Assembly (NCBI RefSeq): GCF_052049935.1
Contig: NZ_JBNGZA010000002.1
Coordinates: 19,977 to 83,976 of the forward strand
Direction of reading: 5' to 3'
Source of the DNA: Candidatus Pelagibacter sp.
GTDB taxonomy: Bacteria > Pseudomonadota > Alphaproteobacteria > Pelagibacterales > Pelagibacteraceae
DNA: 64,000 nucleotides
Part shown: positions 1 to 64,000 of the stretch, in pieces
Position numbering within the stretch: position 1 is the first letter of the stretch
How the letters are laid out: every line of letters begins with the position of its first letter
The notes under the pieces: generated by a model
Told to the model about the DNA's origin: nothing
Databases searched by the model: none
The model's input: the letters and a program-made list of their open reading frames with translations, nothing else
Translations under genes and position numbers: made by a program

Positions 1-21
1 GCTATATAAAGTTTTTTCAAG

Positions 22-612
22 TTAGTTAAATTTATGATTAAGAACACATGCAACTATATGAATTCTGTCTTCTTCCCCACCATTGAAAAAATTATGATAC
101 TTAGTGTTGTTTGTAATCCACGCATGACCATCAGCAGGCATGTGTTTAGCAACATTATCAATAACCATAATGCAGCCTGGGTTAGTAATAATTGGAATGT
201 GTAATCTGGGTTCTGGATCTCTATGCCAGCTAAGTGTAGATCTTGGTTGTTTAAGTAAAATCCTTACTCGTCCAAGTTTATATTTTTTTGATAACGCTTC
301 ATAAACATCCTTAAAGTATGTATCTTTATAATCATCAATAAATTCTGAATATTTTTCTTCATCAACAGTTACATCTCTAGTCACCTCTTTACCCGAAGAA
401 TCTGGTTTTGTCCAAAACACACCTCTAGCTTTATGACCTTTGATAGAATCTGGATCACCAGGTATTTGAGTTAATGAAATTGCTCCAAAATTTGTTATTT
501 CCCCTGGAGACTCAAAATTTTTAATTTTGATTACCTCTTTATAAGCTGTTTGAAGTTTTTCTACGTCAAATTTGATATCAAGCTTTAAAAAATCATTAAA
601 ATTTAAACTCAT
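22..612 (-). CDS. Aspartyl/asparaginyl beta-hydroxylase-like Fe(II)/2-oxoglutarate dioxygenase, substrate unknown
   Basis: HxD (WHRD), then RLHIPIITN, a distal His and Arg (YHNFFNGGEEDRIHIV): jelly-roll 2OG-dioxygenase motifs; no TM segment. Confidence 0.75.
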   Translation of the reverse strand: MSLNFNDFLKLDIKFDVEKLQTAYKEVIKIKNFESPGEITNFGAISLTQIPGDPDSIKGHKARGVFWTKPDSSGKEVTRDVTVDEEKYSEFIDDYKDTYFKDVYEALSKKYKLGRVRILLKQPRSTLSWHRDPEPRLHIPIITNPGCIMVIDNVAKHMPADGHAWITNNTKYHNFFNGGEEDRIHIVACVLNHKFN

Positions 613-639
613 GGTTTTTGTAATACAATTTTTGAAATT

Positions 640-674
640 TAATTGTATAATACATTTGTCGCATTATACAATTA
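640..674. promoter_or_regulatory. 12-bp perfect inverted repeat (TAATTGTATAAT-N11-ATTATACAATTA) carrying face-to-face TATAAT -10 boxes
   Basis: Read directly in the 68-bp divergent spacer between the dioxygenase and hemB. Confidence 0.5.
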
Positions 675-680
675 CATTAT

Positions 681-1670
681 ATGATAACTGGAAATTATCC
701 AAATCTTAGACTTAGAAGAAACAGAAAACAACCCTGGATTAGGAGATTAGTTCAAGAAAATACTCTAAGTCCAAATGACTTTATTTTACCGATATTTTTA
801 ATCGACGGTAAAAACAAAAAAGAAAAAGTAAAATCGATGCCAGATGTTTATAGATATTCAATAAACAGATTAAATCAGATTATAGATAAAGCCCTTAAAC
901 TTAAGGTTCCAATGGTTGCTCTTTTTCCTAAAACAAATGAAAAACTTAAAAATGAAATTGGTACAGAAGCTTTAAATGAAAATAATTTAGTTTGTAAAGC
1001 AATAGTTGAAATAAAAAAAAGGTACAAAAACCAAATTGGAATAATGTGCGATGTAGCTCTTGATCCTTATACTTCACATGGACATGATGGATTAATCAGA
1101 TCTAATCAAATAATCAATGACGAAACAATAGAAGTTTTGGTTAATCAATCCCTATTACAAGCTGAAATGGGATGTGATGTCCTCGCTCCTTCAGATATGA
1201 TGGACGGCCGTATTAGAAAAATAAGAAATGCATTAGACAAAAATAATTTTAAAGATGTCCAATTGCTTTCATATGCAGCAAAATATGCTTCAAGTTTTTA
1301 TGGACCATTCAGAGATGCTGTTGGATCAAATAAGTTTTTAAAAGGAGATAAAAAAACCTACCAAATGGATTTTCGAAACACTGATGAATCTTTAAGAGAA
1401 ATAGCTTTAGATATAAAAGAAGGTGCAGATATGGTTATGGTAAAACCAGGTTTGCCTTATCTTGACATCATTAAAGGAATTAAAGAAAAATTTAGGATAC
1501 CAGTTTTTGCATACCAAGTGTCAGGAGAATACAGTTTGATAGCGCATGCAATTAAATCAAAAATATTAAAAGAAGATGTAATTTTTGAATCTTTAATGGC
1601 ATTTAAAAGAGCGGGTGCAAACGCAATTGTAAGCTACTATGCTGATAGACTTGATAAAATTTTAAAATAA
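681..1670 (+). CDS. hemB: Porphobilinogen synthase (delta-aminolevulinate dehydratase)
   Basis: DVALDPYTSHGHDG, APSDMMDGR, SYAAKYASSFYGPFRDA, MVMVKPG, AYQVSGEY. Confidence 0.98.
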   Translation: MITGNYPNLRLRRNRKQPWIRRLVQENTLSPNDFILPIFLIDGKNKKEKVKSMPDVYRYSINRLNQIIDKALKLKVPMVALFPKTNEKLKNEIGTEALNENNLVCKAIVEIKKRYKNQIGIMCDVALDPYTSHGHDGLIRSNQIINDETIEVLVNQSLLQAEMGCDVLAPSDMMDGRIRKIRNALDKNNFKDVQLLSYAAKYASSFYGPFRDAVGSNKFLKGDKKTYQMDFRNTDESLREIALDIKEGADMVMVKPGLPYLDIIKGIKEKFRIPVFAYQVSGEYSLIAHAIKSKILKEDVIFESLMAFKRAGANAIVSYYADRLDKILK

Positions 1671-2348
1671 TTATTGAATAGAGTTAATAAAAGAAACTCT
1701 ATTTTTTGGGAATGATAAATTATTAGGTCTGAGTATAGATTTTTCCAAAAAGTCTCCAACTAACTTTAGTCCAGCCAATAATTCTTTAGTTTCTGCTATA
1801 ATATTTTTTTCAATTAAAAAATTTGGTACTTTTCTTTTTTCAAATGATGACTGTGTAGAATATTCAATATTGTTATTATTAATTTCTTTTTTTACAAATT
1901 TTTCTAATTCTAAATCATATCCAAGAAGACTAAATAGTTCTAATTCCCAGTAAATATAATTTTGTATCCAGTTTTCTGATTTTAATAATTTAAAAAAATT
2001 ATCAATCAAATCGTAAATTTTTAAATTTTTTTGAGCCTCAGCATTAAGAATTTTTATTAATTGCATTGCTGAAATTAAACAATTTAGTTTTTCTTTATTA
2101 TCAAAAAAAAAGGGTGAAGAAGCTTCAATAATTTCAAACTTAAAGTAACCTATTCTATTCTCATTTTTAGAATTATAATTTGCAAATAATTTATTACCGA
2201 TTTGTAAATAATTTTTAATCTTCTTGGAAGAACCCCCATAAACAACTCCAGATACTTTGCCGTGATTTTTAGTAAACAATTCAACAATTAAAGAATTTTC
2301 ACTATATTTATTTTTTGAAATTAAATAGCCTGTGTCATCCCAAATCAT
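1671..2348 (-). CDS. recO: DNA repair protein RecO
   Basis: N-terminal OB fold (WDDTGYLIS...YSENSLIVELFTKNHGKVSGVVYGG); position after rnc. Confidence 0.9.
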   Translation of the reverse strand: MIWDDTGYLISKNKYSENSLIVELFTKNHGKVSGVVYGGSSKKIKNYLQIGNKLFANYNSKNENRIGYFKFEIIEASSPFFFDNKEKLNCLISAMQLIKILNAEAQKNLKIYDLIDNFFKLLKSENWIQNYIYWELELFSLLGYDLELEKFVKKEINNNNIEYSTQSSFEKRKVPNFLIEKNIIAETKELLAGLKLVGDFLEKSILRPNNLSFPKNRVSFINSIQ

Positions 2349-3010
2349 AAATCTAAACTATTGAGACATTTAATTGCAGCATTTTGTTCTGCAATTTTTT
2401 TTGAACTTCCTTCAGCAATAAAATTTTTTGAATTATGAATTTTAACACTAACTTTAATGATTGGTTTATGTCTTGGGCCAGTATTAGAAATCATTTTGTA
2501 TTCAGGAAGTTTTTTATATTTCTTTAATGAAAATTCTTGAAGTTGAGTTTTTGCATCTATCAATGTTACTTTACTTTGAGAAATTTCTTCTTCCCATAGA
2601 TCTAAAATAAATTTTTCTACAACATTAAAACCTCTATCCAAATAAATTGCACCAATTAGAGCCTCGCAACTATCTGAAATTACTTTATCTTGAGGTGGAG
2701 TTTTTGCTTTATCAGAGTTTAATGTAAGAATGAATTTATCTAAATTTATTTTTTTTGCTATTTGTAAACATGTATTTTTATTTACTAATGATGCAAATTT
2801 TTTATCTAGCACACCCTCTTTTTCTTTAGGGTACAGGTCTAATAATTTTTTTGAAATAACCAATCCAAGAACTCTGTCTCCTAAAAATTCAAGTTTTTCA
2901 TTATTTTCTTTAGAGTTAAAACTTTTATGAGTTAAAGATTTAACAAGTTTATTTTTATCTTTAAATTCAATATTGATTTTTTTTTCTAGAAGATTGTGAT
3001 TAATTTTCAT
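2345..3010 (-). CDS. rnc: Ribonuclease III
   Basis: LTHKS, NEKLEFLGD signature, SDSCEALIGAIYLD, C-terminal dsRBD (DAKTQLQE...GPRH). Confidence 0.97.
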   Translation of the reverse strand: MKINHNLLEKKINIEFKDKNKLVKSLTHKSFNSKENNEKLEFLGDRVLGLVISKKLLDLYPKEKEGVLDKKFASLVNKNTCLQIAKKINLDKFILTLNSDKAKTPPQDKVISDSCEALIGAIYLDRGFNVVEKFILDLWEEEISQSKVTLIDAKTQLQEFSLKKYKKLPEYKMISNTGPRHKPIIKVSVKIHNSKNFIAEGSSKKIAEQNAAIKCLNSLDL

Positions 3011-3744
3011 TTTATCTTTTTAAAGAATCTATCAAACCTGATTGATTGAGGCCATTTCCAAAATTCAAAAAAATAACCAATATTTTTATCTGATGAAAAA
3101 AATATAAATTGAGCTTTCCCGATAAGATTATCTTTATGAACGTACCCAACACTTGATAAAAATCTGCTATCTTTAGAACAGTCTCTGTTATCTCCTAAAA
3201 AAAAATAATGATCATCAGGGACAGAGAATAAATCTGAATTTTGAAAACTATAGTTTTTTAAATAAACTGTTTTGTGGTTTTTGTTATTAGGTAAATTTTC
3301 TTCAAATGTAAAAACTTCAATTGCATTATTACCACAATAAATGACATCATTTTTGGAAATCCTAGACTTAAATATTTCATTATTATTTAAATATAAATTT
3401 GAATTAATAAATTGAATTTTATCTCCAGGTAAACCAATTAGTCTCTTTATATAATCTGTTCTATTATCAGCTGGTGTTTTAAACACAATTACATCCCCTC
3501 TTTTAGGTTCACTAAACATTACTCTGCCTTTAAAGATAGGTGGGCTAAAAGGAAATGAATGTTTACTGTATCCATATGAATATTTAGTTACAAATAATCG
3601 ATCACCAACTAGTAATGTGGGTTCCATAGAAGATGAAGGAATATAAAATGGTTGTAAAAAAATTGACCTTATAAAAACAGCTATAACAAGTGCATAAAAT
3701 AATGTTTTTATATTTTCACTAAAAAAGTATTTATCTAATTTCAT
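3007..3744 (-). CDS. lepB: Signal peptidase I
   Basis: IPSSSMEPTL (catalytic Ser), YIKRLIGLPGD (catalytic Lys), GDNRDCSKDSR. Confidence 0.97.
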   Translation of the reverse strand: MKLDKYFFSENIKTLFYALVIAVFIRSIFLQPFYIPSSSMEPTLLVGDRLFVTKYSYGYSKHSFPFSPPIFKGRVMFSEPKRGDVIVFKTPADNRTDYIKRLIGLPGDKIQFINSNLYLNNNEIFKSRISKNDVIYCGNNAIEVFTFEENLPNNKNHKTVYLKNYSFQNSDLFSVPDDHYFFLGDNRDCSKDSRFLSSVGYVHKDNLIGKAQFIFFSSDKNIGYFFEFWKWPQSIRFDRFFKKIK

Positions 3745-4127
3745 TTTTTTTGTATAGTTGCGAAAGCTATTGAATAAGACTTCTCATCTGATAATGAAAG
3801 AAATAAATCTAAAGATTTTGAATTTGAAATTTTTTTTAAGATTTTCTTTATTTTATTATTCATATTGTAATAAGGTTTACCTAAATTATCGTTTAATATT
3901 TCAATATCTTTAAAGTTTAAATTTTTCCTAAAACCAGTTCCTAAAGCTTTAACAAATGCTTCTTTAGCAGCAAATCTTTTGGCATAAAAATTAACTCTAT
4001 TTTTTACCGTTTTAGAAGTATTAATTTCTTTAGCCGTATAAACTCTTTTAATAAAGTTTTGATTTCTTATAGATTTTTTAATTCTATTATTATCGATTAT
4101 ATCAACACCGATACCAATTATTTTCAT
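3741..4127 (-). CDS. acpS: Holo-[acyl-carrier-protein] synthase
   Basis: GIGVDI and RFAAKEAFVKALGTG motifs. Confidence 0.96.
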   Translation of the reverse strand: MKIIGIGVDIIDNNRIKKSIRNQNFIKRVYTAKEINTSKTVKNRVNFYAKRFAAKEAFVKALGTGFRKNLNFKDIEILNDNLGKPYYNMNNKIKKILKKISNSKSLDLFLSLSDEKSYSIAFATIQKK

Positions 4128-4849
4128 TAATTATTTCTAATTATCTTTTTAAATTTCTTTATTACTTTTGGTAGACCATCAAAAACGGATTCCCCAATAA
4201 TAAAATGTCCAATATTAAATTCTTTTATTTCTTTAATTTTACAAAGTAATTTTGTAACTTTATAATCTAATCCATGTCCAGCATGCACCTCTATACCTAA
4301 TTCTTTAGCCAATCGAGCACATTTTTTTATTCTTAAAAATTCTTTTTGGTATTTTTTCTTTGCTTTAACTAAATTTGCTAATTTACCAGTATGTATTTCA
4401 ATGCAATGAACATCTAGTTTTTTTGACAAATAGATATCACTTATATTTGCATCAATGAACAAGCTCGTTCTTATATTTTTTTGTTTAAAGCGTTTTATAA
4501 TAGAGCTTAATTTATTTTTATTTCTTTTGAGATTTAAACCACCTTCAGTGGTAACTTCTTTTCTGTTTTCTGGAACAATGCAAATATAATTTGGAGAAAT
4601 TTTTATTGCTTTCTTAACAATTTCAGGGTTCATAGATATTTCTAAATTAACTAGAATATTTTTTTGATTACAAATATCTAAAGCGTCATTATCATTTATG
4701 TGTCTTCTATCTTCTCTCAAATGAATAGTGACTGAGTCTGCACCATATTTCGTAACAAATTTAGAAGCAAAAAGTGGATCAGGATGTTTTTCACCCCTAG
4801 CATTTCTAATTGTTGCTATATGATCTATATTTACACCCAATCTTTTCAT
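4127..4849 (-). CDS. pdxJ: Pyridoxine 5'-phosphate synthase
   Basis: LGVNIDHIATIRNAR, HLREDRRHI, TTEGG, HAGHGL, NIGH. Confidence 0.97.
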   Translation of the reverse strand: MKRLGVNIDHIATIRNARGEKHPDPLFASKFVTKYGADSVTIHLREDRRHINDNDALDICNQKNILVNLEISMNPEIVKKAIKISPNYICIVPENRKEVTTEGGLNLKRNKNKLSSIIKRFKQKNIRTSLFIDANISDIYLSKKLDVHCIEIHTGKLANLVKAKKKYQKEFLRIKKCARLAKELGIEVHAGHGLDYKVTKLLCKIKEIKEFNIGHFIIGESVFDGLPKVIKKFKKIIRNN

Positions 4850-5433
4850 TTAAGAAATCTACTTCCAGGCTTAGTTATTTTAATGTTTCGAAGTTCATCA
4901 GGTAGTTCATTTTTTTTATATGTTGGTACTTCAATTTTTAAATGTGAAATTATTTTTGATTTTATCTTTAATGATTTTTTTGAAGATCTATTAATTATTG
5001 ATGCAAAACCTAAATGTTTTGCTTTAGATTTTTTTATCAATTTTACGCATTCTAAACTTGATTTTCCAGTTGTTATTACATCTTCTATTATTAGAACTCT
5101 AGAATTCTTCTTGATATTAAAACCTCTTCTAAGTTTGAATTTACCATCTACTCTTTCACAAAAAATTGTTTCCTTTTTTAGAAGTCGTCCAATTTCATAT
5201 CCAATGATCACTCCACCCATAGCTGGTGCAAGTATTAAATCTATTTTTTTAAAATTCTTTTTAATTTTCTTTGCTAATGACTCACATATATCTTTTGATA
5301 AGTGTGGATAACTTAATAACTTTGCACATTGAATATATTTTGGAGAATGTAAGCCAGATGATAAAACGAAATGTCCTTCTAATAATGCATTAGTCTTTTT
5401 TAAAATACTTAAGGATTTTTTGTGTGAAAGCAT
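4846..5433 (-). CDS. pyrE: Orotate phosphoribosyltransferase
   Basis: GHFVLSSGLHS, APAMGG, PRPP loop IIEDVITTGKS; start overlaps spoT end by 44 bp. Confidence 0.95.
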   Translation of the reverse strand: MLSHKKSLSILKKTNALLEGHFVLSSGLHSPKYIQCAKLLSYPHLSKDICESLAKKIKKNFKKIDLILAPAMGGVIIGYEIGRLLKKETIFCERVDGKFKLRRGFNIKKNSRVLIIEDVITTGKSSLECVKLIKKSKAKHLGFASIINRSSKKSLKIKSKIISHLKIEVPTYKKNELPDELRNIKITKPGSRFLK

Positions 5434-7135
5434 TTCTTTTTTCTTCGTGTCTAATTATTTTAAATTTTATATTCTTTTGTTTTAGTTCTGCAATAAAATT
5501 AGTAAAATTTTTCAGATCTCTGATTATTAATTGAAATTTAAAATTGATATAATTAGGGTTTTTACCGACCATCTCAACTTTTGAAATATTTAACTTATGG
5601 TCACCTATTAGAGTTGTAATGTCACCTAATTGACCAGGTTTATCTGGGAGTGATATCCATAGAGTTGTGTTATATTTTTTAATTCTTTCTTCTTTTTGTT
5701 CACCTTTATCGTGCCAATAACGTCTTATAGCAGCTCTTGCTTTTCCAGTTTTTGTAATTGGTATCCAATGTAAAGAAGGAGAATGGTTTTTTGATGTAAT
5801 AATATTTACTCTATCACCATTTCTTAAAATCGACTGAAGTTCACTTTTATTTCCATTTATTTCACATCCAATCGTACTATTACCAATAGTAGTATGAACC
5901 GCATATGCAAAATCAATTGGGGTCGCGTCTTTCGGTAACTTAATTACAGATCCTTTAGGTGTAAAGCAGAACACGTTTTCTTGGAACATTTGTAATTTAG
6001 TGTATTCATAAGAATGTTCTGGATTTTCATTTTTTTCTATAATCTCAACTAAATCTTTCAACCAATCGTATTCTTTCCAACTAACAGAATTAAATTTTTC
6101 TGATGATTTGTACTGCCAATGAGAAGCAATTCCTCTTTCAGCAAATTCATGCATAGACATAGTTCTTATTTGAATTTCAATTGGTTTTTGATTGGGTCCA
6201 ATAACTGATGTATGTATCGATTTATACCCATTTATTTTTGGAGAAGAAATGTAATCTTTAAATTTTCCTGGAACACAATTCCATTTTTTATGGAATATTC
6301 CTAAAGTTTTGTAACAATCATCAACCGTATTTAAAATTATTCTAAACCCAATGATATCGGTTATTTGTTCTAACGAGACTCTTTTTTTTTGAACTTTTCT
6401 CCAAATAGAAAATGGAGTTTTTTCTCGTCCATAAATTTCGGCGTAAATTTTATGATCATTTAATAATTCGGTTAACTCTACTGATAGCGTTTCAAATGTA
6501 TCTTTTTTGTCTTCTTTAATTTCATCTAATTTATTTTTTATTAATGTTCTTGCCTGATTGTTAAGAATTTTAAAGGACAGGTCTTCAAGTTCATCTCGAA
6601 TTCGATGCATACCCATTCTATCTGCAAGAGGTGCATAAATTTCCATTGTCTCTTGTGCTATACGTTTTCTTTTTTCTTCCTTGGTAATTGCATCAATAGT
6701 TCTCATATTATGAAGTCTGTCAGCAATTTTGACGAGTAATACCCTAATATCTTTAGATGTAGCTAAAATTAACTTTCTAAAATTTTCAGCTTTTGAACTT
6801 GAAGCTGCAGTATTTTCAAACACAGAAATTTTTGTAACTCCCTCTACTAAATCTGCCACTTCTTCTCCAAATTCATTTTTAATAGTTTCATATGTTGCAT
6901 AAGTGTCTTCAATAGTATCGTGAAGTAAGCCAGTCGCTATAGTAGCACTATCTAATTTCAATTCAGTAAGTATATTGGCTACGGCGATTGGGTGAACTGA
7001 ATATGGATCACCGGAAGCACGTTTTTGATCTTTGTGAGCTTTCACTGCAAAATTGTATGCTTTATCCAATTTTTCAGGATTAAGAAATTTATTGTAGATT
7101 TTAATTTTATTAATTAACTCTTCGGAATTAATCAT
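5390..7135 (-). CDS. spoT: Bifunctional (p)ppGpp synthetase/hydrolase (RSH), shortened C-terminal region
   Basis: HKDQKRASGDPYSVHP, LLHDTIED (HD), KIADRLHNMRT, KDYIS/GYKSIHT, EIQIRT, TGS (FTPKG...DFAYAVHT), terminal ACT. Confidence 0.96.
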   Translation of the reverse strand: MINSEELINKIKIYNKFLNPEKLDKAYNFAVKAHKDQKRASGDPYSVHPIAVANILTELKLDSATIATGLLHDTIEDTYATYETIKNEFGEEVADLVEGVTKISVFENTAASSSKAENFRKLILATSKDIRVLLVKIADRLHNMRTIDAITKEEKRKRIAQETMEIYAPLADRMGMHRIRDELEDLSFKILNNQARTLIKNKLDEIKEDKKDTFETLSVELTELLNDHKIYAEIYGREKTPFSIWRKVQKKRVSLEQITDIIGFRIILNTVDDCYKTLGIFHKKWNCVPGKFKDYISSPKINGYKSIHTSVIGPNQKPIEIQIRTMSMHEFAERGIASHWQYKSSEKFNSVSWKEYDWLKDLVEIIEKNENPEHSYEYTKLQMFQENVFCFTPKGSVIKLPKDATPIDFAYAVHTTIGNSTIGCEINGNKSELQSILRNGDRVNIITSKNHSPSLHWIPITKTGKARAAIRRYWHDKGEQKEERIKKYNTTLWISLPDKPGQLGDITTLIGDHKLNISKVEMVGKNPNYINFKFQLIIRDLKNFTNFIAELKQKNIKFKIIRHEEKRNAFTQKILKYFKKD

Positions 7136-7141
7136 TTAAAC

Positions 7142-7150
7142 ATTATAGCA
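7142..7150 (-). promoter_or_regulatory. Extended -10 promoter TGCTATAAT, 6 nt upstream of the spoT ATG
   Basis: Perfect TGn-TATAAT on the minus strand at 7150-7142. Confidence 0.65.
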
Positions 7151-7155
7151 CCAAT

Positions 7156-7668
7156 TTAAATTTGTTTAATACTTCTTATGTCTTTATTTGGAAGTTGATT
7201 GATCAAATCTTTAATATTTCTCTTTAATTTTGGGTGTTTCCAATCTTTTTGGATTTCATACAAAGGAATTAAAACAAAACTTCTTTGATGCATCAATGTA
7301 TGAGGGAGAAGAATATCTTTATTGAGAATTAAACCATCATAATCAATAATATCTATATCGCATTCTCTTGGATCATTTTTTTTTCTTTTTTTTCTTCCTA
7401 ATTCTCTCTCAATTTTCTTACATAATTCTAATAATTTTTGAGGTGATAAATATGTTTTTATCTTTAAAACTATATTAATAAATTTTGGTTTTTTAGGATT
7501 TGGCCAAGATGGTGTTTCATAATTACTTGAGCATTTTATTATTTCTATATTTTCTAAATGAAGTTTAAATTTTGATAATTCTATATTTCTATTTCTGTTA
7601 CCTAAGTTTGAACCAATCCCTAAAAAAACAGTCTTAACTTGATTTTCTGATATATCTTGCTTTATCAC
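7156..7668 (-). CDS. folK: 2-amino-4-hydroxy-6-hydroxymethyldihydropteridine diphosphokinase
   Basis: [28 protein letters not shown]...RSFVLIPL. Start moved from ORF-track 7734 to in-frame GTG 7668 to cut the smpB overlap (start is an inference). Confidence 0.93.
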
Positions 7669-8104
7669 GATTCCAATCTCTTGTTTTTTTAGTTGCTCTT
7701 TTATCGTATTGTTTTTTCCCTTTTGCCACTGCAATCTCTATTTTAGCTTTACCTTTTTTAAAATACATTTTTGTAGGCACTAAAGTAAAGCCATCTCTTT
7801 GCATTTTGCCAATTAATTTATTTATTTCTTTTTTATTAAGTAATAATTTTCTTTCATCCAAAGGTTTATGGTTTGAGTAACTTGCTTGTTTATATGTAGC
7901 AATATGAGAATTGATTAATATTATCTCACCATTTTTTTCGACAGCATAAGAGTCAGCAATATTAACTTTTCCGTCTCTAACAGATTTTATTTCTGAACCT
8001 TTTAAAACAATTCCTGCTTCAAAAAGATCTTCAAAAAAATAATTAAAACTTGCTTTTCTATTTAAGCATATAATTTTTAAACCAGAATTGGTTTTTTTGT
8101 TCAT
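7634..8104 (-). CDS. smpB: SsrA-binding protein
   Basis: [34 protein letters not shown]. Confidence 0.97.
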
Positions 8105-8988
8105 TACAACAATTTAGCTGAAACTAATGCTTTTTTGACTTTGTCTTGAGTATTTGATGTTACTTTTACTAATGGCAATCTTACACTATCATCGCAAAGA
8201 CCTAAAAGTTTTGCTGCATATTTAACTGGGCTAGGATTACTCTCAACAAACATTGAATGATGTATTGGTTGCAAAATCTTATCTAACTTTGCAGCCTCAT
8301 TTTGAGACTCTTTATTATCTCTTTCATTTGAAAATTTTTGAAACTGTGAACAAATTTTTGGTGCAATATTTGCTGTTACACTTATAGCCCCAACTCCTCC
8401 TCTTTTGTTAAATTCTAAAGCATTGTCATCATTGCCAGTTAATTGAATAAAATCTTTTCCCATTTTTTTTAATTGTTGATCAACTCTATTTAGATCTCCT
8501 GTAGCGTCTTTAACACCAACAATATTTTTTAATTCATAGAGACTTGCCATAGTGTCCACTGACATATCTATTACTGACCTACCAGGAATGTTATAAATTA
8601 TAATCGGCAAACCAGAGCTATCATTAATAGCTTTATAATGTTGATAAAGTCCTTCTTGAGTTGGTTTATTATAATATGGAGTAACAATTAATGCACCGTC
8701 TGCACCTGCTTTCTCAGCATGTTTAGTGAGAGATATTGCTTCTTCAGTTGAATTAGAGCCGGTTCCGGCTATGACGGGTATTTTACCTTTGCTTTCTTGA
8801 ATACACAAATCGATCACTTTTTGATGCTCTTCATGATTTAATGTTGGTGACTCGCCAGTTGTTCCAGCAGGAACTAAACCATTTGTTCCATTTTTTATAT
8901 GAAAATGAATTAATTTTACATACGCTTCTTCATCTAATTTATTGTTAATGAAGGGCGTAATTAATGCAACATTTGATCCTTTGAACAT
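8104..8988 (-). CDS. dapA: 4-hydroxy-tetrahydrodipicolinate synthase
   Basis: [34 protein letters not shown]. Confidence 0.97.
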
Positions 8989-9030
8989 AAATACTTATAA
9001 CATAGTTTAAAGATTCATTTAGTAAAAAAC

Positions 9031-11295
9031 ATGAAGAAATTAACATTTTTTGTAATATTCATAATCTTAGGTGCAACCACAATATCTCTTGCAGAATTTC
9101 TTAATATTAAGATTATTCCTCTAAAAAAACCTCTCTTAGAACAAGCTGAAATAGAAAAAAGATTAGCTAAAGAGGAAATAAAACCTATTCCAAAACCTGG
9201 CACGAAAAAAAATATTGACCAAGTTAAAACTGAAGTCAAAGTTAAAGAAAAGAAAAAAATTGAAAAAGTTAAAACTGAAAAAAAACAAGAAAAAAAGTCT
9301 AAAGTAGCAGAATTAATTCTTCCTAAGAAAAAACCAATTACAATAAATACTGAAAAAATAAAAACTGTAAACAAATCTAAATATTACAATAAAAAAGATT
9401 TTGAGTTAGCAAAAAAAGCAATTTCTAAAATGGAAAAAAGAGAGTGGAAATTGGCTTTATCAACTGCAAAAAGAGCAAAAGACAAATCTATATATAACTT
9501 TGTACAATGGAGACATTTGCTAACTAAAGGTAATCAGGCATCTTTTTTTGATTACAAATCGTTTATAGAACAAAATGAAAGATATCCAAGAATTGGTAGA
9601 GTTAAATATCTTGCTGAACATAAGCTTTCAGTAAAAGAAGTTTCTCCAAAAAAAGTAATTCAATATTTTGGGGATGATGAACCTTTAAGTGGTTATGGTA
9701 AACTAATTTTAGGGGAAAGTTTAATTGAAATTGGAGAAAAAGAAAAAGGTATAAAATATATCAAAGATGGATGGATAGAAGCTGAACTTTCAAAATCTGA
9801 ATTAAGATTTTTTAGAAAAAAATATAAAAAATATTTAAATGCAAATGATTACATTAAAAGAGCAGACTATTTAGCATGGAATAGCAAACATTGGGATTTA
9901 AAAAGATTACTTAGATATTTGCCTAAGGATTATGAGCTTCTTTATAATGCTAGACAAATTTTGATTTCAAAATCATACGGTGTTGATCAGGCAATTAAAA
10001 ACGTGCCCACTAAGTTAAAAAATGATCCTGGATTAAATTATGATCGATTAAAATGGAGAAGAAAAAGAGGAAGAGTTGATAGTTCTTTAGAAATTTTATT
10101 AAAAATTAAAAACACTAAAGATTATATGAAGTATCCTGAAAAGTGGTGGAAAGAAAGAGAGATAATAGCAAGATCATTAATATACAAAAAAAAATATGAA
10201 ACCGCATATCGTTTAAGTAGTAACCATGCAATGACTGAAGGTCCAGATTATGCTGCAGCTGAATGGATGAGTGGATGGATTGCATTAAGTTTTTTAGATG
10301 ATCCAATATTAGCAATAGATCATTTTAGAAATTTTTATAATAACGTAAGTTATCCAATTAGTTTATCAAGAGGTGCTTATTGGCTTGGTAGATCATATGA
10401 TAAAATTGGTGATAAAGATTCATCATTAAAATGGTTTGAAGAAGCAACAAAGTATATGACTACTTATTACGGTCAATTAGCATCAAGAAAAATTGATCCT
10501 AGTAGAAAATTTGAACTAAGTTTAGAAAGTTTAATTGATGATAAATATAGAAAAAAATTCTATGATAAAGATCTTGTTAGAATAGTTTATTTATTAGATG
10601 AATTAAATAAAGATAAATACACAAAACATATTTTAAGATTTTTAGCTTTAGACAACATTCAGAATGGTAGCGAACCTCTTGCTGCAGAACTTGCAACTAA
10701 AATTGAAAGGTATGATTTTGCAATTCAAGTTTCTAAAATTGCATCATATGAAAAAAGATTTCACAATAAATTTAACTATCCAGTCATAAGTACACCAATC
10801 TATGTGAATGGGAGAAAAATTCCTGAAAATGCATTTATATTATCTTTAATAAGACAAGAAAGTGAGTTTGATTTAAGTGCTAATAGTCATGCTGGAGCAA
10901 AAGGTTTAATGCAGTTGATGCCATACACGGCAAAAGTTGTAGCTAAACAAGCCAAGCTTCCATACTCAAAGTCTAGATTAACAAGAGATCCAGAATATAA
11001 TATTAACTTAGGCTCACATTATATTGCAGGATTAATTTTAGAGTATGATGGTGCTTATCCATTTGCAATCGCTGCTTACAATGCTGGACCTAAAAGAGTA
11101 AAATATTGGAAAAAATTAAATAAAAATCCTCAAAAAAAACAAATTGATTACGTTGATTGGATAGAGCTAATTAAATTTAGAGAAACAAGAAATTATGTTC
11201 AGCGTGTTTTAGAAAATTACAACGTTTATAGATATATACTAGAGCGAAAACCAATAACTGTTAAAGATTTTTTTAGAGATGATCCACTTTATTAA
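9031..11295 (+). CDS. Soluble lytic murein transglycosylase (Slt family)
   Basis: Signal peptide; C-terminal SLT domain IRQESEF, GAKGLMQLMP, AYNAGP, ETRNYVQRV. Confidence 0.93.
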   Translation: MKKLTFFVIFIILGATTISLAEFLNIKIIPLKKPLLEQAEIEKRLAKEEIKPIPKPGTKKNIDQVKTEVKVKEKKKIEKVKTEKKQEKKSKVAELILPKKKPITINTEKIKTVNKSKYYNKKDFELAKKAISKMEKREWKLALSTAKRAKDKSIYNFVQWRHLLTKGNQASFFDYKSFIEQNERYPRIGRVKYLAEHKLSVKEVSPKKVIQYFGDDEPLSGYGKLILGESLIEIGEKEKGIKYIKDGWIEAELSKSELRFFRKKYKKYLNANDYIKRADYLAWNSKHWDLKRLLRYLPKDYELLYNARQILISKSYGVDQAIKNVPTKLKNDPGLNYDRLKWRRKRGRVDSSLEILLKIKNTKDYMKYPEKWWKEREIIARSLIYKKKYETAYRLSSNHAMTEGPDYAAAEWMSGWIALSFLDDPILAIDHFRNFYNNVSYPISLSRGAYWLGRSYDKIGDKDSSLKWFEEATKYMTTYYGQLASRKIDPSRKFELSLESLIDDKYRKKFYDKDLVRIVYLLDELNKDKYTKHILRFLALDNIQNGSEPLAAELATKIERYDFAIQVSKIASYEKRFHNKFNYPVISTPIYVNGRKIPENAFILSLIRQESEFDLSANSHAGAKGLMQLMPYTAKVVAKQAKLPYSKSRLTRDPEYNINLGSHYIAGLILEYDGAYPFAIAAYNAGPKRVKYWKKLNKNPQKKQIDYVDWIELIKFRETRNYVQRVLENYNVYRYILERKPITVKDFFRDDPLY

Positions 11296-11387
11296 TGGCG
11301 GAGAGAGAGGGATTCGAACCCTCGGTACAAGTTTCCTCGCACGGTCATTTAGCAAACGACTGGTTTCAGCCTCTCACCCATCTCTCC
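11296..11387 (-). tRNA. tRNA-Ser (GCT), CCA encoded
   Basis: Minus strand GGAGAGA...TCTCTCC-G-CCA acceptor stem, anticodon arm GTCGT-TTGCTAA-ATGAC, long variable arm, GGTTCGAATCC T-arm. Confidence 0.97.
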
Positions 11388-11407
11388 ACAAGAAAAATCA
11401 ATACTTT

Positions 11408-11436
11408 TGATTGTATTGAATATTCAATATTAATAA
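11408..11436 (+). promoter_or_regulatory. Candidate sigma70 promoter of soxBDAG: TTGATT-17-TAATAA with a 16-bp palindrome in the spacer
   Basis: -35 at 11408-11413, TATTGAATATTCAATA at 11414-11429, -10 at 11431-11436. Confidence 0.5.
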
Positions 11437-11455
11437 AGTAATTATTCTAAAAATT

Positions 11456-12709
11456 ATGAAAAACAAGTACTCAATATTTTCACTAGTAAAAAATGCTTTT
11501 TCCTATCATGAAAATTGGGAGAAAGCTTGGAAAGATCCAGAGCCTAAAAAAGAATATGACGCTGTTATTGTAGGTGGTGGTGGTCATGGTCTAGCTACTG
11601 CTTATTACTTAGCGAAAAAACACGATATGAAAAATATTGCAGTTGTAGAAAAAGGTTGGATTGGAGGTGGTAATACTGGAAGAAATACTACCATTATTAG
11701 ATCTAACTATCTTTGGGATGCTAGTGCTGGCTTGTATGATCATGCTTTAAAAATTTGGGAAGGTTTGTCTCAAGAACTAAACTATAATGTAATGTTTAGT
11801 CAACGAGGAGTAATGAATCTAGCTCATAATCTTCAAGATGTGAGAGATTTAAAAAGAAGAACTCATGCTAATAGACTAAATGGTATTGATGCAGTTTACT
11901 TAAGTACAGAAGAAGTTAAAAAGTTTTGTCCAATAATTAATACCTCTCCTGATATAAGATATCCGGTACTTGGTGGAACACTACAAAGGAGAGCTGGTAC
12001 AGCTAGACACGATGCTGTTGCTTGGGGATATGCGAGAGGTGCAGATGAAATGGGAGTGGACATTATTCAAAATTGTGAAGTGAAAGGTATAAAAAGAGAT
12101 GGAGATACTGTTGAAGGTTTAGAAACAACAAAAGGTTTTATAAAAACAAAAAAAATTGGAGTAGTAGCCGCAGGTCATTCCAGTGTTATTGCAAATATGG
12201 CTGGTCTTAGATTGCCCTTAGAAAGTAAACCATTACAAGCTTTAGTTTCTGAACCTGTTAAACCAATAATAGATACTGTAGTTATGTCTAATGCAGTTCA
12301 TGCTTATGTAAGTCAATCAGACAAAGGTGAATTAGTTATCGGTGCTGGTACTGATGATTATGTTTCTTATTCACAAAAAGGTAGTCACGATATTGTGGAA
12401 GGAACTTTAAATGCAATCCTAGAGCTTTACCCTATATTTAGTAGAATGAGAATGTTAAGACAATGGGGTGGAATTGTAGATATTTGTCCTGATGCAAGCC
12501 CTATAATTAGTAAAACTTCAATTAAAGGATTATACTTTAACTGTGGATGGGGAACTGGTGGATTTAAAGCTACACCCGGTTCAGGTGATTTATTTGCTCA
12601 TACAATCGCAAATGATGAGCCCCATAAATTAAATGCTGCATTTAATATCAATAGATTTGTTAGTGGTGATCTTGTTGATGAACACGGAGCAGCTGCAGTA
12701 GCACACTAA
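11456..12709 (+). CDS. soxB: Heterotetrameric sarcosine oxidase family, beta subunit
   Basis: [44 protein letters not shown]-terminal EHGAAAVAH. Confidence 0.95.
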
Positions 12710-12984
12710 TGTTTATAATTAATTGTCCGTTCTGTGGTGAAAGAGAACAAAGTGAATTTAAAGCTGGCGGGGAAGCTCACATAGTAAGACCCAAACAACC
12801 TACTGAACTAAGTGATGATGAATGGGCAGAATATTTATTCATGAGAAAAAATATTAAAGGTGTTCAGTTTGAAAGATGGAACCATGCTCATGGATGTAGA
12901 AAATGGTTTAATATGGTTAGAGATACATCGAATGATCAGATAAAAGCTGTTTATAAAATGGGTGAAAAACCCCCTATCGAATAA
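12709..12984 (+). CDS. soxD: Sarcosine oxidase family, delta subunit
   Basis: CPFCG...ERWNHAHGC zinc ligands, FNMVRDT. Confidence 0.95.
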   Translation: MFIINCPFCGEREQSEFKAGGEAHIVRPKQPTELSDDEWAEYLFMRKNIKGVQFERWNHAHGCRKWFNMVRDTSNDQIKAVYKMGEKPPIE

Positions 12985-12993
12985 ATAATATTT

Positions 12994-15900
12994 ATGTCAA
13001 AAAATCTAAGAGTTAAATCTAGTTCGTATATTGATGAAACAACAAGAATTTCATTTAAGTTTAATGGTAAAAAATTATTTGGTTTCAAAGGTGATACACT
13101 CGCATCAGCGTTACTTGCAAATGATATACATTTAGTTGCAAGAAGTTTTAAATATCATAGACCAAGAGGAATAATGACGTCAGGTTCAGAAGAGCCTAAT
13201 GCAATAGTCCAATTACATGATAATTCTTCAAGAACTGAACCTAATGTAAGAGCAACTGAGATTGAGCTTTACGAGGGGTTGGAAGCTTCTAGTCAAAATT
13301 GTTGGCCTAGTGTTAATTTTGACATAGGTGGTATTAATAATTTTTTATCCCCTCTTCTTCCAGCTGGTTTTTATTACAAAACTTTTATGTGGCCTGCTAG
13401 CTTTTGGGAAAAATATGAATATTTTATTCGTAAATCAGCTGGTCTTGGCAAGTCTCCAACTGAAGCAGATCCTGACATTTATGATCATAAATATATCCAC
13501 TGTGATGTTCTTGTAATTGGCGGAGGTATTTCAGGAATAATTGCTGCAAAGTCCGCTGCAAAAAATGGTTTAAAAACTTTAATTGTTGATGAAAAGCCAA
13601 ATTTAGGTGGAACAACAATTTATCAAAATAATGATCATTTTAAAATAAATGATGAAAATTCTTCAAAGTGGTTACAGAACGAAATTGATAGTTTAAAAAA
13701 TTTCGAAAATTTAGAAGTAAAAACAAGAACTAGTGTTGCTGCATATCATGGTTACAATTTTGTTTTAGCAAGAGAAAATTTAACTGATCATATTGAAATC
13801 TCAAAAAGAGAAAACAAAGTAAGACAAAGATTACTAAAAATTAGAGCAAAGAAAGTTATTACAGCAACTGGTTCTATTGAAAGACCACTTATATTTAATA
13901 ATAATGACAGACCTGGAATATTGCTTTCATCAGCAATTAAAAAATATGCTGATTTTTATGGAGTGAAAAGTGGTGAGGAAATTGTTTTATTCACTAACAA
14001 TGATACTGCTTATGAAACTGCTCTTTCATTAAGTGATAAGGGTATCAAGGTTAAAGCAATTGTAGATATAAGAGATGCTAATGAAAATAGATTAATAAAA
14101 TCAATAAAAGATTTAAACATTAAAATTTATAATAACCATACTGTTGTAGATACAAAAGGTCATAAAAGAATTAATAAAGTTTCTATAATGGAACTGTCTA
14201 AGGATGGCACTTCAGTTGTTGGAAATAAAATAGATATAAATTGTGATTGTCTTGGAATGGCTGGTGGATGGACACCTGCGGTACATTTGTTTACACAATC
14301 TGGTGGAAAATTAAAATTTAGAGATAGCGAAAATATATTTGTTCCTAACCAATATAGTTCTGACCAAATCAGTGTGGGAGCTTGTAATGGTGATTTTGAA
14401 TTGAACGATATACTTTCTATATTACCTGATCAAATAAATAAGTATCTTGGTATTGATGAGGAAAGTTTTAAAAGTGTTCAAGTTATTTCTTCGAAAGATA
14501 ATAACTATAGAAATATATGGTTGCTACCATCTGATAAAATTTTAGGAAAAACGAAACCTTTTGTGGACTATCAAAATGATGCTACAGCAAAAGATATAAA
14601 ATTAGCTTTAAGAGAAGGATTTAGATCTATTGAACATGTAAAAAGATATACAACAACTGGTATGGGTACTGATCAGGGTAAACTTGGAAATATGCATGCG
14701 CTTGGAATAATTGCAGAAACAGCAAAAGTTCAAATGGGAGAATTAGGAACAACTACTTTTAGACCACCCTATACTCCATTAACATTTGGAACAATTGTTG
14801 GAAGAAATGTTGGTGAATATTTTGATATTTTTAGAAAAACACCAATGCATGATTGGCATGTTAAACACAAAGCTGAATTTGAAAATGTAGGACAATGGAA
14901 AAGAGCTTGGTATTACCCTAAGAACAATGAAGATATGCATCAAGCTGTCCAAAGAGAAAGTAAAGCTGCAAGAGAAAGTGCTGGTATTTTAGATGCATCC
15001 ACATTAGGTAAAATTGATATACAAGGAACAGACGCTTCAGAATTTTTAAATCGTGTCTATACAAATGCATGGTCTAAACTTGGAATTGGAAAATGTAGAT
15101 ATGGCTTAATGCTAAATGAAGATGGTATGGTATATGACGATGGAGTTACAACTCGTCTAGGAGAAAATCATTATATAATGACTACAACAACGGGTGGCGC
15201 TGCAACTGTTCTTGGTAAGTTAGAAGATTATCTACAAACTGAATGGCCTGAACTTGATGTTTACCTTACTTCAGTTACTGATCATTATGCAACAGCAAGT
15301 GTTTGTGGACCAAACAGTAAAAAAATTCTTTCAAAATTAATTCCAGATTTAGATTTGTCAGATGAAAATTTCCCGCACATGTCATTTAAAGATACAACTA
15401 TTGGAAAGATAAAATGTAGAGTTATGAGAATTAGTTTTACTGGTGAACATAGTTATGAAATCAATGTTCAGGCAAATTATGGAAAGTCTATTTGGAAAAA
15501 ATGCATGGAAGCTGGGAAAGAATTTAATATTACTCCTTATGGAACAGAAACTATGCATTTATTAAGAGCTGAAAAGGGATTTATAATTGTTGGTCAAGAC
15601 ACAGATGCAACGATGACACCTATCGATTTACAAATGGATTGGATAGTCAGTAAGAAAAAATATGATTTTATTGGAAAAAGATCGTTATACAGATCAGATA
15701 CAATAAGAGAAGATAGAAAACAATTAGTTGGTCTTTTAACAGAAAATCCTAACGAAATTTTAGAAGAAGGTGCTCAAATTGTTGCTGAAACTAACAAACA
15801 ACCTGTAGAAATGTTAGGACATGTTACTTCAAGTTATTTCAGTCCTAATCTTAATAAATCAATAGCACTTGGAGTTGTTAGAGGCGGAAAAAACATGTTA

Positions 15901-15999
15901 GGTCAAAAATTATTTGTGCCAATGGAAAATAAAATAATTAATGTGACTGTTGCTGATCCAGTTTTTTTAGATAAAGAAAATAAAAGATTAAATGCTTAG
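12994..15999 (+). CDS. soxA: Sarcosine oxidase family, alpha subunit
   Basis: GDTLASALLAN, RSFKYHRPRG, HVKRYTTTGMGTDQGK, C-terminal GcvT-like folate domain (DASTLGKIDIQG, DDG, RISFTGEHSYEI). Confidence 0.95.
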   Translation: MSKNLRVKSSSYIDETTRISFKFNGKKLFGFKGDTLASALLANDIHLVARSFKYHRPRGIMTSGSEEPNAIVQLHDNSSRTEPNVRATEIELYEGLEASSQNCWPSVNFDIGGINNFLSPLLPAGFYYKTFMWPASFWEKYEYFIRKSAGLGKSPTEADPDIYDHKYIHCDVLVIGGGISGIIAAKSAAKNGLKTLIVDEKPNLGGTTIYQNNDHFKINDENSSKWLQNEIDSLKNFENLEVKTRTSVAAYHGYNFVLARENLTDHIEISKRENKVRQRLLKIRAKKVITATGSIERPLIFNNNDRPGILLSSAIKKYADFYGVKSGEEIVLFTNNDTAYETALSLSDKGIKVKAIVDIRDANENRLIKSIKDLNIKIYNNHTVVDTKGHKRINKVSIMELSKDGTSVVGNKIDINCDCLGMAGGWTPAVHLFTQSGGKLKFRDSENIFVPNQYSSDQISVGACNGDFELNDILSILPDQINKYLGIDEESFKSVQVISSKDNNYRNIWLLPSDKILGKTKPFVDYQNDATAKDIKLALREGFRSIEHVKRYTTTGMGTDQGKLGNMHALGIIAETAKVQMGELGTTTFRPPYTPLTFGTIVGRNVGEYFDIFRKTPMHDWHVKHKAEFENVGQWKRAWYYPKNNEDMHQAVQRESKAARESAGILDASTLGKIDIQGTDASEFLNRVYTNAWSKLGIGKCRYGLMLNEDGMVYDDGVTTRLGENHYIMTTTTGGAATVLGKLEDYLQTEWPELDVYLTSVTDHYATASVCGPNSKKILSKLIPDLDLSDENFPHMSFKDTTIGKIKCRVMRISFTGEHSYEINVQANYGKSIWKKCMEAGKEFNITPYGTETMHLLRAEKGFIIVGQDTDATMTPIDLQMDWIVSKKKYDFIGKRSLYRSDTIREDRKQLVGLLTENPNEILEEGAQIVAETNKQPVEMLGHVTSSYFSPNLNKSIALGVVRGGKNMLGQKLFVPMENKIINVTVADPVFLDKENKRLNA

Positions 16000-16555
16000 T
16001 TATAATAATCCCATAAAAGAAACAAAAGAATATTCTGGTTTAAAAATTCAAGAATTAAAACCAATAATGAAACTTAATTTAAGAGGAAAAAAAAGAGAAT
16101 TTTTGTCTGCAGTTGGAAAATCTCTCAATATGCTTTTGCCTACAGAAAGCAATACATCAACCTCGAGTGAAAATTATACAGCACTTTGGCTAAGTCCAGA
16201 TGAGTGGATGCTATATTCAAATAATGAAATGAATGAAAATGATAATAGTTATGAAGTTGAAAATGAACTCATCAATAATGTAAGTAAAGTTAATTTAGGA
16301 GCTATAATTGATGTAACAGATCATTTTGTGCTTCTTAAATTAAGTGGAGAGAAAATTTATGAATTATTTTCAACAGGTTCACCATTTAATTTTAATGACT
16401 TTCAAAACAAGAACGGTGCTGTAACACAAACATTATTAGCTAAAATAGATGTTATTATTCACAATATAGACAAAAAAAATGTAAATCTATTTGTGCGAAG
16501 ATCTTTCTCTGAACATCTCTTCTCTTGGATTAATGATAGTGCGTCAAGATTGTAA
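15992..16555 (+). CDS. soxG: Sarcosine oxidase family, gamma subunit
   Basis: LWLSPDEW, AIIDVTD, FVRRSFSEHL; fourth gene of BDAG cluster. Confidence 0.92.
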   Translation: MLSYNNPIKETKEYSGLKIQELKPIMKLNLRGKKREFLSAVGKSLNMLLPTESNTSTSSENYTALWLSPDEWMLYSNNEMNENDNSYEVENELINNVSKVNLGAIIDVTDHFVLLKLSGEKIYELFSTGSPFNFNDFQNKNGAVTQTLLAKIDVIIHNIDKKNVNLFVRRSFSEHLFSWINDSASRL

Positions 16556-16615
16556 GCTTTAGCGGCAAGTTGGCAATAATAATTATAATTTAAATGGTTA
16601 TATCTTCTATTTATT

Positions 16616-17383
16616 ATGAAAAAAATATTATCTGTTGTACTTTTTGTACTTATCTCTTTATCTGCAAATGCGGAATCAAATTTAAATAAAATTCTTTCTT
16701 CAGGAGAATTAAGAGTTGGAACTACAGGAGATTGGGACCCAATGACTGTAAAAGATCCAGCAACTAATAAGTACAAAGGTTTTGATATTGATGTAATGAA
16801 CGAATTAGCAAAAGATATGGGTGTTAAAGTAAAATTTGTTCCAGCTGAGTGGAAAACTATAGTTTCTGGAATAACATCAAACAGATATGATATTTCAACA
16901 AGTGTAACAAAAACTCCCAAAAGAGCTGAAGTTGCAGGTTTTACAGAAACTTATTATAAGTATGGAACTGTACCTCTAGTTCTTAAAAAAAATCTAAACA
17001 AATTTTCAACTTGGGATTCACTAAATAATGAAAGTGTTACAATAGCTACAACTCTAGGAACATCCCAAGAAGAAAAAGCAAAAGAGTTTTTTCCAAAATC
17101 TAAACTGAATTCTGTAGAAGCTCCTGCAAGAGATTTTCAAGAAGTTTTAGCTGGCAGAGCTGATGGTAACATAACAAGTTCAACAGAAGCAAATAAGCTT
17201 GTTATCAAATATCCACAATTAGCAATAGTTCCTGATGGAGAAAAAAATCCAGCATTTTTAGCTATGATGGTTTCTAAAGGTGACGATGAATGGAGAAACT
17301 ATGTAAACAACTGGATTAATAAAAAAAAATCATCTGGTTTTTTTACAAAGTTATTAGCTAAATATAATTTGAAAAGTTTATAA
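16616..17383 (+). CDS. Family-3 (polar amino acid) ABC solute-binding protein of the cyclohexadienyl-dehydratase-like clade
   Basis: Signal peptide, [30 protein letters not shown]. Confidence 0.85.
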
Positions 17384-17423
17384 TCAATTAGTAATTAATT
17401 ATTAATACTTTATAACTCTAAGA

Positions 17424-18155
17424 GTGAAAAATTTATTTTTTTTACTTTTAGGTTTATTCTTAACTTCATGTAGTAAGAGTGAGCTGAATTGGTTAGTTCT
17501 ATCACCAAATAATTTAGAAGGATTAACAAATTTAAAATTTTTATTAAGTGGTTTAACTACAACTATTTTTATTTCTGTAGTTTCAATAATCATTTCAATT
17601 ATTCTAGGATTAATTATTGCAATACCTTCATTAGCAAAAAATAAATTTCTTACTTATATTAATATTGGTTATGTTGAGATTGTAAGAGCTATTCCACTTT
17701 TGGTTTTAATTTTATGGATATATTATGGATTGCCAATAATGACCGGGATAAGTTTTAGTCCATTTGTTTCTGGAATTATTGCTTTATCAATAAGTGAAAG
17801 TGCTTTTCAAGCTGAGATATTTAGAGCTGGTATAAATTCAATTAAAAAAGCACAGTGGGAAGCTGGTAGTTCTCTTGGGTTGAATTTTTTTAGAAAATTA
17901 AGATTAGTTATTCTACCACAAGCCATTAAAAATATTTTACCCGCAATTGGAAATCAATTCGTCTATGTGTTGAAGATGTCATCATTAGTTTCAATTATTG
18001 GAATTGGAGATTTAACAAGAAAAGCAAATGAACTAGTGGTTACTACTTATAGACCACTAGAAATTTACACTTTCTTAATCTTTGAATACCTAATTTTAAT
18101 ACTAATTGTTTCTTATTTTGTCAGAAAATTAGAAAAAAAATTAAAAACTGATTAA
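17424..18155 (+). CDS. Polar amino acid ABC transporter permease (HisM/GlnP type)
   Basis: YVEIVRAIPLLV, EAA-type AEIFRAGINSIKKAQWEAGSSLG, LPQAIKNILP; GTG start. Confidence 0.92.
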   Translation: MKNLFFLLLGLFLTSCSKSELNWLVLSPNNLEGLTNLKFLLSGLTTTIFISVVSIIISIILGLIIAIPSLAKNKFLTYINIGYVEIVRAIPLLVLILWIYYGLPIMTGISFSPFVSGIIALSISESAFQAEIFRAGINSIKKAQWEAGSSLGLNFFRKLRLVILPQAIKNILPAIGNQFVYVLKMSSLVSIIGIGDLTRKANELVVTTYRPLEIYTFLIFEYLILILIVSYFVRKLEKKLKTD

Positions 18156-18670
18156 TTTTTATTTTTTTTTCTCCACTCCCATGGATTTATAAAAGGTCCT
18201 TGCCAAACACCTAATTTATTTTCTTTAGCTTGTTTTTCTTGAGCTACAAACTTTTTTGAATATTTTAAATAAGCTACTGCATATCCATTTTTTACCATCC
18301 ATGAATTTACATTTAAATTTTTATAAAAACATTCACCAATAAGTCTTCCATATCTATCTTTATTTGAAATTAAGCATGAAATTTTTTTGTTGGAAACTTT
18401 ATCTCTTAGTTTCTCTGTTGAAATAACACCGCAGTTATATTTTTTATATAAATTGTAAAAAGAAAAAGAAATGAATGGTTTTTTGCAATTTTGCTTGACT
18501 TCTGGTGCATCGATCCCAAATAATCTTATTTTATTTCCATTTATCTTTATAGTATCTCCATCAGTAACTGATGGTACTCCTTCAATTTTTTCTATTGAAC
18601 TTGCTTTTGTTGAAAGCAAAAAAATAAAGAAACTAAAAACTAAAAAGTTTTTTATTTTGTTTAAAAACAT
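18152..18670 (-). CDS. Thermonuclease (SNase-like) family protein, probably secreted
   Basis: Signal peptide, TDGDT, RLFGIDAPE, DRYGR, MVKNGYA, KLGVWQG...PWEWR. Confidence 0.9.
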   Translation of the reverse strand: MFLNKIKNFLVFSFFIFLLSTKASSIEKIEGVPSVTDGDTIKINGNKIRLFGIDAPEVKQNCKKPFISFSFYNLYKKYNCGVISTEKLRDKVSNKKISCLISNKDRYGRLIGECFYKNLNVNSWMVKNGYAVAYLKYSKKFVAQEKQAKENKLGVWQGPFINPWEWRKKNKN

Positions 18671-20003
18671 TGTTCAAAAAATATCCAATAAAGATTAATA
18701 CAGCAAAACCCATTATCCAATTAGTAGCCATAATAGTATAAAAAATATCTTCATAGTTTCCGCCTCTAATATTAATAACATACCACAAACATAAAAAGGG
18801 AAATGCTGTTAATCGTAAAATACTCAAATATAAACTGTAAATCGGTTTTTTGACTGCTTGAAAGACTGCTGTAGTTATAAAAAATACCGGATAAATTGGA
18901 CCAATTAATGCAGCCACTTGTAAATAAATAATACCATGTTTAATCGCTTCTTCATTGTCAGTAAATAAAGAAACTAAATATTCTGCACCAAAAAAAATAA
19001 TTAAACCTGCACAAATCATAAAAGATGATCCAAAAAATAAGGCTTTTTTATATAATTCTCGTATACGTTCAAATTTTTTTGCACCAAAATTTTGTCCACC
19101 TATTGATAGGACAGCTGTATTCAGTCCAATAACTGGTAATAAAAAAACTTGTTCAATTCTTAAAGCTGCTCCATAACCAGCAGCTGCAAGTTCGCCAAAT
19201 TGTCCAATAAAATATAATACGTTAAAAATACCAACACCAATAAACAACATGCTAAACATAATTGGCAGTGATTGTTCTAACAATTCTTTAAGAAGTTTTA
19301 AATTAGGAACAAAACATTCAATTTTAAGAAATTCTCTTAATTTACAAGAATTAACTTTATAAGCTAAATATAAAGTTCCAATTGTTTGAGAAATTACTGT
19401 TGCGATTGCTAAACCTGAAATACCAAAACCTGGAATAAAAGCATATCCCCAAATAAATAGAGGATTTAAAAATATATTAAGAAAGAAACTAAATATTAAA
19501 ACATTTCTATAACTCTTTGTATCACCTTGAGCATTAAGAGTTCCATTGAGAGATATTTGTATCAAAACAATAAATGTTCCATAAAAAATTATATCCAAAT
19601 ATTCTCTAGTAAGAATTATACTTTGTTGATCTGAACCCATTACAGATAACAAAAAATTTGAGGAATTTAGACCAAACAAAGTTACTATCACTGATACGAT
19701 AACAGCGAAAATTACTGATTGTGCAACTAATAAAGAAGCCTTCCTAATTTTTTTTTCTCCTAAAAGATTTCCAATGCAAGCATTCGTTGCAGCGCCTATA
19801 CCAACGCCAACTGCAATAATCACAAAATAAATAGGAAATGATTTTGCTATTGCACCAATTGCTTCAGCTGATATTTTTCCTGCAAACCAAGTATCAACAA
19901 GATTATAAAAAGTTTGAAATAAAGATCCTGTACTTGCTGGTATAGTAACTTTTCTAAGTAATTCCCATATAGGGTCCTTAGTAAGTTTGATTGATTTAGA
20001 CAA
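18633..20003 (-). CDS. MATE family efflux transporter
   Basis: PASTGSLFQTFYNLVDTWFAG, GDTK, G..GLAIATVISQ, duplicated 6-TM architecture. Confidence 0.92.
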   Translation of the reverse strand: MSKSIKLTKDPIWELLRKVTIPASTGSLFQTFYNLVDTWFAGKISAEAIGAIAKSFPIYFVIIAVGVGIGAATNACIGNLLGEKKIRKASLLVAQSVIFAVIVSVIVTLFGLNSSNFLLSVMGSDQQSIILTREYLDIIFYGTFIVLIQISLNGTLNAQGDTKSYRNVLIFSFFLNIFLNPLFIWGYAFIPGFGISGLAIATVISQTIGTLYLAYKVNSCKLREFLKIECFVPNLKLLKELLEQSLPIMFSMLFIGVGIFNVLYFIGQFGELAAAGYGAALRIEQVFLLPVIGLNTAVLSIGGQNFGAKKFERIRELYKKALFFGSSFMICAGLIIFFGAEYLVSLFTDNEEAIKHGIIYLQVAALIGPIYPVFFITTAVFQAVKKPIYSLYLSILRLTAFPFLCLWYVINIRGGNYEDIFYTIMATNWIMGFAVLIFIGYFLNNVFKQNKKLFSF

Positions 20004-20011
20004 ATAATCCC

Positions 20012-20920
20012 CTATTTAAATTCTTTCTGAAATAAATAATTTTTTCCTGATTTTTTTGCTCTATATATCTGACTTTGTCTCATTCTAAAACGTGATTTTT
20101 GAGAAGTTGTTAATTTATCAAAACAATTTGGGCAAGATACTCCCTCTTCATATTTCTTTGATTTTTTATCCTTATTTGATATAGGCATTCTACATCCACT
20201 ACACATTGAGTGTGTGCCTATCTTTAAACCATGTTTTAAACTTATTCTGTTATCGAAAACAAAACATTCGCCTTTCCATAAACTTTGATCCTTTTTAATT
20301 TTTTTAAGGTAATTCAAAATTCCACCATTTAATTGAAAAATGTTCTTAAATCCTTTTTTTTGTAAATAAACAGAAGTTTTTTCACATCTAATACCACCAG
20401 TACAAAACATTGCGACTGGTTTATCTTTTTTAAGTTTATTAAGATACTTAGGAAAATCTCTAAAATTAGTTACGTCGGGATTTACTGCTTTTTTAAAAGT
20501 TCCAACTTTATATTCAAATGGTTTTCTAGTATCAATTATATGAGTATCTTTATTTTTAATCAGCTTATTCCAATCCTTTGGCTCTAAATGCGTTTTCAAA
20601 TTTCTTTCTTTCGAATTTAATTTTAAATTCATAGGAACAATTTCATCTTTTATTTTAACTTTTGGTTTATGAAACGGTTGAAAATCTGAATTAGACTCAT
20701 TGAAATTATCAAATTTTTTAAAAGAGAATAAAGATTTGATTTTTTTTTTTGTTTTTTCAATGTTTGATACTCTGCCAGATATAGTGCCATTAAGACCTTC
20801 TTTGGCTATAATAATAGTTCCTCTAATATTATTATTATTGAAAAATGTGGTTAAAATCTCTTTATTCTTTTTTAAAGATTTAACTTTAATAAATTTATAA
20901 AATCCAAAAACTTTAAACAT
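20012..20920 (-). CDS. trhO: Oxygen-dependent tRNA uridine(34) hydroxylase, rhodanese-domain (UPF0176)
   Basis: GTIIIAKEGLNGT, KVKIKDEIV, IDTRKPFEYKVGTF, MFCTGGIRCEK, GGILNY, GECFVFDNR, C-terminal Cys cluster. Confidence 0.9.
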   Translation of the reverse strand: MFKVFGFYKFIKVKSLKKNKEILTTFFNNNNIRGTIIIAKEGLNGTISGRVSNIEKTKKKIKSLFSFKKFDNFNESNSDFQPFHKPKVKIKDEIVPMNLKLNSKERNLKTHLEPKDWNKLIKNKDTHIIDTRKPFEYKVGTFKKAVNPDVTNFRDFPKYLNKLKKDKPVAMFCTGGIRCEKTSVYLQKKGFKNIFQLNGGILNYLKKIKKDQSLWKGECFVFDNRISLKHGLKIGTHSMCSGCRMPISNKDKKSKKYEEGVSCPNCFDKLTTSQKSRFRMRQSQIYRAKKSGKNYLFQKEFK

Positions 20921-21570
20921 TATAATACTCTACAAACAGTCATTCCATCACCTAATGGAAAAATTATTTGCTCTACTCTATGATCATCTAAAACAAACTT
21001 ATTAAATTCTCTTATATTTAATGTGAATTTGTCATTATTTTTTTTATCTACTACTTCTCCGTGCCACAAAACATTATCAATAATTATTAATCCACCTTTT
21101 CTTGTTAGATGTAATGAATTTTCATAATATCTTTTATAATTCATTTTATCTGCATCAATAAATACCATATCAAATTTTTCATTCTTTAATTCTTCAAGAC
21201 TATCAATCGCAGGTTTTATGATAGTCTTAATTTTATGATCTTGATTAGCTTTTTTAAAAAAATTAACAGCAACTTTGTTTGTCTCCTCATTTTTATCAAG
21301 AGCAATTAACTTACCATCGTTAGGTAATGCAAGAGAAATTGAGAGAGCACTTAGACCAGTAAACGTTCCAATTTCAAGAACACTTTTAATATTTGCAATT
21401 TTGATTATCAAATGAAGAAAATTACACTGCGTAGGATCAATCTGCATCCTTTTTATTTCTCCTAAAGTTTTATTATAATCAATTATCTCTTGTTGGATTG
21501 GATTTAATTCAAAACTAAAATCTTTAATATAGCTTTGTAATTTTTCTGTAATTTCTAGGTTTGCACCCAT
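20920..21570 (-). CDS. SAM-dependent O-methyltransferase, Methyltransf_3 (COMT/CCoAOMT/TrmR-like)
   Basis: LEIGTFTGLSAL, FIDADK, IDNVLWHG. Confidence 0.92.
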   Translation of the reverse strand: MGANLEITEKLQSYIKDFSFELNPIQQEIIDYNKTLGEIKRMQIDPTQCNFLHLIIKIANIKSVLEIGTFTGLSALSISLALPNDGKLIALDKNEETNKVAVNFFKKANQDHKIKTIIKPAIDSLEELKNEKFDMVFIDADKMNYKRYYENSLHLTRKGGLIIIDNVLWHGEVVDKKNNDKFTLNIREFNKFVLDDHRVEQIIFPLGDGMTVCRVL

Positions 21571-21574
21571 TTTA

Positions 21575-23050
21575 TTAAAGTTTTTTCTTTAATATTTCAT
21601 TTATCAATTGAGGATTAGCTTTGCCACCTGAAGCTTTCATTGCTTGACCAACAAAAAAACCAAATAATTTTTCTTTACCGTTTTTATATTCAATTGCCTT
21701 TTCTCTGTTGTCATTAATTATTTTATCAATCAATGCTTCTAATGCTTTTGGATCACTTTGTTGTTTCAAACCTTTTTCTTCAACAATTTTTTGAGGATCT
21801 TGGTCACCATCAATCATAAATTCAAAAATTGTCTTTGCAATTTTACCTGAAATTGTTCCATTTTTTATTAAGTTTACCAAAATAGCTAAATTTTTTGCAC
21901 TAACAGGACTTTGTGAAATCTCTAAATTTTTATCGTTTAAGACTGCAAATAATTCACCAGTAATCCAATTGACTGCTAATTTAATATCTTTATTTTTACC
22001 CATCTTCGCTACAACTTCTTCAAAATATTTTGAAGTTTCTATATCAGAAACAAGAATAGTTGCTTCGTACGGAGAAAGTTTAAATTCATCAATAAACCTT
22101 TTCTTTTTATCATCCGGTAACTCTGGAATATCTTTTTTAATATCATCGATAAATTCCTCAGAAACTTCCAATGGTAGTAAATCAGGATCAGGAAAATATC
22201 TATAATCATGAGCATCTTCTTTCGATCTCATAGATCTTGTTTCATTTTTTTTTGTATCAAACAATCTAGTTTCTTGGTCAATTGTTTGACCTTCTTCGAT
22301 TAAATCAACTTGTCTATTTGCTTCATATTCAATAGCCATCTGCATAAATTTAATTGAATTTACATTTTTAATTTCACACCTAGTACCAAATTCTTTTGCA
22401 CCTTTTGGTCTAACTGAAACATTTACATCAGCTCTCAAAGAGCCCTCTTGCATGTTACCATCACAAGTGCCTAGATATCTCATAATTGATCTTAATTTTT
22501 TAATATAAGCATTAACTTCATCAGGTGATCTTAAATCAGGTTTACTTACAATTTCCATTAAGGCTACTCCAGATCTATTTAAATCTACGAACGTATTTTG
22601 AGGATCAAGATCGTGTATACTTTTTCCAGCATCTTGCTCTAGATGTAATCTTTCAATACCAATTTCTTTTTGTCCCTCAGGCAAATCTAAAATTACTTTT
22701 CCTTCACCTACAATTGGATCTTTAAATTGGGAGATTTGATATCCTTGAGGTAAATCAGCGTAAAAATAATTTTTTCTGTCAAAGACTGAACGTTTATTAA
22801 TTTTTGCGTTTAATCCAATTCCAGTTTTTATTGCTTGCTTTACACAAAATTCATTTATCACTGGCAACATTCCAGGAAAAGCTGCATCAACTAAACTTAC
22901 TTGAGTATTAGGTTCGGCTCCAAATTTAGTTGCAGAAGAAGAAAAAAGTTTTGATTCTGAAGTTACTTGTGCGTGGACTTCTAGTCCTATTATAACTTCA
23001 TACTGATTATCCTTTCTGTTGATTAAATATTCACCTTTGTTTTTACTCAT
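21575..23050 (-). CDS. gatB: Asp/Glu-tRNA amidotransferase subunit B
   Basis: [51 protein letters not shown]. Confidence 0.98.
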
Positions 23051-24504
23051 TTAATCCACCAATCAGTTATATTATTTTTAAAACCAATTTTTTCTTCCAT
23101 GGCATATGCAATGTTTAATATATTTTGTTCATCAAATGCTTTACCAATGATTTGTAATCCTAATGGATAACCTTTTGCATCATGGCCAGCTGGAATAGAT
23201 ATTCCAGGTAAACCAGCTAAATTAACTGGTACAGTAAATATGTCATTTAAATACATAGAAACTGGATCGTCTTTTTTTTCACCAATTTTAAAAGCTGAAC
23301 TTGGTGTAGATGGAGTTAATATTGCATCTACCTGATTATAAGCTTCGTCAAAATCATTTTTAATTAATTTTCTTACCTTTTGAGCTTTGAGATAATAAGC
23401 ATCATAATACCCTGAAGATAAAACATATGTTCCAATCATAATACGTCTTTGAACCTCTGGTCCAAAACCTTCAGATCTAGTTTTTTCATACATATCAATT
23501 AAATTTTTACCTTCGGCTCTAAAACCGTATTTAACTCCATCATATCTAGCTAAATTTGATGAGGCTTCTGCAGGTGCAACAATGTAATAAGTTGGTAAAG
23601 CATAACTTGTATGTGGTAAAGAAATATCAACGACCTCTGCCCCACATTCTTTAATATAATCAATTCCTTTTTGCCATAAATCCTCTATTTCTTTTGGCAT
23701 TCCTTCAACCCTGTATTCTTTAGGTATTCCTATTTTTTTTCCTTTGATATTTTTACTAAGTTCTTGGAGATAATTATTTCTTTTAAAATTAATAGAAGTT
23801 GAATCTTTATTATCAAAAGTACTAATAACCTCATGTAACAAAGCACAGTCCTCAACATTTTGAGACATTGGACCTGCTTGATCTAAAGATGATGCGAAGG
23901 CAACAATTCCATATCGAGAACAACTGCCATAAGTAGGTTTAAGACCAACGGTTCCTGTAAATGACGCTGGTTGTCTAATAGATCCACCGGTATCTGTACC
24001 TATAGTAATGGGAGTTAATTGTGCAGCTACAGCAGATGCCGAACCACCCGAAGAACCTCCAGGCACTAAATTTTCATCAATTGGATTCTGTACATTGCCG
24101 TAATAACTTGTTTCATTTGATGAACCCATCGCAAACTCATCACAATTTAACTTGCCTAATAATATCCCTCCAGCATTCCATAAATTATCTGTAACTGTAG
24201 ACTCATATGTTGGAGTAAAACTTTGTAATATTTTACTTCCAGCGGTTGTTTTGACATTTTTTGTACAAAATAAATCTTTAACAGCTATTGGGATGCCTGG
24301 TAACTTTAAATCTAGATTTGGTTTTTCATCAAATTGTTTAGCTTTTGTTAAAGCATTTTCAAAATCAGTAGTTATATAAGCATTAAGTGTTTTTGATTTT
24401 TCAGATCTTTCTATGAAAGCTTTTGTTACTTCTGTTGAAGAAACTTTTTTTTCTTTAATATTTTTACATAATTTTACTAATGTTTGTGTTGTTAAATCAG
24501 ACAT
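23047..24504 (-). CDS. gatA: Asp/Glu-tRNA amidotransferase subunit A
   Basis: [25 protein letters not shown] amidase signature. Confidence 0.98.
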
Positions 24505-24791
24505 TATTCAACCACCTTAGGTACTACAAAAAAATCTTTATTCTCTTTTGGTGAATTTTTAATTATTTCCTCTTTTATGTTTTTACTTTTAACTTCATCA
24601 CCCCTTAATCGGAGAGTTGTCTCAGCAACAGATGTCAAAGGTTCAACATTATCAGTCTTTAATTCATTTAATTTTTCTATAAACTTAAATATAGAATTTA
24701 AATCACCAGCTAGTTTTTCTGCTTTTGCTTCATCTACAGATATTCTTGATAATTTAGATATATGCTTTATTGTTTTAAGGTCTATTGTCAT
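24504..24791 (-). CDS. gatC: Asp/Glu-tRNA amidotransferase subunit C
   Basis: [10 protein letters not shown]...FFVVPKVVE. Start set to ATG 24791 because a predicted promoter lies at 24812-24840. Confidence 0.93.
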
Positions 24792-24811
24792 ATGAAAATA
24801 AAATACGTCGC

Positions 24812-24840
24812 AAACTATCATCTAACATTAAAATTTACAA
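24812..24840 (-). promoter_or_regulatory. Candidate gatC operon promoter TTGTAA-17-(TGn)TAGTTT
   Basis: -35 at 24840-24835, extended -10 at 24820-24812. Confidence 0.55.
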
Positions 24841-24841
24841 C

Positions 24842-25297
24842 ATGATCACACTAGAAGAGTTTAAAAAAAATAACCCGAAAAAATGTAGATTAATTGGATT
24901 AGATTTAGGGTCTAAAAGAATTGGGGTCGCAATTTGTGATGAAAATTGGTCTATTGCAACTCCATTTAAAACAATACAAAAAACGACGAAAGAAAATCTT
25001 ATTAAGGATTTAAATGAGATAATTTTAGAAAATAATATTGCGGGAATCGTAGTAGGAAATCCTATAAATATGGATGGTTCGTTGGGTAGATCTACTCAAT
25101 CAGTTAAAGATGTATCTTCAAATATCAGTGAATTAATAAAAATCCCTGTCTGTTTATGGGATGAAAGATTATCTACTGTAGGTGCTTTTAATCTATCTAG
25201 TCAATTAGATATTAATGTCTCTAAAAGAGAGAAAAATATAGATCAAAATGCAGCTGCTTTTATTTTACAGGGAGCAATTGATTATTTAAATAATTAA
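24842..25297 (+). CDS. yqgF: Pre-16S rRNA nuclease / RuvX family (YqgF)
   Basis: IGLDLGSKRIGVAI, GNPINMDGS, WDERLST, IDQNAAAFILQ. Start set to ATG 24842 because the ORF-track start overlaps gatC. Confidence 0.93.
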   Translation: MITLEEFKKNNPKKCRLIGLDLGSKRIGVAICDENWSIATPFKTIQKTTKENLIKDLNEIILENNIAGIVVGNPINMDGSLGRSTQSVKDVSSNISELIKIPVCLWDERLSTVGAFNLSSQLDINVSKREKNIDQNAAAFILQGAIDYLNN

Positions 25298-25300
25298 GAC

Positions 25301-25329
25301 TTGCTTTATTAATTATTAATAGTTATAGA
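25301..25329 (+). promoter_or_regulatory. Candidate pyrB promoter TTGCTT-17-TATAGA
   Basis: Spacer contains the inverted repeat TATTAAT-T-ATTAATA (25307-25321). Confidence 0.4.
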
Positions 25330-25339
25330 GTTGGTTTTA

Positions 25340-26281
25340 ATGGCAGTTAAATTAAATAAAGCTATTAAAATTTCCCAAAAACATTTGTTAGGAATCCAAG
25401 ATTTATCTATAAACGATGTATTACTTATTTTAGATGAAGCTCAGGCATTCATAAAATTAAATAGAAGTAAAAATAAAAAAATTGATATCCTAAGAGGAAA
25501 AACTCAAATTAACCTATTTTTTGAACCATCTACGAGAACACAAAGTTCATTTGAACTTGCAGGAAAGAGATTAGGTGCAGATGTAATGTCAATGAACATT
25601 GGAAACTCTGCAATTAAAAAAGGTGAAACACTTATAGATACTGCAATGACATTAAATGCAATGCATCCTGATTTAATTGTTATTAGACATCAAGACTCAG
25701 GTGCATGCAATCTGCTTTCTCAAAAAGTGAATTGTGCTGTACTGAATGCTGGTGATGGTAGAAGAGAACATCCTACTCAGGCTTTGCTAGATGCTTTAAC
25801 AATAATCGATAGAAAGAAAAAAATAGAAGGTTTAAAAATAGCCATTTGTGGAGACATACTTCATTCTAGAGTAGCAAGATCAAATATTTATTTATTAAAC
25901 ATGTTGGGAGCCGAGGTAAATATAATTGCTCCAACAAATTTAATGCCAAAATCAATAGATAAATTTGGTGTTAACACTTTCACAGATATGAAAAAAGGTG
26001 TGAAAGATTGTGATATAGTGATGATGCTTAGATTGCAAAATGAGAGAATGTCTAGTTCGTTTCTAGCTTCAAATAGAGAATACTATGAATATTATGGTTT
26101 AACTCCAGATAAATTGGAATATGCAAAAGATGATGCTCTAATTATGCATCCTGGTCCTATGAACAGAGGAATTGAGATCGACACTAAGTTAGCAGATGAC
26201 ATTAATAAAAGCGTTATCAAAGAACAAGTAGAATTAGGAGTGGCTGTAAGGATGGCTTGCTTAAAATTATTTTGTGAATAA
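25340..26281 (+). CDS. pyrB: Aspartate carbamoyltransferase catalytic subunit
   Basis: [38 protein letters not shown] 25340 preferred to TTG 25331. Confidence 0.97.
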
Positions 26282-27568
26282 ATGAAGAAAAAATATTTTA
26301 TAAATGCAAATATAATTGACCCTAAAAATTCAATTAATGAGAATGGAGGTTTAATTATAAATGAAGAAGGCAAAATTGAAGCAATTGGAAAAAAAGTAAA
26401 TACAAATAATTTACCTTCAAGAGAAAAACCTATTGATTTAAAAGGTAAGCACATTCTTCCTGGCTTAGTTGATATGCGAGTTTTTGTTGGAGAGCCTGGT
26501 TATGAATATAAAGAGAATTTCAGAACTCTAAGTGAAGCTGCATTAGCAGGCGGTGTTACATCGGTGGTAACCATGCCAAATACTAACCCTGTAATAGATG
26601 ATGTTTCAATTGTTGATTTTTTAAAAAGAAGAGGAAGAGACAAATCAAAAATTAATATTTTCCCATGTGCATCCTTAACTGAAAATCTTGAAGGAAAAAA
26701 TATGACTGAATTTGGTTTATTACAAAGTAAGGGAATTATAGCATTTACAGATGGATTAAAAACCATTCAAAATACAAGATTGATGACAAGAATTATGAAT
26801 TCTGCTTTTGATCTTGATAGTTTGATTATGCAACATGCAGAAGATTATGAGTTATCAAAAAATGGAATGATGAATTCAGGTATAATAGCTACTAAATTAG
26901 GGTTATCAGGAATACCCGCGGTAGCTGAAAAAATCATTATTGAAAGAGATCTTACATTGCTGGAGACAATAAAATGCAGATATCATATCTCACAATTATC
27001 ATCCTCAAGATCAGTTCAAACAATTAGAGAAAGGAAAAATAAAGTTAAATTTACCTCAGGAGTATCAATTAATAATTTATCATTAAACGAAAATGATATT
27101 GGAGATTTTAGAACTTTTTTAAAATTATCACCTCCCCTGAGAACTGAAGAAGATAGATTATCTCTAGTTCAAGCAGTTAAAGATGAAATAGTTGATGTTA
27201 TAGTTTCAGATCATAAACCAGAAGATGAAGAGTCAAAAAGACTTACATTCAGTCAAGCGGCGACGGGTGCATCAGGCATTGAAACTTTATTATCTCTTTG
27301 CTTAGAACTTTATCATAATGGGTCTGTAAAATTAGAAACCATTGTAAAAACATTAACATCAAATCCAGCTAAAATTTTGAAAATTAATAAAGGAAATTTA
27401 TCAATCGGCAATGACGCAGATTTTTGTATAGTCGATATTGATAAACCGTGGATTGTAAAAAAAGAAAATTTAATATCTAAATCAAAAAATACTGCAATTG
27501 AAGGTAAAAAACTTCAAGGTAAAGTCACTAATACATTTGTAAATGGAGTAGAATTATTTAAGTTATAA
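26282..27568 (+). CDS. Dihydroorotase homologue, probably catalytically inactive PyrC'-type ATCase partner
   Basis: Amidohydrolase/DHOase fold (AALAGGVTSVVTMPNT, PPLR, SDH) but HxH is replaced by DMRVF. Confidence 0.85.
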   Translation: MKKKYFINANIIDPKNSINENGGLIINEEGKIEAIGKKVNTNNLPSREKPIDLKGKHILPGLVDMRVFVGEPGYEYKENFRTLSEAALAGGVTSVVTMPNTNPVIDDVSIVDFLKRRGRDKSKINIFPCASLTENLEGKNMTEFGLLQSKGIIAFTDGLKTIQNTRLMTRIMNSAFDLDSLIMQHAEDYELSKNGMMNSGIIATKLGLSGIPAVAEKIIIERDLTLLETIKCRYHISQLSSSRSVQTIRERKNKVKFTSGVSINNLSLNENDIGDFRTFLKLSPPLRTEEDRLSLVQAVKDEIVDVIVSDHKPEDEESKRLTFSQAATGASGIETLLSLCLELYHNGSVKLETIVKTLTSNPAKILKINKGNLSIGNDADFCIVDIDKPWIVKKENLISKSKNTAIEGKKLQGKVTNTFVNGVELFKL

Positions 27569-27571
27569 GAA

Positions 27572-28150
27572 ATGGATTATCTTATAATTGGAATTTTATC
27601 TTATCTTTTAGGATCAATACCTTTTGGGTATTTATTAACTAAATTTTTTTTAAAAAAAGATATTAGAGATGTTGGTTCAGGAAATATTGGAGCTACCAAT
27701 GCTTTAAGATCTGGCAATAAGTTGATTGGATACCTAACTCTAGTCTTTGATATTGGAAAAGCTGTAATTCCAGTTTTATTTGTAAAAATAAATTATCCTG
27801 AATTAATTTTTCTTTCATCATTATGTGCTTTTTTAGGTCATGTTTTTCCTTTATGGCTTAAGTTTAAAGGTGGAAAAGGTGTAGCAACTTATTTGGGCAT
27901 CTTATTTGTAATAAATATATCTTATGGAATAATATTTATAACAATATGGTTGTTTATTTATTTCTTATCAAAATATTCTTCATTATCATCTATTTTAGCT
28001 ACTTTATCTATTCCAATATTTTTAGTAATTAGTAAGAATTTTTCTGAAGTATCTTTTTTTGTAATTATGTTTGTATTAATTTTTTTCACTCACAGAGAAA
28101 ATATAAAACGCCTTAAAAACAAAGAAGAAAAAGAGACAAAAATTTATTAA
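27572..28150 (+). CDS. plsY: Glycerol-3-phosphate acyltransferase PlsY
   Basis: LGSIPFG, GSGNIGATN, GGKGVAT, HRENIKRL. Confidence 0.96.
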   Translation: MDYLIIGILSYLLGSIPFGYLLTKFFLKKDIRDVGSGNIGATNALRSGNKLIGYLTLVFDIGKAVIPVLFVKINYPELIFLSSLCAFLGHVFPLWLKFKGGKGVATYLGILFVINISYGIIFITIWLFIYFLSKYSSLSSILATLSIPIFLVISKNFSEVSFFVIMFVLIFFTHRENIKRLKNKEEKETKIY

Positions 28151-28151
28151 A

Positions 28152-28179
28152 TTGACTAAAAAAACCTTTTATGTAGTTT
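28152..28179 (+). promoter_or_regulatory. Candidate topA promoter TTGACT-16-TAGTTT
   Basis: Occupies most of the 37-bp plsY-topA spacer. Confidence 0.5.
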
Positions 28180-28187
28180 GTTAGATT

Positions 28188-30764
28188 ATGAATCTGGTTA
28201 TCGTAGAAAGTCCAGCAAAAGCTAAAACAATTAATAAATATTTAGGAGATAATTATACTGTTTTAGCTAGTTATGGTCATATAAGAGATCTTCCTTCAAA
28301 AAATGGATCTGTGGACCCTGAACAAAATTTTAGAATGGAATGGGAAGTTGATAGCTTTTCAAAAAAATACTTAAAAGAAATTACAGATGTTGCAAAAGAG
28401 TCATCAAAAATTATTCTTGCAACTGACCCTGACCGTGAAGGAGAAGCTATAGCTTGGCATGTAAAAGAATATTTAAATGATAAGAAATTATTAAAAGATA
28501 AAGAAATTGAAAGAGTTGTATTCAATGAAATTACAAAAAAAGCTGTAATTCATGGAATTGAGAATCCAAGACAAATAGAACCATTACTTGTTGATGCATA
28601 CATGGCTAGAAGGGCTTTAGATTATTTAGTTGGGTTCAACATATCACCTATTCTATGGACAAAATTACCAGGGTCTAAATCTGCTGGACGTGTACAATCT
28701 GTTGCACTCAAACTTATAACTGAAAGAGAACACGAAATTGAGTCATTCAATCCTGAAGAATTTTGGACACTGAGTATTAAATTTAACGATAAAAATAACA
28801 ATTTAATAACATCTAGTATTTCTCAATTAGATGGAGAAAAAATTGAAAAATTTTCTTTTAGAAATAAAGATGAAATTAACAAAGCCATAGAAAATATCAA
28901 AAATAAAAAATTTTCAATAACTGATATTTCAAGCAAGGTAGTAAGTAGAAATCCTTCTGGACCTTTTACAACATCAACATTACAACAGACAGCCTCTAGT
29001 AGACTTGGTTTTGGGGCTTCAAGAACAATGCAAATTGCTCAAAAGTTATACCAAGGAATTGAGATTGAGGGTGAGACAGTAGGTTTAATCACTTATATGA
29101 GAACAGATGGAACGAATTTATCTGTGGATGCAGTTAAATCATTTAGAGATTATATAAAAAGTGATTTGGGTAAAGAATATTTACCAGAAAATCCATTAAA
29201 CTATTCAGGTAAGAAAGCAAAAAATGCCCAGGAAGCACATGAAGCTATAAGACCAACTGCAATTAACAGAACACCTTCTTCAATTAAAAAATATTTAAGT
29301 GCTGACCAAATAAAATTATATGATTTAATTTGGAGTAGAGCTTTATCATCTCAAATGGAGTCTGCAAAATTTGATAGAAATACAATAACAATAAATTCTG
29401 ACGATGATAGAACTATCTGTAAATCTAGTGGATCAGTACTCAAATTTGATGGCTTTTTAAAAATATATTCATCTCAGTCAAAAGATGATGACGAAGATGT
29501 TTTGCCTCAAATGTCAAAGGGACCAATTAATATTGAAGCATTAATCGATGAACAACATTATACACAGCCACCACCTAGATATTCAGAAGCTAGTTTAGTT
29601 AAAAAATTAGAGGAGTTAGGCATAGGTAGACCATCAACTTATGCTAGTATAATTTCGACTATTGCAAATAGAGGATATGCAGAAATAACTAATAAAAGAT
29701 TTTTTCCAACAGATAGAGGTAAATTGATCTCAGCTTTTTTAGAAAAATTGTTTTCAAAATATGTTGATTATAATTTTACTGCAGGATTAGAGGATCAATT
29801 AGATGAAATAACTTCAGGTAAAGAAAGTTGGATTAAAGTTTTGGAAATGTTTTGGAAAGATTTTAATAATAATGTGTCTGAAGTTAAAGAAAAAAGAACT
29901 AGAGAAGTCTTAGACCTTCTCAATGATAGTTTGGGTGAATTAATTTTTGAAAAAAATAATGATGGAAAAATAGATAGAAATTGTAAATTATGCAACGAAG
30001 GAACTCTTAGTTTAAAAAATAGCTTTAGAGGTGGTGCTTTTATTGGTTGTTCAAATTATCCTGATTGTAAATATACGAGACCATTATCAAAAGCAAAAGC
30101 AGCTGCACAAGCACAACTCGCAGAGCCTAAGTTTATTGGAAAACATGATAATGGAAATGATATTTATCTTAAAAATGGAAGATTTGGTCCCTACTTGCAG
30201 TATGAAATCAATCCTGAAGATATAGAAGAAAAAACTTCAAAAAAAAGAAAGACAAAAAAAAAGAAAGATGAAAACGAAAATTTAAAAAATGTTTCAATAC
30301 CTAAGGGTATTGATTTAAAAGATGTAGATTTAGATAAAGCAAAGTTTTTATGTTCATTACCAAAAAATTTAGGAGTAAATCCAGATAATCAAAAGGATAT
30401 TTTGTTAAATACTGGTCGTTATGGTCCTTATTTAAAATGCGATAATAAATCTGCAAGAATTGAAAATATTGACGAGATTTTTTCAATTGGATTAAATAGA
30501 GCAATAACATTAATTGCTGAAGCTAAACCTGGAAGAATGTCTTCATCTATAATTAAAGATTTAGGAGAACATCCGGAAGATAAAAAACCTGTAAGAATAA
30601 TGAAAGGTCAATATGGACCTTACATAAAATATAAATCATTAAATGCAACTATTCCTGAGGAAAAAGATCCTGCTGAACTAACAATGGAAGAGGCATTAAT
30701 ATTAATTGAGAAAAGAAAAGAATACGATAAAAATAAGAAATCAAAAAAAAGGAAATCAAAATGA
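28188..30764 (+). CDS. topA: DNA topoisomerase I
   Basis: VESPAKAK, ATDPDREGE, GRVQS, ITYMRTD (catalytic Tyr), one Zn ribbon, C-terminal GRF/YGPY repeats. Confidence 0.98.
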   Translation: MNLVIVESPAKAKTINKYLGDNYTVLASYGHIRDLPSKNGSVDPEQNFRMEWEVDSFSKKYLKEITDVAKESSKIILATDPDREGEAIAWHVKEYLNDKKLLKDKEIERVVFNEITKKAVIHGIENPRQIEPLLVDAYMARRALDYLVGFNISPILWTKLPGSKSAGRVQSVALKLITEREHEIESFNPEEFWTLSIKFNDKNNNLITSSISQLDGEKIEKFSFRNKDEINKAIENIKNKKFSITDISSKVVSRNPSGPFTTSTLQQTASSRLGFGASRTMQIAQKLYQGIEIEGETVGLITYMRTDGTNLSVDAVKSFRDYIKSDLGKEYLPENPLNYSGKKAKNAQEAHEAIRPTAINRTPSSIKKYLSADQIKLYDLIWSRALSSQMESAKFDRNTITINSDDDRTICKSSGSVLKFDGFLKIYSSQSKDDDEDVLPQMSKGPINIEALIDEQHYTQPPPRYSEASLVKKLEELGIGRPSTYASIISTIANRGYAEITNKRFFPTDRGKLISAFLEKLFSKYVDYNFTAGLEDQLDEITSGKESWIKVLEMFWKDFNNNVSEVKEKRTREVLDLLNDSLGELIFEKNNDGKIDRNCKLCNEGTLSLKNSFRGGAFIGCSNYPDCKYTRPLSKAKAAAQAQLAEPKFIGKHDNGNDIYLKNGRFGPYLQYEINPEDIEEKTSKKRKTKKKKDENENLKNVSIPKGIDLKDVDLDKAKFLCSLPKNLGVNPDNQKDILLNTGRYGPYLKCDNKSARIENIDEIFSIGLNRAITLIAEAKPGRMSSSIIKDLGEHPEDKKPVRIMKGQYGPYIKYKSLNATIPEEKDPAELTMEEALILIEKRKEYDKNKKSKKRKSK

Positions 30765-31222
30765 GTTATGAAGAAAACATAAAGAAATTAGATTTAAAAT
30801 TACCTAATGCAGCAGATCCAGTTGGTTCTTACATAGCTGCAAAAATAGTAAACAAATTACTTTACATATCGGGACAAATATCAATGTCAGAAAATGGTGA
30901 GTTAATTAAAGGCAAATTAGGATCTGATTTAAAAGTAGACGATGGTTATAAAGCTGCAGAAAGATGTGCTTTAAGTATAATCGCACAAGCCAAAAAAGCA
31001 TGCAATGATGACTTATCTAAAATCAAATCTTGTGTAAAGCTCACAGGATTTGTTAATTCAACGGACGATTTTACTGATCAACCTAAGGTTATTAACGGTG
31101 CTTCTGATTTAATTGCTAAAGTTTTTGGTGAAGCAGGTATGCATACAAGAGCAGCAGTTAGCACAAATAGCTTACCTTTAGGTGTTGCTGTTGAGGTTGA
31201 TGCAATATTTGAGATAAATTAA
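30761..31222 (+). CDS. RidA/YjgF/UK114 family protein
   Basis: YISGQIS, VKLTGFVNS, HTRAAVSTNSLPLGVAVEVDAIF. Confidence 0.92.
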   Translation: MSYEENIKKLDLKLPNAADPVGSYIAAKIVNKLLYISGQISMSENGELIKGKLGSDLKVDDGYKAAERCALSIIAQAKKACNDDLSKIKSCVKLTGFVNSTDDFTDQPKVINGASDLIAKVFGEAGMHTRAAVSTNSLPLGVAVEVDAIFEIN

Positions 31223-32517
31223 CGTCCAATACCAAAATATTTTACACCTTGTTTCTTCATCTTATCAGGTGAATAGATATTTCTCATATCATAGACTGTT
31301 AATTTCTTTCTATTTGATAATGATTTAAAATTAATTGATTTAAAATCATTCCATTCAGTATGAATAATTGTTAGGTCTGATTTTTTAATTGCTGACTTAA
31401 AGTCTTTTTCAAATTTAACATTCTTAACTTTTTTAAACTCTCTTTTTTCTCCAGTTGGATCAAAATAAGTTATTATGGCGCCTTTTTTTGATAAAGCAGG
31501 TATCATAGAAAGACTAGAAGAATCTCTCATATCATCTGTATTAGCTTTAAAAGTAACACCTAAAAATAAAATTTTTTTATTTTTAATTTGTTTATTTAAA
31601 ATTTTGTTTACACGATTAAGTAATAAAATTGATCTTTTTTCATTCGATTTGATAACAGATTTAATTACAGATAAATTTGTTTTAAATTTATCAGCAGTAG
31701 ATGTTATTGCCTTAGTATCTTTAGGAAAACAAGAACCTCCGTATGCTGGACCAGCTCTTAAAAATCGCCCACCTATTCTCTTATCTAAACCTATTCCTAT
31801 TGATATATCTTCAACATTTATACCAGTTTGTTCACAAAGATTTGCAATTTCATTTATAAAGGTTATTTTTGTAGCCAAAAAAGCATTAGCTGCGTACTTA
31901 ATTAGTTCAGCAGCTCTACGAGATGTGTGAACATAACTTGTACCTTTTGAAATTAGAGGTGCATAAAGATTTTTCATAATTTGATTAGATTTTTTGTCAT
32001 CAGTCCCAATCACAACTCTATCAGGGTATATAAAATCTCTAATAGCCTCTCCTTCTCTCAAAAATTCTGGATTTGAAACAACTGAAAATTTATTTTTTGA
32101 AATTTTTTTAGATATAATTTTTTCTATTTCGTCACCTGTTGTAACTGGAACAGTTGATTTAGTGATAATTATTTTAAATTTATTTATTGAAGAAGCAATT
32201 TCTTTAGCAGCATTATATATTTGAGTTAAGTCTGCACTACTACCACCTTTTTTTGTTGGTGTGCCGACGCAAATAAATATTATATCAGATCTTTTTATAG
32301 ATTCTTTTAAATTAGTTGAAAATGAAAGTCTTTTATTTTTATAATTTTTAATTACAAGTTCCTCTAATCCTGGTTCATAAATTGGAATTATTCCTTTTTT
32401 TAAATTTTCTATTTTCTTTTGATCTTTGTCTACGCAGATAACATCATTTCCTAAATCGGAAAAACATACACCACTTACTAAGCCAACATAGCCAGTTCCT
32501 ATCATACAAAGTTTCAT
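31219..32517 (-). CDS. ugd: UDP-glucose 6-dehydrogenase
   Basis: GTGYVG, ICVGTP, KSTVP, SNPEFLREG, YGGSCFPKD, FKANTDDMR. Start set to ATG 32517 (ATGA overlap with galU). Confidence 0.96.
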   Translation of the reverse strand: MKLCMIGTGYVGLVSGVCFSDLGNDVICVDKDQKKIENLKKGIIPIYEPGLEELVIKNYKNKRLSFSTNLKESIKRSDIIFICVGTPTKKGGSSADLTQIYNAAKEIASSINKFKIIITKSTVPVTTGDEIEKIISKKISKNKFSVVSNPEFLREGEAIRDFIYPDRVVIGTDDKKSNQIMKNLYAPLISKGTSYVHTSRRAAELIKYAANAFLATKITFINEIANLCEQTGINVEDISIGIGLDKRIGGRFLRAGPAYGGSCFPKDTKAITSTADKFKTNLSVIKSVIKSNEKRSILLLNRVNKILNKQIKNKKILFLGVTFKANTDDMRDSSSLSMIPALSKKGAIITYFDPTGEKREFKKVKNVKFEKDFKSAIKKSDLTIIHTEWNDFKSINFKSLSNRKKLTVYDMRNIYSPDKMKKQGVKYFGIGR

Positions 32518-33329
32518 AGTTTTGATATTTCTAAAGTTGAATTGATATAACCATGTAAAGTACCACAATCAAGATACTTTCCTTTAAAATTGTGTGCAAC
32601 AAATAGATTATTTTTTTTTATTAAGTTTTGAATTGCATCAGTGATATGAATTTCTCCTCCCTTGCCAGGTTTTAAATCTTTAATTTCACTAAAAATTTTT
32701 TTTGGGAGAATGTATCTGCCTATTACTGCTTTATTGGAAGGAGCATCTTTTATTTTAGGTTTTTCAATCACATCTTCAATTTTATAATTATTTTTAGAAA
32801 GTTTTTTTGATAGTTTATAAATACCCCATCTTGATACAGTCTTTTTATTTACAGTCATACTAGCCATGACTGAAGATTTATGTTTTTTGTGAACATTTAT
32901 CATTTCTTTTGAACAATTATTCTTAACAATTAGATCATCAGGTAATAGCATCAAAAAATGATTTGATTTGATATGTTTTTTTGTTTTCATAACAGCATCA
33001 CCTGTTCCAAGAGGTTTGTTTTGATAAACAAATTTTATCATTTTCTTATATTTTAAAATTTTCTTATATTCTTTCAATATCCTTATATCTTTCTTTTTTT
33101 TCAAAATTTTTTTATAAAAGGTATCATTGTAGAAATAATCCTTAATCATCTTTTTTTTATCTGAGATAATAAAAATTATCTCTTTTATACCTGCCTCAAA
33201 ACATTCATCTAATATATATTCAAGTCCAGGCTTTCCGTTAATTGGTAAAAGTTCTTTAGCAAAAACACTTGTTAATGGAAGGAGTCTGGTTCCTAATCCT
33301 GCTAGTGGAATAATTGCTTGTTTAATCAT
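32514..33329 (-). CDS. galU: UTP--glucose-1-phosphate uridylyltransferase
   Basis: AIIPLAGLGTRLLP, KELLPI, LGTGDA, IEKP, GEIHITDAI, DCG. Confidence 0.93.
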   Translation of the reverse strand: MIKQAIIPLAGLGTRLLPLTSVFAKELLPINGKPGLEYILDECFEAGIKEIIFIISDKKKMIKDYFYNDTFYKKILKKKKDIRILKEYKKILKYKKMIKFVYQNKPLGTGDAVMKTKKHIKSNHFLMLLPDDLIVKNNCSKEMINVHKKHKSSVMASMTVNKKTVSRWGIYKLSKKLSKNNYKIEDVIEKPKIKDAPSNKAVIGRYILPKKIFSEIKDLKPGKGGEIHITDAIQNLIKKNNLFVAHNFKGKYLDCGTLHGYINSTLEISKL

Positions 33330-33363
33330 TTAAATGTTTTACTTATAAAATATTTTATTAAAA

Positions 33364-34176
33364 ATGAAAGTTATAATAAATAACACTCAATTAGAAAAAA
33401 TCATTAAACTAAATCAAAATATTGGTTTTGTTCCTACAATGGGGAGTCTCCATAAAGGTCATATATCACTTATTAAAGAAAGTAAAAAAAAATCAAAAAA
33501 AACCTTAGTGAGTATTTTTGTAAATCCTAAACAATTTAATGATAAAAAAGACTTCATAAATTACCCTAGAAATATTAATAAAGATAAATCTATATTAAAA
33601 AATCTTAAAGTAGATTTTCTGTATTTACCTTCTGCAAAAGAAATTTTTCCTAAATCAAGTAAATTAATTAAAAAGATTAGTAAAAAAAATCAAATTTTAT
33701 GTGCAAAATTTCGTAAAGGTCATTTTGAAGGAGTTTTAAATGTTATGGATAGATTAACATATCTAATTAATCCAAGAAATATTTTTATGGGAGAAAAGGA
33801 TTATCAACAATTTTATATTGTAAAAAAATATTTAGAAAAGAAATACAAAACAAATGTTATCTTGTGTAAAACGATTAGAGATAAAAATGGGTTGGCTTTA
33901 TCAAGTAGAAATAAATTGCTTAAAAAATCTGAAATTTTAAAAGCACAAATAATTGCTAAAGATTTAAGAAAAATTAAATCAAATATAAAAAAAATTTCAA
34001 ATATTAAAACAGAATTAGAAAATAAAAAAAAAGAATTAGAAGAAAAATTTAGTATTCAAATTCAATATTTAGAATTAAGAAATAAAATCAACTTAGATTT
34101 ATCTATAAAAAAACAAAATTCTAAATTATTTGTTGCATACTATTTAAATCGTGTAAGACTTATTGATAATTTTTAA
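33364..34176 (+). CDS. panC: Pantoate--beta-alanine ligase
   Basis: VPTMGSLHKGH, SIFVNPKQF, RKGHFEGV, GEKDYQQ, GLALSSRN. Confidence 0.96.
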   Translation: MKVIINNTQLEKIIKLNQNIGFVPTMGSLHKGHISLIKESKKKSKKTLVSIFVNPKQFNDKKDFINYPRNINKDKSILKNLKVDFLYLPSAKEIFPKSSKLIKKISKKNQILCAKFRKGHFEGVLNVMDRLTYLINPRNIFMGEKDYQQFYIVKKYLEKKYKTNVILCKTIRDKNGLALSSRNKLLKKSEILKAQIIAKDLRKIKSNIKKISNIKTELENKKKELEEKFSIQIQYLELRNKINLDLSIKKQNSKLFVAYYLNRVRLIDNF

Positions 34177-34178
34177 TT

Positions 34179-35552
34179 TTATAAAAAATAAGCACCTACA
34201 CCTAAAAATGAAACAAAACCAATTACATCAGTTATTGTAGTAACAAAAACACTAGATGCTATTGCAGGATCTATATTCATACGTTTTAAAGTGACTGGTA
34301 TTAATATCCCAAATAATCCAGCTATAATCATAGTCAACACCATAGATAAAGAAATTATAAGAGATAGTTGATTGTCCTGAAACCACAATTGAACAATTAA
34401 TGAACTTATTATTGCAAAAATTATCCCATTCAACACCCCAATATTAAATTCTTTTAGAATATTTTGAGTAAAATTGTTTTTTGTAAGATCATTTGTTGCT
34501 AATGATCTGACAGTTACAGCTAGTGTTTGCATCCCAGCATTACCACCCATAGAAGCGACAATAGGCATTAGAAAAGCTAAAACTACCATTTGTTCAATAG
34601 TAGCTCCAAAAAGACTAATGCACCAAGTTGCTAAAAAAGCAGTAAATAAATTTAACAACAGCCAATTAAATCTTCGTTTAGTTTTAGTTATTACTCCATC
34701 TGTTATTTCTTCATCACCAACACCAGCTAACCTTAACGCGTCCTCTTCAGCTTCTTCTTTTAATACTGTAAGAACATCATCTGAAGTTATCATTCCAACA
34801 AGTTTATCAGTTTTATCAACCACGCATGCAGAATTTAAACTATAATTTTCAAATAAATTACCCACCTCTTCTCTATCCATATCAACTGGAACTAAAAAAG
34901 GAGAACCAATCATTATAGATGACATTTTAGTATCTCTCGGTGTTCTTAATACTTTTGAAGATGGAACTGTTCCAATTGGTTTAAAATTTTCGTCAACAAT
35001 AAATATTTCTAAAAATTCCTCAGGTAAATCTTTATTTTCTCTTAAATAGTCAATAGTTTGTCCTACAGACCAATTACTTGGTATTGCAGTAAATTCTCTT
35101 TGCATTATTCTTGCAGCACTATCTTCTGGATAGCTTAAGCCTTCTAACAACGCAAAACGATCTTTAGGAGGTAAAGCAGATAAAATTGTGTTTTTATCTT
35201 TTTCATCAACATTCTCTAAAACCATGATAGCATCATCAGAATCAAGATTTTTTAAAATACTTACAATCGAATCTGAAGATAAATATTTAATTATTTCTGA
35301 TTGAACAGACTCATTTAATTCAATAAATACATCAGGATCAATCTTGAAATTGTTGAGTTTAATTAAGCTTTCTCTATCATTAAGACTTAAATGTTCAATT
35401 ATATCTGCAGCATCTGCAGGGTGCATCTCTTTAAATGAATTTGTAATAAATAAAGCATCATTATTAACAATTTTGTCAGTAACAACTTTTATGTATTCCT
35501 TGTTAAACTCAAAATTGACTTTTTTATCTTTTATTTTTTTATTCAAAGTCAT
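34179..35552 (-). CDS. mgtE: Magnesium transporter MgtE
   Basis: MHPADAAD, CBS pair, SMGGNAGMQT, DPAIASSVFVTTITD. Confidence 0.96.
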   Translation of the reverse strand: MTLNKKIKDKKVNFEFNKEYIKVVTDKIVNNDALFITNSFKEMHPADAADIIEHLSLNDRESLIKLNNFKIDPDVFIELNESVQSEIIKYLSSDSIVSILKNLDSDDAIMVLENVDEKDKNTILSALPPKDRFALLEGLSYPEDSAARIMQREFTAIPSNWSVGQTIDYLRENKDLPEEFLEIFIVDENFKPIGTVPSSKVLRTPRDTKMSSIMIGSPFLVPVDMDREEVGNLFENYSLNSACVVDKTDKLVGMITSDDVLTVLKEEAEEDALRLAGVGDEEITDGVITKTKRRFNWLLLNLFTAFLATWCISLFGATIEQMVVLAFLMPIVASMGGNAGMQTLAVTVRSLATNDLTKNNFTQNILKEFNIGVLNGIIFAIISSLIVQLWFQDNQLSLIISLSMVLTMIIAGLFGILIPVTLKRMNIDPAIASSVFVTTITDVIGFVSFLGVGAYFL

Positions 35553-35613
35553 AATTAAACCTTTTATATTGCATCGATCTTTTAATATAAATTAAGAAGA
35601 TTACAATTTTTAA

Positions 35614-36243
35614 ATGAAAATAGAGATTAAAAAGTCAATAAAACCAATAGATTATAATTTTGCTTTATCAGAATTAGAGAAAAGATTAAGCAATGTTATT
35701 AATAGCAAATCAAATGAATTGATTTGGATATTAGAGCATAATGAAATTTATACTGCTGGAACTAGCTCTAAAAATGAAGAAATACTAAACAAAGACATAA
35801 AAGTTATTAATACAAATCGAGGTGGAAAAATTACATATCATGGCCCAGGTCAATTAATGTTTTATTTTGTAATAGATTTAAATAGAAGAAAAAAAGATAT
35901 TAGAAAATTTATTTCTATAATTGAAAATACAATTATAGAAACTTTAAGTGAATATGAAATCAATGTTTTTGCTGATAAAGAGAATGTTGGTATTTGGTTT
36001 AATCAAAATAGTGAAATAACTAAAGTAGCTGCAATCGGAGTGAGAGTTAGTAAATGGATTGCATACCATGGTTTTTCACTGAATATTAATTGCGATTTAA
36101 AAAATTATAATAATATTATCCCATGTGGAATTTCTGATCGAGGTGTTACAAATTTAGTTAGAATTAAAGATATTAATTATAAAGGTATTGAAGAAAAATT
36201 AATAAAGAATTTTATTACTAATTTAGAAATTTTAAGCGCTTAA
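35614..36243 (+). CDS. lipB: Lipoyl(octanoyl) transferase
   Basis: [39 protein letters not shown]. Confidence 0.96.
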
Positions 36244-37129
36244 CTTTTAGTAATTCATTAAAGTAATTTGGTAAAGAAGCTCTATAAGTATATTTTTTAT
36301 CATTAATAATAAATTTTATTTGATAAGAATGTAACATTAAATTTTTATTTTTAGATTGTTTAAAAAATTTATTTGAATACTTGCTGTCCCCATAAATTGA
36401 ATTACCGATTGCATAAAGTTGTTTTCTAAGCTGATGCTTTCTTCCAGTTATAGGTTTAAGCTCAATAAGAGAACAAATTGAATTTTTATCAAGAACTTTA
36501 TAAGTTGTTTTCGCTTCTTCTATAATTTTTTTTCCATTATCGTATCTAATTAGCATATCATTAAATTGGCCAGAGTTTTTTTCTATTTCACCATGACATA
36601 TAGCTAAATAAGTTTTGTGAACTTTACGCATTCTAAATAATGATGTTAAGAGTTGTGCTGTTTCTCTATTTTTAGCAATTATAAATACTCCTGAAGTTTC
36701 TTTATCTAATCTATGAACTGAAAATGGTTTTGTGTCTTGAAAAATTTCACTTTTAGAAAATATATCTATTAAATTTTTTTTAGATTTTGTTCCACCTTGT
36801 ACAGAAATACCTGCACTTTTATTCATCACTACAAAGTTTTCGTTATTATCTATAATTAAATTTTCATTTTCTTTAATTATCTTATTTGATGGTTTAAATT
36901 TAATTTTTTTTTCTAAAAGATTTTCTTTAAATTCAAAATTGTGCAAATCGATCTTGTCACCTAGGTTTAATTTAAAATTACTTTTAACTTTTTTATTATT
37001 GACTTTAACTTTTCCATTTCTTAAAGATTTCTCAATTAATGATTGGGGAAACTTGCCAATATTAAATCTCAAATATTTATCAATACGCATACTAGCAAAC
37101 GTTTTATCAACGATAAAAGATTTGATCAT
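36218..37129 (-). CDS. rluC: RluA-family 23S rRNA pseudouridine synthase with S4 domain (RluC-like)
   Basis: MRIDKYL S4 domain, [27 protein letters not shown]. Confidence 0.85.
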
Positions 37130-37147
37130 TAAGTGTATTTTATATCA

Positions 37148-37168
37148 AAATTAGCTTGTAGCTAATTT
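37148..37168 (-). terminator. Weak hairpin over the rplQ stop (AAATTAGCT-ACA-AGCTAATTT), possible alpha-operon terminator
   Basis: 9-bp inverted repeat, AT-rich, short U-run. Confidence 0.3.
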
Positions 37169-37594
37169 CTTTTCTTCTGTTTTCTCAGCTTCTTTTGAAG
37201 GTTCTTTTTTCTTTTTATCTACTCTTTTCGCCTCAACGTCTCTGTCAACAAATTCAATTATTGCCATTGGAGCGTTATCACCATATCTAAAACCTGCTTT
37301 AATTATTCTAGTGTAACCACCACTTCTTTTTTCATATCTTTTTGATAAGGTCTTTTTTACTTTATTTGCAGATTTAATATCTTGTAACTGTGAAACTAGC
37401 ATCTTAGTATTATGTAAAGTATCTTTTTTTCCTAACGTAATTATTTTATCAGCTTGAGGCTTAAGAAATTTGGCTTTTGGTAAAGTGGTTTTAATCTGTT
37501 CATATTTTATTAGGGAATTAAGCATGTTTTTTAACAAAGCTTTCCTGTGTTCAGATGTTCTATTTAATTTTTTATTAGCTAAGCCGTGTCTCAT
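37151..37594 (-). CDS. rplQ: 50S ribosomal protein L17
   Basis: [32 protein letters not shown]. Confidence 0.98.
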
Positions 37595-37596
37595 TA

Positions 37597-38625
37597 TTAA
37601 ATTGCTTCCTCAAGTTTTTTTGACATCTCAGCTATATTATCTGGTGGCCAATTTGGAATTTCCATACCTAAATATAAAGACATACCAGTTAAGACTTCTT
37701 TAATTTCATTTAAAGATTTTCTACCAAAATTTGGTGTTCTAAGCATCTCACCTTCAGATTTTTGAACCAAATCCCCAATGTAAATAATGTTATCATTTTT
37801 TAAACAATTCATTGATCTTACCGAAAGTTCTAATTCATCTACTTTTCTTAATAAATTTTTATTAAATTCAGGTTCTGTAGAAACTTCTTTTACTGGTGCC
37901 TCAACAGGTTCGTCAAAATTAATAAACATTTTAAGTTGATCTTGGAAAATTCTTGCTGAATAAGCTACTGCATCTTCTGCTGATATGGATCCGTTAGTTT
38001 CAACTTGCATAGTAAGTTTATCATAATCAAGTGCTTTTCCTTCTCTTGCAGTGCTTACAGAGTATGAAACTTTCTTTACTGGACTATATAATGAATCAAT
38101 TGCAATTAATCCTAATGGTGGTTCTTCTGGTTTATTTAATTCTGCAGGTACATAACCTTTTCCTGTATTTACATTCATTTCCATATGAAAATTAGTATTT
38201 TCATCTAAATTACATATGACTAAGTCAGGATTTAAAATTTCAACATCTGCGACTGGAGCAATATCAGATGCTTTAATTTCACCTGGACCCTTAGCATCTA
38301 AAATTAACTTTTTTGTTCCTTCAGAAGCACTTTTAAGTGCTAATGATTTAACATTTAAAACAATATCAGTTACATCTTCTCTAACTCCTTTAATAGATGT
38401 AAATTCATGTAACACACCATCAATCTGGATTGATGTTACAGCAGTACCTCTTATTGAAGATAAAAGTATTCTTCTTAAAGAGTTACCTAAAGTTAATCCA
38501 TAACCTTTTTCAAGTGGTTCTGCAACTATTGTTGCTTGTGTTAAATCTTCACTCATTTTAACGTCAAGCTTTGTAGGCTTAATTAATGATTTCCAATTTT
38601 TAACGTTTACATTTTCAGTTTCCAT
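37597..38625 (-). CDS. rpoA: RNA polymerase alpha subunit
   Basis: [40 protein letters not shown]. Confidence 0.98.
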
Positions 38626-39074
38626 TAAACTCTCCTTTTCTTAGGTGGTCTTGTTCCGTTATGTGGCATTGGTGTTGTATCTTTAATAGATAAAATTTTA
38701 AAACCTCTTGCCTGTAATGCTCTAAGAGCTGTTTCTCTACCTGAACCTGGTCCTTTAACTTCTACAGACAAAGTTTTCATTCCATATTCAAGAGCTTTAG
38801 AAGCTGCTGTATCTGCTGCTATTTGAGCTGCATATGGTGTCGATTTTCTTGAACCTTTAAATCCTTTAGAGCCTGCGGATGACCAAGAAATAACATTTCC
38901 ATTCGTATCAGCGATTGAAACTATTGTGTTATTAAATGTAGATTGAACATACGCAATTCCATTAAGTATGTTTTTTTTTGATTTTTTCTTTTTTGAGTAC
39001 GAACTTTTGTTAGACTTTTTTGAAGATTTTTCTACCTTCTGATCTTTGTTATCAGTTTTTTCTGTTTTAGCCAT
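38625..39074 (-). CDS. rpsK: 30S ribosomal protein S11
   Basis: [32 protein letters not shown]. Confidence 0.98.
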
Positions 39075-39076
39075 TT

Positions 39077-39460
39077 TTATTTTTTAGTTGGTGTTAATTT
39101 TTTTCCAGCAATAGCTATAGCTTTACCTTTTCTTGTTCTTGCATTGCATCTAGTTCTTTGACCCCTAACAGGTAATTTTTTTCTATGCCTTGAGCCTCTG
39201 TAACAAGCTAAATCAATTAAACGTTTAATGCTTAAAGAATAATCTCTTCTTAAATCACCTTCGACTTTGAAATTTTGGTCTATATATTCTCTTATTTTTA
39301 AAATTTCTTCGTCAGTTAATTCATTAACTCTTTTTTCTCTTGGAATTTCCAGAGAAGAACAAATTTGATTTGAGAACTTGTCACCTATACCATAAATATA
39401 TGTAAGTCCAATGTGGACAAGCTTATTTTGTGGAATGTTAATACCTGCAATACGTGCCAT
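39077..39460 (-). CDS. rpsM: 30S ribosomal protein S13
   Basis: [23 protein letters not shown]. Confidence 0.98.
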
Positions 39461-39482
39461 AAATCTGTGATAAATTGTAGCC

Positions 39483-39510
39483 TTTATATAAGAAGATCTT
39501 CTAAAGTCAA
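39483..39510 (-). promoter_or_regulatory. Candidate alpha-operon promoter TTGACT-16-TATAAA
   Basis: In the adk-rpsM spacer; 12-bp palindrome AGAAGATCTTCT at 39491-39502 within the spacer. Confidence 0.5.
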
Positions 39511-39514
39511 CTTC

Positions 39515-40156
39515 TTATCCCTTTATAATATGCTCAATTTTATCAGTAATTTCCTCTATTTTTAGGGTTCCATCAACCTCATGTATGGTTGTTTTTTTCG
39601 ATAGAAAATCTAATACTGGTTTAGTGGTCTCAATATATTTGTCATACCTGTTTAAAATAGTTTCTAAGTTATCATCTTTTCTTTTTACCAAATATTTTCC
39701 ACTACAACTTAGTTTTTTTATTTTTTCTTGATCAAAATATTCATTTAATGTGATATTACATTTTTCACAAGTAACTCTACCCATTATTCTTTTTTGAATT
39801 ATATCTCTAGAAACGTTTAGAGAGATTACAAAATCTATCTTTCGTTTAAGATTATTTAAAATATGTTCTAAATTTGATGCTTGAGATACTGATCGTGGGT
39901 ATCCATCGAAAATTATTGGATCATGAGAATTTAATTTAGAAAGTGTTTGTTTTAATAAATCGTTCACAATTTCATCAGAAACAAATTCTCCTTTTGATAT
40001 TAATTTCTCAATTTCAACTCCAATATTAGACTTTTTTTTTGCTTCGTTTCTTAAAAGATCACCAGTTGAAATTTGATAATATTTATGATTTTCAACTAAC
40101 CTTTGTGCTTGAGTGCCTTTACCTGCTCCGGGAGGACCAAATAAAATGATATTCAC
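39515..40156 (-). CDS. adk: Adenylate kinase
   Basis: GPPGAGKGTQ, ISTGDLLR, DGYPR, RKDD. Confidence 0.97.
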   Translation of the reverse strand: MNIILFGPPGAGKGTQAQRLVENHKYYQISTGDLLRNEAKKKSNIGVEIEKLISKGEFVSDEIVNDLLKQTLSKLNSHDPIIFDGYPRSVSQASNLEHILNNLKRKIDFVISLNVSRDIIQKRIMGRVTCEKCNITLNEYFDQEKIKKLSCSGKYLVKRKDDNLETILNRYDKYIETTKPVLDFLSKKTTIHEVDGTLKIEEITDKIEHIIKG

Positions 40157-40167
40157 TAAACTAATCC

Positions 40168-41451
40168 TTATCTATTTCCAAATTTTGTTCTTTTGATTAA
40201 TTGTTCATATTGTGAACTCATTAATCTAGTTTGAATTTGAGTTACAGTATCAATGGCTACAACCACAACAATTAAAACTGATGTACCTCCAAGATAAAAA
40301 GGAATTGGATAGTTTGCAATTAAAAATTCAGGCATTAGACAAACTATAGTTAAATAAAGTGCCCCAATTGTTGTCAACTTAGTTAAAATATTTTCAATGT
40401 AAATTGCAGTGCTTTCACCTGGTCTAATTCCTGGAACAAAGCCACCATATTTTCTTAAATTCTCTGCAGTTTCAACTGGATTGAATGTAATTGATGTGTA
40501 AAAAAAAGTAAAAAAGATAATTCCAGATGCATAAAGTAGCATGTACAAAGGTTGGCCTTGAGTAAAGAAAGAACTTATATTTAAAAAGGTTTCATTTTCT
40601 GAAAAATTAAAATTTGAAAACGTTACTGGTAATAATAACAGTGCGGAAGCGAAAATTGCAGGTATCACTCCTGCTTGATTAATCTTTAACGGTAAATGTG
40701 ATGACTCTCCACCATATAATTTATTACCCATTTGTCGTTTTGGGTAATTAATTAAGATTTTTCTTAAAGCTCTCTCCATAAATACAATAAAAAGAATTGT
40801 TAATATTAATAAAATAAATATTGCTAAAATCATAAAAGTAGAAACGGCACCAGTTCGACCTAATTCAAAAGTTGTTACTAGTGCTCTAGGTATTTCAGCA
40901 ACAATACCAGCAAAAATAATTAAAGAAATACCGTTCCCAATACCTCTTTGTGTTATCTGCTCACCTAACCACATTAAGAAAATTGTTCCAGCAACAATTG
41001 TTGTGACTGTTGAAATTTTAAAGAATACACCAGGGTTTATTACTAAATTTGCGGAAGACTCCAATCCAACAGCTAAACCATATCCTTGAACTGTGGCTAA
41101 CAATACAGTTCCGTATCTTGTTATTTGAGTAATTTTAGCTCTACCCATTTCTCCTTGGGCTTTTAAATTTTTAAAGTAATCTGAAACTCCTGTCAAAAGT
41201 TGAACTATAATCGAAGATGAAATATATGGCATTATACCTAAAGCAAATATTGCCATTCTACTTACAGCACCACCTGCAAAAACATTAAACATTCCAAGCA
41301 AACCTTTTTGGTTACCATCCATCATAATTTTAAGCTGCTCTGGATCGATTCCAGGTAATGGAACAAATGTTCCAAATCTATAAACAGTCAAAATAAATAT
41401 GGTAAATATAATTCTATTCTTAAGATCTGTTGTTGAAGAAGTTGAGCTCAT
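40168..41451 (-). CDS. secY: Preprotein translocase SecY
   Basis: FALGIMPYISSSII, WLGEQIT, GIGNGISLII, GVIPAIFA, IPGIRPG-like VPGIRPG, GGTSVLI. Confidence 0.98.
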   Translation of the reverse strand: MSSTSSTTDLKNRIIFTIFILTVYRFGTFVPLPGIDPEQLKIMMDGNQKGLLGMFNVFAGGAVSRMAIFALGIMPYISSSIIVQLLTGVSDYFKNLKAQGEMGRAKITQITRYGTVLLATVQGYGLAVGLESSANLVINPGVFFKISTVTTIVAGTIFLMWLGEQITQRGIGNGISLIIFAGIVAEIPRALVTTFELGRTGAVSTFMILAIFILLILTILFIVFMERALRKILINYPKRQMGNKLYGGESSHLPLKINQAGVIPAIFASALLLLPVTFSNFNFSENETFLNISSFFTQGQPLYMLLYASGIIFFTFFYTSITFNPVETAENLRKYGGFVPGIRPGESTAIYIENILTKLTTIGALYLTIVCLMPEFLIANYPIPFYLGGTSVLIVVVVAIDTVTQIQTRLMSSQYEQLIKRTKFGNR

Positions 41452-41461
41452 TGATCTCTAG

Positions 41462-41914
41462 CTATTTTTTTAATTGGATAGAGCCGCCAATTTTTTCTAA
41501 TTTAGATAGAGCTGATTTTGACGCAAGGTCTGCTTCGATATTTATTTTGTCTTTAATATCGCCTGTACCCAAAATTTTTAGTTTTTTTGAATTTTTGTTT
41601 ATTAATTTTAATTTTTTTAATACATCCGCATTTAAAACATCTGACGTTTTAATACTTTTTTTATCAATATAGAACTGAATTTTTTCCAAATTTAATATTG
41701 CAACATCTTCTTTTGAAATTGGATTAAATCCTCTCTTAGGTAATCTTCTGTATAATGGCATCTGACCACCCTCAAAACTTTTTATAGCAACACCTGATCT
41801 TGATTTTTGACCTTTGACGCCTCTTCCTGAGGTTTTGCCCTTACCAGAGCCAATACCTCTTCCAACTCTAATTTTACTTTTATTGATTTTTAACTTTGTA
41901 TTTAATGTAGTCAT
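41462..41914 (-). CDS. rplO: 50S ribosomal protein L15
   Basis: [34 protein letters not shown]. Confidence 0.98.
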
Positions 41915-42429
41915 TATCCTCTTTTTTCAATTATTTCTGAAATTTTTTTATTTCTGATTGCTGAAATTTGTTTAGGTGAATTTTGTTTCATTAGCGCTTT
42001 CATTGTTGCTCTTATTACATTGTGCGCATTTGAAGTTCCCATCGATTTCGCAACTATATCTTTAACTCCTAAAACTTCACATACTGCTCTAACTGGTCCA
42101 CCAGCAATGATTCCAGTTCCTTTAGATGCAGCTCTTAATACTATTCTACCAGAGCCATCTTTAGCTTTAACATCATGATGAATTGTCCTACCTTCTCTTA
42201 GTGGGATTTGTATCAATTTTCTTCTTGCCATTTCATTCGCTTTTTTTATAGCGTCGGGTACCTGTTTAGCTTTCGCATGGGCAATTCCAATTCTGCCAGC
42301 TTGGTTGCCAACTACAACTAATGCTGAAAATCCAAACCTTCTACCACCTTTAACAACTTTAGTTATTCTGTTGATATGGACTAGTTTTTCTAAAATATCG
42401 TCAGTTTTTTTATCTTTATTATTTTCCAT
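41914..42429 (-). CDS. rpsE: 30S ribosomal protein S5
   Basis: [22 protein letters not shown]. Confidence 0.98.
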
Positions 42430-42431
42430 TA

Positions 42432-42788
42432 TTAAAATTCCATTCCATTTTTACGTAAGGTTTCAGCAAAAATTTTTACTCTTCCGTGATATTTATAAAT
42501 CCCTCTATCAAAAAATATTTTTGTTATTTTCTTTTCTTGAGCTTTTTTTGCTAATCTTTCTGCAACAACTTCTGATAATTTAGATTTATTCATTTTTTCA
42601 CTGGTTTTAATATCTTTTTCAACTGAAGAGGCAGATAACAAAGTTATATTTTTAGTATCATCAATAATTTGTGCCGAAATATTTCTTGCAGATCTTGATA
42701 TACTTAATCTGAATCTATCTTTTGAAGCAACTTTTTTAACCTTGTTGCTTACTCTGAATTTTTTTCTAATACTTGTGTTTATTTTCAT
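42432..42788 (-). CDS. rplR: 50S ribosomal protein L18
   Basis: [20 protein letters not shown]. Confidence 0.97.
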
Positions 42789-43327
42789 TACTTTTTCTTT
42801 CCTTCTTTTTTCAATACATACTGCCCTTTTTCTCTTATTCCTTTGCCCTTATAAGGTTCAATTTTTCTTAGTGTCTTTATTTTAGAGGCAACTAGCCCAA
42901 CTTGTTGTTTGTCAGATCCAGTTATCTTTAATGTTGTTTGTTTTTCTACAGCTATCTTTATTCCCTCAGGAATATCAAAGTTTATATCATGACTATAACC
43001 TAATTGCAGGTTTAATTGATTGCCTTTTAATGCTGCCCTATAACCTACACCAACAAGCTCAAGAGTTTTTTCATAACCTGTGCTTGATCCTATTACTGCA
43101 TTATTAATCAAACTTCTATTCATTCCCCAAAGTCTTTTTGTGTTCTGATCAATTTTTTTTGGTTTTATTGAAATTTCTTTTCCATTTTTAATGTCCAAAT
43201 TAAAAATATCTAAATCAATATCAATTGATTTTTTTCCAAGAGGGCCTTCAATATTTAAATTATTGCCTGCCAAAGCTACTTTGACTTTTTCTGGTACCGC
43301 TATATTAATTTTTCCTATTTTAGACAT
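42788..43327 (-). CDS. rplF: 50S ribosomal protein L6
   Basis: [21 protein letters not shown]. Confidence 0.98.
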
Positions 43328-43722
43328 TAAAATACCTTACAAATTATTTCTCCACCGACACGTTGTTTTCTTGCGTCTAAGTCTGTCATAACACCTTTTG
43401 GCGTTGATACTATAGCTATACCTAAGCCATTATTGATTTTTGGTAAGCCGTCAGCGCTAGAAAAAATTCTTCTTCCTGGTTTTGATACTCTTTCAAAAGT
43501 ACTTATTACTGGGTTTCCAGAGTGATATTTAAGTTCTAACGATAAAACAGCTTTATTATTGTCGTTGTTAACTTTAAAGTCTTTGATGAAACCCTCATTT
43601 TTTAAAATATCTGCTATTTTACTTTTAAAGTTTGAAGATGGTAATTCTACCTTTTTATGATTTCTTGCTTGAGCATTCTTTACTCTGGCTATCATATCTC
43701 CAATTGGGTCACTTAAACTCAT
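43327..43722 (-). CDS. rpsH: 30S ribosomal protein S8
   Basis: DPIGDMIARVKN, SKPGRRIF, STPKGVMT, GGE. Confidence 0.98.
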   Translation of the reverse strand: MSLSDPIGDMIARVKNAQARNHKKVELPSSNFKSKIADILKNEGFIKDFKVNNDNNKAVLSLELKYHSGNPVISTFERVSKPGRRIFSSADGLPKINNGLGIAIVSTPKGVMTDLDARKQRVGGEIICKVF

Positions 43723-43732
43723 AATTTCCTTT

Positions 43733-44038
43733 CTACCAACTTGATTTCACTAATCCAGGAATTTTGCCTTGTAATCCTAACTGTCTTAAAGCAATCCTAG
43801 AAATCTTTAATTTTCTATAAACACCATGAGGTCTGCCAGTTATTTGACATCTATTCATAACTCTAATCTTTGCAGAATTTCTTGGTAAATTTGATAATTT
43901 TTGTTGTGCCTTGAATCTTTCTTCAAAAGGCAATTTTTTATCCATTATTATTTTTTTAAGTTTTTCTCTTTTTTTATAAAACTTATCGGAAAGTTTAATT
44001 CTCTTATTGTTTTTATTAATTGAGCTCATTTTAGCCAT
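43733..44038 (-). CDS. rpsN: 30S ribosomal protein S14 (long, Zn-independent type)
   Basis: LPRNSAKIRVMNRCQITGRPHG, IPGLVKSSW. Start set to ATG 44038, with SD AAGGAG upstream. Confidence 0.97.
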   Translation of the reverse strand: MAKMSSINKNNKRIKLSDKFYKKREKLKKIIMDKKLPFEERFKAQQKLSNLPRNSAKIRVMNRCQITGRPHGVYRKLKISRIALRQLGLQGKIPGLVKSSW

Positions 44039-44039
44039 A

Positions 44040-44594
44040 TTAATTGTCTCCTTTCTTAACAAATGGAAAGTTAAGTTTTTCTAGTAATGCATAACTATGT
44101 TCTGGACTGTTTGAAGAAATAGCTATTGTAATATCCAATCCTCTTACTTTGTCTGCACGATCAAAGCTTACCTCAGGGAAAATTATGTGTTCTTTAATTC
44201 CAAAAGTGTAATTACCAAACTTATCAAAACCTTTTGGAGATAACCCTCTGAAATCTTTAATTCTTGGTAAAGCAATATTTACTAATCTGTCTAAAAATTC
44301 ATACATTTTGTTCTTTCTTAGAGTGACTTTCAAACCCGCGTTAGAACCTTTTCTTGTTTTAAAATTTGCTACAGATTTTTTGAATTTTGTGATTACAGGT
44401 TTTTGTCCTGTTATTTTACCCATATCTTCTTCACATGATTTTAAAATTTTGCTATCATTTCCATCTAAACCAAGACCCATATTTAAGACAATCTTCTCAA
44501 TTTTTGGACCCATATAAATGTTTTTCAAACCAAATTGGTCTTTAAGTGCTGGTTGAATCTCTTTTAAATATATTTCTTTTAATCTTGGTGACAT
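44040..44594 (-). CDS. rplE: 50S ribosomal protein L5
   Basis: ITGQKP, LPRIKDFRG, GNYTFGIKE. Confidence 0.98.
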   Translation of the reverse strand: MSPRLKEIYLKEIQPALKDQFGLKNIYMGPKIEKIVLNMGLGLDGNDSKILKSCEEDMGKITGQKPVITKFKKSVANFKTRKGSNAGLKVTLRKNKMYEFLDRLVNIALPRIKDFRGLSPKGFDKFGNYTFGIKEHIIFPEVSFDRADKVRGLDITIAISSNSPEHSYALLEKLNFPFVKKGDN

Positions 44595-44596
44595 GA

Positions 44597-44845
44597 TTAT
44601 TTTTTAGCCTCTTTTTTTGATGTTTTAGCTTTCTCATCAATTAATTTTAAATTTGAAATATGGATAAAACTTTCTTTTGATACAATTCCACCTTTTTTTT
44701 CTTTTGTAGTTTTAACATGTTTCTTAACCATATTAATATCTTTAACTTTTGCTCTATTCATTGATCTATCAATCTCTATAACTTCACCTTCTTTTTTTTT
44801 GTCTTTTCCAGCTAATACTAAAACTTTTAAACCTTTTTTTATCAT
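44597..44845 (-). CDS. rplX: 50S ribosomal protein L24 (short, 82 aa)
   Basis: [20 protein letters not shown]; position between rplN and rplE. Confidence 0.95.
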
Positions 44846-44847
44846 CT

Positions 44848-45216
44848 TTATAAAACCTCTGGTGCTAAAGAAATAATTTTCATTTGCCCTCTTGTTCTTA
44901 ACTCCCTCGTTACTGGACCAAATATTCTAGTCCCAACCGGTTCTCCTTTGTCATCAACCAGTACCGCAGCGTTATTGTCAAATCTAACTTTAGATCCATC
45001 ATCTCTATGAATGCCCTTTTTTACTCTTACAACCACAGCCTTATGAACAGAACCTTTTTTAACTTTTCCTTTAGGTATTGCTTCTTTTACGGCAATTACA
45101 ATTGTATCACCTATGCTAGCGTATCTTCTTTTTGAACCACCCAAAACTTTAATACACTCTATTCTTTTAGCACCTGTGTTATCAGCAACTTGTAATTCAG
45201 TTTGTACTTGTATCAT
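44848..45216 (-). CDS. rplN: 50S ribosomal protein L14
   Basis: [27 protein letters not shown]. Confidence 0.98.
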
Positions 45217-45452
45217 TACTTAGTATTCTCCATTACTTGAAATTTTTTATTTTTTGAAAATGGTTTACTTTCAATAATTGAAACTTTATCTCCATTTTTA
45301 AACTTATTATTTTCGTCATGAGCGTTGTATTTTTTTCTTACTTTAACAACCTTTTTAAGAACTGGATGTGAGTATTTTCTCTCTACCATTACAGTTACAG
45401 TTTTATTAGGTTTATCGCTGACAACTATTCCTGTTAATATTTTTTTAGGCAT
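45216..45452 (-). CDS. rpsQ: 30S ribosomal protein S17
   Basis: GIVVSDK, KTVTV, HDENN, SKNK. Confidence 0.97.
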
Positions 45453-45636
45453 TTGTTTTTCCTTTTAAAAATGTTTTTAATCTTGCTATAGTTTTTTTTG
45501 TTTCTCCAATTTTAGCTGGATTTGTTACTTGTGAATTCATTTTTTGAAATCTAAAATTGAAAAGATCTTTTTTAAATTTGTCAATATTCTTAACAATTTC
45601 ATCTTTAGACATTTTTTTTATTTCAGTTCTTTTCAT
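45445..45636 (-). CDS. rpmC: 50S ribosomal protein L29
   Basis: [16 protein letters not shown]; position. Confidence 0.95.
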
Positions 45637-46047
45637 TTATGCAAACCTTTTAATTGTTTTAGTTTTTATAGGTAATTTTGCTGAAGCCTTATACAAAGCT
45701 TCTTTAGCAATTTGTTCTGAGACACCATCTACCTCAAATAAAATTCTACCTGGTTTTACACGACATGCATAATATTCTGGTGAACCTTTACCTTTACCCA
45801 TCCTAACTTCTATTGGTTTCTTTGAAACAGGTATATTAGGGAAAACTCTAGTCCAAACTCTTCCTTGTCTTTTCATATGTCTTGTAAGTGCTACTCTAGC
45901 AGCTTCAATTTGCTTACCTGTAATTCTTTCTGGCGACAAAGCTTTAAGAGCGAAGGCACCATAATTAATAAAATTAGCTCTAGAGGCATTTCCATGGATT
46001 CTACCTTTGTGCGCTTTTCTCCATTTAGTTCTTACTGGTTGTAACAT
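45637..46047 (-). CDS. rplP: 50S ribosomal protein L16
   Basis: [19 protein letters not shown]. Confidence 0.98.
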
Positions 46048-46727
46048 TATTTGTTTGCCTCTTTTGGTGTTTCTTTGTTTGTTTCTTGACTAAATTCTTT
46101 CGCAAAGACTTCACCTTTGTATATCCATACTTTAATACCAATTATTCCATAAGTAGTTAAAGCTTCTGCTTCTGCATAATCAATATCAGCTCTTAAAGTG
46201 TGTGAAGGAATACTTCCATCTCTCAACCATTCAGTTCTTGCAATTTCATTTCCTCCTAGTCTTCCGCTAATCGAAACTTTAATACCTTTAGCTCCTAATC
46301 TTAGACATGATTGCATAGCTCTCTTCATTGCTCTTCTGTAAGATATTCTTTTTACAAGCTGTTGAGCAATATTTTCTGCTACAAGATATGCGTTAGTTTC
46401 AGGTTTTTTTACTTCTTTTATGTTTAATGCTACTTCATTTGAAGTTATTTTTGCTAAATTATTTTTAATCTTATCTATATCACTGCCTTTTTTACCAATA
46501 ACAAACCCTGGTCTTGAAGTGTAAATAGTTACATAACATTTATTAGATGTTCTTTCTATCATTACCTTTGAAACACCTGAATTAATAACGTTTTTTTTAA
46601 TGTATTCTCTAATCTTAAAATCTTCGATAAGATAATTTCCAAAGTCTTTTTTCTTAGCATACCAAACAGAGTCCCAACCTCTGTTTACTCCAAGTCTAAA
46701 ACCTACAGGATTAACCTTTTGACCCAT
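46047..46727 (-). CDS. rpsC: 30S ribosomal protein S3
   Basis: [44 protein letters not shown]. Confidence 0.98.
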
Positions 46728-47109
46728 GACTCTCCATTTGTTTAGCTTCAGTTAATATTATTGTGACACTAGAATAAGGTTTCAAAATTGGCGCAGCTCT
46801 ACCTTTTGCTCTAGGTCTAAATCTTTTCATTGTAATTTTTTTTCCACAATAAGCTTCTTTGACAATTAGATTGTCAATGTCATATTGAAAATTATTTTCA
46901 GCATTTGCAACTGCTGAACTTATAGTTTTTCTAATATCTCTAGTAATTCTTTTTTCAGAAAACTCTAAATCTCTGATAGCAACATCAACTTTTTTTCCAA
47001 CAATTCCTTTAAGTATTGGATTCAGCTTTCTTACACTTGATCTAATGTTGTTGTTAATTGATTTAACAACTTTATCAGTTTTATTTTGTATTTTCTTTTT
47101 TTTACTCAT
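46711..47109 (-). CDS. rplV: 50S ribosomal protein L22
   Basis: SAVANAENN, KRFRPRAKGRA. Confidence 0.97.
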   Translation of the reverse strand: MSKKKKIQNKTDKVVKSINNNIRSSVRKLNPILKGIVGKKVDVAIRDLEFSEKRITRDIRKTISSAVANAENNFQYDIDNLIVKEAYCGKKITMKRFRPRAKGRAAPILKPYSSVTIILTEAKQMESHGSKG

Positions 47110-47111
47110 CT

Positions 47112-47405
47112 TTATTTTTTAGCCTCTGCTGGTTTTGCTTTTTTATCTGCAGGTGTATGACCAAAGAAGGTTCTGGTTGGTGCAAATTCACCAAGTTTAT
47201 GTCCAACCATATCTTCAGAAACAGTAATTGGGATAAATTTTTTACCGTTATAAATCAAAAAACTTACTCCTACAAAATCTGGAATAATAGTTGATTTTCT
47301 TGACCATGTTTTGATAGGAATTTTTTTAGGATCAGACTTATACTTATCAACCTTTTTCATAAGGCTTTCTTCAACAAATGGACCCTTCCAAACTGCTCTT
47401 GCCAT
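47112..47405 (-). CDS. rpsS: 30S ribosomal protein S19
   Basis: [26 protein letters not shown]. Confidence 0.98.
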
Positions 47406-47411
47406 AAAATG

Positions 47412-48245
47412 TTAATCCTTTCTTTTCTTCCTTCTTCTGACTATAAATTTATCAGTTCTTTTATTATCTCTAGTTTTTAATCCTTTAGCTGACTGTCCTG
47501 TTGGTGAAACTGGATGTCTTCCTCCAGCAGTCTTACCTTCTCCACCACCATGTGGGTGATCAACAGGGTTTTTAACAACACCTCTTGTGTGTGGTCTTCT
47601 ACCTAGCCATCTTGATCTTCCAGCTTTTCCAATTTTTATATTTTTTTGATCCGGGTTGCTTAAAATTCCTATTGTAGCAAGAGCTCTTGAATCTATCTTT
47701 CTAACTTCACCAGAGGCAAGTTTAATCAAGCTATAATTTCCATCTATACCACTAATAGTCACCGATGTTCCAGCTGATCTTGCTAATTTACCTCCAGCAC
47801 CTGGTTGGATTTCAACATTATGAATATTTATTCCAACTGGTATATCTTGAAGCGGCATACAGTTTCCAATTTTAATTTCTTTGTTCGAACCATTTTCAAT
47901 TACATCACCAGTTTTAATTTTTTGAGGAGCTAAATAATAAGCATGAGTATTATCTTGGAACTTAACAAGCATTATGTAGCAAGATCTATTTGGATCATAT
48001 TCAATTCTCTCAACTGTAGCAGGCATATCAAATTTTTTTCTGTAAAAATCTACATGTCTGTACATTTTTTTATGTCCACCAGCTCTATTTATAGAAGTAA
48101 TTCTTCCGTTATTGTTTCTACCTTTCATAGCATTTTTAGGTGAAACTAATGATTTAAATGGTTTTCCTTTCCATAGTTCTGATCTATCAACTAAGATTGT
48201 TCCTCTTGTAGATTTTGTATATGGTTTAAATGTTTTTAATGCCAT
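47412..48245 (-). CDS. rplB: 50S ribosomal protein L2
   Basis: GRNNNGRIT, EYDPNRS, PVDHPHGGGEG. Confidence 0.98.
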   Translation of the reverse strand: MALKTFKPYTKSTRGTILVDRSELWKGKPFKSLVSPKNAMKGRNNNGRITSINRAGGHKKMYRHVDFYRKKFDMPATVERIEYDPNRSCYIMLVKFQDNTHAYYLAPQKIKTGDVIENGSNKEIKIGNCMPLQDIPVGINIHNVEIQPGAGGKLARSAGTSVTISGIDGNYSLIKLASGEVRKIDSRALATIGILSNPDQKNIKIGKAGRSRWLGRRPHTRGVVKNPVDHPHGGGEGKTAGGRHPVSPTGQSAKGLKTRDNKRTDKFIVRRRKKRKD

Positions 48246-48246
48246 T

Positions 48247-48540
48247 TTAAATTCCTGTTGTTAGATCTATGCTCTGACCTTTTTTAAGAGTTATGATTGC
48301 TTTTTTAAACCCAGAGACTTTTACTTTTCTACCTCTAGTAAGTTTAGTTCTATTTTGTTTATTTATAATGTTAATTTTAGTTACATTAACTTTAAATATT
48401 TTTTCTATATTCTTTTTTAAATTAATCTTGTTGGCACTAGAAGGCACTTTGAATACAATTTTATTATGTTCAGATAAGTTTGTAGATTTTTCTGTGACAA
48501 CTGGAGATAAAATTTTATCGTATAAATGTAATCTACTCAT
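48247..48540 (-). CDS. rplW: 50S ribosomal protein L23
   Basis: PVVTEKS, KKAIITL. Confidence 0.97.
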   Translation of the reverse strand: MSRLHLYDKILSPVVTEKSTNLSEHNKIVFKVPSSANKINLKKNIEKIFKVNVTKINIINKQNRTKLTRGRKVKVSGFKKAIITLKKGQSIDLTTGI

Positions 48541-49163
48541 TAGCTATATCTCTTTTCTAATTCTTTTACAGAACTTTCCGTAAAAACAATTTTTTTAAAT
48601 TTAACAACATCAAATGCACTAAAGTGATTTACATCTGTTACCTTAATATTTGGAATATTTCTAACTGATCTTTCAATTTTATCTTTTGAAGATTTATCTA
48701 AAATTATCAAAGAATTTGTAATATCAAATTTTTTAACAATATGATTCATTTCTTTTGTTTTTTTTATTTCAGAACTAAAATCATTAAAAATCATTAAATT
48801 TTTATCTTTATTTTTTTCACTCAACAATGATGCGATACTAAGTTTTTTCTCACTTTTATTTAGTTTTCTTTTTTTATAAGCTAGCTCACCTTTTGGTCCA
48901 TGAGCCACACCACCACCAACAAATATTGGTGCTTTTCTAGAGGCATGTCTAGCATTACCAGTACCCTTTTGTGCATAAATTTTTGATGTTGGACCAGAAA
49001 CTTCATTTTGCTGTTTTGTTTTTGCATGACGTCCTTTATAATTTGCATTAGTTTTGTATAAAACAGCACTTACCAATCTTTTGTTAATTTTTGCAGAAAA
49101 AACTTTATCTAAAACTTCGATAGAGTCTTTTTTTCCATCTAAACTATGTTTATCTATTTTCAT
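48540..49163 (-). CDS. rplD: 50S ribosomal protein L4
   Basis: QKGTGNARH, GGGVAHGPK. Confidence 0.97.
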   Translation of the reverse strand: MKIDKHSLDGKKDSIEVLDKVFSAKINKRLVSAVLYKTNANYKGRHAKTKQQNEVSGPTSKIYAQKGTGNARHASRKAPIFVGGGVAHGPKGELAYKKRKLNKSEKKLSIASLLSEKNKDKNLMIFNDFSSEIKKTKEMNHIVKKFDITNSLIILDKSSKDKIERSVRNIPNIKVTDVNHFSAFDVVKFKKIVFTESSVKELEKRYS

Positions 49164-49873
49164 TATTTTTTCTTTTTATCCGGTGTTTTTTTTGCTTCTT
49201 CTGCAGCAGCTATTTTTTCTGTAACAGTTAATTTTTTAATATTTTTAACTGATTTTTTAACAAGAACTTCGGTATTTTTTGATCCAGGGATTGAACCTTT
49301 TAAATAAAGTAGCTCATTTTCCAAATCAGCCTTTATTATTTCAATGTTTTGCATAGTTCTTAATTTATCACCCATGTGACCAGCCATTTTTTTTCCTTTA
49401 AATACTTTACCTGGATCTTGTCTTTGACCAGTAGACCCATGAGATCTATGTGAAATTGAAACACCGTGAGTAGCTCTCAAACCACCAAAATTATGCCTTT
49501 TCATTGCACCTGCAAAACCTTTACCGATAGTTTTTGATTTTGTATCAACAAACTTAATGTCTTTAAAAATTTCTAAACCAAATTCATTACCTTCTTTGTA
49601 ATCTTCAGTTTTATAGACTCTATATTCTTTTAACTTTTTCTTAGCTTCTGTATTTTTTTTTGCAAAAAAACCTTTCATTGCTTTTGTTAATTTTGAACTT
49701 TTAATTTTTCCGTAACCAAGTTGTATGGCTTTGTAACCTCTTTTTTCTTCTTCAATTACTTGTATCACTCTAGCTTTTTCCATTTTTAAAACTGTAACAG
49801 GAACGAGTTGACCCGTTTTATAAAATTCTCTAGTCATCCCAATTTTTTTTCCAATTAAAGCTATTTCTGACAT
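49163..49873 (-). CDS. rplC: 50S ribosomal protein L3
   Basis: GKKIGMT, GKGFAGAMKRHNF, HRSHGSTGQRQDPGKVFKGKKMAG. Confidence 0.98.
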   Translation of the reverse strand: MSEIALIGKKIGMTREFYKTGQLVPVTVLKMEKARVIQVIEEEKRGYKAIQLGYGKIKSSKLTKAMKGFFAKKNTEAKKKLKEYRVYKTEDYKEGNEFGLEIFKDIKFVDTKSKTIGKGFAGAMKRHNFGGLRATHGVSISHRSHGSTGQRQDPGKVFKGKKMAGHMGDKLRTMQNIEIIKADLENELLYLKGSIPGSKNTEVLVKKSVKNIKKLTVTEKIAAAEEAKKTPDKKKK

Positions 49874-50181
49874 TAAATTTTTATCTCCACATCAACACCA
49901 GAAGCTAAATCTAATTTCATCAAAGCTTCAACAGTTTGTGGCGTTGGTTCAATTATATCAATTAATCTTTTATGTGTTCTGCTCTCAAATTGTTCTCTAC
50001 TTTTTTTGTCTATATGAGGTGATCTTAAAACTGTGTATCTTTCTATTCTTGTTGGTAATGGAATAGGACCTTTAATTGTAGCTCCAGTTCTTTTAACCGT
50101 GTTTACAATTTCTTCTGTAGAAGCATCTAAAATTTTATTATCATATGCTCTAAGTTTAATTCTGATGTTTTGTTTTTCCAT
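49873..50181 (-). CDS. rpsJ: 30S ribosomal protein S10
   Basis: [29 protein letters not shown]. Confidence 0.98.
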
Positions 50182-50182
50182 A

Positions 50183-52261
50183 TTAACCAGCTACCTTTTT
50201 AGTTACCTCATCTTGAACATTCTGAGGAACTTTTGAATAATGATCGAAGAACATAGAATATTGTGCTCTTCCTTGAGACATGGATCTTAAATTATTAATA
50301 TAACCAAACATATTAGCTAAAGGAACCATAGCTGTTATGACAGTTGCATTTCCTCTTTGCTCTTGAGTGCTAATTTGGCCTCTTCTACTATTCAAATCAC
50401 CTATTACATCACCCATATAATCTTCAGGGGTAACAACCTCAACTCTCATTATTGGTTCCAACAGTTTTAATCCACCTTGAGTACAAGCCTCCTTGAAACA
50501 TGATCTGCTAGCTAATTCAAAAGCTAAAACGCTTGAATCAACATCATGATGTAGTCCGTCAACAATAGTTACTTTGTAATCAATCATTGGAAACCCAGCT
50601 AATATCCCTGAGTCAGAAACTGTTTCTATACCTTTTTCTACACCAGGAATAAATTCTTTTGGAATTGCTCCACCTTTAATTGCACTTTCTACTAATCTTC
50701 CATTGCCTGGTTCTTGAGGTTCAACTAAAAGCTTAACTTTTGCAAACTGACCTGCGCCACCACTTTGTTTTTTATGAATGTATTCAAATTCTGCTGAACT
50801 CTCAATTGTTTCTCTATAAGCAACTTGCGGAGCACCAACATTCGCTTCAACTTTAAATTCTCTTTTCATTCTATCAACTATGATATCTAAGTGAAGTTCG
50901 CCCATACCTTTAATAATTGTTTGTCCAGACTCCTCGTCTGATGAAACTCTAAAAGATGGGTCTTCTTTAGCTAATCTCGCTAAAGCTTCGCCCATTTTTT
51001 CTTGATCTCCTTTAGTCTTTGGCTCAACAGCAATTTCAATAACTGGTTCAGGAAACTCCATTGGTTCAAGTAAAACTTGGTTGTCCTTGTTACATAAAGT
51101 ATGTCCTGTCATTGTGTTTTTAAGACCTGCAAGTGAAACTATATCACCAGCATTTGCTTCCTTTATATCTTCTCTAGAATTTGCGTGCATTAAAAGCATT
51201 CTTCCAACTCTTTCTTCCTTTTCAGAAGATGAATTATAAACTGCTGTTCCTGATTTAATTGTACCAGAGTAAATTCTGATAAATGTTAATGATCCAACAA
51301 AAGGATCGTTTGCAACTTTAAATGCTAAAGCAGAAAATGGCGCATTATCATCAAACTTCATTTCAACTTCATCGTCTGAACCTACTTTAGTTCCTTTTAT
51401 TGATCCAATATCAACTGGACTTGGAAGATAATTTATTACAGCATCCAATAAAGGCTGAACTCCTTTATTTTTAAAAGCAGATCCAGTTAATACAGGTACA
51501 AAACTAAAGTTCAAAGTACCTTTTCTAATACATTTAACTAAATCTTCTTCTTTAATTTCATCACCATTTAAATAGCTTTCCATTAATTTTTCATCTTGTT
51601 CCACAGCCATTTCAACTAATTCAGTTCTGTATTTATTTGCAATTTCTTTCAAATCATCTGGAATTTCTTTATATTCCCATTCTGCACCTAGGGCTTCATT
51701 TTTCCAAACCTGCGCCTTCATTTTAACTAAATCAACAATACCTGTTAAAGAAGCTTCAATACCAATTGGTACTTGTAGAACTAATGGTTTAGCTCCTAGT
51801 CTATCTTTTATCATGTCAACACATCTAAAAAAATCTGCACCGGTTCTATCTAATTTATTTACAAAACATATTCTTGGAACTTTATATTTGTCTGCTTGTC
51901 TCCAAACAGTCTCTGATTGCGGCTCAACACCAGCAACACCATCGAAAACAGCTACAGCGCCATCTAGAACTTTTAATGATCTTTCAACTTCAATTGTAAA
52001 ATCAACGTGGCCTGGAGTATCAATGATATTAATTCTGTGATCTTGCCAAAAACAAGTAGTGGCTGCTGAGGTAATTGTAATTCCTCTTTCTTGCTCTTGT
52101 TCCATCCAGTCCATTGTTGCAGCACCGTCATGAACTTCACCAATCTTGTGACTTTTTCCTGTGTAATATAAAATTCTTTCTGTAGTAGTTGTCTTACCAG
52201 CATCAATGTGTGCCATGATACCAATATTTCTATATTTATCTAATATATGCGTTCTAGCCAT
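50183..52261 (-). CDS. fusA: Elongation factor G
   Basis: [38 protein letters not shown]. Confidence 0.98.
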
Positions 52262-52265
52262 TTAA

Positions 52266-52736
52266 TTACCATCTAAAATGAGCAAAAGCCTTATTTGACT
52301 CTGCCATCTTATGAACATCCTCTCTTTTTTTAACTGCTGCACCTTTTTTTTCGTATGCATCAAATAACTCATTAAAAATTTTATCAGACATATGTTTGTC
52401 TTTTCTTTTTCTCGCAGAATCTACTAACCATCTTATAGCCAAAGCTTGTGCTCTTTTACTTTTTACTTCTACTGGTACTTGGTAAGTTGCACCTCCTACT
52501 CTTCTAGATCTTACTTCTACAGTTGGTTTTATATTATTAATAGCTTCATTAAAAACGTTGATGGGTTCATCTTTTGATTTAGTCTTAATTTTATCAATTG
52601 CGTCGTAAACAATTTTTTCTGCAACACCTCTTTTGCCATCATACATAATATTATTGATTAATTTTGGAATTACAGTTGAATTAAATTTAGGGTCTGGAAC
52701 AATATTTTTTTTAGGTTGTGTTTTTTTTCTAGACAT
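52266..52736 (-). CDS. rpsG: 30S ribosomal protein S7
   Basis: RRVGGATYQVP, MAESNKAFAHFRW. Confidence 0.98.
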   Translation of the reverse strand: MSRKKTQPKKNIVPDPKFNSTVIPKLINNIMYDGKRGVAEKIVYDAIDKIKTKSKDEPINVFNEAINNIKPTVEVRSRRVGGATYQVPVEVKSKRAQALAIRWLVDSARKRKDKHMSDKIFNELFDAYEKKGAAVKKREDVHKMAESNKAFAHFRW

Positions 52737-52738
52737 TT

Positions 52739-53110
52739 CTATTTACCTTTTTTTGTTCCGTACAATGATCTTCTTTGTTTTCTATTTGCAACACCTTGTG
52801 TATCCAGATTACCTCTTAAAATATGATATCTAACTCCTGGTAAATCTTTAACTCTACCACCTCTAATTAAAACAACTGAGTGCTCTTGAAGATTATGACC
52901 TTCTCCAGGAATATAAGCTGTTACTTCAAAACCATTTGAAAGTCTTACTCTGGCAACTTTTCTTAAAGCAGAGTTCGGTTTTTTTGGAGTTGTTGTGTAA
53001 ACTTTTACGCAAACACCCCTCTTCAAAGGTTGTTTTTGTAATGCAGGAACTTTGTTCCTGTTTATTTGTTTAATTCTTTTTTTTCTTAACAACTGGTTTA
53101 TTGTTGGCAT
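52739..53110 (-). CDS. rpsL: 30S ribosomal protein S12
   Basis: [24 protein letters not shown]. Confidence 0.98.
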
Positions 53111-53138
53111 AATTTTATATATAAATTTATTTTTGATG

Positions 53139-53211
53139 AAATAACTGACAGGTTATTTGTGGCAGCGTTTAGTGCCTAACTTAGCACTACATTCCAACCA
53201 AAAACATCGCC
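53139..53211 (-). ncRNA. Structured rpsL leader (cis-regulatory RNA candidate)
   Basis: Minus strand GGCGATGTTT/AAACGCTGCC outer stem enclosing TAGTGC/GCACTA hairpin, then AAATAAC/GTTATTT hairpin; GC-rich island in an AT-rich spacer. Confidence 0.65.
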
Positions 53212-53239
53212 AAAATACTTATTAATTGCATTTTGTCAA
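53212..53239 (-). promoter_or_regulatory. Candidate str-operon promoter TTGACA-16-TATTTT
   Basis: Perfect -35 at 53239-53234; -10 uncertain. Confidence 0.5.
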
Positions 53240-53268
53240 ACTAAAACTAGTTAAATACTCTGTTTTTT

Positions 53269-56200
53269 TTATTGATTTGCTTGTGTTTCTGAAGCTTCAG
53301 ATGGTTCTAATTTTTCTTGCTCAGATAAAAACTTATTATCGTCATTCAGAGCCTTATTATTCCATCTATTTTTGATATTACCGGTCCCAGCGGGCACTAA
53401 TCTTCCAACAATTACGTTTTCTTTTAATCCATTGAGTGGATCAATTTTGCCTTTAATAGCTGCATCAGTTAAAACTCTAGTTGTTTCTTGGAATGAAGCG
53501 GCTGATATAAATGACTCAGTTTGTAATGAAGCTTTAGTAATTCCCATTAAAACTCTTTCGCCAATAGCTGGTGTTTTGCCTTCAGCTACTAATTTTTCAT
53601 TTGCGTTGTCAAACTTAATTCTATCTACAACTTCACCTGGCAGGTAAGATGAGTCTCCAGAAGATTTTACCTCAACTTTTTTTAACATTTGTCTTAAAAT
53701 TGTTTCAATGTGTTTGTCGTTAATTACAACACCTTGTAATCTATAAACTTCTTGAACTTGGTTTACAAAATATTCAGTTAAATCTTTTATTCCTTTAATT
53801 CTTAAAATATCATGTGGTAATGGTACACCATCTAATAAGTGTTCACCTTTTTGAATTTTTTCACCTTGGTTAAAATTAATATGTTTGCCTTTAGGAATTA
53901 AATAATTTGATGGTTCAGAACCATCTTCAGGAACAATAGAAACTCTTTGTTTACCTCTTACTTCTTTACCAAAAACAACTTGTCCGTCATTTTCTGCTAT
54001 AATAGCACTATCTTTTGCTTTTCTAGCTTCAAATAACTCTGCTACTCTAGGCAAACCTCCTGTAATGTCTTTTGTTTTTGTTGTCTCTTTTGGTAACCTT
54101 GCAATTACATCACCTGCAGAAACTTTTTGACCATCTTTCACAGATAAAATTGAGTCTGGTACTAAATAATATCTAGCTTCATTATCGTCAGCTTTTTTAA
54201 TTATATTTCCTTTTTCATCTCTTAAAGTAATTCTAGGTTTAAGATCTGTACTTTTTGATTGTGATCTCCAATCAATTACAGATTTAGATGAAATTCCAGT
54301 TGCATCATCAGTTGTTTCTTGAATAGAAACACCATCAATTAAATCAACAAATGTGGCATTACCACTTTTCTCAGCAATTACCGGAGTTGTATACGGGTCC
54401 CATTCACAAATTTTTGTATTCGCTTTTATTTTGTCACCATTTTTGAAGAATAATTTCGAACCATACGCAACTTTATAAACTGCAATTTGAACACCATTAT
54501 CATCTTCGATAGAAAGCTGTGTATTTCTTCCCATAACAATTAAATTCTTTTTAGAATCTTCTAAAATATTTGAATTAATTATTTTTAAAGTTCCTTCATT
54601 TTTAGAAATTATTTGGGAGTCTTGTTTTACTGATGCAGTTCCACCGACGTGGAAAGTTCTCATAGTTAACTGAGTTCCAGGTTCACCAATTGATTGAGCT
54701 GAAATCATACCAATAGCTTCTCCAACATGAACAATTTTACCTCTAGATAGATCTCTACCATAACATGTTGCGCAAACTCCCTCTTTAGAGCTACATGTCA
54801 TTACAGAATAAACTTTTATTGCTTTTATACCAGCCGCATCTATTTGATCACAAGCTGCTTCATCAATCATAGAAGATTTCTTGAATAGTATATCTCCTGT
54901 TAACGGATGCTTTACATCTTGAGCAGTTACTCTTCCAAGGGCTCTTTCAGATAAGCTCACAACAACATTGCCACCCTCTAATATCTCAGAAATCTCTATA
55001 AAACCTGGATTGTCACATTTAACTTTTGTAATTGTTAGGTCTTGAGCAACATCACAAAGTCTTCTAGTTAAATAACCAGAACTAGCTGTTTTTAAAGCTG
55101 TATCAGCTAATCCTTTTCTAGCACCGTGAGTAGAGTTAAAATATTCTAATGCTGTTAAACCTTCTTTAAAATTAGAGGTAATTGGACTTTCTATAATTTC
55201 ACCTGATGGTTTGGCAATTAATCCTCTCATTCCGGCTAATTGTTTCATTTGTGCCGCTGAACCTCTTGCGCCACTATCAGCCATCATAAATACTGAATTT
55301 ATTTTTAATCCTTCATCAGTTTTTTCTGTTGCTGAAATACCCTTCATCATTTCTGCTGCAACACTGTCAGTACATTTAGACCATGCATCAACAACTTTAT
55401 TATATTTTTCACCTCTAGTAATTAATCCTTCAGAATACTGTGTTTCATATTCTGCAATTAATTTTTTAGTATCATCAATTAATTTTGTTTTACTTTCTGG
55501 TATTACTAAATCGTCCTTACCAAAGGATATTCCAGCCTTAAATGCATGCTTAAAGCCTAAATCTTTTAACTTATCGCAGAAGATAACTGTTGTTTTTTGC
55601 CCACAAAATCTAAATACAACATCGATAATTTCTGAAACAACTTTTTTTGGTAATAGCCTATCAACCAATGAAAATTTAATGTTGTGATTTTTTGGTAATA
55701 AATTTGCTAACAAAAATCTACCCGCTGTTGATGTATATTTCTCGTATTTCTTATTCCCTTTTTCGTCAACAGTTTCAAATCTTGATATGATTGTACTATG
55801 AACTTTGATTTGACCAGATGATAAAGCAAATTCTATCTGATCTGAGTCAGTAAAGTATCCAGTCGGTTTTTCAGTGATAGGTTCTTGAGACAAATAGTAA
55901 ATTCCTAAAATCATATCCTGACTTGGTACAATAATTGGTTTTCCATTTGAGGGTGATAAAATGTTATTTGTTGATAACATTAGAATTCTAGCTTCAAGTT
56001 GAGCCTCTAAACTTAAAGGCACATGAACTGCCATTTGGTCACCATCAAAATCAGCATTGAATGCTGCACATGTTAAAGGATGTAATTCTATAGCATCACC
56101 TTCTATTAATTTTGGTTCAAAAGCTTGAACGCCGAGTCTATGAAGTGTTGGTGCTCTATTTAATAATACAGGATGTTCTCTTACAATTAATTCTAAAGCA

Positions 56201-57441
56201 TCCCAAACTGCATTGGTTTCTTTTTCTACAATTTTTTTTGCTTGTTTAATAGTTGAAGCTAAACCTAATTTATTTAATCTTGCGTATAAAAAAGGTTTAA
56301 ATAGTTCTAAAGCCATTTTTTTTGGTAAACCGCATTCATGTAGTTTTAAATCTGGCCCAACAACGATTACAGATCTGCCTGAATAATCAACTCTTTTACC
56401 TAATAAGTTCTGTCTAAATCTTCCTTGTTTACCTTTAAGCATTTCAGCAAGAGATTTGAGTGGTCTTTTGCCAGTTCCAGTGATAACTCTACCTCTTCTT
56501 CCATTATCAAATAATGCATCAACAGATTCTTGAAGCATTCTCTTTTCATTTCTAACAATGATATCTGGTGCTTTAAGATCCATTAATCTTTTTAATCGAT
56601 TATTTCTATTGATAACTCTTCTATAAAGATCATTAAGATCAGATGTTGCAAATCTTCCACCATCTAATGGAACTAATGGTCTTAACTCAGGCGGAATAAC
56701 TGGAACTACAGTCATAATCATCCATTCAGGTTTTTGACCTGTTTCAATAAATGACTCAATTAACTTTAATCTTTTGATTGCTCTTTCTTCGTTAACTTTT
56801 GATTTTGTTTCCTTGATATAGCTAACTAAATTTTTCCTCTCTAATTCTAAATCTAAATTTTTGAGCATCTCTAAAACTGCCTCTGCACCAATACCAGCAG
56901 TAAATGCTTCCTCACCAAATTCATCTTGGTACTTAGCTAATTCTTCCTCATTTAGTAATTGATTTTTCTGTAAACCTGTTAAACCTGGTTCAATAACAAT
57001 AAAATTTTCAAAATATAAAACTCTTTCTATTTCTTTAAGTTTCATATCAACAGCTAATGCAATTCTGCTAGGTAAAGATTTTAAAAACCAAATATGTGCC
57101 ACAGGAGTTGCTAAATTGATGTGACCCATTCTCTCTCTTCTTACATTAGATTTAGTTACTTCAACTCCACATTTTTCACATATAATTCCTCTAAATTTCA
57201 TCCTTTTATATTTCCCACACAAACACTCATAATCTCTGATAGGGCCAAAAATACGTGCACAAAATAAACCATCTTTTTCTGGTCTAAAAGTTCTGTAATT
57301 TATTGTTTCAGGTTTTTTAATTTCTCCGTATGTCCAAGATTTTATTTTCTCTGGACTAGCTAATGAAATTTTTATGCTATTAAAGTTTTGGGCTTCTGAA
57401 ATTTCTGAATTTTTAAATAAATCTGTTAATTCATTTTTCAT
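53269..57441 (-). CDS. rpoC: RNA polymerase beta' subunit
   Basis: [18 protein letters not shown] Zn finger, NADFDGD catalytic motif, [13 protein letters not shown]. Confidence 0.99.
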
Positions 57442-60400
57442 CTAATTTAACTCCACATTTAATGCTAAAGATTTAATTTCTTTTACTAATACGTTGAATG
57501 ATTCTGGAATACCCGATTCAAAATTTTCTTCACCTTTAACAATCGTTTCGTAAACTTTCACCCTTCCTGCTACGTCATCAGATTTAACAGTTAGTATTTC
57601 TTGTAAAGTATATGAGGCTCCATAAGCTTCTAAAGCCCAAACCTCCATTTCACCAAATCTTTGACCACCTAATTGTGCCTTTCCACCTAGAGGTTGTTGT
57701 GTAACTAAACTATAAGGGCCTGTCGATCTAGCGTGTATCTTATCTTCAACTAAATGATGAAGTTTCAACATATAAATAATTCCAACTGTTACAGGTCTAT
57801 CAAATTTTTCACCAGTTCTTCCATCCCACAAATAAGTTTGACCTGATCCTGGTAATTTAGCAAGTTCTAACATTTCAGTAACGTTTTGTTCTTTTGCTCC
57901 ATCAAAAACTGGTGTTGATATAGCTATTCCATTTTGAAGATTTTCACAAAGATCTTTAAATTCTGTTTTGCTCAATTTTTCAACTTTTTCAGAATATGCT
58001 TCATCACCATATACAGATTTTAAAAATTTAGAAATTTTTTCAGTTTTCTCAATTTTCTTTTGATTTTCATTAATTAATTTTTTAATTTCTTCACCAAATT
58101 CTTTACAAGCCCATCCCAAGTGCGTTTCTAAAATTTGGCCGACATTCATTCTACTAGGGACCCCAAGAGGATTTAATACTATATCAACTGGTCTTCCATC
58201 TTCTCTATATGGCATATCTTCAACAGGAACAATTTTACTAACTACTCCTTTGTTTCCATGTCTTCCAGACATTTTATCTCCCGGTCTCAATCTTCTCTTG
58301 ATAGCAACAAAAACTTTAACCATTTTCATCACGCTAGGTAATAAATCATCACCACTTCTAATCTTTAAAACTTTATCTTCAAATCTTTCTGTAATATCTT
58401 GTTTTGCAGATGTGTATTGATCTTTCAATTGAGCTAAAGTTGCTTCATCCTGAACATTTCCGACACTTATCTTGAATATATCATTAATATTTAATCCGTT
58501 AATTAAATCTGCATTAAGTTCCGTACCTTCGTTTATGTCTTTAACTTTTTTACTTAATTTAGAACCTGATAAAATTTGAGCAGCTCTTTGTTTAATACTT
58601 CTTTCTAAGATTTCTTCCTCAACAATTTTATCTTGTTGTACCTGCTCAATTTCTGCTCTTTCAATTGTTATTGATCTTTCATCTTTTTCAATACCATGTC
58701 TGTTAAATACTCTAACATCAACAACTGTTCCACTGCTTCCTCTAGACATTCTTAAAGAAGTATCAGTTACATCAATTGCTTTTTCACCAAATATAGACCT
58801 TAAAAGTTTTTCTTCTGGGCCAGATGCTGAGTCGCCTTTTGGAGTTACTTTTCCCACTAATATATCACCTGCGTTTACTTCTGCACCTATATAAACTATT
58901 CCAGATTCATCTAGGTTTTTAAGTGCATCTTCATTAACGTTAGGAATATCTCTTGTAATTTCTTCTTCACCAAGTTTTGTATCTCTTGCCATAATTTCAT
59001 ATTCAACAATGTGAACTGAAGTGAAAACATCATCTGTTACGCATCTTTCAGAAATCAAAATAGAGTCTTCAAAGTTGTAACCTTGCCATGGCATGAAAGC
59101 TACTGTTACATTCTTACCAAGAGCTAATTCACCTAATCTAGTTGAAGGTCCATCTGCAATAATATCTCCTGATTTAACTTTATCTCCAACTCTAACTAAA
59201 GGTCTTTGATTAATACATGTATTTTGATTTGATCTTTTAAATTTTTGAAGATTATAAATATCTACTCCAGATTTACTAAAATCAGTTTCCTCTGTTGCTT
59301 TAATTACAATTCTTTTACCATCAATCTTATCTACAATTCCATCTCTTCTAGCAACGATAGTCACACCAGAATCTAAAGCAACATCACTTTCAATACCTGT
59401 TCCAACTAAAGGGGACTCAGGTTTTAATAGAGGAACTGCTTGTCTCATCATGTTTGAACCCATAAGAGCTCTATTAGCATCATCATTTTCTAAAAATGGG
59501 ATTAACGAAGCTGCAACTGAAACTAATTGTTTAGGTGAGACATCGATATAATCAATAGTATCTGGTTTAGCCAATAGAAAATTTAAGTTTTGTCTGCAAG
59601 ACACAAGTTCTTCAATAATTTTTCCATTTTTGTCTAATTTTGTATTTGCTTGAGCGATTGTATATTTAGTTTCCTCCATTGCAGATAAGTATTCCACTTT
59701 ACCTTGCACCACGCCGTCTTTAACTCTTTTGTAAGGGCTTTCTATAAAACCATACTTATTAATTTTGGCGTAAGTAGATAAGCTATTAATTAATCCAATA
59801 TTAGGTCCTTCTGGAGTTTCGATCGGACAGATTCTTCCATAATGAGTTGGGTGAACGTCTCTAACCTCAAAACCAGCTCTTTCTCTTGTAAGACCACCTG
59901 GTCCTAAAGCAGAAACTCTTCTTTTGTGTGTAATTTCTGACAGTGGATTAGTTTGATCCATAAACTGAGATAATTGAGAGCTTGCAAAAAAATCTTTTAA
60001 AGAAACAGTTAATGGTTTAGCATTTATTAAGTCTTGAGGCATTGCAGACTCAACATCAAGAGTAGTCATTTTTTCTTTAATAGCTCTTTCCATTCTGTAA
60101 ACACCAATTCTCGCCTGATTCTCAACTAATTCACCAACTGATCTAACTCTTCTATTGCCTAAGTGATCAATATCATCAACATCATCTTTACCGTCTCTTA
60201 AATCTAACATTTTATGAATTATCGCAATGATATCGTCATTTCTTAAAATAGTTATTTTATCAGAGCAATCTAAGTTTAATCTTGAATTCATTTTTACTCT
60301 CCCAACGTCAGATAAATCATACCTATCTGAACTAAAGAATAGATTGTTAAAAATTTGAGTAGCAATTTCAATTGTAGGTGGCTCACCTGGTCTTAACATT

Positions 60401-61530
60401 TTATAGATTTCGGTAATGGCTTCATCTTTAGTGTTATTTTTATCGTTTAAGATTGTTGTTAATAGATATGGACCTTTATTGATTGCATTTGTTGTAGATA
60501 TGTTGATTGTATGGATATTTGCTTCTAAGATTTTTTCGATAATAGTATCGTTTAACTCAGTACCGATTTTAAAAGTACCCTCTTCTTCATCACTTACTTT
60601 AATATCGGTGTGTAAAAATTTTCCATACAAAGATTCTTTAGAAACAAATATATCTTTTAAGCCTTCATTAGCTAATTTTTTTGCATTCAAAAAATTAATT
60701 TTATCACCAGGTTTAATGATTATCTTTCCAGTTTTTGCGTCAATGACTTCTTCTGAAAAATTTTTAGCTTTATAATTTTCTGGATTAAACTTAGTTTTCC
60801 ATTTAGATGTTTTTACATCATAAACATAATTTTCGCTCTCATAAAACTCATTAGCTATCTCTGATTTTGCATAACCAAGAGCTAATAACAATGTAGAGGC
60901 TAGAATTTTCTTTTTTCTATCTATCTTAAAATATAGGAAATCTTTTACATCAAACTCGAAGTCTAACCAAGAACCTCTATTAGGAATAACTCTACAGTTA
61001 AATAACAATTTACCACTAGCATGAGTTTTTCCTTTATCGTGATCAAAAAATACACCTGGACTTCTGTGCATTTGGTTAACAACAACTCTTTGAACTCCAT
61101 TTGTGATAAATGTTCCGCTATTAGTCATCATTGGAACATCACCCATATAAACTTCTTGTTCTTTTGCAGACAAAATATCTTTAGTGTTATTTTCTTGATC
61201 AATTTCATAAACAACTAGTCTAAGAGTACATTTTAAAGCAGATGAATAAGTTAGGCCTCTAGCTATACATTCCTCAACATCAAATTTTGGTTTCTCTAAT
61301 CTATAAGAAACATACTCTAAAGTTGCTTTGTCGTTTAAATCTTCAATTGGAAAAATACTTTTAAATACTCTATCAAAACCTTTTGTTAAATCACCAGCAT
61401 CTTCATTAAAGTCTGTTAATTCTTTGTAAGAATTTTTTTGAACTTCAATAAGGTTAGGTATTGATAATCCTTCTTTTAATTTTCCAAAACTTTTTCTAAT
61501 GTTTTTCTTTTCAGTAAATGATAATTGCAT
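57442..61530 (-). CDS. rpoB: RNA polymerase beta subunit
   Basis: [49 protein letters not shown]. Confidence 0.99.
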
Positions 61531-61541
61531 TTATATCCTAT

Positions 61542-61567
61542 GATGCTGATTATAAATAAACAGCACC
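61542..61567 (-). promoter_or_regulatory. Hairpin in the rplL-rpoB spacer (GGTGCTG-N12-CAGCATC)
   Basis: 7-bp stem with one G-U pair, no U-tract; ends just before the rpoB AGGA Shine-Dalgarno. Confidence 0.35.
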
Positions 61568-61586
61568 TAAATAATTCCTTGTTAAT

Positions 61587-61952
61587 TTACTTAAGTTCTA
61601 CTTTAGCGCCTGCTGCTTCTAACTTAGCTTTAATTTCTTCAGCTTCTTTTTTTGGAACGCCCGATTTTACTTCTTTTGGTGCGCCTTCAACCAAGTCTTT
61701 AGCTTCTTTTAATCCTAAAGAAGTTGCTGCTCTTACTTCTTTAATAACATTAATTTTTTTATCACCTGCTGAAACTAACATGATAGTAAAGTCATCTTTA
61801 TCTTCAGCTGGAGCTGCTCCACCGGCTGCGGCTGGTGCAGCTGCTGCCATAGGTGTTACGCCCCATTTTTCTTCAAGTTGTTTTGATAACTCAGCTGCTT
61901 CAGCAACAGTCAAGTTTGATAAATCTTCAATAATTTTGTTAAGGTCTGGCAT
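61587..61952 (-). CDS. rplL: 50S ribosomal protein L7/L12
   Basis: LEEKWGV, Ala-rich hinge, [23 protein letters not shown]. Confidence 0.98.
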
Positions 61953-61966
61953 AGTTCACTCTTTGG

Positions 61967-62476
61967 TTATTTTTCAGAATTTTCTGCCGACAAACTACTC
62001 ATTTTTTCTGATCTTGCAAGCAAAATACTTACTAATTTTGATGCCGGAGCATTTAAAATACCTACAATATTTGCTCTTGCTTCATCTAAAGTAGGTAAAG
62101 TAGCTACATTTTGAACGCCTGCTTGGTCCAAAACCTCATTTTCCATTATGCCACCAATTAACTTTAGATTCTCATTATCTTTTGCGAATTTTGACAAAAT
62201 TCTCGCTGAAATTATAGCGTCCTCACCAAATGCAACCGCTGTTGGGCCAGTAAATAAATCAGCTATATCTTTACATCTTGTTTTTTCAAGCGCTAATTTT
62301 GTAATTCTATTTTTTGTAATTTTAAAAATTATTCCATGTTCTCTCATTTTTGATCTTAGCTCATCTATTTGAGGCATTGTTAATCCTTGATAATGAGTAA
62401 CCAATACAGCTTTACTGTTTTCAAACTGTTTGGACATTTCATCAATATAAACTTTCTTTTGTTCTTTGGTCATCAT
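61967..62476 (-). CDS. rplJ: 50S ribosomal protein L10
   Basis: YQGLT, KNRITKLAL, FTGPTAVAF, LPTLDEAR. Confidence 0.97.
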   Translation of the reverse strand: MMTKEQKKVYIDEMSKQFENSKAVLVTHYQGLTMPQIDELRSKMREHGIIFKITKNRITKLALEKTRCKDIADLFTGPTAVAFGEDAIISARILSKFAKDNENLKLIGGIMENEVLDQAGVQNVATLPTLDEARANIVGILNAPASKLVSILLARSEKMSSLSAENSEK

Positions 62477-62480
62477 AATC

Positions 62481-63170
62481 TTAAATTACCTTGTTTAATT
62501 TTAATTTATAAGAAACACCCATTGAAGATGTTATAAATGCTGATTTTATTAAATCACCTTTTAAAGTGTTATTAGATTTTTCTTTTTCTAAAGCATCTAA
62601 GATAGCATTATAATTTTTGATCAATTTGTCATCTTCAAATGATTTTTTTCCAATGCTAACGCCTATGTTACCATCTTTGTCATTTCTTATTTCAGCTTGA
62701 CCAGATTTTGCATCTTTAATTGCATTTTTTAAATCTTCAGTTACTGAACCTAACTTAGGATTAGGCATTAAACCTTTTGGTCCTAAAACTTTTCCAAGTT
62801 TAGATAATTTTATCATCATTGCTGGAGTGCAAATTAATTTTTCAAAATTAATTTCACCAGCCTTAATCTTATCTATAAATTCATCACCGCCAACTATATC
62901 AGCACCAGCATCTTTTGCATCTTTAGATTTCACATCTTCACAAACGACTGCAACCTTTACATCTTTACCTGTTCCGCCTGGTAAATTTACAATTGTTCTA
63001 ATATTTACTTCACTTTTTTTCTGTTTATTGTTTATTTGAAAACTTAGATCAACTGATTCATCAAACTTTGTAGTACAATTCTTTTTAACTTCTGGTAAAA
63101 GTTTTTCAATTAAATCTGCGCTTAACTCAGAATTATTGTTTGGTAATTTTTTATATCTTTTAGATGGCAT
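62481..63170 (-). CDS. rplA: 50S ribosomal protein L1
   Basis: KFDESVD, LPGGTGK, LGKVLGPKGLMPNPKLG. Confidence 0.98.
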   Translation of the reverse strand: MPSKRYKKLPNNNSELSADLIEKLLPEVKKNCTTKFDESVDLSFQINNKQKKSEVNIRTIVNLPGGTGKDVKVAVVCEDVKSKDAKDAGADIVGGDEFIDKIKAGEINFEKLICTPAMMIKLSKLGKVLGPKGLMPNPKLGSVTEDLKNAIKDAKSGQAEIRNDKDGNIGVSIGKKSFEDDKLIKNYNAILDALEKEKSNNTLKGDLIKSAFITSSMGVSYKLKLNKVI

Positions 63171-63595
63171 TACTCTTTAACCTCAATTCCCATCGACCTA
63201 GCAGAACCAGCAATAATTTTAACAGCTTGTTCTAAATCTAATGCATTTAAATCTTTCATTTTTTGATTTGCAATTTCCTCTACCTGTTTTTTTGTAAGCG
63301 TCGCGACTACATTTCTACCAGGTTCTTTGGAACCACTTTTAAGCTTAGCTGCTTCTCTAATAAAAAAAGAGGCTGGAGGTGATTTAATTTTAAAATCAAA
63401 TTTTTTGTCTTTATAAACCGTAATCTCAACAGGAATAGGCTTACCTGCCATAGATTTTGTTTTGTCATTAAACGCTTTACAAAATTCCATAATGTTAACA
63501 CCACGCTGACCTAACGCAGGACCAACAGGGGGAGCTGGATTAGCTTGACCGCCTTTAATTTGTAATTTTATAAATCCACTAATTTCTTTTGCCAT
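63170..63595 (-). CDS. rplK: 50S ribosomal protein L11
   Basis: [28 protein letters not shown]. Confidence 0.98.
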
Positions 63596-64000
63596 TAACT
63601 TACCTTTTCCACTTGGTTATATTCTAAATCAACCGGTGTAGGACGACCAAATATAGAAACTGAGACCTTAAGTCTAGACTTTTCTTCATCAATTTCTTCA
63701 ACCATTCCACTGAATGAAGCAAATGGTCCATCTACTACCTGAACTTTTTCACCAACGCTGTACTCTATACCAGATTTTGGTTGAGCTACACCATCTTTTA
63801 TTTGGCCTAAAATCTTCTCAATTTCTTTGTCTGAAACTGGGACTGGCATGCCTTTTGAGCCTAAAAAACCACTTACTCTCTTTATATTCTTTATCATATG
63901 ATAAATATTATTATCCATCTCACTCTTTATTAGAACATAACCAGGAAAATACTTCTTTTTTCTTTGTATTCTTTTTCCTCTTTTAACTTCCGTTACATCA
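63595..64000 (-). CDS. nusG: Transcription termination/antitermination factor NusG (5' end lies beyond the window)
   Basis: Open frame runs to the window edge ([22 protein letters not shown]); [22 protein letters not shown]. Confidence 0.97.

Follow-up and report, generated by a model that had tools for sequence, protein, structure and literature searches.

A Pu1068-type binding protein and permease behind soxBDAG in Pelagibacter: a plausible, facultative link between an importer and a sarcosine-oxidase-type enzyme

Introduction

Heterotetrameric sarcosine oxidase (TSOX), crystallised from Stenotrophomonas maltophilia (2GAG) and Corynebacterium sp. U-96 (1VRQ), has four subunits ordered B-D-A-G. 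The N-methylglutamate dehydrogenases MgdABCD of Methylocella, Methyloversatilis, and Ruegeria pomeroyi (SPO1585-1588) are built of four homologous subunits encoded in the same order, and they also act on a CH3-NH-CH(R)-COOH substrate. SAR11 bacteria contain two soxBDAG paralogues, and which is the sarcosine oxidase and which the N-methylglutamate dehydrogenase was left open (PMC3160333); annotation alone thus cannot fix the substrate of such a cluster, as the original prediction for the locus described here had correctly cautioned.

Importers of the polar amino acid type (PAAT; e.g., GlnHPQ, HisJQMP, and the ectoine importer EhuABCD) combine a family-3 binding protein with a permease of the 3-TM type. 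One family-3 protein of Pelagibacter ubique HTCC1062, Pu1068 or SAR11_1068 (PDB 5HMT, 5KKW, 5WJP), is encoded directly after soxG (SAR11_1064-1067 being soxBDAG) and next to the permease gene SAR11_1069. By the accounts in the main texts of two published screens, no other purified HTCC1062 binding protein was left without a physiological ligand; the 2018 screen covered about 650 conditions, and that of 2024 (Nature), by its main text, Biolog PM1-4. The sole hit was a weak sulfobetaine, NDSB-221 (Kd 0.53 mM), whose N-methyl-piperidinium carries an anionic group; carboxylates were also weakly bound, proteinogenic amino acids were not, and the protein showed neither dehydratase activity by complementation nor prephenate binding (bioRxiv 10.1101/157495).

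Genes of the locus

The window, i.e., the whole stretch of 64,000 nucleotides of Candidatus Pelagibacter sp. DNA that was analysed, contains the following features.

11296-11387, minus strand: tRNA-Ser(GCT), found by ARAGORN; upstream boundary of the sox unit
11388-11455, plus strand: region upstream of soxB, with the 16-bp perfect palindrome TATTGAATATTCAATA at 11414-11429, a candidate operator (from the sequence)
11456-12709, plus strand: soxB, beta subunit (FAD/FMN) of a sarcosine-oxidase-type heterotetramer (TIGR01373, match to 2GAG_B)
12709-12984, plus strand: soxD, delta subunit (PF04267, TIGR01374)
12994-15999, plus strand: soxA, alpha subunit, with N-terminal Fer2_4, FAD/NAD fold, SO_alpha_A3, and GcvT-type folate domain (TIGR01372, Pfam)
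15992-16555, plus strand: soxG, gamma subunit, with an 8-bp overlap with soxA (PF04268)
16556-16615, plus strand: spacer of 60 bp between soxG and the binding-protein gene (ORF limits)
16616-17383, plus strand: periplasmic solute-binding protein (SBP_bac_3), Pu1068/SAR11_1068 orthologue (PF00497, match to 5KKW_A)
17424-18155, plus strand: single polar-amino-acid-type ABC permease (BPD_transp_1/HEQRo 3-TM), GTG start (PF00528, TIGR01726)
18152-18670, minus strand: convergent SNase-type nuclease gene; downstream boundary, outside the system (PF00565)

The order soxB, soxD, soxA, soxG, family-3 binding protein, polar-amino-acid-type permease, all on the plus strand, was as originally predicted, and the ORF coordinates reproduce the predicted gaps of 60 bp between soxG and the binding-protein gene and of 40 bp between the latter and the permease gene. 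The surroundings of the cluster in the window are a lytic transglycosylase gene, the tRNA-Ser, the transporter, the nuclease, and a MATE pump, and profile searches of the locus detected no ABC ATPase gene. Judged by homology, the genes are already known, as orthologues of HTCC1062 SAR11_1064-1069. Nor is the arrangement peculiar to one window, because in 96 of the 97 sampled Pelagibacter genomes that have coordinates for both genes, the binding-protein gene is co-oriented with soxG and follows it after 36-73 bp. A search of the genome that allowed up to one mismatch found no second copy of the palindrome TATTGAATATTCAATA, the region before the binding-protein gene included, and an operator shared by that gene and soxB was accordingly dropped from consideration.

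The Sox enzyme

Beta, delta, alpha, and gamma genes, the four by which a sarcosine oxidase is recognised, lie together in one cluster. SoxB scored 712.8 bits against TIGR01373 (cut-off 529); with 2GAG_B, the beta subunit of crystallised TSOX, it scored 588 bits, and the His at chain position 173 of 2GAG_B is conserved (ARHDAV opposite AKHDHV); this is the residue (beta-His173) that we take to be the covalent FMN carrier of TSOX. SoxD scored 122.2 bits with TIGR01374 (cut-off 116.5) and 127.9 bits with PF04267, and in the alignment to 1VRQ_D all four residues of the Cys3His zinc site (Cys6, Cys9, His59, and Cys63) are there. SoxA reached 1361.8 bits with TIGR01372 (cut-off 1164) and 787 bits with 2GAG_A, and the GcvT-like folate domain noted in the original prediction is indeed present in it (PF01571, GCV_T, 236.4 bits at residues 618-883; PF08669, 63.5 bits). 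The aligned His, the zinc ligands, and the folate domain are thus all shared with TSOX. Unlike in TSOX, the first ~148 residues of SoxA, with the Fer2_4 (2Fe-2S-like) domain, have no aligned counterpart in the crystallised alpha chains, and the gamma subunit is divergent: SoxG passed Pfam PF04268 at 53 bits, but its 69.5 bits with the NCBIfam model TIGR01375 are under the cut-off of 143.95.

The binding protein and its importer

The binding protein begins with a signal peptide (19 residues) and matches PF00497 at 106.7 bits and 5KKW_A at 453.9 bits (E = 9.4e-136, residues 19-255). On this similarity it is the orthologue of Pu1068/SAR11_1068, within the cyclohexadienyl-dehydratase-like clade, and its identity with this published orphan had gone unnoticed in the original prediction. 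In its position directly after soxG, its signal peptide, and its family-3 fold, the window copy is another strain's version of Pu1068, with no difference of substance.

The permease scored 77.9 bits with PF00528 and 95 bits with TIGR01726 (HEQRo 3-TM N-terminal domain; cut-off 42.2), its best matches being GlnP and EhuC/EhuD at 138-148 bits (GlnP/EhuC-like, 146-148 bits). Its gene adjoins the binding-protein gene in all SAR11 loci examined, in the sister family, and in most of the longer Burkholderiales loci. The family-3 binding protein and 3-TM-type permease are those of PAAT importers; the locus differs from these in having a single permease gene, whose product presumably acts as a homodimer, in its missing ATPase gene, and in a binding protein that, as Pu1068, does not bind proteinogenic amino acids. 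A search of this draft genome with EhuA/GlnQ profiles gave ProV-type proteins as the best matches (176-192 bits). A lineage devoid of a GlnQ-type ATPase was nevertheless rejected, as the absence is a property of the draft assembly: all 11 related genomes carry such an ATPase (315-328 bits), as a single copy in 10 and with a second match of 274.5 bits in genome G011. In genome G009 it is the last gene of a yhdWXYZ-like operon, which lies about 100 kb away from that of the binding protein. The cassette is a real, separable two-gene part of an importer with its ATPase encoded elsewhere; the probable candidate is YhdZ, which belongs to the general amino-acid transporter and is the sole such ATPase in related closed genomes.

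The junction between soxG and the binding-protein gene

The 60-bp spacer in the window is 36-41 bp long in most relatives; short spacers are usual in streamlined genomes. A terminator consensus scan of this 29% G+C DNA found no terminator-like site in the spacer, and a promoter consensus scan of the locus gave fewer promoter-like sites than shuffles, a result that is uninformative at that base composition. Three metatranscriptome contigs bridge the junction, X2#14 (16523-16910), X3#22 (16187-16830), and X4#29 (15406-16702), although contigs assembled from RNA are compatible also with DNA carry-over or overlapping separate transcripts. Contig depth at the tRNA-Ser was 163-447 vs. mostly 14-97 in neighbouring bins, and the libraries are therefore RNA-dominated. 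The cassette is probably co-transcribed with sox.

Two modules with a facultative link

The explanation that we favour, albeit tentatively and at somewhat below an even chance, is that the locus consists of two modules, a Sox oxidase and a cassette that in Pelagibacter supplies the Sox substrate or a precursor of it, the link being facultative and the ATPase coming from elsewhere. The first module, soxBDAG, would be a heterotetrameric, folate-coupled N-methyl-amino-acid oxidase; if it is the sarcosine oxidase of the two SAR11 paralogues, for which it is the likelier one (see below), it would convert sarcosine into glycine and 5,10-methylene-tetrahydrofolate. The second module, binding protein plus permease, would make up the periplasmic and membrane components of an ABC importer of the polar-amino-acid type. 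Because the cassette sits right behind soxG in Pelagibacter and the sox promoter probably drives it too, it would most likely feed Sox there, with a small zwitterion in which an anionic group is combined with a nitrogen that is methylated or otherwise substituted; that Pu1068 weakly binds carboxylates and NDSB-221 fits such an anion-plus-ammonium ligand. The cassette would be older than the sox insertion at this site, and would work in sister genera that have no Sox enzyme at all. Both a functional link between Sox and the transporter and an N-methylated ligand are plausible.

The original prediction, of a transporter that imports the substrate of Sox, is partly supported. The operon-like placement of the transporter in 96 of 97 genomes, a spacer in which no terminator-like site was found, the bridging contigs, and a separate adjacency in Burkholderiales (below) speak for it; the want of co-occurrence outside the genus and the 88 Pelagibacter genomes with sox only (also below) speak against. 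As to the predicted N-methyl or betaine-like ligand, the two ligand screens gave only the weak sulfobetaine hit according to their main texts.

Distribution across SAR11 and the possibility of coincidence

Within Pelagibacter, all 102 genomes with the binding protein carry the window's sox cluster, and none of the 11 genomes that lack this cluster has the binding protein (Fisher p = 0.0003, kinship ignored). The sox cluster occurs with a clean absence of the cassette in 88 of 190 Pelagibacter genomes, and the cassette is accessory, being found in about half of the genomes sampled. Outside the genus, the co-occurrence that was proposed as a check failed: 24 genomes from four sister genera have the binding protein and no match to the window's soxG, and a SoxA search of seven of these (including the closed genomes G021 and G221) found no SoxA-family gene anywhere; the cassette of these seven occupies the same position in the chromosome. 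A sox1-like cluster in the order's second family lies on another contig than the cassette. In both families, the binding-protein, permease, and MATE genes are conserved neighbours, and sox is there in one genus only.

It is quite possible, if short of probable, that the proximity is a positional coincidence: an independent importer of an unrelated solute would always have stood at the site of the MATE gene, sox would have been inserted upstream of it once in the ancestor of Pelagibacter, and the tight spacing and read-through would be products of streamlining. The conserved order in both families, the retention of the cassette in genomes with no Sox enzyme, and of sox in those with no cassette, all suit this reading. 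So does genome G131, in which an opposite-strand SNase gene, otherwise present or absent independently of the cassette, separates soxG from the binding-protein gene. The within-genus adjacencies may trace to one ancestral insertion and, if so, count as one event. The screens, moreover, probably covered the common N-methyl osmolytes with no result, to go by the main texts of the two papers and the Biolog plate maps. Plate PM9, part of the first (2018) screen, reportedly holds sarcosine, betaine, dimethylglycine, creatine, carnitine, and trigonelline. Against coincidence stand the 102 of 102 Pelagibacter genomes, in which the cassette is never found without the window's sox cluster, and a second Sox-like association, in another orientation, in Burkholderiales, for which chance would account roughly once in 1000 per genome (a rough estimate).

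Orthologues in freshwater Burkholderiales

A relatives search with a four-sequence alignment returned only Burkholderiales. Orthologues in the freshwater genera Polaromonas, Rhodoferax, and Limnohabitans are 45-52% (binding protein) and 49-56% (permease) identical, and the Burkholderiales binding protein has Pu1068 as its best PDB match (225.6 bits vs. 108.6 for the true dehydratase). A soxBDAG-like cluster that includes a GcvT domain adjoins the transporter divergently in 12 of 45 loci, whereas about three quarters have no adjoining sox, and the Sox-like enzyme is of a different subfamily, its SoxA being 34-41% identical and under the TIGR01372 cut-off. Unlike the window, the Burkholderiales cluster has its own GlnQ-type ATPase, beside the permease, and a conserved five-gene block, formed by its most constant partners: a creatininase-family hydrolase, a GST, an HD-domain PhnZ/TmpB-like protein, an AhpD-like protein, and a 2OG oxygenase. 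None of these five has a homologue in this SAR11 genome. These partners, the loci devoid of sox, and the different Sox subfamily weigh against a link between Sox and the transporter. A VanA-type Rieske oxygenase, a family that includes O-demethylases, is nearby in many loci, and the catabolic cluster was found in part in isolate genomes. Two further distant relatives are on very short contigs, one with a Rieske-oxygenase fragment, a RidA gene, and a creatininase-family gene.

On a broader view of the family, the Pu1068-type cassette would be a dedicated high-affinity importer of an N-methylated zwitterion whose methyl group is harvested by Sox-type enzymes as methylene-tetrahydrofolate, and the Burkholderiales cluster would be the full, undescribed pathway; we regard this as rather unlikely. 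Candidate zwitterions would be homarine, N-methyltaurine, N-methylated 2-aminoethylphosphonates, or a creatinine- or N-methylhydantoin-like heterocycle. The pathway might run through the creatininase-like hydrolase, the HD-domain PhnZ/TmpB-like oxygenase, the 2OG oxygenase, the Rieske oxygenase, and the Sox-like oxidase, of which streamlined SAR11 would retain only uptake and the last demethylation.

Sarcosine or N-methylglutamate

The crystallised sarcosine oxidases are closer to the window's cluster (Sox1) than to its paralogue Sox2, both for SoxB (588 vs. 475 bits) and for SoxA (787 vs. 688 bits), and the retained beta-His173 and delta Cys3His site of Sox1 point the same way. Sox2, on contig C1, adjoins formate-THF ligase (fhs), a glutamine amidotransferase (GATase), and an FMO/Tmm-like monooxygenase, by gene content a methylamine-pathway context. 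Unlike at Mgd loci, neither gmaS, mgsABC, nor other methylamine-pathway genes were found beside the window's cluster. Sox1 is more likely the genuine sarcosine oxidase of the two, and Sox2 appears the better candidate for an N-methylglutamate dehydrogenase.

We consider it improbable that the window's cluster is instead the N-methylglutamate dehydrogenase (mgdABCD) and the cassette an importer of N-methylglutamate or of a precursor such as homarine (N-methylpicolinate). Clusters of the sox and mgd types are often mistaken for one another. Homarine breakdown in marine bacteria yields N-methylglutamate and proceeds via NMGDH, and the reported SAR11 hom operon, consisting of flavin reductase, HomB, peptidase, and aldehyde dehydrogenase, has no described transporter (PMC13236597). 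The 2024 screen paper does not mention homarine in its main text, and NDSB-221, the weak ligand, joins an N-methyl-piperidinium to an anionic group. However, SoxA and SoxB of the window are clearly nearer the crystallised sarcosine oxidases than are those of the paralogue, the methylamine-type context belongs to that paralogue, and no hom-like genes were recognised near either sox cluster; the M19 peptidase, 553-aa protein, Rieske oxygenase, and GcvT-like gene beside the second do not fit the described hom operon, and this candidate was rejected.

That the binding-protein homologue is not for transport at all, being a periplasmic enzyme (cyclohexadienyl dehydratase) or a sensor, is highly improbable: one source does call a close relative "cyclohexadienyl dehydratase", and the clade is that from which this enzyme evolved, but PaCDT matches the window protein at only 94.8 bits, Pu1068 has no such activity or prephenate binding (bioRxiv 10.1101/157495), and a permease is its partner in SAR11, the sister family, and most longer Burkholderiales loci, the last often with an adjacent ATPase.

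Implications

The genome comparisons narrow the search for the ligand of SAR11_1068 without naming it, in that the cassette behind sox is accessory and able to work without a Sox enzyme. The enzymes of the conserved cluster in freshwater Burkholderiales suggest an acid that contains nitrogen, is possibly N-methylated, and is heterocyclic or bears a heteroatom. SAR11 bacteria are responsible for a large share of the uptake of dissolved organic matter in the surface ocean, and naming the SAR11_1068 ligand would extend the known diet of the most abundant heterotroph in the ocean and show what the ancestor of cyclohexadienyl dehydratase, a model of enzyme evolution, once bound.

Organization of the locus

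The window is A+T-rich Pelagibacter (SAR11) DNA (G+C ~29%). The six plus-strand ORFs of the original prediction are all in place, as are the spacers of 60 bp between soxG and the binding-protein gene and 40 bp between the latter and the permease gene. Pfam and NCBIfam identify the products as SoxB, SoxD, SoxA (with a GcvT-type folate domain), SoxG, a family-3 solute-binding protein, and a polar-amino-acid-type ABC permease, whose start codon is GTG. No ATPase gene lies in the locus, which is laid out as follows:

tRNA-Ser, minus strand: upstream boundary of the unit
11456-16555, plus strand: soxBDAG (sox1)
16616-17383, plus strand: binding-protein gene
17424-18155, plus strand: permease gene, forming the cassette with the binding-protein gene
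18152-18670, convergent: nuclease gene, downstream boundary of the unit

The soxB upstream region also contains a 16-bp perfect palindrome, TATTGAATATTCAATA (11414-11429), that occurs nowhere else in the genome, even with one mismatch allowed.

Near-identical sequence is present in four seawater metatranscriptomes, and in three of them assembled RNA contigs bridge the soxG/binding-protein junction (X2, 16523-16910; X3, 16187-16830; X4, 15406-16702). Depth in the tRNA-Ser bin is several-fold above that in nearly every other bin, as expected for RNA libraries. The junction-crossing contigs fit read-through transcription, although DNA carry-over or overlapping separate transcripts may also account for them.

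The binding protein and its missing ATPase

The binding protein matches Pu1068 (SAR11_1068) of P. ubique HTCC1062 (PDB 5KKW/5WJP; 453.9 bits, E = 9.4e-136). The feature itself is thus known: the genes have been published, and so has the protein's orphan status. In HTCC1062, soxBDAG (SAR11_1064-1067) immediately precedes SAR11_1068 (Sun et al. 2011, PMC3160333). According to the Clifton/Jackson preprint (2017, bioRxiv 10.1101/157495), Pu1068 is no cyclohexadienyl dehydratase, amino acids are not among its ligands, and its gene adjoins ABC transmembrane genes. DSF under ~650 conditions (Biolog plates PM1-5 and PM9 plus an in-house set) revealed only weakly bound compounds, namely carboxylates and some sulfonates; the top ligand was the sulfobetaine NDSB-221 (Kd, 0.53 mM). 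Despite renewed screening with Biolog PM1-4, SAR11_1068 was the sole purified protein left without a ligand when all HTCC1062 binding proteins were surveyed in 2024 (Nature).

No GlnQ/HisP-type ATPase was found in the draft genome containing the window, where the top matches are ProV-type. This absence is an assembly effect because each of 11 related genomes carries a GlnQ-type ATPase (315-328 bits; G011 has an additional match at 274.5 bits). In the closed, nearly identical genome G009 it is the last gene of a four-gene yhdWXYZ-type operon, ~100 kb from the binding-protein gene; this operon, with the only GlnQ-type ATPase, is absent from the draft and present in both G009 and G005, which are 99% identical to it. 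The simplest reading would be an ATPase shared with another transporter, together with a permease homodimer. Besides this binding protein, the draft genome encodes a single further one of family 3, which is occT-like (288 aa; contig C4:11146-13421). Its gene comes after a fused SAM-decarboxylase/spermidine-synthase gene; two permease genes lie behind it, and here too there is no ATPase gene.

Two Sox paralogues

HTCC1062 has a second set, soxB2D2A2G2 (SAR11_1281-1284), and the assignment as sarcosine oxidase or N-methylglutamate dehydrogenase was left undecided (Sun et al. 2011, PMC3160333). Both paralogues are present in the window's genome, the second on contig C1, with 58% identity in SoxB and 48% in SoxA. 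Against the two crystallized sarcosine oxidases, the window proteins score clearly higher than their paralogues (SoxB, 588 versus 475 bits; SoxA, 787 versus 688 bits), and in alignments the window SoxB keeps the His corresponding to FMN-carrying beta-His173, and the delta subunit all four zinc ligands. The second set (within C1:95000-114000) adjoins genes for formate-THF ligase, a class-I glutamine amidotransferase, and a 443-aa FMO-like (Tmm-type) monooxygenase in what looks like a methylated-amine island. Since the window cluster is closer to the crystallized enzymes and keeps the key residues, and its paralogue occupies a methylamine-type context, comparison of the sequences makes it the more likely true sarcosine oxidase of the two. 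A variant in which the window cluster is an N-methylglutamate dehydrogenase and the cassette ligand homarine or N-methylglutamate was prompted by a 2026 homarine paper (PMC13236597), and the main text of the 2024 Nature paper does not mention homarine; set against the similarities above, we consider it improbable.

Upstream in the same island are genes for an M19 dipeptidase, a 553-aa protein without a Pfam match, a Rieske oxygenase, and a GcvT-like protein. The draft assembly holds sox2 in two identical copies (C1:102256-106775 and C9:3-4051) and a duplicated GcvT-like gene on C6 and C20.

Distribution in Pelagibacterales

Two queries, the binding protein and soxG (the latter discriminates between the sox paralogues), were run against 301 Pelagibacterales genomes. 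Within the window's genus (201 genomes), sox1 occurs in 190 and the binding protein in 102. All 102 binding-protein genomes carry sox1, and none of the 11 genomes lacking sox1 has the binding protein. Coordinates of both genes were known in 97 genomes, and in 96 of these the binding-protein gene follows soxG, on its strand, after 36-73 bp; in the exception, G131, an opposite-strand nuclease gene separates them. A binding-protein pseudogene with three in-frame stops (G287:C1:76984-77655) is still 39 bp from soxG. Half of the sox1 genomes in Pelagibacter (88) do without the cassette, and no trace of it was found in the four examined (G029, G047, G077, and G073). In three of these four, soxG is followed by a nuclease gene, and the MATE gene has only 39-40% identity, against 84-93% for other flanking genes; the soxG-to-MATE stretch (window 18152-20003, with loci L024-L026 and L010) is therefore a variable spot. 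The window's nuclease gene and its counterparts vary in both presence and position.

Co-occurrence, one of the checks named in the original prediction, thus holds as nesting within Pelagibacter but breaks down outside it. Four sister genera have the cassette, paired as in Pelagibacter, with no sox cluster at the site, and a SoxA search of seven sister-genus genomes (two closed) found no family member anywhere. In these four genera the cassette clearly needs no Sox enzyme in order to function. Genomes examined from one of them, g5, have it between the same flanks as Pelagibacter, SLT and MATE-TrhO, and the genes upstream of sister-genus cassettes are unrelated: a UmuD/UmuC-like pair and two other transporters in one genus, recJ in another. 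In the order's second family, the binding-protein and permease genes are divergent, again beside the MATE gene, and a sox1-like cluster (SoxA 53-55% identical) is on another contig. The cassette is an older resident of this chromosomal site than sox. Sox occupies the site in only one genus, and all adjacencies within Pelagibacter may therefore be a single evolutionary event.

At one g5 locus (L014:5415-9433), an EamA transporter, a sodium:solute symporter, and the UmuD/UmuC-like pair (Peptidase_S24 and ImpB) stand in place of soxBDAG; an error-prone polymerase cassette is unexpected for so streamlined a genome.

Burkholderiales orthologues

The family is small, with 90 representatives at E <= 1e-30 among 1.84 billion proteins. 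With four distant relatives as queries, a scan in which each prokaryote species was represented by a single genome yielded 80 loci (L030-L109), every one from freshwater or soil Burkholderiales, e.g., Polaromonas, Rhodoferax, Limnohabitans, and Rubrivivax. Their binding proteins are 45-52% identical, with Pu1068 as the top PDB match, and the permease, again encoded after the binding protein, is 49-56% identical; a convergent GlnQ-type ATPase gene (318 bits) often lies behind it. A divergent soxB-soxD-soxA(-soxG)-like cluster adjoins the binding-protein gene in 12 of the 45 loci with enough upstream sequence. The enzyme has a GcvT domain as in SAR11, but it belongs to a different subfamily, its SoxA falls below the family cut-off, and it is equidistant from both SAR11 paralogues.

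Constant partners (47/51 loci) are a creatininase-family amidohydrolase, a GST, an AhpD-like protein, and a protein whose only detectable relatives, weak ones (E = 7e-4 to 2e-2), are the HD-domain oxygenases PhnZ and TmpB; a 2OG oxygenase is often present, and two more genes frequently found nearby encode a VanA-type Rieske oxygenase and a DoeB-like deacylase. The latter two, the soxBDAG-like cluster, and hutH make up the variable neighbors. Another relative, on a short metagenome contig, is surrounded by a Rieske-oxygenase fragment, a RidA gene, and a creatininase-family gene. No homologues of the Burkholderiales accessory genes were found in the window's genome. The conserved cluster of transporter, ATPase, and partner genes (example, L071:7860-12900) is apparently undescribed so far, and its partners point to a substrate more complex than a simple N-methyl amino acid.

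Does the transporter feed Sox?

The original prediction, that the transporter imports an N-methylated compound demethylated by the adjacent Sox complex, is favored by the operon-like placement, the nested distribution in the genus, the junction RNA contigs, and the second Sox-family adjacency. The last is independent of that in SAR11, and we estimate that it would arise by chance in about 1 genome in 1000. Against the prediction stand the Sox-free cassettes, sox without cassette, the complex Burkholderiales partners, and the empty screens. Common N-methyl osmolytes were probably among the compounds of the first of the two published screens. We tentatively favor a facultative coupling, at somewhat short of even confidence: the Pelagibacter cassette would feed Sox without being a dedicated Sox partner, supplying a substrate or precursor, which would be a small zwitterion that combines an anionic group with a substituted nitrogen. 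Pure positional coincidence, to which the same Sox-free cassettes and cassette-free sox clusters lend weight and which the second adjacency opposes, is a serious possibility, though we lean against it. A non-transport role for the binding protein is very improbable beside a permease gene that accompanies it even in Burkholderiales.

The distribution data are new: they show an accessory cassette that is nested in sox1 genomes within one genus but independent of Sox in other lineages. The Burkholderiales cluster is likewise new; it takes beyond the ocean a family stated to be confined to marine bacteria (2017 preprint, bioRxiv 10.1101/157495), and it offers enzymes and partly cultivable hosts for the ligand search. 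The recognized question of the SAR11_1068 ligand is thereby somewhat easier to test.

What the first reader, a model, noticed from the sequence alone, without database searches (positions are those of the whole stretch)
20012..21570. O-methyltransferase translationally coupled to trhO: candidate two-gene 5-methoxyuridine (mo5U34) tRNA pathway
Seen: a Methyltransf_3-type SAM O-methyltransferase (EIGTFTG, DADK, DN) whose stop overlaps the start of a TrhO-type hydroxylase (TAATG at 20920), directly after gatCAB. Established: TrhO makes ho5U34 using O2. In Bacillus the Methyltransf_3-family TrmR converts ho5U to mo5U and lies beside the U34 hydroxylation genes trhP1/P2, while E. coli instead uses CmoB/CmoA to make cmo5U. 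Inference: this enzyme, usually annotated as catechol or caffeoyl-CoA OMT, is a TrmR-like tRNA methylase, giving an aerobic TrhO+TrmR route to expanded wobble decoding. That would suit a streamlined genome with few tRNAs.
Basis: partly seen in the sequence, partly recalled or inferred. Interest (0 to 1): 0.7.

Follow-up and report, generated by a model that had tools for sequence, protein, structure and literature searches.

The report
SAR11 O-methyltransferase next to tRNA hydroxylase
In this Pelagibacter (SAR11) genome, a methyltransferase gene sits directly upstream of the tRNA wobble-uridine hydroxylase gene trhO, so it probably turns 5-hydroxyuridine into 5-methoxyuridine in tRNA; this is untested, the enzyme is not a true TrmR, and published work has already linked TrhO to this enzyme family.

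Summary
On the minus strand, gatC-gatA-gatB is followed by a 216-aa Methyltransf_3 O-methyltransferase (OMT, 20920-21570). Its TAA stop shares one base with the ATG of a 302-aa TrhO (20012-20920), which has an intact CTGGIR active site.

For:
- gatB-OMT-trhO is conserved in all 15 Pelagibacterales loci sampled.
- Seawater RNA contigs span both gene junctions.
- More than 100 eukaryotic protein clusters fuse TrhO to a Methyltransf_3 domain.
- Synechocystis has TrhO and a 42%-identical OMT, lacks CmoAB, and contains mo5U.

Against:
- The OMT is not a TrmR orthologue. It is 26% identical to TrmR, lacks Arg-90, Arg-178 and the tRNA-binding loop insertion, and falls outside the TrmR+fusion clade (93/100 bootstrap).
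- Only 1 of 65 non-SAR11 homologue loci has trhO nearby, and none of 84 other trhO loci has such an OMT.
- Start/stop overlap is this genome's default (26 of 56 same-strand pairs), so it shows no special coupling.

The TrhO-then-methylation route to mo5U is already established in Bacillus, and Sakai et al. 2019 already reported the TrhO-OMT fusion and co-occurrence.

Best reading: a non-orthologous ho5U34 methyltransferase, confidence about 0.55. Interest is moderate.

The parts
24504..24821 (-). gatC ORF, the first gene of the row. The true start is probably an internal ATG giving about 95 aa.
   Evidence: ORF list. The equivalent ORF is 95 aa in SAR11 locus L001. Identified by reading the translation and from its position before gatA; no profile search was run.
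23047..24504 (-). gatA (485 aa), amidase subunit of the tRNA-dependent amidotransferase. It overlaps gatC and gatB by 1 and 4 nt.
   Evidence: ORF list. The translation shows the amidase signature GGSSGGSA (my own reading). It forms a cluster conserved in 11 SAR11 loci.
21575..23050 (-). gatB (491 aa). Its stop lies 4 nt before the OMT start.
   Evidence: ORF list. tblastn finds it directly upstream of the OMT in 14 of the 15 Pelagibacterales loci at 70-99% identity. Junction sequence.
20920..21570 (-). Methyltransf_3 (class I, cation-dependent type) SAM O-methyltransferase, 216 aa. It is the candidate ho5U34 methyltransferase.
   Evidence: Pfam PF01596, E 8e-63. No NCBIfam model reaches its cutoff. 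Best PDB relatives are 3r3h, 3cbg and 3tr6; TrmR scores only 67-76 bits. The catalytic Asp, Lys, Asp and Asn are invariant in 16 of 16 SAR11 copies.
21355..21378 (-). SAM-binding glycine-rich motif LEIGTFTG (residues 65-72).
   Evidence: E66, G68 and G72 are invariant or nearly invariant.
21145..21162 (-). FIDADK (residues 137-142): metal-binding Asp and catalytic Lys. TrmR proper has DAAK here.
   Evidence: at the TrmR A135 position, D in 16 of 16 SAR11 copies and A in 4 of 4 TrmR-clade sequences.
21064..21081 (-). IDNVLW (residues 164-169): the Asp-Asn metal ligands. It is followed by the short loop HGEVVDKKNNDKF, which lacks the TrmR insertion and Arg-178.
20918..20922 (-). TAATG: the OMT stop and the trhO start share one base.
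   Evidence: The base rate of such overlaps in the window is 26 of 56 pairs.
20012..20920 (-). trhO (302 aa), the oxygen-dependent tRNA uridine(34) hydroxylase.
   Evidence: NCBIfam equivalog NF001133, 280 bits against a cutoff of 170. UPF0176_N and Rhodanese domains pass; Rhodanese_C is below its cutoff. Present directly after the OMT in 15 of 15 Pelagibacterales loci.
20387..20404 (-). CTGGIR active-site loop of TrhO (residues 173-178).
   Evidence: In E. coli TrhO, C200, T201, G203 and R205 of this motif are essential (Sakai 2019).
18633..20003 (-). MatE-family efflux gene, same strand, at most 8 nt after trhO (the ORF as listed starts at a TTG; the true start may lie further downstream). 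It may belong to the same transcript but is not part of the proposed pathway. It shows that this gene row mixes functions.
   Evidence: Pfam MatE, E 9e-56. Conserved after trhO in 13 SAR11 loci.

Best explanation
The pair is a two-step wobble-uridine pathway. TrhO uses O2 to hydroxylate U34 of tRNAs that read four-codon (NYN) boxes, giving ho5U34. The adjacent Methyltransf_3 enzyme then transfers a methyl group from SAM to the 5-hydroxyl, giving mo5U34.

Shown here:
- both genes are intact, conserved across Pelagibacterales and transcribed;
- TrhO passes its equivalog model and has the catalytic loop;
- the OMT has all the SAM, metal and catalytic-Lys residues of its family.

Inferred: that the OMT's substrate is ho5U34 in tRNA. 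If so, the OMT is an analogue from a different Methyltransf_3 lineage, not an orthologue of Bacillus TrmR. It would have to hold the anticodon loop without TrmR's Arg-86/90/178 clamp.
For: 1. Immediate adjacency and co-orientation of the OMT with trhO, inside a tRNA-related row (gatCAB), in the window and in 15 of 15 Pelagibacterales loci whose OMTs have diverged to 44-84% identity. The chance of two given genes being immediate neighbours is about 2/N, or 0.0015, assuming about 1350 genes.
2. RNA contigs from four seawater metatranscriptomes span both junctions.
3. Family precedent: TrmR, a Methyltransf_3 enzyme, methylates ho5U34 in vivo and in vitro and lies in an operon with a U34 hydroxylase.
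4. More than 100 protein clusters from oomycetes, red algae, diatoms and chromerids fuse TrhO to a Methyltransf_3 domain.
5. One independent bacterial adjacency: in Calothrix PCC 7103, the OMT and trhO are convergent and 12 bp apart. About 0.03 such cases would be expected by chance among the 65 loci.
6. Phyletic pattern in Sakai's Supplementary Data 2. Among gammaproteobacteria with a hydroxylase, a Methyltransf_3 homologue is present in 6 of 11 lacking CmoAB but only 4 of 58 with CmoAB (Fisher p = 6e-4; my counts from the two of three parts read).
7. Synechocystis is scored TrhO+, CmoAB- and Methyltransf_3+. Its SynOMT is 42% identical to the SAR11 OMT, and mo5U was detected in its RNA (PMC12860351).
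8. In a bootstrapped NJ tree, the SAR11 clade falls on the TrmR/fusion side of the split from the SynOMT/CCoAOMT group (78/100).
9. All catalytic residues are invariant in the 16 SAR11 copies, in a genome too small to carry much secondary metabolism (inference).
Against: 1. The TrmR-defining features are missing: Thr at Arg-90, no loop insertion and no Arg-178 in 16 of 16 copies, and DADK instead of DAAK. Lys at the Arg-86 position is not kept in the deep SAR11 branches.
2. The TrhO-fused eukaryotic domains do keep Arg-86 (66/102) and Arg-178 (87/102), and they group with TrmR to the exclusion of SAR11 (93/100). The fusion evidence therefore bears on a neighbouring lineage, not directly on this one.
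3. By score, the OMT is closer to promiscuous catechol-type OMTs (SynOMT 159 bits, CCoAOMT 124 bits) than to TrmR (67-76 bits).
4. Only 1 of 65 non-SAR11 homologue loci has trhO within 6 kb. None of 84 other trhO loci has a Methyltransf_3 gene within 4 kb.
5. The SAR11 loci share the whole gene row, so I treat the 15 loci as roughly one evolutionary event (inference). The row also holds an unrelated MatE pump and a nuclease.
6. TrhO needs no partner. Bartonella, also an alphaproteobacterium, stops at ho5U34, and most TrhO+ alphaproteobacteria in Sakai's table lack any Methyltransf_3 homologue (8 of 34 have one, against 4 of 21 TrhO- species; p = 0.75).
7. P. aeruginosa, which Sakai scores as having a homologue, accumulates ho5U when cmoB is deleted. 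mo5U was not assayed there.
Confidence: 0.55

Rival explanations
1. The OMT is an ordinary cation-dependent small-molecule (catechol-type) O-methyltransferase with no functional link to TrhO. The adjacency would be a by-product of gene packing in a streamlined genome, frozen by SAR11's conserved gene order.
For: - Its closest characterised relatives are promiscuous catechol or caffeoyl-CoA OMTs.
- It has their DADK motif and short loop and lacks the TrmR tRNA-binding residues.
- Homologues outside SAR11 have variable neighbourhoods with no recurrent partner, and only 1 of 65 is linked to trhO.
- Overlapping neighbours are the norm here, and the row contains unrelated genes.
Against: - Immediate adjacency of exactly the two families that perform consecutive steps of a known pathway has a chance probability of about 0.0015.
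- There is an independent second case in Calothrix and massive fusion of the two families in eukaryotes.
- No catechol pathway is apparent around the gene (my reading of the ORF list).
- Universal retention with invariant catalytic residues in about 1.3-Mb genomes suggests a housekeeping role.
Confidence: 0.3
2. The OMT acts on a free 5-hydroxylated or otherwise modified pyrimidine base or nucleoside, for example ho5U released by tRNA turnover or oxidative damage, rather than on tRNA itself.
For: - In the sister lineage (L044, L074), the OMT overlaps the stop of a pyrimidine-nucleoside phosphorylase within a cytidine deaminase / PNP_UDP_1 / pyrimidine-nucleoside phosphorylase cluster.
- The enzyme lacks an evident tRNA-binding clamp.
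- The 5-OH and 4-oxo groups of ho5U resemble a catechol for metal chelation (inference).
Against: - It rests on two closely related contigs from compact genomes.
- I know of no such enzyme.
- It does not explain the fusion of the family to TrhO, which acts on tRNA.
Confidence: 0.08
3. The OMT methylates another macromolecule, either a protein (as has been claimed for the Anaplasma phagocytophilum family member) or another RNA position.
For: The Anaplasma OMT (PDB 4oa5) is a family member from another alphaproteobacterium and scores 85 bits to the SAR11 OMT. Its reported protein substrate is from my own recollection and was not checked here.
Against: - No supporting context was found in the window or in related loci.
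- In the NJ tree, the Anaplasma enzyme groups with TrmR rather than with SAR11 (70/100).
- Sakai et al. themselves counted the Anaplasmataceae enzyme as a trmR homologue.
Confidence: 0.07

Closest known systems
Bacillus subtilis TrmR (YrrM; PDB 5ZW3/5ZW4), the tRNA ho5U34 O-methyltransferase
   Same: Same Pfam family (PF01596) and Rossmann fold. Same SAM-binding motif and the Asp/Lys/Asp-Asn catalytic set. Encoded next to a U34 hydroxylase gene. This is the reaction proposed for the SAR11 enzyme.
   Different: Only 26% identical and 67 bits. The SAR11 OMT lacks Arg-90, Arg-178 and the loop that becomes ordered on tRNA binding, and has DADK rather than DAAK. It lies outside the TrmR+fusion clade (93/100). 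Its partner hydroxylase is TrhO rather than TrhP1/TrhP2. Ryu et al. find TrmR orthologues only in Firmicutes.
Eukaryotic TrhO-Methyltransf_3 fusion proteins (Phytophthora, Vitrella, Porphyridium, Chondrus, Fistulifera, Triparma and others)
   Same: The same two families are physically linked. The OMT domain of P0245 is 39% identical to the SAR11 OMT (142 bits). Its best PDB matches are likewise SynOMT (3cbg), Coxiella (3tr6), Leptospira (2hnk) and Legionella (3r3h).
   Different: One polypeptide in the order TrhO then OMT, whereas the SAR11 gene order is OMT then trhO. The fused domains keep TrmR's Arg-86 and Arg-178 and a long basic loop insertion, which SAR11 lacks. They are eukaryotic, on intron-split contigs. 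Sakai et al. 2019 already reported them.
SynOMT (Synechocystis slr0095, PDB 3CBG) and the Legionella (3R3H) and Coxiella (3TR6) O-methyltransferases
   Same: These are the closest solved relatives (42% identity; 153-163 bits), with the same loop length and DADK motif. Their organisms are scored TrhO+, CmoAB- and Methyltransf_3+. mo5U has been reported in Synechocystis RNA.
   Different: No trhO linkage was seen among the 65 non-SAR11 homologue loci, apart from Calothrix. SynOMT is used as a promiscuous catechol OMT biocatalyst. The NJ tree puts SAR11 outside this group (78/100). No tRNA activity has been tested for any of them in the literature I could search.
CmoA/CmoB (E. coli), which carboxymethylate ho5U34
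   Same: They act on the same TrhO/TrhP product at the same tRNA position and serve the same decoding purpose.
   Different: CmoB belongs to a different Pfam family (PF08003 rather than PF01596). They use a different cofactor (carboxy-SAM) and give a different product (cmo5U). They are mainly found in gamma- and epsilon-proteobacteria.
Plant caffeoyl-CoA O-methyltransferases (PDB 1SUI, 5KVA)
   Same: Same family, metal-dependent mechanism, DADK and DN motifs; 115-124 bits.
   Different: They act on small phenylpropanoid substrates in lignin biosynthesis, a pathway I would not expect in SAR11 (own knowledge, not tested).

Membership tests
Pfam Methyltransf_3 (PF01596), class I cation-dependent O-methyltransferases | Profile match above the gathering score over the whole domain | tested here: met
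   211.8 bits against a cutoff of 22; residues 34-214 match profile positions 19-202 of 204.
Pfam Methyltransf_3 (PF01596), class I cation-dependent O-methyltransferases | SAM-binding glycine motif, metal-binding Asp/Asp-Asn and catalytic Lys | tested here: met
   E66, G68, G72, D139, K142, D165 and N166 are invariant or nearly invariant across 86 homologues and in 16 of 16 SAR11 copies.
TrmR orthologous group (tRNA ho5U34 methyltransferase, Ryu et al. 2018) | [quoted passage not shown] | tested here: not met
   The Arg-86 position is Lys in 13 of 16 SAR11 copies but Ile or Ser in the deep branches. Arg-90 is Thr. Arg-178 falls in a gap in 16 of 16 copies.
TrmR orthologous group (tRNA ho5U34 methyltransferase, Ryu et al. 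2018) | Loop (TrmR residues 164-185) that becomes ordered on tRNA binding and carries a basic cluster | tested here: not met
   The loop is 17 residues, as in SynOMT and CCoAOMT, against a median of 21.5 in the TrmR clade and 39 in the fusions. Its net charge is about -1 against +4.5 in TrmR.
TrmR orthologous group (tRNA ho5U34 methyltransferase, Ryu et al. 2018) | Sequence neighbourhood (more than about 40% identity to B. subtilis TrmR) and clade membership | tested here: not met
   26% identity and 67 bits. The bipartition TrmR + Anaplasma + fusions against everything else, SAR11 included, has 93/100 bootstrap support.
TrmR orthologous group (tRNA ho5U34 methyltransferase, Ryu et al. 2018) | SAM-dependent methylation of ho5U34 in tRNA | not testable with these tools
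   This needs LC-MS of tRNA nucleosides, complementation or an in vitro assay.
TrhO (oxygen-dependent tRNA U34 hydroxylase, YceA/UPF0176) | Equivalog profile above the curated cutoff | tested here: met
   NF001133 at 280.3 bits against a cutoff of 170; residues 4-230 cover the whole 229-position model.
TrhO (oxygen-dependent tRNA U34 hydroxylase, YceA/UPF0176) | UPF0176_N + Rhodanese + Rhodanese_C architecture | tested here: met
   UPF0176_N at 79.6 bits and Rhodanese at 48.9 bits are above cutoff. Rhodanese_C scores 22.4 bits, below its cutoff of 26.9, but is present with its CxxC pairs (CSGC, CPNC).
TrhO (oxygen-dependent tRNA U34 hydroxylase, YceA/UPF0176) | CXGGXR active-site loop with the essential Cys, Thr, second Gly and Arg | tested here: met
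   CTGGIR at residues 173-178. The essential residues are from Sakai 2019.
xo5U34 pathway ending in mo5U (hydroxylase plus methyltransferase, as in B. subtilis) | Absence of the competing CmoA/CmoB branch in the same genome | not testable with these tools
The literature places CmoAB mainly in gamma/epsilon-proteobacteria, and none of the alphaproteobacteria in the parts of Sakai's table I read has both CmoA and CmoB.
xo5U34 pathway ending in mo5U (hydroxylase plus methyltransferase, as in B. subtilis) | Target tRNAs with U34 for the NYN four-codon boxes | not tested
   The window holds a single tRNA gene, tRNA-Ser(GCU), which is not a target.
Operon / co-transcription of OMT and trhO | Same strand, no terminator between the genes, and RNA spanning the junction | tested here: met
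   1-nt overlap. No terminator-like site on the minus strand. Metatranscriptome contigs cover 20805-21164, 20763-20953 and 20607-21019. Caveat: the contigs are unstranded and DNA carry-over cannot be excluded.

The most novel reading that the evidence does not exclude
A Methyltransf_3 lineage distinct from TrmR, lacking its arginine clamp, has been recruited as the ho5U34 methyltransferase of Pelagibacterales. mo5U34, regarded as a Gram-positive mark, would then be a standard wobble modification in the most abundant marine bacteria. By extension, the SynOMT/Legionella/Coxiella-type 'catechol or caffeoyl-CoA O-methyltransferases' of Gram-negatives that lack CmoAB would really be tRNA-modification enzymes.
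Probability: 0.4. Interest if true: 0.6.

Novelty: new variant of a known kind. Interest (0 to 1): 0.4.

Why it matters
If the OMT makes mo5U34, three things follow.

- The xo5U pathway of SAR11, a dominant ocean bacterium with a minimal genome, would be complete with two adjacent genes.
- mo5U would no longer be a 'Gram-positive' modification.
- A large set of bacterial genes now annotated as catechol or caffeoyl-CoA O-methyltransferases would need re-annotation.

It would also show that ho5U methylation evolved, or was retained, in a Methyltransf_3 lineage without TrmR's tRNA-binding residues. That would make the published TrmR signature lineage-specific rather than functional.

The test is easy: express the gene in E. 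coli delta-cmoB and look for mo5U. If the result is negative, the pair is an instructive example of misleading adjacency in a streamlined genome. The underlying idea, a partnership between TrhO and a Methyltransf_3 enzyme, is already published, so the gain is extension rather than discovery.

Tried and rejected
- Fetching PDB sequences by id failed.
- The promoter/terminator scan of 17-26 kb was uninformative: fewer promoter-like sites than in shuffles, and only one terminator-like site, on the other strand.
- Clustering neighbours of the OMT in 65 non-SAR11 genomes found no recurrent partner gene.
- Three stand-alone bacterial TrhO genes closest to the fused TrhO domain have no OMT neighbour. 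One has a Peptidase_U32 neighbour.
- A TrhO-anchored scan of metagenome contigs found no Methyltransf_3 gene within 4 kb in 84 trhO loci (80 from this scan plus the four above). The sample was dominated by relatives of one TrhO, P0379 (50-73% identity), so it is narrow.
- Overall charge and pI do not discriminate: TrmR itself is acidic (pI 5.4), and the higher pI of the SAR11 copies reflects their lysine richness.
- I rejected the apparent conservation of Lys at the Arg-86 and Arg-181 positions as evidence. It is not kept in the deep SAR11 branches L013 and L031, and SAR11 proteins are about 12% Lys.
- I rejected the translational-coupling argument because of the base rate of overlaps.
- Literature searches found no SAR11 tRNA-modification data, no link between SynOMT and tRNA, and no characterisation of the eukaryotic fusions or of TSTD2/COMTD1 in this role.
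- I did not run structure prediction. The family fold is not in doubt, and the tools return no coordinates for surface analysis.
Full report
**What is there**

The window comes from a Candidatus Pelagibacter (SAR11) genome; the nearest named homologues of the OMT are Pelagibacter proteins. On the minus strand, a tight gene row reads gatC (24504-24821), gatA (23047-24504), gatB (21575-23050), a 216-aa O-methyltransferase (20920-21570) and a 302-aa TrhO (20012-20920). These are followed by a MatE efflux gene and a staphylococcal-nuclease homologue.

The OMT is a full-length Methyltransf_3 domain (PF01596, E 8e-63). TrhO passes NCBI's equivalog model (280 bits against a cutoff of 170). It carries the CTGGIR loop whose Cys, Thr, Gly and Arg are essential in E. 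coli TrhO. The OMT stop and the trhO start share one base (TAATG).

**How much the arrangement means**

The overlap itself carries no information. In this window, 26 of 56 same-strand neighbour pairs overlap and 43 of 56 are 10 nt or less apart. What carries information is that these two particular families are immediate neighbours, with a chance of about 2/N or 0.0015, assuming about 1350 genes.

Metatranscriptome contigs from four seawater runs cover the region and span both the gatB/OMT and OMT/trhO junctions. The genes are therefore expressed and probably co-transcribed. The contigs are unstranded, and DNA carry-over cannot be excluded.

**Conservation of the linkage**

I scanned one genome per species with an alignment of 86 diverse homologues and obtained 80 loci. 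trhO lies directly after the OMT in all 15 Pelagibacterales loci, whose OMTs are 44-84% identical to the window's. gatB lies directly before it in 14 of them.

Outside that order, only 1 of 65 loci has trhO within 6 kb. That case is Calothrix PCC 7103, where the two genes are convergent and 12 bp apart. No other gene recurs next to the OMT outside SAR11.

A sister lineage (L044, L074) carries the OMT in a different context. There it overlaps the stop of a pyrimidine-nucleoside phosphorylase, in a cluster with a cytidine deaminase and a PNP_UDP_1 phosphorylase.

Anchoring on TrhO instead gave no support. None of 84 trhO loci (four contexts of three stand-alone TrhOs plus 80 metagenome loci, mostly relatives of one TrhO) has a Methyltransf_3 gene nearby.

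The linkage is thus a Pelagibacterales trait plus one cyanobacterial case. Because the SAR11 loci share the whole gene row, I count the 15 loci as roughly one event.

**Fusions**

Among the 150 best representatives of the OMT family was a 507-aa protein, P0245, with Rhodanese + Rhodanese_C + Methyltransf_3 domains. Searching with it found more than 100 clusters of TrhO-Methyltransf_3 fusions, named from Phytophthora, Globisporangium, Vitrella, Porphyridium, Chondrus, Gracilariopsis, Fistulifera and Triparma. P0245 itself lies on intron-split, eukaryote-like contigs.

This is a strong Rosetta-stone link between the two families. It is not new: Sakai et al. 2019 used exactly this fusion, and the co-occurrence of trhO with 'trmR' homologues, to find TrhO.

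**Is the OMT a TrmR?**

No. I verified the B. subtilis TrmR sequence against 5ZW3 and aligned it with the SAR11 OMT. The points against membership are:

- Identity is 26%.
- The SAR11 OMT scores 163, 159 and 153 bits to the Legionella, Synechocystis (SynOMT) and Coxiella OMTs, and 124 bits to alfalfa CCoAOMT. It scores only 76 and 67 bits to the two TrmR structures.
[quoted passage not shown] They find orthologues only in Firmicutes.
- In 16 SAR11 copies, the Arg-90 position is Thr. Arg-178 and the loop insertion are absent in all. Lys at the Arg-86 position is lost in the deep branches.

The eukaryotic fused domains, by contrast, keep Arg-86 (66 of 102) and Arg-178 (87 of 102) and have a long basic insertion.

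A bootstrapped NJ tree of 45 sequences gives these supports:

- 97/100 for the TrmR clade;
- 93/100 for TrmR + Anaplasma + all fusions against everything else;
- 89/100 for the trhO-linked SAR11 clade;
- 78/100 for placing SAR11 (with its sister lineage) on the TrmR/fusion side of the split from the SynOMT/Legionella/CCoAOMT group.

The SAR11 OMT is therefore an intermediate lineage. It is neither TrmR nor nested among the catechol-type enzymes. NJ on 214 columns is a weak method, and a maximum-likelihood tree is needed.

**Context from the literature**

- TrhO followed by TrmR already makes mo5U34 in B. subtilis, so the route is established.
- Sakai's Supplementary Data 2 scores Legionella, Coxiella, Francisella, Acinetobacter, Leptospira, Synechocystis, flavobacteria and Anaplasmataceae as hydroxylase+, CmoAB- and 'TrmR'+.
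- By my count from the two of three parts I read, gammaproteobacteria with a hydroxylase have the Methyltransf_3 homologue in 6 of 11 cases without CmoAB and in 4 of 58 cases with it (p = 6e-4).
- In alphaproteobacteria there is no association with TrhO: 8 of 34 against 4 of 21.
- mo5U has been detected in Synechocystis RNA. That organism has TrhO and SynOMT and, per Sakai, no CmoAB.
- Bartonella, an alphaproteobacterium with TrhO only, stops at ho5U34.
- CmoAB are mainly found in gamma- and epsilon-proteobacteria.
- P. aeruginosa delta-cmoB accumulates ho5U although a homologue is scored present; mo5U was not measured.
- I found no paper that tests any Gram-negative Methyltransf_3 enzyme on tRNA, and none on SAR11 tRNA modifications.

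**Verdict**

The most likely function of the OMT is SAM-dependent methylation of the ho5U34 made by TrhO, giving mo5U34 (confidence about 0.55). It would do so as an analogue of TrmR from a different lineage of the same family.

The main rival, at about 0.3, is an unrelated small-molecule OMT whose position is an accident of gene packing. Minor rivals are action on free 5-hydroxypyrimidine nucleosides, suggested by the sister-lineage context, and action on another macromolecule.

The functional guess is reasonable. However, 'TrmR-like' fails as family membership, the coupling argument is void, the linkage is lineage-restricted, and the concept is already in the literature.

Interest is moderate. 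A simple complementation test would settle the question. A positive result would extend mo5U to a dominant marine Gram-negative and would prompt re-annotation of a large OMT clade.

Noticed in passing
L044:2684-6407 and L074:3467-7192: In a sister lineage of the SAR11 OMT (42% and 39% identical), the OMT gene overlaps the stop of a pyrimidine-nucleoside phosphorylase. The row reads cytidine deaminase, PNP_UDP_1 phosphorylase, pyrimidine-nucleoside phosphorylase, OMT, Hsp20, and has no trhO. This is a second pyrimidine-nucleoside context for this OMT lineage.
   Followed up: partly
L081:4001-6572: On a 248-kb metagenome contig, trhO is immediately followed by a Peptidase_U32 (trhP-like) gene and a small ferredoxin gene. 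The oxygen-dependent and prephenate-type U34 hydroxylase families are thus side by side.
   Followed up: no
P0245, P0271-P0361 (proteins); L165:4530-6524: More than 100 eukaryotic TrhO-Methyltransf_3 fusion clusters (oomycetes, red algae, diatoms, Vitrella, Triparma) keep TrmR's Arg-86 and Arg-178 and group with TrmR (93/100 bootstrap). This implies mo5U-type wobble modification in these eukaryotes. In the literature searched, nobody has characterised them.
   Followed up: partly
L078:5863-7431: In Calothrix sp. PCC 7103, the OMT homologue and trhO are convergent and 12 bp apart. This is the only non-SAR11 adjacency among 65 loci. Its close relatives (Nostoc L032 and L036, Halotia L048) do not share it.
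   Followed up: partly
window 53126-53213 (-): A full-length match to the Rfam rpsL leader/sRNA family RF01823 (103.7 bits against a gathering score of 37) lies directly upstream of rpsL (52739-53110).
   Followed up: no
window 11456-16555 (+): A four-ORF row looks like heterotetrameric sarcosine oxidase (soxB, soxD, soxA, soxG), judged from the translations only. It lies next to the window's single tRNA gene, tRNA-Ser(GCU), at 11296-11387.
   Followed up: no
window 1-64000: Gene packing is extreme: 26 of 56 same-strand neighbour ORF pairs overlap (14 of them by exactly one base) and 43 of 56 are 10 nt or less apart. Stop/start overlap cannot be used as evidence of functional coupling in this genome.
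   Followed up: yes
window 20878 / 23672: One low-depth metatranscriptome contig (run X1, depth 8.7) joins position 23672 to 20878 through 15 unmatched letters. It is probably an assembly chimera.
   Followed up: no
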